Shown here: in pieces, positions 1 through 20,208 of the stretch
Layout of the letters: each line of letters begins with the position of its first letter
Numbering within the stretch: the first letter of the stretch is position 1
Source of the DNA: Calditrichaceae bacterium
GTDB lineage: Bacteria; Calditrichota; Calditrichia; Calditrichales; JBFXGD01
Direction of reading: 5' to 3'
NCBI GenBank assembly: GCA_050178385.1
Contig: JBFXGD010000057.1
Span: forward strand, 1-20,208
DNA length: 20,208 nt
The notes under the pieces: generated by a model
The model's database searches: none
What the model saw: only the letters and a program-made list of their open reading frames with translations
Told to the model about the DNA's origin: nothing
Position numbers and translations under genes: made by a program

Positions 1-753
1 ATATCTGTCTAATAATTCTCCCGCTGTGTAAACGGTGCAAAAATGCTCCAGTTTTTCGATGACTATTAATGTTGCCTTCTCTTTTCGCGACTCATTTAAA
101 GCTTCTTCAACCCATTTTTGCCAGACAGGTATTCCGGCTAAATAATCTGTTATTATCCCGGAAATAGTTGATTTTGCATTCTCAATTTTACCAGCCGCCT
201 GATCCATTTTTTTTGAGGCAAGGATATAATCACCTCTTTCAGCCGCGTATTCGCTTTCTAAAAGGAGAAACTCCCCGGAAATGGTTTCATTTTGGGATCT
301 TTTTGAAGCAGGGAGATAGGAATACCGGTTTTTATAATCACCGAAGACATTTTTGAGATATGGTATCCCAATGGTTAATGAATTTTTCAGCGAATCGTGC
401 TTTGCTCGTACCAGTAGAGTAAGATTTATAGCATCAATAACGGTCTGATCCGCCATTAACAGAGCATTCCTGTAATTACGAAGAAAGACCGGTTTTTTAT
501 TCTCCGCATCCCAGGAACGTCTGGCATTTGTCTGATCGGCGATTAATGTATTCCAAAGTTGAGGTGTATATCGATCAGATCCGGTTTTTCTCGCTTGATT
601 TACAGCGGTGTCCATTTTAATAAACTGACTTACGGGAGGTTTATTTATTCTATAGAACGCGAAAAAAGTAAACGCAATTATCAGGAAGATTCCCGAAACC
701 GCCAGTATTATTTTGATAAAAAAGTTTTTTTTTGTTTTTCTGTTAATCAACAT
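1..753 (-). CDS. Membrane-anchored protein with an N-terminal helical (DUF4398-like) region and a probable C-terminal L,D-transpeptidase (YkuD) domain; truncated by the window edge
   Basis: Not in the ORF track because it has no stop inside the window. Translated by hand: ATG at 753, in-frame TAG upstream at 771-769, open for 251 codons to base 1. It begins MLINRKTKKNFFIKIILAVSGIFLIIAFTFFAFYRINKPP (basic N-terminus plus TM helix) and ends WQKWVEEALNESRKEKATLIVIEKLEHFCTVYTAGELLDRY, which resembles the first beta strands of YkuD domains (IxIDKxxxxLxxYxxGxxxxxY). The catalytic HxxC motif would lie outside the window. Confidence 0.75.
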   Translation of the reverse strand, partial: MLINRKTKKNFFIKIILAVSGIFLIIAFTFFAFYRINKPPVSQFIKMDTAVNQARKTGSDRYTPQLWNTLIADQTNARRSWDAENKKPVFLRNYRNALLMADQTVIDAINLTLLVRAKHDSLKNSLTIGIPYLKNVFGDYKNRYSYLPASKRSQNETISGEFLLLESEYAAERGDYILASKKMDQAAGKIENAKSTISGIITDYLAGIPVWQKWVEEALNESRKEKATLIVIEKLEHFCTVYTAGELLDRY

Positions 754-787
754 CAGTCCGCATATATGCTAAGGTAAAGGCAATTAT

Positions 788-825
788 AAAAAACGTTCCG
801 CCGCGAATAAATCTGCAGCGGAACG
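788..825 (-). terminator. Intrinsic terminator between the lipoprotein gene and the downstream L,D-transpeptidase-like gene
   Basis: Minus strand reads CGTTCCGCTGC-loop-GCGGCGGAACG (11-bp stem, one G-U) followed by TTTTTT, about 35 nt after the lipoprotein stop. Confidence 0.8.
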
Positions 826-858
826 CAAGTTAATGAAATAAAATTGTCAGGAAAAGGA

Positions 859-1473
859 TTACCTTTTTTTCTGAATCGCCATCTTTTTCGCAATCGCGGT
901 CTGAAGTTCAGCATTTAGTGAATTAACTTTATCTAATGCTGCTCTTGCTTTATCACGGGCGGTAAGAAAGTCATTGCCATTCTGAGCTGTTTTTGCTTCG
1001 TTGACAACGGTTTCTACTATTTTTAGTTCATTCTGAATGCTTTCGAGAGCCGCGCGTCCCTCTTTACCTTTAGGGGCTTTTGAAATCAAAGTTTCGGATT
1101 CTTTTATTGAGCTGTCTAAATCCTGAAACAATGTTTCGGTTTCCTTTTGAATCTCCTGTTTCTTCACTGCTACGGCTTCTATCGATTTCCCAGCGGTTTC
1201 TGAAGCTGACTGCAATAAAGCGGTGGCCTTGGAATAACTGCGCATTAATGAAAATTTCGAATTCTGAGCTTCGATTTCAGTCATCGCCGAGTCCATTTTA
1301 CTCTGTGCTTCATTATACATTTCCGGTAAATAACGATTTACTTCGGCCTGATTCGCGGCTTCAAAAGAGGCTTTTGTTTCGTCAATTAAAGCCTGAGGGG
1401 CTTCAGAACAACTTGTAAGTAACCCTACTAATACAATTAAAGATAGGGATATAGCAAATGCCTTAGATTTCAT
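859..1473 (-). CDS. Alpha-helical/coiled-coil lipoprotein (DUF4398-like), 204 aa
   Basis: Signal peptide II with lipobox LTS-C22. The mature part is A/E/K-rich and helical, with a Lys-rich C-terminus (AIAKKMAIQKKR). Strong SD AGGAGG at 1483-1478. Confidence 0.85.
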   Translation of the reverse strand: MKSKAFAISLSLIVLVGLLTSCSEAPQALIDETKASFEAANQAEVNRYLPEMYNEAQSKMDSAMTEIEAQNSKFSLMRSYSKATALLQSASETAGKSIEAVAVKKQEIQKETETLFQDLDSSIKESETLISKAPKGKEGRAALESIQNELKIVETVVNEAKTAQNGNDFLTARDKARAALDKVNSLNAELQTAIAKKMAIQKKR

Positions 1474-1508
1474 GTTTCCTCCTATTTGTTAAAGGCTGCT
1501 AAAATGAT

Positions 1509-1525
1509 TACAAAGCGTGTGCCAA
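1509..1525 (-). promoter_or_regulatory. Putative sigma54 (RpoN) -24/-12 promoter for the lipoprotein gene
   Basis: Minus strand TTGGCAC-ACGCT-TTGTA versus consensus TGGCAC-N5-TTGCW. Spacing is exact, with one deviation (GC to GT at -12). It lies about 35 nt upstream of the ATG. Confidence 0.6.
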
Positions 1526-1540
1526 GGATTTGTAAAAGCC

Positions 1541-1553
1541 TAAGTTGTTGAAT
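1541..1553 (-). promoter_or_regulatory. Putative IHF-binding site
   Basis: Minus strand ATTCAACAACTTA versus WATCAANNNNTTR (1 mismatch), located between the sigma54 element and the palindromes. Confidence 0.45.
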
Positions 1554-1597
1554 TTAAATGAGATAAAAAATGTTGTTAATTGTAAATTGTGCAAATA

Positions 1598-1655
1598 TTT
1601 ATCAAATTGATAAAATCTATTCTGAACAGCCATTAGAATTTCTCAAATTGATAAA
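1598..1655. promoter_or_regulatory. Tandem 17-bp palindromic binding sites (enhancer/UAS-like)
   Basis: TTTATCAA-A-TTGATAAA (1598-1614, perfect inverted repeat) and TTTCTCAA-A-TTGATAAA (1639-1655, 1 mismatch); centres are 41 bp apart. Confidence 0.65.
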
Positions 1656-1786
1656 CTGCGGTTATTTAGGTCAGAGTATATTCTTAAAATGATAAAAAAT
1701 GTTAATTTGTCAGGTCTGTTTATGGTATGATGGTCCTTTTCTAATAAAAGGAAAGAGTTTTATCATTCGGGACATCAGCAAAGTGA

Positions 1787-1815
1787 TTGCTTTTAATATC
1801 TCAAAAACATATATT
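1787..1815 (+). promoter_or_regulatory. Putative sigma70 promoter of the biotin carboxylase gene
   Basis: TTGCTT-17 bp-TATATT ending 36 nt before the ATG. Confidence 0.5.
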
Positions 1816-1851
1816 TTATGATTAACCTCCAGAAAAGAACGAGAATATTTT

Positions 1852-3354
1852 ATGTTTAAGAAGATTCTGATTGCCAATCGGGGTGAAATTGCCCTAAGAA
1901 TTATGCGTACCTGCCGTGAAATGGGAATATCCTCTGTAGCCGTATTTTCTGATATTGACCGGAAAAGCCCCTTTACATATTACGCTGACGAAGCTTATGC
2001 TCTTGGTGGATCAACCTCTCAGGAAAGTTATCTGAAGTGGGAAAAGATTATTGAAATAGCCGCTAAGAGCGGTGCAGGAGCTATTCACCCGGGATATGGA
2101 TTTTTATCTGAAAACGCTGAATTTGCGGAGGCGGTCGTAAAGGCCGGTTTAGTATTTATCGGACCGCCGCCGTCCGCGATCCGTCTCATGGGGAATAAGA
2201 CCCAGGCGCGAAAATTGATGATTTCAAATGGCGTGCCCACCGTCCCCGGGACGGAAGATGCAATCACCGATGTAAATAAGGCCAGAGAGATAGCAAACAA
2301 AATAGGCTATCCCGTTTTGATAAAAGCGGCTGCCGGCGGAGGCGGTAAGGGAATGCGGCTGGTTGAGAATGATTCTCAAATTATTGAAGCTATTGAAGGC
2401 GCTGCAAGAGAAGCAAAAGCCGCCTTTAACGATGAATCGGTTTATATTGAAAAATTTGTGGAAGAGCCGCGGCATATTGAATTTCAGATATTGGCGGATT
2501 CTTTTGGAACGATCATTCATCTCGGCGAAAGGGAATGTTCCATTCAGCGCCGTCATCAAAAAGTGATCGAAGAATCACCATCTTCACTTCTAACTGAAGA
2601 ACTTCGCGAGAAAATGGGTATAGCAGCGATAAAGGCGGCAAAATCATGTGGTTATGTCAACGCGGGAACCATAGAATTCCTGGTTGATAAACATTTAAAG
2701 TTTTACTTTTTGGAAATGAATACACGTTTACAGGTTGAGCATCCGGTTACTGAAATGGTCAGTGGTCTGGATCTTGTTGAGCAGCAAATCCGCATCGCCG
2801 CAGGTAAAAAGATGACGGTAAAATCCAGTCTTAAAAAGTTCTGGGGACACGCTATTGAATGCCGGCTTTACGCTGAAGATCCTTCCAATAATTTTTCACC
2901 GTCCCCCGGAAAAATTATGTTTTTAAAATCCGCCGACGGCCCCGGTATCAGGGAAGACAGCGGAGTTACACAGGGTAGTGAGATCTCGCTTTACTATGAT
3001 CCGATGATTTCAAAATTGATCGCCTGGGGAAGCGACCGTGAACATGCCATAAACAGGATGCTGCGCGCGCTGAAGGAATATGAAATTCTTGGAATTCATA
3101 CGACGATTCCGTTCCTTATACGTGTTCTGGAGAATCCTTTATTCAAAAAGGGCAAATTTACTACAAAATTTATTGAGGAAAATAAAGAACAATTATTGAC
3201 TGAAGACAGGGACGGCGCTGAGATCGCCAGTTTTGCCGCCGTTCTGGATCAGCTTTATGAGAAAAGCCGTATTAATTTGACATCAAATAATCATGCTGCA
3301 AAGTGCGTTTCCACCTGGAAAATGAAAAACAGAAAAAAAAATCTGGGGAACTGA
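1852..3354 (+). CDS. accC: Biotin carboxylase subunit of an acyl-CoA (acetyl/propionyl-CoA) carboxylase
   Basis: KILIANRGEIA, HPGYGFLSEN, GGGGKGMR, ERECSIQRRHQK, EMNTRLQVEHPVTE, ECRLYAEDP and YDPMISKL motifs. Confidence 0.96.
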   Translation: MFKKILIANRGEIALRIMRTCREMGISSVAVFSDIDRKSPFTYYADEAYALGGSTSQESYLKWEKIIEIAAKSGAGAIHPGYGFLSENAEFAEAVVKAGLVFIGPPPSAIRLMGNKTQARKLMISNGVPTVPGTEDAITDVNKAREIANKIGYPVLIKAAAGGGGKGMRLVENDSQIIEAIEGAAREAKAAFNDESVYIEKFVEEPRHIEFQILADSFGTIIHLGERECSIQRRHQKVIEESPSSLLTEELREKMGIAAIKAAKSCGYVNAGTIEFLVDKHLKFYFLEMNTRLQVEHPVTEMVSGLDLVEQQIRIAAGKKMTVKSSLKKFWGHAIECRLYAEDPSNNFSPSPGKIMFLKSADGPGIREDSGVTQGSEISLYYDPMISKLIAWGSDREHAINRMLRALKEYEILGIHTTIPFLIRVLENPLFKKGKFTTKFIEENKEQLLTEDRDGAEIASFAAVLDQLYEKSRINLTSNNHAAKCVSTWKMKNRKKNLGN

Positions 3355-3866
3355 TGAAAATATTCGCCGACACTAAAAAAAATAAATTTGAATTTGAGTC
3401 ATTTTTAAAAGATGATAATCAAATCGTGATAAAAAACGGATCCGAAATTACTTATGATATGGTTGCGCTTGGTGACGGCCGATACTCTCTGATAAAGGAG
3501 AACAAATCATATCTGGTTCATCTGATCAAAAAAGATGATAGCTACTATGTTCATGTTCTCGGAGATTTGTTTGATGTTCGCGTAGAAGATGAACGGGTAC
3601 GTAAAGTAAAAGAATTGGTAGAAAAATCATCCGGCGCTCCTGCCGGACATATACTTAAAGCGCCGATTCCGGGTCTTGTGGTGAAAGTGAATGTGAAGGC
3701 GGGGCAGGAAGTAATGAGCGGAGACGGTCTTCTCGTGCTGGAAGCGATGAAAATGGAAAATATAATAAAGGCGCCTTATAATTGTCTGGTGACAGAGGTG
3801 GCGGTCAATGAAAATACAACGGTTCAGCAAGGTCAGGTGCTTATTAAACTTAAATCCCTCAGCTAA
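3354..3866 (+). CDS. Biotin carboxyl carrier protein with an N-terminal beta-rich extension (170 aa)
   Basis: APIPG...G...LVLEAMKMEN biotinylation motif. The likely start is the ATG at 3354 overlapping the accC stop (TGATG), not the GTG at 3303. Confidence 0.92.
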   Translation: MKIFADTKKNKFEFESFLKDDNQIVIKNGSEITYDMVALGDGRYSLIKENKSYLVHLIKKDDSYYVHVLGDLFDVRVEDERVRKVKELVEKSSGAPAGHILKAPIPGLVVKVNVKAGQEVMSGDGLLVLEAMKMENIIKAPYNCLVTEVAVNENTTVQQGQVLIKLKSLS

Positions 3867-3940
3867 TACCCCGTTATACGCGGATAAATCCATATTATCT
3901 GGACCATGTGAAAAATATATCAAAATAATAAAAAAAATCT

Positions 3941-3969
3941 TTGCGCCCATATTTTCTATATCCTAAATT
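3941..3969 (+). promoter_or_regulatory. Putative sigma70 promoter of the mutase genes
   Basis: TTGCGC-17 bp-TAAATT preceded by an A-rich UP-like tract; GGAG SD before the ATG at 4042. Confidence 0.45.
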
Positions 3970-4041
3970 CTTGTTTCAGGACTAAATTTCCTGATAATTT
4001 GGGTTTCAGTGGAAGCGGAACGATAAAACCGGAGCAATTCC

Positions 4042-6210
4042 ATGAGAGCAAACGATCAAATCAATAAATCTGCACGAAGAATTGGATTTCTGTCGGAAGA
4101 TTTTCCGATTCCAACCTATGATGAATGGCGTCTGGAAGTTGATAAATTGCTAAAAGGCGCGCCTTTCGATAAAATCATGTTGACTGATACTTATGAAGAT
4201 ATCAGATTAAAGCCGTTGTATTTGAAAGATGATGTTGACTGGACAACGGTTAAAAATCATTTCCCCGGTTTTCCCCCGTATGACAGGGCCATTGAGTCCT
4301 ATGGCTCCGTATTGAACGGCTGGAAAATCGCCCAGCGTCTGCCCTATGGATCGCCTGAACGATTCAATCATGCACTGAATAAGGATTTGAAGCGGGGGCA
4401 AAATGCGATTTATCTGACACCGGACAATATAACTGTTTCTTGTCTTGATTCCGATTACGGCAAAGCGGGTGAAGTCGGACAAGGCGGCGTTGCCCTTTCA
4501 ACCCTTGAAGATTTTGAAATAGCGTTAAGGGGCATTGATTTTGAATCAACGCCTATATTTGTAGAGGCATATTCTTCCGGTATGATGATGGGGGTATTTC
4601 TTGCTTCTATTCTGCTCAAAAAAGGTGTTTCCACAAAAATTCTTAAGGGAGCCATTCAAACAGATCCGCTCGGAGAACTCGTAAAAAACGGCCGTCTATC
4701 GGTTTCCATGAAAATGTCTTATGACGAAATGGCGCGTTTAACAGCATGGGCAGTAGAGAACGCCCCAAATTTGCAAACCATCGGAATACATACATCGCCG
4801 TATCGTAGCGGGGGGTGCAGCGCCGCACAGGAACTGGCTTTTGCTATTGGAACGGCCGTTGAGTACATCAGGCAGATGCTGGAGAAAAATTTTACGATAG
4901 ATGAAATCGCGCCCCGGATACGCTTTAATTTTGTGCAGGGTTCAAATTTTTTCATAGAAATAGCCAAACTTAGGGCAGCGCGCGCATTATGGAACAGAAT
5001 TATTCAGATTCTCGCAGGTAATGATCTCTCCGGGAAAATGCATATTCACGCGGAAACTTCATTCTCGAATAAAACTTGTTATGATCCGTTTGTGAACATA
5101 TTACGAAACACCACGGAAGCATTCGCCGGTATTCTGGGCGGAATTGACAGCATGCATGTGGGAACTTTTGATGAACTTCTCCGTGAACCGGATGATTTCT
5201 CACGCCGGATCGCCAGAAACACGCAAATTATTCTCATGGAAGAAAGTCACCTTGATCGGATAATCGATCCGGCTGGAGGATCGTATTATATAGAGAACCT
5301 TACAAAAGAGATAGCCGAGAAATCCTGGAAACTTTTTCAGGAAATAGAAAAGCTGGGAGGAATGCAAGCAGCGCTGGAAAAAGGATTCCCGCAGGATCAG
5401 GTAAAAGAAATCGCAAACAGGCGAATGCAGAATATAGCTTCCCGCAGGGATAAAATTATAGGCACAAACGTCTATCCGGACCTAAACGAAAAGAAAATCG
5501 AACATAAGATTTCTGATCCGGAATTGATATATAATGAAAGAGTGAACTATCTTAACCGCTACAGAACATCGGGAAATGTTAAAAAACATATTCTCCCTCT
5601 TGAAAAACTTGTTGAAATACAAAAAGCGTCATCCGAAAATGTTATGGATGCCGCGATCGATGCGGTTATTTCCAGCGCGACGATTGGTGAAATTCGGTCA
5701 TCACTGCGGGAAGGAGATGATCATTTTCCTGAAATCATTCCTGTCGAGCCGTTCCGAGGCGCTGAAATGTTTGAAAAACTCAGACTGAATATGGAAAACT
5801 ACAGAAAAATTAACGGAAAAGTCCCCAAAATATTTCTCGCGAATATGGGAAGTCTTTCTTCATATAAAGCCAGATCGGATTTCGCGGCGGGATTTTTTGA
5901 AATCGGTGGATTTGAAATTGTTGACAATCAAGGATATGAAACATCCTCTGAAGCAGCAAAGATGGCTCTGGAGTCTGGGGCCGGTGTTGTCGTTATCTGT
6001 TCATCTGATGAAAAGTATCCGGAATTTGTCCATCCGCTGACGGAAAAAATCAAATCATCCGCGCCTGAAAAAATAGTTGTCCTGGCGGGGTATCCAAAGG
6101 ATCAAATCGATCAATATAAGCAGGCCGGAGTGGATGTTTTTATCCATATTCGTTCAAATGTCTATGAAATATTATCGGACTTACAGAAAAGATTGGGAGT
6201 CATTGAATGA
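4042..6210 (+). CDS. mutA: Methylmalonyl-CoA mutase small (beta, non-catalytic) subunit
   Basis: MCM-family motifs ([58 protein letters not shown]). The C-terminal B12-binding-like domain lacks DxHxxG. Confidence 0.9.
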
Positions 6211-8384
6211 GCCGGATACCTGATTTTGCTAAAATAGATTTTAAGTTTGACGCTGCTGATACAGATGAAAAAATATGGCGCCGGAAGCTTGAAAAAGAAA
6301 CCGGTAAAAACCTGGATGCGCTTATCTGGCAGACCAATGAACAAATTCCTGTAAAGCCTCTTTACTCCCATGACGACATTAAAGATCTGGAGCATAAGGA
6401 TTACGTTGCCGGTATCGCGCCGTTTCTAAGAGGCCCATATGCCACAATGTATGCCATGCGTCCCTGGACTGTAAGGCAATATGCCGGTTTTTCCACCGCT
6501 GAAGAAAGTAATGCTTTTTATAAAAGAAATTTAGCGGCGGGACAAAGAGGATTGTCAGTCGCTTTTGATCTCGCGACGCACCGCGGGTATGATTCGGATC
6601 ATCACAGGGTTGTGGGTGATGTCGGGAAGGCCGGTGTTGCCGTTGATTCTATCCTTGATATGAAGATATTGTTTGATAGCATTCCTCTTGATAAGATTTC
6701 GGTGTCTATGACCATGAATGGCGCCGTGCTGCCGATTTTGGCCTTTTATATTGTTACCGCGGAAGAACAGGGTGTAAAAATGGATCAGCTTTCCGGTACG
6801 ATTCAGAATGACATATTGAAAGAATACATGGTTAGGAATACCTATATTTATCCTCCGGAACATTCGATGAAGATCATCGCTGATATTTTTGCTTTTACTT
6901 CGAAGAATATGCCGAAATTTAACAGTATCAGTATTTCAGGATATCATATGCAGGAAGCCGGCGCCACCGCGGATCTGGAAATGGCTTACACGCTGACGGA
7001 CGGTCTCGAGTATGTCAAAACGGGAATAAAGGCGGGAATCGATGTGGACGCTTTCGCGCCGCGTCTGTCATTCTTCTGGGCGCAGGGAATGAATTATTTT
7101 ATGGAAATCGCAAAAATGAGAGCCGCGCGGCTGATTTGGGCGAAATTAATTAAGCAATTTAATCCGAAGGATCCGAAATCCATGGCCCTTCGCACCCATT
7201 CCCAGACATCAGGATGGACACTTACGGAGCAGGATCCGTATAATAATGTTATACGCACCTGTATTGAAGCCATGGCTGCCGTGATGGGTCATACACAATC
7301 CCTTCATACCAATTCTTTGGATGAAGCGATCGCTTTACCGACCGATTTTTCCGCAAGGATCGCGAGGAATACCCAGTTATATCTGCAGGAAGAAACAGGA
7401 ATCTGCCGTGTGATTGATCCCTGGGGAGGTTCGTATTATGTTGAAGCGCTGACAGACGCGCTGATGCAGAGAGCTCTTGACCATATTGATGAAATCGAAT
7501 CTCTCGGCGGGATGGCCAAAGCGATAGAAACCGGCATTCCGAAGATGCGGATTGAGGAAGCTGCGGCGCGGAAACAGGCGCATATCGACTCCGGAAGGGA
7601 AACTATTGTCGGCGTGAATAAGTATCGTTTGGAAAAGGAAGATCCTATCGAGATACTCGAAATTGACAATACTGCTGTCAGAAAAACGCAAATCAAGAGA
7701 CTTCAGAAGTTGAAATCCGGCAGGGATGAAACAAAAACTAAGCACGCGCTTGAATCACTTGCCAAATGCGCTGAATCAGGTGAAGGCAATCTGCTTGAAC
7801 TGACGATTGAAGCCGCGCGCGCCCGGGCTACACTTGGGGAAATCTCAGACGCGATGGAAAAAGCGTTTGGCCGGCATAAAGCAACGATCCGATCCATTTC
7901 AGGCGTTTACAGTAAAGAATATTCAGATGAGGATGATGTGAAAAAAGTACGTGACTCAGCAGATGAATTTGAAAAAATTGAAGGCCGGCGTCCAAGGATA
8001 CTGATCGCCAAGATGGGACAAGACGGACATGACCGGGGCGCGAAAGTGATTGCCACCGCCTTCGCCGATCTTGGTTTTGATGTGGATATAGGGCCGTTGT
8101 TTCAGACACCTGAAGAAACTGCCCGTCAGGCAATTGAGAACGATGTTCATGTGATCGGGATGAGCTCACTCGCCGGGGGACACAAAACACTTCTGCCGCA
8201 GCTGATGGATGAATTAAAAAAACTCGGACGGGAAGATATCATGGTTGTCGCGGGCGGGGTTATTCCGGCCCAGGATTATGAATTTCTGAGAGAGAATGGC
8301 GCTTCCGCCATATTCGGCCCGGGAACGATCGTTCCGGTTGCCGCGCAAAAAGTGCTGGATGAATTATTCAGGCGAATCCGGTAA
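6207..8384 (+). CDS. scpA: Methylmalonyl-CoA mutase large (alpha, catalytic, AdoCbl-binding) subunit
   Basis: [11 protein letters not shown] (Tyr typical of methylmalonyl-CoA specificity), [21 protein letters not shown] and MGQDGHDRG (DxHxxG). ATGA overlap with the small subunit gene. Confidence 0.97.
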
Positions 8385-8409
8385 AGTGTTTCAGTAAAAT
8401 GATTTTTTC

Positions 8410-8439
8410 AAAAAAGGCGGACAATGGTTCGCCTTTTTT
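8410..8439 (+). terminator. Intrinsic (possibly bidirectional) terminator after the mutase genes
   Basis: AAAAAA-GGCGGAC-AATG-GTTCGCC-TTTTTT. Confidence 0.85.
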
Positions 8440-8571
8440 AATTAATATCTGCAATTTGCGCTTATCCCTCATAATTCAGGTTCGTAAAAATTGATTTGTT
8501 TAATAATTTTAGTGATCTTACATTAATTGAAGTATAATTCCATCATACCATGAGACAGAAGGCGAGAGTCA

Positions 8572-9708
8572 ATGACTCCAAAAAAGCAAAAGCCTGAATG
8601 GGCTCCGGTCAATCCGGATGAATCGTTTGCTTCAAACGTGGTCGGGGGTGTTGAAGGAGGACATGACGGAATGTCAGGTAATTCGGATAAAAGATCCGAA
8701 AATGCTGTTCATGCCCGTAAATCCCTAAACACTGAAGACTATGTTAAAGGGGTTCTTAACGGCGACCGTACTGTTTTGGGCCGGGCGATTACACTGGTTG
8801 AAAGCAATGCGCAAACTCATAAAGAGCAGGCGAGAGAAGTGCTGAAACAATTACTTCCCCATACAGGAAAATCAATTCGTATTGGCATTTCCGGTGTTCC
8901 CGGCTCCGGAAAAAGCACTTTCATTGAATCACTTGGAATATACCTGATTGAACAAGGTTTCCGGGTAGCTGTTTTGGCGATTGATCCAAGCAGCAGCATC
9001 AAAAAAGGCAGTATTCTCGGTGACAAAACCAGAATGGAGAAACTGTCAAGGAATCCGGGCAGTTTTATTCGTCCATCTCCTTCCGGGGGAACCTTGGGAG
9101 GTGTAGCCGGCAAAACAAGGGAAACAATGCTGGTTTGTGAAGCAGCCGGATATGATGTGCTTCTGATAGAAACCGTTGGTGTTGGGCAAAGTGAAATCAC
9201 CGTACGCTCGATGGTTGATTTTTTCCTTTTACTGCAAATCGCCGGGGCGGGTGATGAGCTTCAGGGCATCAAAAAAGGAGTTATGGAGATCGCGGATGCC
9301 GTTTTAATAAATAAGGCCGACGGAGACAATAAATCCCGGGCTGAGGCGGCGAAGCAGGACTTTGCCATGGCGCTGCATTATCAGGAACCAGCCACAGAAG
9401 GGTGGGAAGCGAGAGTACATACCTGCTCGGCTATAACGGGCCAGGGAATTTCTGAAATTTGGAACATGATTGAAGAGTTTCGCGAAGTCACAAATGCTTC
9501 AGGTGTTTTTGAAAGGCGACGCCGATTGCAGGCAAGGGACTGGATGAACTCTCTGGTTCAGGAACAGCTTAAGCATCTTTTCCTTCATCATCCGGAAGTG
9601 GAGAAGGTGATGAAAAAAATGGAAGATGATGTGATGGCGGGAAATATTCCGCCAGCCGCCGCCGCGGATTATCTGCTCAAATTGTTTGAGAATTCTCTCA
9701 AAAGATAA
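8572..9708 (+). CDS. meaB: Methylmalonyl-CoA mutase-associated GTPase (metallochaperone) MeaB
   Basis: P-loop GVPGSGKST, AIDPSS, GSILGDKTRM, FIRPSPS, ETVGVGQSE, GDELQGIKKG and NKAD motifs; adjacent to the mutase genes. Confidence 0.96.
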   Translation: MTPKKQKPEWAPVNPDESFASNVVGGVEGGHDGMSGNSDKRSENAVHARKSLNTEDYVKGVLNGDRTVLGRAITLVESNAQTHKEQAREVLKQLLPHTGKSIRIGISGVPGSGKSTFIESLGIYLIEQGFRVAVLAIDPSSSIKKGSILGDKTRMEKLSRNPGSFIRPSPSGGTLGGVAGKTRETMLVCEAAGYDVLLIETVGVGQSEITVRSMVDFFLLLQIAGAGDELQGIKKGVMEIADAVLINKADGDNKSRAEAAKQDFAMALHYQEPATEGWEARVHTCSAITGQGISEIWNMIEEFREVTNASGVFERRRRLQARDWMNSLVQEQLKHLFLHHPEVEKVMKKMEDDVMAGNIPPAAAADYLLKLFENSLKR

Positions 9709-9874
9709 TTCAGAAGGGCGGTGTGACACATAATTAATTTTTATTTTGCCTTGTTTGATTAAACCAATTAGTTTCATTGATATAGCTGTATTTTCGTCTT
9801 TTCTTCGAAGCAGGGAAGACTGTATGAACATGGAGGTCTTAGCCGGGTATCCTTAAACAAAAAGGAGGCGGGCT

Positions 9875-10171
9875 ATGCCGACTTATGTTTTATTGACAAA
9901 ACTTGCGCCCCAGGTTCTGGGAGATGCCAAAACCCGTGAATCAATCGGTCGTGACTGGATTCACACCGTAAACGAGAAATGTCCGGAAGTGAAATGGATT
10001 GATCACTACGCCTTGCTTGGTCCATATGATTTTATGGATATTTATGAAGCTCCCGATGAAGAAATAGCAGCCAAGGTCTCGATGATTACAATGAGCAAAG
10101 GGGCTGTGAAAGCAGAGAGTCTAACCGCCATTCCGTACAAACGATTCCTTGATCTGATTAAAACTATTTAA
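9875..10171 (+). CDS. GYD-domain protein (function unknown)
   Basis: 98 aa with the MPTYVLL...YALLGPYD...EAPD pattern typical of the GYD family; strong SD AAGGAGG. Confidence 0.8.
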   Translation: MPTYVLLTKLAPQVLGDAKTRESIGRDWIHTVNEKCPEVKWIDHYALLGPYDFMDIYEAPDEEIAAKVSMITMSKGAVKAESLTAIPYKRFLDLIKTI

Positions 10172-10356
10172 GATGTTTCCGGTGACATTTGAATAGCAAT
10201 CAATTGGATACAGTTTTTCGAATCATCAGACTAAACGGCGGTATTAAAGATTTTATCCGGTTTCCATTGGATGGTTATTGAGTCCCTTGTGATTTCGAAT
10301 TTAATTTTATGTCATAGATTTGAATAGCGGAACTGAATGAAGTGTGAGGAATTGAA

Positions 10357-11334
10357 GTGGATGTTATTTTCTACGAAGCGTTTGAAGAGGAAGCTGAAGC
10401 AATAAAACAATATCTGAATCCGGATATCAAAGCCGGTTTTACGTGGAAAACGATACAGGAATACGGTCAAAATATGCCCGCGGCACCGATAATTAGTATT
10501 CGTACGCAATCGATTATTCCGGTTTCCTGGGCTACCTTACTTAAAGGGATACTCTCCAGAAGCACGGGTTACGATCATCTGACAGATTATAAAATTAAAT
10601 CGGAAACGAGCGCCGATTGCGGTTATCTGCCCCTATATTGCAACAGGGCTGTAGCGGAACAGGCTATGCTCCTGTGGATGTCTCTTTTGCGGAAATTACC
10701 GCTCCAGATAAGGCAGTTTAAGAGTTTTCATCGTGACGGACTGACCGGATATGAATGTGAGAAGAAAACACTGCTTGTAGTCGGTGTGGGAAATATCGGC
10801 CATGAAGTGGCCCGGATTGGTCGTGGACTGGGGATGAATGTGCTGGGTGTGGATATCGTAAAAAAACACAATGATATATCGTATGTGGAAATCCGGGATG
10901 GTATCGCAAACGCGGACGTAATTGTAAGCGCCATGAATCTGACAGATCAAAACAGGGCTTATTTTAATTATTCTTTGATGAAAAAATCAAAACCGGGTGT
11001 TATTTTTGTAAATATAGCGAGAGGAGAATTATCCCCGGCCGGTGATTTAATACGGTTAATGGATGAAAATCACCTGGGAGGACTAGCTCTTGATGTGTAC
11101 AATCATGAAAGCGCATTAGCCTTTACATTGAGAAATAAGAAAAAAAGTGACAATCCTGAAGTAAAAGCCATACTCGATCTGGCAAATTTTGAGAATGTAA
11201 TTTTAACACCGCACAACGCTTTTAATACAGAAGAATCAGTGGACAGAAAAGCTGAACAAAGTATCCGGCAAATTGAAAGTTATATAAAAGACGGACGGTT
11301 TCTTTGGCCCATACCGTCATCACCGGGTAAATAA
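10357..11334 (+). CDS. D-isomer-specific 2-hydroxyacid dehydrogenase (NAD-binding), substrate unknown
   Basis: RSTGYDH, AVAE, GVGNIG Rossmann motif followed by an acidic residue (GVD), VNIARGE, LDVYxxE and TPHNAFNT (catalytic Arg/Glu/His). GTG start with GAGGA SD. Confidence 0.88.
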   Translation: MDVIFYEAFEEEAEAIKQYLNPDIKAGFTWKTIQEYGQNMPAAPIISIRTQSIIPVSWATLLKGILSRSTGYDHLTDYKIKSETSADCGYLPLYCNRAVAEQAMLLWMSLLRKLPLQIRQFKSFHRDGLTGYECEKKTLLVVGVGNIGHEVARIGRGLGMNVLGVDIVKKHNDISYVEIRDGIANADVIVSAMNLTDQNRAYFNYSLMKKSKPGVIFVNIARGELSPAGDLIRLMDENHLGGLALDVYNHESALAFTLRNKKKSDNPEVKAILDLANFENVILTPHNAFNTEESVDRKAEQSIRQIESYIKDGRFLWPIPSSPGK

Positions 11335-11681
11335 ACTATTTTATCCAGATTAACAAGTAGGTCTGCCTGATAAACGGGTCTTCGAAAACATTTAAGCAGG
11401 AGAGTTAAAATCACTTTTTAAGCGGACTGAATTTGGAGCATTCGAGGTTCCGGACATACTGCTTTTTAATACGGATTCGATCACTGTCCAAATATATTTA
11501 AACTGTCCGATTCAGGAGGTCGATTTCAAAAAAAATGAAATATTTATCACCCCGTAAATTTATTAATTAATTGATCTAAATTTAATTCGTTTATAAATTT
11601 AGCTATTGTTATTTATGATATTTATATTAAATTAAAAAGTGAAATCAGAGCCAATCCGGGAAGGATTGATTCGGAGAAATC

Positions 11682-12482
11682 ATGCTTGATGCGGATCGTA
11701 TAAAAACGAATCTCACTACAGGAATTGTCGGTGAGAATTTTATTTTCCTGGAAGAAACAGAATCAACCAATAAATACGCGTTAAAATTAGCGAAGGAGGG
11801 GGCTCCCGAAGGGACGGTTGTTTGCGCAGGTTTCCAGACTGGAGGAAAAGGGCGGTTCGATCGGCATTGGTTTGCAAATCCGGGTGAAAATATGCTTCTG
11901 AGTATAATCGTCAGACCGGAAATGTTGATTGATACTGTACAGAAAATTACGCTTGCCTCGGCTGTTATTCTTATTGAAGCAATTCAATCTTTCTTAAAAT
12001 CGCGCAAAATTTCTATTCCGGATATATCTGTCAAATGGCCGAATGATTTGCTTGTACAAGGCAAAAAATTAGCAGGAATACTGGCGGAATCTATTTTACG
12101 TGATAAGAAAGTGGAAACGCTTGTCATCGGTTTTGGTTTGAATATAAACACAACGTTTGCAAAAATGCCGGTTGAAATAAGAGATATTGCCACTTCGATC
12201 GCAGAAAACTCTAAAAAAACGATACAAATTGAAGACTTTGTCAGTCATTTTTTGAATTTATTCGAAAAAAGATATCTCGAGCTAGAGAGAACAAATTATA
12301 ATAACGTAGTATCTGAGTGGAAAAGACATTGCGACCAGTTCGGTCAGAAAATAAAGATTAAAACGCCGGATGGCACGACTGAATGTACTTTTCATGACAT
12401 TAATGAAAATGGGCTATTAATTTACAGATTGCATAACGACGAACTAAAAACTCTTCACAGCGGAGAAATTCTTAAGGTATGA
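11682..12482 (+). CDS. birA: Biotin--[acetyl-CoA-carboxylase] ligase, monofunctional (no N-terminal HTH)
   Basis: STN, QTGGKGRxxRxW, KWPND and KLAGIL motifs; 266 aa. Confidence 0.93.
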   Translation: MLDADRIKTNLTTGIVGENFIFLEETESTNKYALKLAKEGAPEGTVVCAGFQTGGKGRFDRHWFANPGENMLLSIIVRPEMLIDTVQKITLASAVILIEAIQSFLKSRKISIPDISVKWPNDLLVQGKKLAGILAESILRDKKVETLVIGFGLNINTTFAKMPVEIRDIATSIAENSKKTIQIEDFVSHFLNLFEKRYLELERTNYNNVVSEWKRHCDQFGQKIKIKTPDGTTECTFHDINENGLLIYRLHNDELKTLHSGEILKV

Positions 12483-13258
12483 TTTTAGTCATTGATATCG
12501 GAAATACCCATACCGTTGTTGGGCTAATCCATGAAAAAACATTGGTCAACCATTGGCGGATTACTTCTAATTTAATGCGTACTGAGGATGAAATCGGCGG
12601 ATTGCTGAGTTTCTTTTTTAATCAGAAAGGCTACAACATAAATGATGTTGAAGGGGTTTGTATTTCATCAGTTGTACCCGATCTGACTTCAATATATTCA
12701 GAAATGAGCCAAAGATACCTAAAGCATAAACCGCTCATAATAGACGCGACACTCGATCTGGGACTCAGAGTTAAATACCGTGACCCGGCTACAGTTGGTG
12801 CCGACCGGCTGAGCAACGCCGTGGCGGGGGTTCATAAGTACGGCAAACCGTTAATTATTATCGATTTTGGCACCGCGACTACATTTGACTGTATTGATGC
12901 CAATGGTGATTATATTGGCGGTGTTATTTCTCCCGGCATTGAAACATCCATAAACGCTTTGCATCTACGTGCCGCAAAGCTGCCCAGGGTTGAACTTCAT
13001 TTTCCGGAAAAAGTAATAGGCAGTACGACCGAAGAGAGTATACAAATCGGAATTTTATATGGTACGGTTCATATCATTGAGGGATTGACGAGACAACTTA
13101 AAGAAGAGTTGGGGAGCGATACAAAAGTTATCGCCACTGGAGGTCTTTCCAGAGTTATAAGCAAAAGAACCGATGCGATTGACGTTGTGGATACTTATCT
13201 GAGCCTTGAGGGAATAGCAGAAATATATTATAGAAACCGGAAAGCAAAAAATATATAA
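12479..13258 (+). CDS. coaX: Type III pantothenate kinase
   Basis: DIGNT, SSVVP, VGADR, DFGTATT, GGVISPG and ATGG motifs; ATGA overlap with birA. Confidence 0.95.
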   Translation: MILVIDIGNTHTVVGLIHEKTLVNHWRITSNLMRTEDEIGGLLSFFFNQKGYNINDVEGVCISSVVPDLTSIYSEMSQRYLKHKPLIIDATLDLGLRVKYRDPATVGADRLSNAVAGVHKYGKPLIIIDFGTATTFDCIDANGDYIGGVISPGIETSINALHLRAAKLPRVELHFPEKVIGSTTEESIQIGILYGTVHIIEGLTRQLKEELGSDTKVIATGGLSRVISKRTDAIDVVDTYLSLEGIAEIYYRNRKAKNI

Positions 13259-13266
13259 AGTGGGTT

Positions 13267-16200
13267 ATGATTTATAAAGATAAGGTATTAATTCTTCATA
13301 AAAATCCGATTGTTCGTGAACGAATAACCGAATATCTGCGCGAGACCGGGTTTGCGGTCATTGTGGCCAGTAATACGGAAGCATCCTATGATCTCACCCG
13401 CAGCATGAACCCGGACATAATACTGTGGGGGGAATCCTTATCTTCTCAGTCAAAAGCGATCATCCGAAAAATACAATCAGGTTCAGTGGGTTCTGAAATA
13501 CCAATCATCGCGCTGATCAGTGATTTGGAATTATATGACCGGATAGAGATTGAAAAAAATGGTATCAGTGAAATAGCAAGTGATTCCGGAAGCCTTGTAG
13601 ATTTAAAGGCAAAAATCAGATTTCATCTAAATAACAGCCGCAGGCTGAAACGCTACAACCGTGAGATAAAGGGTCTTCAAAATATTGCGGAATTACAGCA
13701 TAATCTTATTATTACTCAGGATTTAAACCGGTTATGTGAATTGTACGATGACTTCATTATGAACACGTTGCGCCCTGAATTTGTAATAACTCTAATCTAT
13801 AATTCAACAACGAAACAATACGATTTTAAGAATGTTATACCCCTAAATCCCAGGGAAACGGATATCAATAAAACATTGTTTGATCATCCTATCTGGCAGC
13901 AATATTTCTTTTCAAACCCGGGTATTGCGGCGGACCGTATTTCTGATCAATATATACTTAACTTTTTCGTGACAGTTGGATTGAATCCAGCAGTATTTTA
14001 TCAGTTTCCGCATCGTGCTATGGAAAGACAAATTGGATTAACGCTGATTGGTGTCAATGAAAAAAACACATTAAGTGATATGCAATTTGATCAGTTAGCC
14101 AATCTTAGTACATCACTTGCTTACAGAATACTTAATTTGAGAAAATTATTCTCAGGAAGAGCGCCGCAACGGGAATCCACAGCGGATATTCAGAATCTGT
14201 TTCAGAGACTCAATGAAAATGAAATCTTCAACTACATGAGTCGGCAGTTATTGAAGCAATTGAACGCGAATATGTGCATTTATTTCAATTATAATGAAGG
14301 TTTCCGTTTCCTGTACCCACAATACTGCTATACAAAGCAAAATGATAATAATCTTTTTGAGAATGATAAACCTCCGGTTCTTCTGGTCAAAGATTATCCC
14401 ACATTTGAAAAATATTTACAGAATAAGGAAATGAATGTTTACTATAATCTGAGCGAAACAGTAGCCCCGGATTTGGAAAATATGGCTTCACTCGGAGGCG
14501 GAAAGTATAGCTCTATTGTGCTGTTTACCTTAAAAATTGGAAATGAGATAAAAGGGTTTTTTCTGATCGGTGACGAGAATCCAGTCAGAAAATTCGCCGG
14601 CACATCGATCCGTGACGCGGAGCAGCTTATTCAGAAAGCGACAGATGTTCTGATGGAAAGCAGGCTGATCCGCCATGCTCAGCAAACAATAAAACAGCTT
14701 GACAGAGTGTTTGAACTCGGAAAAGAACTCACGCTGGAAAAAGATATCAACGAATTGCTTACAAATATAGCATCGGCTATAAGAAGAACTCTCGGCTGGA
14801 ATATTATTGTGCTGGACAGGAAAGATCCTTACCAGGGAAAATATGAAACTGCTTGTGTATTCGGACTTCAGGAACAGGCTAAAAAGAAGCTAAAGGAAGA
14901 ATATCCGGATTCCATGTATTCTGTCTTTAAGGACCGATGTTTTGAGATCAGTAATTCATATTTTTATGATCATAATTATGATGATGACAGAATCCGCCCT
15001 TCACTGAGCAGACATTTTGAGTTGACTATCGGTAAAGAATGGAATGATCTGGACTGGCTGTTTATTCCGATTCAAAGCCGGGGCAGGGAGCTCGGAGTGA
15101 TAGCGGTTAATGATCCTGTTGAAAGACTAAGACCTACAGAAGATAAAGTCCGCAGTCTCGAATATTTTGCCAATCAGGCGGCTGTAGCGCTTGAAAATGC
15201 TGAATTATACGAGAATTTAAAATCATCCGAGCTGAAATACAGATTATTGGCCGAAACAATGACGATGGGTTTGATCACCTGTAACATGAAGGGTGAGATA
15301 TTATATACAAATAAAAGCTTCGCGAAATTATTAAAATACAGGAAGATTGAAAATCTAATTGGTCAGAACATTCTGGATCTCTGTTCTGATAAAACAACAG
15401 CTGAATTGGAAAAAAATCTTCTCGAGATCCTTAACTCGGATGGTAGCGGATCAGGGAAAACAGCCCAAATCAGCGTTTCCGGTATTGAAATTGAACTCCT
15501 TGACAATGAAAATGAATTTATTCCTCTAAGAATTTACCTGACTCCTTACTATCAGCTATCTAACAAGGTTGGTTTCCTTGGTGTTTTATCTGATCAGAGA
15601 CCGCAAAGAAGGCTTGAACGGCTTAAGGCGGATTTTAATTCAATGATCGTGCATGATTTGCGTTCCCCATTAAATATAATTCAGGGATATATCGATATTG
15701 TGCGAAACCAGGTGGTCGGGAAAATTACGACAGAGCAGGAAGAGCTTCTTACCATCGCCAGAGAAAATGTGTATAAGGTACTGAAGCTTATAGATAATTT
15801 TCTAACCGCATCAAAACTTGAAGCGGGTAAATTTAAACTTCAGAATGAAGTACAGTCTCTCAATATGTTGATTGAGTCCGCCTACGCCCAGCATCTTGTT
15901 TTGGCGGAGAACAAAAATATTGAAATGAAACTAAGTCTTGATTCAAAAATTTCACTCATGAAATTTGATAAACTGCGCATTGAACAGGTCATTTCAAACT
16001 ATATCAGCAATGCTCTGAAATTTACGGATATGGGTGGAAAAATTGAGATAGGCAGCAAACTTAGTAAAAAGCGCAATGAGCTTACGGGAGAAGGTGAGAC
16101 AGAAGTACAGGTATGGGTAAAAGATCATGGAGTCGGAATACCGGTTGATGAACAAAATAAGGTGTTCAACAAGTATGAGCAAACCGAAGCGGGAAAAGAC

Positions 16201-16344
16201 GCTTCGCTAAAAGGCACCGGACTGGGGCTGGCGATCTGCAAAGAAATTATATCGCTGCATAAAGGTGAAGTTTGGTTCAACAGCACTCCGGGCAAAGGAA
16301 GTACCTTTTATTTTAGTCTGCCGATTGTATCCCTTCACAATTAA
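13267..16344 (+). CDS. Cytoplasmic multi-sensor histidine kinase: pseudo-receiver, GAF-like domains, PAS, HisKA, HATPase
   Basis: H-box HDLRSPL, N-box QVISNYISNALKFT, G1 VKDHGVGI and G2 GTGLGLAIC. GAF end QAAVALENAELY; PAS start YRLLAETMTMGL...GEILYTN. N-terminal REC-like fold with degenerate active site; no obvious TM helix. Confidence 0.9.
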   Translation: MIYKDKVLILHKNPIVRERITEYLRETGFAVIVASNTEASYDLTRSMNPDIILWGESLSSQSKAIIRKIQSGSVGSEIPIIALISDLELYDRIEIEKNGISEIASDSGSLVDLKAKIRFHLNNSRRLKRYNREIKGLQNIAELQHNLIITQDLNRLCELYDDFIMNTLRPEFVITLIYNSTTKQYDFKNVIPLNPRETDINKTLFDHPIWQQYFFSNPGIAADRISDQYILNFFVTVGLNPAVFYQFPHRAMERQIGLTLIGVNEKNTLSDMQFDQLANLSTSLAYRILNLRKLFSGRAPQRESTADIQNLFQRLNENEIFNYMSRQLLKQLNANMCIYFNYNEGFRFLYPQYCYTKQNDNNLFENDKPPVLLVKDYPTFEKYLQNKEMNVYYNLSETVAPDLENMASLGGGKYSSIVLFTLKIGNEIKGFFLIGDENPVRKFAGTSIRDAEQLIQKATDVLMESRLIRHAQQTIKQLDRVFELGKELTLEKDINELLTNIASAIRRTLGWNIIVLDRKDPYQGKYETACVFGLQEQAKKKLKEEYPDSMYSVFKDRCFEISNSYFYDHNYDDDRIRPSLSRHFELTIGKEWNDLDWLFIPIQSRGRELGVIAVNDPVERLRPTEDKVRSLEYFANQAAVALENAELYENLKSSELKYRLLAETMTMGLITCNMKGEILYTNKSFAKLLKYRKIENLIGQNILDLCSDKTTAELEKNLLEILNSDGSGSGKTAQISVSGIEIELLDNENEFIPLRIYLTPYYQLSNKVGFLGVLSDQRPQRRLERLKADFNSMIVHDLRSPLNIIQGYIDIVRNQVVGKITTEQEELLTIARENVYKVLKLIDNFLTASKLEAGKFKLQNEVQSLNMLIESAYAQHLVLAENKNIEMKLSLDSKISLMKFDKLRIEQVISNYISNALKFTDMGGKIEIGSKLSKKRNELTGEGETEVQVWVKDHGVGIPVDEQNKVFNKYEQTEAGKDASLKGTGLGLAICKEIISLHKGEVWFNSTPGKGSTFYFSLPIVSLHN

Positions 16345-16358
16345 TCGATCTGAATCAA

Positions 16359-18983
16359 ATGACAAAAAAAAATGTTAAAACGACCCCTCTGATGGATCAG
16401 TATCTGAGCATCAAAGCGGATTATAAAGACGTTCTTTTGCTCTATCGTATGGGTGATTTCTATGAGACATTCTATGATGACGCAAAAGCGCTTGCAAAAA
16501 CTCTCGGCATTGCTCTCACCAAAAGAGCCCACGGGAAAGCCGCGGATGTGCCTCTCGCGGGATTTCCATATCATGCTTTGGATAACTATCTTCCAAAATT
16601 GTTAAACGCCGGTCTGCGGGTGGCCATTTGTGAACAGGTGGAAGACCCGAAACTCGCGAAAGGCATCGTTAAGAGGGAAGTTGTTGAGATCGCTTCTCCG
16701 GGGGCGACTTTATCTGACAAGTTACTTGACAGCAAAAAAAATAATTTCCTGGTAGCCGTTGATTTTTCAGATGATGTCTGTGGTCTGGCAATTGCGGACG
16801 TTTCGACGGGAACCTTTATGGTCAGTGAATTCAATAAGAAAACTTTGCTTGAGCAACTTATTCGATTCCAGCCAAAGGAAATATTGAGTTCAATTAAAAA
16901 TTATGAGACAATATTTCAGTTGACAAATCATCATCTTTCATCGATGTATACCAAACGTGATGACTGGATATTTTCACGTGATTACGCTTATGATGTTCTG
17001 GTAAATCATTTTAAAACACACTCTTTAAAAGGATTTGGTTGTGATGAGATGACCGTGGGAGTTACAGCAGCGGGAGCGGTCATACATTATCTGCAGGAAA
17101 ATTATAAGACCAGGCTGGAACACTTTATTCAGCTGCAGGTCTCAAATCTTTCAAATTATATGGTTCTTGATGAAAGCACCAGGCGGAACCTTGAGCTTGC
17201 TGAGTCGATGGCCGCCACAGGCAGAGGAAATACTCTGCTTACCGTTCTGGATCATACTGTCACACCCATGGGCGCCAGACTATTCAAACAATGGCTTCAG
17301 CAGCCCTTATTGGACAAAAAAGAAATTATAAATCGGCATGATGTTGTAAGCGAACTGTTTGATCATCGGAAAGTTCGTGATGATCTGATTGTTGAATTAA
17401 AAAGAATTTATGACATGGAACGGCTTTTGGGAAAAATTGTCACCGGCAGGGCAAACGGCAGAGATCTTCTGAATCTGAGCAGCTCCCTGGAAACAATTTC
17501 TCCGGTTAAGGAAATAATCTCGGGAAGCGGATTAAAAAAAATTGAAGAAACTTTTATTTCACTCGAACCACTGAAGGAATTAACAGACATCATCGGAGAT
17601 GCCATAACGGAGAACCCGCCGCTCACGATTCAGGAAGGTGGTTTAATAAAGACGGGATATAACAAGGAACTTGATGAGCTGAGAGATATTTCCGAACATG
17701 GAAAAGACTGGCTGATCAGATACCAGGAAGATGAACGAAAAAAGACTAAAATCCCTTCACTTAAAATTAATTATAATAAAGTTTTTGGCTATTATCTTGA
17801 AGTGACCAATGCTCATAAGGATAAAGTACCGGAAACATTTATCCGCAAGCAAACGCTTGTAAACGCGGAGCGTTACATTACGCCTGAGCTAAAGGAATGG
17901 GAAGATAAGATCCTTGGCGCTGAGGAAAAAATCAATGAGCTGGAATACAAACTTTTCCAGGAGATTCGTTCAAGTGTATCCGGTTATATCGAACCGATTC
18001 AAAAGAACAGCCGTCTGGTGTCCGAACTGGACTGCTATTTGAGCTTTGCTGCGGCCGCTTTTAATAACAATTACATTCGCCCCGAAATAACTGACAGCCG
18101 GGAAATCAGAATTACCGGGGGCCGTCATCCGGTTGTTGAAAAGAATCTTCCACCGGGGGATGATTTTATCGCGAATGACACAATTCTGGATACTGAAAAC
18201 GAACAGTTATGGGTTATTACAGGTCCCAATATGTCAGGTAAGTCCACATTTATCCGTCAGGTTGGTTTGATCGTACTGATGGGGCAGATCGGTTCATTTG
18301 TACCCGCGGAAAAAGCTACCCTGGGAATCGTTGACAGAATCTTTACACGGGTGGGCGCCTCGGATAATTTGGCCAGGGGTGAGAGCACGTTTCTTGTCGA
18401 AATGAATGAGACAGCCAATATATTAAATAACGCGACCCCAAAAAGTCTTATTCTACTTGATGAGATTGGCAGAGGCACCAGTACGTTCGACGGACTTTCA
18501 ATTGCCTGGGCTGTCGCTGAGTATATCACAAACAGCGAGAAACTCCACTCAAAGACACTATTCGCGACTCATTATCATGAGCTGACAGAACTCGCATTGA
18601 TCTATCCACGCATAAAAAATTACAATGTTGCCGTGGAAGAGTGGGAAGATCAGGTCGTTTTTCTAAGGAAGATCGTTCCCGGTGGAACAGATAATTCTTA
18701 CGGAATATATGTGGCTCAAATGGCGGGGCTTCCTTCTGCCCTGATTGAACGCGCGCGGGAAATTCTGACCAATCTTGAGGCAAATGAACTGACACCGCAT
18801 TCAAGGAAACCTCGTCTGGCGAAGAGGCAAAGCGGCAGAGATGTCGATGCAAATCAATTGACTCTTTTCTCCGGTCTTCAACCATCGAAAGTTGAGAAAG
18901 AGTTAAAAAAGATGGATCTCAACAATATGACGCCAATAGAAGCTTTGAAAAAACTGGATGAATTAAAACGGTTAATGAAGTAG
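16359..18983 (+). CDS. mutS: DNA mismatch repair protein MutS (MutS1)
   Basis: TPLMDQY, RMGDFYETF, GRHPVVE, Walker A TGPNMSGKST, STFLVEM, DEIGRGTST, FATHYHEL and SYGI motifs; C-terminal QLTLF clamp-binding-like motif. Confidence 0.98.
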   Translation: MTKKNVKTTPLMDQYLSIKADYKDVLLLYRMGDFYETFYDDAKALAKTLGIALTKRAHGKAADVPLAGFPYHALDNYLPKLLNAGLRVAICEQVEDPKLAKGIVKREVVEIASPGATLSDKLLDSKKNNFLVAVDFSDDVCGLAIADVSTGTFMVSEFNKKTLLEQLIRFQPKEILSSIKNYETIFQLTNHHLSSMYTKRDDWIFSRDYAYDVLVNHFKTHSLKGFGCDEMTVGVTAAGAVIHYLQENYKTRLEHFIQLQVSNLSNYMVLDESTRRNLELAESMAATGRGNTLLTVLDHTVTPMGARLFKQWLQQPLLDKKEIINRHDVVSELFDHRKVRDDLIVELKRIYDMERLLGKIVTGRANGRDLLNLSSSLETISPVKEIISGSGLKKIEETFISLEPLKELTDIIGDAITENPPLTIQEGGLIKTGYNKELDELRDISEHGKDWLIRYQEDERKKTKIPSLKINYNKVFGYYLEVTNAHKDKVPETFIRKQTLVNAERYITPELKEWEDKILGAEEKINELEYKLFQEIRSSVSGYIEPIQKNSRLVSELDCYLSFAAAAFNNNYIRPEITDSREIRITGGRHPVVEKNLPPGDDFIANDTILDTENEQLWVITGPNMSGKSTFIRQVGLIVLMGQIGSFVPAEKATLGIVDRIFTRVGASDNLARGESTFLVEMNETANILNNATPKSLILLDEIGRGTSTFDGLSIAWAVAEYITNSEKLHSKTLFATHYHELTELALIYPRIKNYNVAVEEWEDQVVFLRKIVPGGTDNSYGIYVAQMAGLPSALIERAREILTNLEANELTPHSRKPRLAKRQSGRDVDANQLTLFSGLQPSKVEKELKKMDLNNMTPIEALKKLDELKRLMK

Positions 18984-19142
18984 AGACCATAAATGCTGGT
19001 GAATATTCCACTTATAAATTAATTGATAAAGATTACCGAATAGAAGCCGAATAATATGATTGATCAGGTATATCGATGATGTTTAACCATGAAAAAAACT
19101 AGCATAAGTCTAATATCTATTATAGATTATTAAACTTAGTTC

Positions 19143-19171
19143 TTGATTTGAACATTTTGAAGTTGTATGTT
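19143..19171 (+). promoter_or_regulatory. Putative sigma70 promoter of the HU/IHF gene
   Basis: TTGATT-17 bp-TATGTT in the AT-rich intergenic region. Confidence 0.4.
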
Positions 19172-19230
19172 TATGTTAAATAAGTAATTAAGTCAATTTA
19201 ACTGCTTTTTGTCTTATGGAGGACGTGTGG

Positions 19231-19545
19231 ATGAGGACGGTTACGAAAAAAGACGTGGCTAAGCGGACTGCTCAGGAACTCAATGAGAAAATCTATACTG
19301 CTGAGAAATTTGTCGATGCCGTCTTTACGGTCATAAGAAAAATACTGAGCGAAGCCGATCCCGAGATTAGGATTGAAATAAGAGATTTTGGTGTTTTCGA
19401 AGTCAAAAAAACCAAGCCAAAGCCAAAAGCGCGGAATCCGAGAACCGGTGACATCATTTATGTTCCTGCAAGACGAAAAACACACTTTAAAGCCGGAAAA
19501 TTATTAAAAGATGTTTTAAAAAATCCTATATCCCAAAAGAGTTAA
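19231..19545 (+). CDS. HU/IHF-family DNA-binding protein
   Basis: TKKD, IEIRDFGVFEV, ARNPRTG and VPARRKTHFKAGKLLK motifs. GGAGG at 19218-19222 favours the ATG at 19231 over the one at 19216. Confidence 0.93.
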   Translation: MRTVTKKDVAKRTAQELNEKIYTAEKFVDAVFTVIRKILSEADPEIRIEIRDFGVFEVKKTKPKPKARNPRTGDIIYVPARRKTHFKAGKLLKDVLKNPISQKS

Positions 19546-19601
19546 TAATTTTTTCTGAATAAGATTTTTTCATAAGTAAAGAGCAATATCCAACGCTTAA
19601 T

Positions 19602-19627
19602 AAAGGGATTGTCCAATCCCTTTTTTT
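19602..19627 (+). terminator. Intrinsic terminator after the HU/IHF gene
   Basis: AAAGGGATT-GTCC-AATCCCTTTTTTT. Confidence 0.85.
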
Positions 19628-19773
19628 ATTTCATAAATTATATAAATCGTAATTCCGACAATATCAGGTGTTCAGATAACGACATTGATCTGCAGTCATC
19701 ATATTTTGAAAAGTTGTTTAAATTAATTAACTTGTACGCCTGATTATTTTATTAGTACCGGGAAAACAAAATT

Positions 19774-20190
19774 ATGAAAAAAATTTTAGGTCTTGATTTA
19801 GGGGAACGCCGTGTCGGAGTGGCTATCAGTGACGGGCTGGGGATGTTTGCTCATCCTTTAATGACCCTTCAATGGCAAGGTGTTCAACACCTGGCATCAG
19901 AAATTAAAAAAATAATCAGTGAGCAGAATGTTGACCGTATTGTCATCGGCATACCTTTTACCATGAAGGGAACAGCGTCAAAAAAAACATCTGAAATAAC
20001 AGAAATAGCGGATCAGTTATCTACGTTACTTAGTGTGGAGATCATCAGAGTAGATGAACGTCTGACAACACAGATGGCGCATCAGACACTTCATGCTGTC
20101 GGAAAAAAACCAAGCCGAAACAAAGAAAAAGTAGATCAGATTGCTGCAGTTTTTATTCTGCAGACTTTTTTGGATAAAAATAAATTTTAA
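19774..20190 (+). CDS. ruvX: YqgF/RuvX family nuclease (putative pre-16S rRNA nuclease)
   Basis: ILGLDLGERRVGVAISD, VIGIP, VDERLTT and VDQIAAVFILQTFLD motifs; 138 aa. Confidence 0.95.
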   Translation: MKKILGLDLGERRVGVAISDGLGMFAHPLMTLQWQGVQHLASEIKKIISEQNVDRIVIGIPFTMKGTASKKTSEITEIADQLSTLLSVEIIRVDERLTTQMAHQTLHAVGKKPSRNKEKVDQIAAVFILQTFLDKNKF

Positions 20191-20208
20191 TATAGGAGTA
20201 GGATCCAT

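What the first reader, a model, noticed from the sequence alone, without database searches (positions are those of the whole stretch)
1..1473. Lipoprotein plus paralogous-domain L,D-transpeptidase pair: candidate uncharacterised envelope-tethering system
Seen: the mature lipoprotein aligns by hand to the extracytoplasmic N-terminal part of the downstream gene. A 109-residue ungapped block has 18 identities, e.g. RYLPEMYN..A..EAQNSK..RSYSKA versus RYTPQLWN..A..DAENKK..RNYRNA. After a single 7-residue gap, a 37-residue block has 11 identities (QNELKIVETVVNEAKTAQNGNDFLTARDKARAALDKV versus QNETISGEFLLLESEYAAERGDYILASKKMDQAAGKI). One copy is lipid-anchored and stand-alone; the other is TM-anchored and continues into a YkuD-like sequence. 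Known: E. coli LdtA/B/C attach the coiled-coil Braun lipoprotein Lpp to peptidoglycan via a lysine. Inference: this may be a non-Lpp tether with its own dedicated transpeptidase, where the duplicated helical domain acts as a periplasmic ruler or as a docking module for the substrate.
Basis: partly seen in the sequence, partly recalled or inferred. Interest (0 to 1): 0.75.

Follow-up and report, generated by a model that had tools for sequence, protein, structure and literature searches.

The report
Lipoprotein rod with attach/detach enzymes
A four-gene cell-envelope operon, kept in the same order in Calditrichota, KSB1 and environmental Bacteroidota, encodes a predicted rod-shaped lipoprotein and three L,D-transpeptidase-fold proteins that likely fasten the lipoprotein covalently to the cell wall and release it again, which would give bacteria without Braun's lipoprotein their own reversible envelope tether.

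Summary
Lipoprotein A (859-1473) and the N-terminal domain of gene B (1-753) are paralogous (hhalign 98.6%; 0 of 2000 shuffles), and B continues into a YkuD domain on an overlapping variant contig and in relatives.

The pair is half of a conserved operon A-B-C-D (67 of 80 loci). B is hydrolase-type: its nearest structure is DpaA and Cys+2 is Ala in 70 of 72. C is transpeptidase-type (Cys+2 Arg in 72 of 73). D has a YkuD fold without His/Cys.

A is predicted to be an ~80 Å helical rod. A P-x-G-K loop at its far tip keeps Lys137 in 143 of 150 homologues, and B's copy lacks that loop. The C-terminal Lys is not conserved.

Best reading (0.55): a reversible covalent tether working like Lpp/Ldt/DpaA, in which C attaches A to peptidoglycan and B detaches it. 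No activity or binding is shown. This scan noted the same operon three times before on other DNA; my paper searches found no description. Verdict: new variant of a known kind.

The parts
859..1473 (-). Gene A: 204-aa lipoprotein (Cys22). Predicted five-helix rod: N-terminal DUF4398-like bundle and a second bundle sharing one 52-residue helix. Candidate tether.
1408..1473 (-). Signal peptide and lipobox ending at Cys22
   Evidence: sequence; Cys22 in 148 of 150 homologues
1063..1077 (-). APKGK loop (residues 133-137) between helices 3 and 4, inferred to lie at the membrane-distal tip; Lys137 is the candidate acceptor
   Evidence: K in 143 of 150 and in 52 of 52 operon lipoproteins found through gene C; GK in 0 of 72 B loops; model
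787..826 (-). Stable hairpin followed by a U-tract between A and B; likely partial terminator or mRNA stabiliser giving excess A
   Evidence: -22.9 kcal/mol, z -5.1; similar element after A in 37 of 72 loci against 6 of 72 shuffles; not listed by the consensus scan
1..753 (-). Gene B, 5' part (251 of about 382 aa): N-terminal hydrophobic helix, A-paralogous rod domain, and start of a DpaA/YafK-type YkuD domain, cut by the contig end. The rest of B, then C and D, lie on variant contig C230 (L001).
139..645 (-). Rod domain of B (about residues 37-205), paralogous to mature A
652..723 (-). Predicted membrane anchor of B (about residues 11-34)
   Evidence: hydrophobic stretch after basic residues, read from the sequence; no predictor was run

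Best explanation
A is a lipoprotein predicted to form an ~80 Å helical rod that is likely linked covalently to peptidoglycan by the transpeptidase-type YkuD protein C and likely released by the DpaA-type YkuD protein B, with the catalytically dead YkuD-fold protein D likely serving as C's partner or substrate adaptor. Shown: gene order and co-occurrence, A/B paralogy, opposite active-site signatures of B and C, loss of His/Cys in D, conservation of Lys137. Predicted: the rod shape, with the lipid and a hydrophobic loop at one end and the P-x-G-K loop and basic C-tail at the other. [quoted passage not shown]
For: (1) Linkage: A-B-C-D in 67 of 80 A-anchored loci. In loci found through C, A is present in 40 of 40 with enough upstream DNA and D in 62 of 62 with enough downstream DNA. 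A and D occur in the same 15 of 61 relatives. In a second phylum D occurs in 21 of 81 genomes, all among the 23 with a strong A hit. (2) C: Cys+2 Arg in 72 of 73; best solved relative a Klebsiella L,D-transpeptidase (4lzh, E 3e-8); weak hits to PRK10260/PRK10190. (3) B: best solved relative DpaA (8ikr, E 1.7e-9); Lys83-equivalent 72 of 72, Tyr109-equivalent 69 of 72, Cys+2 Ala 70 of 72 (2 rows gapped); Glu where the carboxypeptidase Trp would sit (criteria from PMC10653827, PMC8263019, PMC10434034). (4) Lys137 is K in 143 and R in 4 of 150, while neighbours 135 and 140 swap freely (77K/44R and 67K/27R). The GK loop is in 0 of 72 B domains. The P-x-G turn has decayed in three orphan A copies from genomes where C and D were not found. 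(5) Abundance proxies: hairpin after A; codon usage at the 96th percentile against 2-48 for B, C and D. (6) The genome's only three YkuD domains are in these two operons, and no Lpp was found. (7) Rod relatives are tied to peptidoglycan elsewhere: DUF4398-like repeats fused to an OmpA-like C-terminus (recognised by eye), and Borrelia BB0323 with LysM. An internal-Lys precedent exists in Coxiella LimB Lys21 (PMC12729407).
Against: No biochemical, proteomic or expression data. [quoted passage not shown] PMC8263019 says DpaA-like proteins may be carboxypeptidases, which also lack the Arg. B scores 45.5 bits against a 365 cut-off for the DpaA model. Lys137 itself is kept in all three orphan copies, so it may be structural. 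K also appears in that column in 17 of 72 B domains under a different alignment. Some A copies keep APxGK with no intact C or D found: L043 in a 2.4-Mb assembly, and L214 beside only a D fragment. The last residue is Lys in only 43 of 150. The genome has four OmpA-domain proteins, so a non-covalent tether is already available. The system is patchy: 15 of 61 relatives, and 3 strong hits in 251 genomes of another class. The second A copy has ordinary codon usage (66th percentile). Related genomes are not independent samples.
Confidence: 0.55

Rival explanations
1. A peptidoglycan-remodelling module without a covalent protein link: C makes 3-3 cross-links, B trims stems or cleaves cross-links, D scaffolds, and A is a non-covalent outer-membrane activator or spacer that docks on C/D through its conserved loop.
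For: C's motif does not separate anchoring from cross-linking (PMC10434034). B's second-best structure is the carboxypeptidase Pgp2, and carboxypeptidases share Lys83 and lack the Arg (PMC10653827, PMC8263019). The loop could be a binding epitope; Lys137 persists in orphans.
Against: B lacks the Trp of the carboxypeptidase D-Ala pocket (Glu in 70 of 72). K is hardly ever replaced by R at 137. The hairpin and codon usage suggest A in excess over the enzymes.
Confidence: 0.28
2. The same covalent chemistry, but A is an inner-membrane lipoprotein that ties the inner membrane to the wall, parallel to B's rod.
For: A and B share the same rod and the same membrane-proximal aromatic loop (columns 74-80), and B is predicted to be inner-membrane anchored. 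Precedent: Dickeya OutB (PMC12274547, abstract).
Against: The residue after Cys is Ala, Lys, Gln or Ser and never Asp in 66 of 66. The Asp rule is recalled from E. coli and may not apply in these phyla.
Confidence: 0.1
3. One reading: B is the dedicated transpeptidase that attaches A, docking through the duplicated domain.
For: B is directly adjacent to A in most loci and carries A's fold.
Against: Hydrolase signature in 70 of 72; B absent from 9 of 18 relatives' loci that keep A, including the genome's second locus C312.
Confidence: 0.04

Closest known systems
E. coli Lpp with LdtA/B/C (attachment) and DpaA/LdtF/YafK (detachment)
   Same: A helical lipoprotein of similar inferred span (about 78 Å against about 85 Å outer membrane-to-wall in PMC12729407), one Arg-type YkuD enzyme and one Ala-type DpaA-like enzyme with Lys83/Tyr109 equivalents.
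   Different: A is unrelated to Lpp (no PF04728), is a 183-residue five-helix rod and has no conserved C-terminal Lys. All genes form one operon. The enzymes are predicted to be membrane-anchored, the detacher carries a copy of the substrate's fold, and a dead YkuD paralogue is always present.
Pseudomonas OprI with LdtPae2 (anchor) and LdtPae3 (putative release)
   Same: An attach/detach pair told apart by SxGChR against SxGChA (PMC10434034, passages).
   Different: OprI is an Lpp homologue linked through its C-terminal Lys-Arg peptide; no pseudo-enzyme or rod-fused hydrolase appears in the passages read.
Coxiella LimB
   Same: A lipoprotein tethered to mDAP through an internal lysine (Lys21; PMC12729407, passages).
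   Different: Coxiella-specific with an unknown enzyme; sequence relation to A was not tested.
DUF4398 (PF14346; PA2901, PDB 4fm3) and Borrelia BB0323 N-domain (6rjw)
   Same: The N-terminal bundle of A matches 4fm3 (Z 12.2, rmsd 1.7, 76 aligned, 25% identity); the whole rod resembles BB0323 (Z 12.1, rmsd 7.1, 154 aligned), a protein needed for outer-membrane stability (PMC5462797, passages).
   Different: BB0323 reaches peptidoglycan through LysM, and DUF4398-like repeats were seen fused to an OmpA-like domain; A has no binding domain and travels with YkuD enzymes. Z near 12 is within the range that helical bundles reach without kinship.

Membership tests
YkuD / PF03734 (genes B and C) | Profile score over cut-off with catalytic His and Cys | tested here: met
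   B on C230 67.5 bits and C 54.3 bits against a 23.4 cut-off; His/Cys in 70 of 72 B; His 73 and Cys 72 of 73 C. The window itself ends before B's motif.
LdtA/B/C-type anchoring transpeptidase (gene B) | Arg two residues after the catalytic Cys | tested here: not met
   Ala in 70 of 72, 2 gapped
DpaA/YafK amidase (gene B) | Cys+2 Ala, Lys83 and Tyr109 | tested here: met
   70, 72 and 69 of 72; numbering from the 8ikr alignment and PMC10653827
DpaA/YafK amidase (gene B) | NCBIfam NF040599 cut-off; compact single-domain protein | tested here: not met
   45.5 bits against 365; B adds a membrane helix and a 170-residue rod
DpaA/YafK amidase (gene B) | Hydrolyses the mDAP-Lys amide | not testable with these tools
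   needs an assay
L,D-carboxypeptidases Csd6/Pgp2/Bd1075 (gene B) | Trp of the aromatic D-Ala pocket, two residues before the catalytic His | tested here: not met
   Glu in 70 of 72; placement inferred from the Pgp2 alignment and PMC10653827. A nearby invariant Trp (NWT) could substitute.
LdtA/B/C/E-type transpeptidase (gene C) | SxGChR-type motif | tested here: met
   THGC[VI]R, Arg in 72 of 73
LdtA/B/C/E-type transpeptidase (gene C) | NCBIfam equivalog cut-offs (PRK10260, PRK10190, LdtE) | tested here: not met
   about 30 bits against 480-583
LdtA/B/C-type transpeptidase (gene C) | Anchors a protein rather than forming 3-3 cross-links | not testable with these tools
   not separable by lineage (PMC10434034)
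YkuD fold (gene D) | YkuD fold | tested here: met
   ranks 1-19 are all YkuD-family proteins, best Z 9.1, rmsd 4.5, 103 aligned; next unrelated row Z 4.7; Foldseek rows weak, E 0.01 or above
YkuD enzyme (gene D) | Catalytic His/Cys | tested here: not met
   no conserved His or Cys; any H..C pattern in 2 of 71, Cys in the last 60 residues in 3 of 71
Braun lipoprotein Lpp (gene A) | PF04728 match; single-helix trimer | tested here: not met
   no PF04728 in the genome; five-helix model; oligomeric state untested
Braun lipoprotein Lpp (gene A) | Conserved C-terminal Lys acceptor | tested here: not met
   last residue K in 43 and R in 49 of 150; K within the last six residues in 115 of 150
DUF4398 (gene A, N-terminal half) | Pfam score over 27.9; fold of 4fm3 | tested here: inconclusive
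   window protein 14.2 bits; 39 of 143 homologues hit at E 0.001 or better, best 8e-9; structural match over residues 23-107

The most novel reading that the evidence does not exclude
A self-contained, reversible covalent envelope tether unrelated to Lpp. A DUF4398-derived rod is linked to peptidoglycan through an internal loop lysine by a transpeptidase/pseudo-transpeptidase heterodimer (C-D), and is cut free by a DpaA-like amidase whose duplicated, lysine-loop-free copy of the rod sets its working height. This would name a substrate for some DpaA-like enzymes of Lpp-less phyla and assign a role to a YkuD pseudoenzyme.
Probability: 0.3. Interest if true: 0.8.

Novelty: new variant of a known kind. 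Interest (0 to 1): 0.62.

Why it matters
Lpp occurs in only about 3% of genomes, yet DpaA-like enzymes are widespread in diderms that lack it, including Bacteroidetes and Acidobacteria, and their substrates are unknown (PMC8263019, section read). This operon offers a named candidate substrate, residue, attacher and detacher that can be tested by heterologous expression. It would extend covalent lipoprotein tethering to Calditrichota, KSB1 and Bacteroidota, and add two unusual designs: a hydrolase carrying its substrate's fold, and an obligate dead YkuD partner.

Tried and rejected
Chance coiled-coil similarity: rejected. B as the attacher: rejected. An Lpp-style C-terminal Lys: not conserved. 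Lys105 as acceptor: less likely, since B has K or R there too (40 K and 25 R of 72).

Weak Pfam/NCBIfam hits (BamJ, FlgL, EzrA, LipL71 and others) are far below cut-off and were not used. A search for longer or fused forms of A found none (weak evidence), although single fusions turned up elsewhere (P0128, L212).

Complex prediction of A with C and D was not available, so nothing was folded. No RNA holder was listed, so no reads were laid. The consensus promoter scan was at chance level (4 found against 3.8 expected) and did not list the A-B hairpin. A small secreted ORF after D is not conserved (4 of 66). Foldseek gave no match at E 0.001 or better for A or D. Gene context of the Krumholzibacteriota, Acidobacteriota and Nitrospirota look-alikes could not be fetched.

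Paper searches that found no description of this operon, judged from listings only: 0 papers; 0 papers; 2 papers, not opened. Subscription journals are not covered. The supplementary alignments of PMC10653827 (Fig. S2) and PMC8263019 (Fig. S5) were not seen and may refine the DpaA-versus-carboxypeptidase call.

Full report
Observation. The window begins at the start of contig C57. The score of 82 was reached by 0 of 2000 plain and 0 of 2000 heptad-preserving shuffles. Family profiles align over 171 columns at probability 98.6. In B homologues the N-terminal half keeps A's Pro26 (72 of 72), Tyr48 (70) and Arg78 (71).

What lies beyond the contig end. Contig C230 of the same assembly overlaps the window by 507 nt at 90% identity, so it is a variant copy. 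It completes B with a YkuD domain and adds two genes: C (240 aa, hydrophobic helix plus YkuD) and D (275 aa, no Pfam hit). A same-genus genome has all four intact (L022). A second locus in the window's genome (C312, with the end of D on C40) has A-C-D without B. These operons hold all three YkuD domains found in the genome. No Lpp was found, and four OmpA domains were (assembly 94% complete). The closest named relative of A (92% identity) is labelled Calditrichaceae.

Conservation. A GTDB scan using the loop motif found 406 relatives, of which the best 80 were examined. Of these, 67 are A-B-C-D, 2 have the same order with a split gene, 8 are cut by contig ends, 1 has B moved 5.4 kb away, 1 is A-C-D and 1 is A alone. 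Because that scan selects for the loop, I repeated it from gene C in metagenomes (best 80 of at least 569). A was present in 40 of 40 loci with 2300 nt or more upstream, and D in 62 of 62 with 600 nt or more downstream. Among 61 relatives, A and D occur in the same 15 genomes. Of 18 A loci besides the window, 8 are four-gene (B split in 3), 9 are A-C-D and 1 ends at a contig edge. In the phylum of a KSB1-type genome, 23 of 81 have a strong A hit and 21 of these have D; no genome had D without A. In the class of a genome that groups with Bacteroidales in the tree, only 3 of 251 have a strong A hit, the seed included. The system is therefore tightly linked but patchy. These sets overlap in part and kin are not independent. 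Record titles give Calditrichota, KSB1/Zhuqueibacterota and Bacteroidota. Homologues of A are also labelled Krumholzibacteriota and Acidobacteriota, with context unseen.

B and C have opposite signatures. B's catalytic domain is closest to DpaA (8ikr, E 1.7e-9), then Pgp2. PMC10653827 (parts 1-2 of 4 read) names Lys83 and Tyr109 as needed for DpaA activity, Ala at Cys+2 where transpeptidases have Arg, and a Trp-lined D-Ala pocket only in carboxypeptidases. B has the Lys in 72 of 72, the Tyr in 69, Cys+2 Ala in 70 (2 gapped), and Glu at the Trp position. C has Cys+2 Arg in 72 of 73 and is closest to a Klebsiella L,D-transpeptidase. Neither reaches a curated NCBIfam cut-off. D's model (pLDDT 71) matches only YkuD-family proteins in ranks 1-19 (best Z 9.1), aligns weakly with C end to end (probability 22) and has no conserved His or Cys, so it is a pseudo-enzyme.

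The lipoprotein. The model (pLDDT 95) has helices 27-42, 50-71, 81-132, 137-165 and 169-203. From that order I infer a rod of about 78 Å (52 residues at 1.5 Å; no coordinates were available to measure), with the lipid and an aromatic loop (74-80) at one end and the APKGK loop and basic tail at the other. Residues 23-107 match DUF4398 protein 4fm3, and the whole resembles BB0323. In a motif-free set (query plus the best 149 of 772 representatives), position 137 is Lys in 143 and Arg in 4, while 135 and 140 interchange Lys and Arg; the last residue is Lys in only 43. All 52 operon lipoproteins found through C have P-x-G-K, and one A-like gene outside the operon lacks it. B's loop has GK in 0 of 72, though Lys falls in that column in 17 of 72 under another alignment. 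Three orphan A copies from genomes where C and D were not found have lost the P-x-G turn but keep the Lys. One of these is in a single-contig genome; two lie at contig ends. L043 and L214 keep the motif without intact partners. A hairpin with U-tract follows A (z -5.1), seen in 37 of 72 loci against 6 of 72 shuffles, 2 of 70 after B, 4 of 71 after C and 14 of 69 after D. A's codon usage ranks at the 96th percentile of about 2700 ORFs, and B, C and D at 2-48, using a heuristic 40-gene reference and weak overall bias. Both suggest, without showing, an abundant structural protein.

Mechanism. The simplest account is the Lpp/Ldt/DpaA logic built from other parts: C, helped by D, transfers a stem peptide onto A, probably at Lys137, and B, raised on a loop-less copy of the same rod, cleaves the link (0.55). 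The main rival is a remodelling module in which A binds non-covalently (0.28), because anchoring and cross-linking enzymes are not separable by lineage (PMC10434034, passages) and DpaA-like proteins may be carboxypeptidases (PMC8263019, passages and section 11). Which membrane holds A is open. No binding prediction or expression data could be obtained.

Novelty. It works like Lpp/LdtA-C/DpaA or OprI/LdtPae2/3, but A is not an Lpp and B and C are not members of the curated DpaA or Ldt families. Known tethers listed in a 2025 review (PMC12729407, passages) are proteobacterial, and the word stem 'bacteroid' does not occur in it. My searches found no paper on this operon. After I had recorded my reading, a word look-up showed three earlier notes of this scan on the same operon in other genomes; they agree but are not independent support. 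Verdict: new variant of a known kind, interest 0.62.

Noticed in passing
G000:C57:1-507 against G000:C230:1-507 (L001): Two contigs of the assembly overlap at 90% identity, with 48 of 51 mismatches in one 307-nt part: strain heterogeneity or a chimeric join in the bin.
   Followed up: partly
L212:1150-2841 and protein P0128: The A-type rod occurs as the C-terminal domain behind a Ser/Thr kinase-like domain plus hydrophobic helix (keeping PRGK), and behind a TIR-like domain plus hydrophobic helix; both domain names are by eye. It could be an envelope-sensing use of the domain.
   Followed up: no
L208, L209, L210, L211, L213, L215: A separate family of about 206-260-aa lipoprotein-like proteins in the KSB1-type phylum shares the rod but has a conserved P-x-x-[ST]-Y-x-D-Q-N motif in place of the GK loop and no YkuD-type neighbours by my profiles.
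   Followed up: partly
L216, L217, L218: Proteins with DUF4398-like repeats; the two complete ones (about 490-530 aa) end in an OmpA-like domain, recognised by eye.
   Followed up: no
L026, L027, L033, L110, L111, L214: B or D is split by frameshifts or reduced to a fragment in several genomes, which fits B being dispensable or assembly error.
   Followed up: partly
L204, L205: Second stand-alone copies of A with an intact APKGK loop in genomes that also have the full operon, beside a two-component system and a small NTF2-like ORF (by eye); possible substrates in trans.
   Followed up: no
L001:3207-3578, L022:8227-8598, L025:7498-7866: A small (about 120 aa) secreted-looking ORF ending in a YKxxx...[DE]G-like tail lies after D in some Calditrichota loci (4 of 66 in the wider set); unannotated.
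   Followed up: partly
window 1852-9708: Divergent from A: biotin carboxylase, biotin carrier, two methylmalonyl-CoA mutase subunits and a MeaB-like GTPase (recognised by eye); ordinary housekeeping, not conserved beside the operon outside the genus.
   Followed up: no
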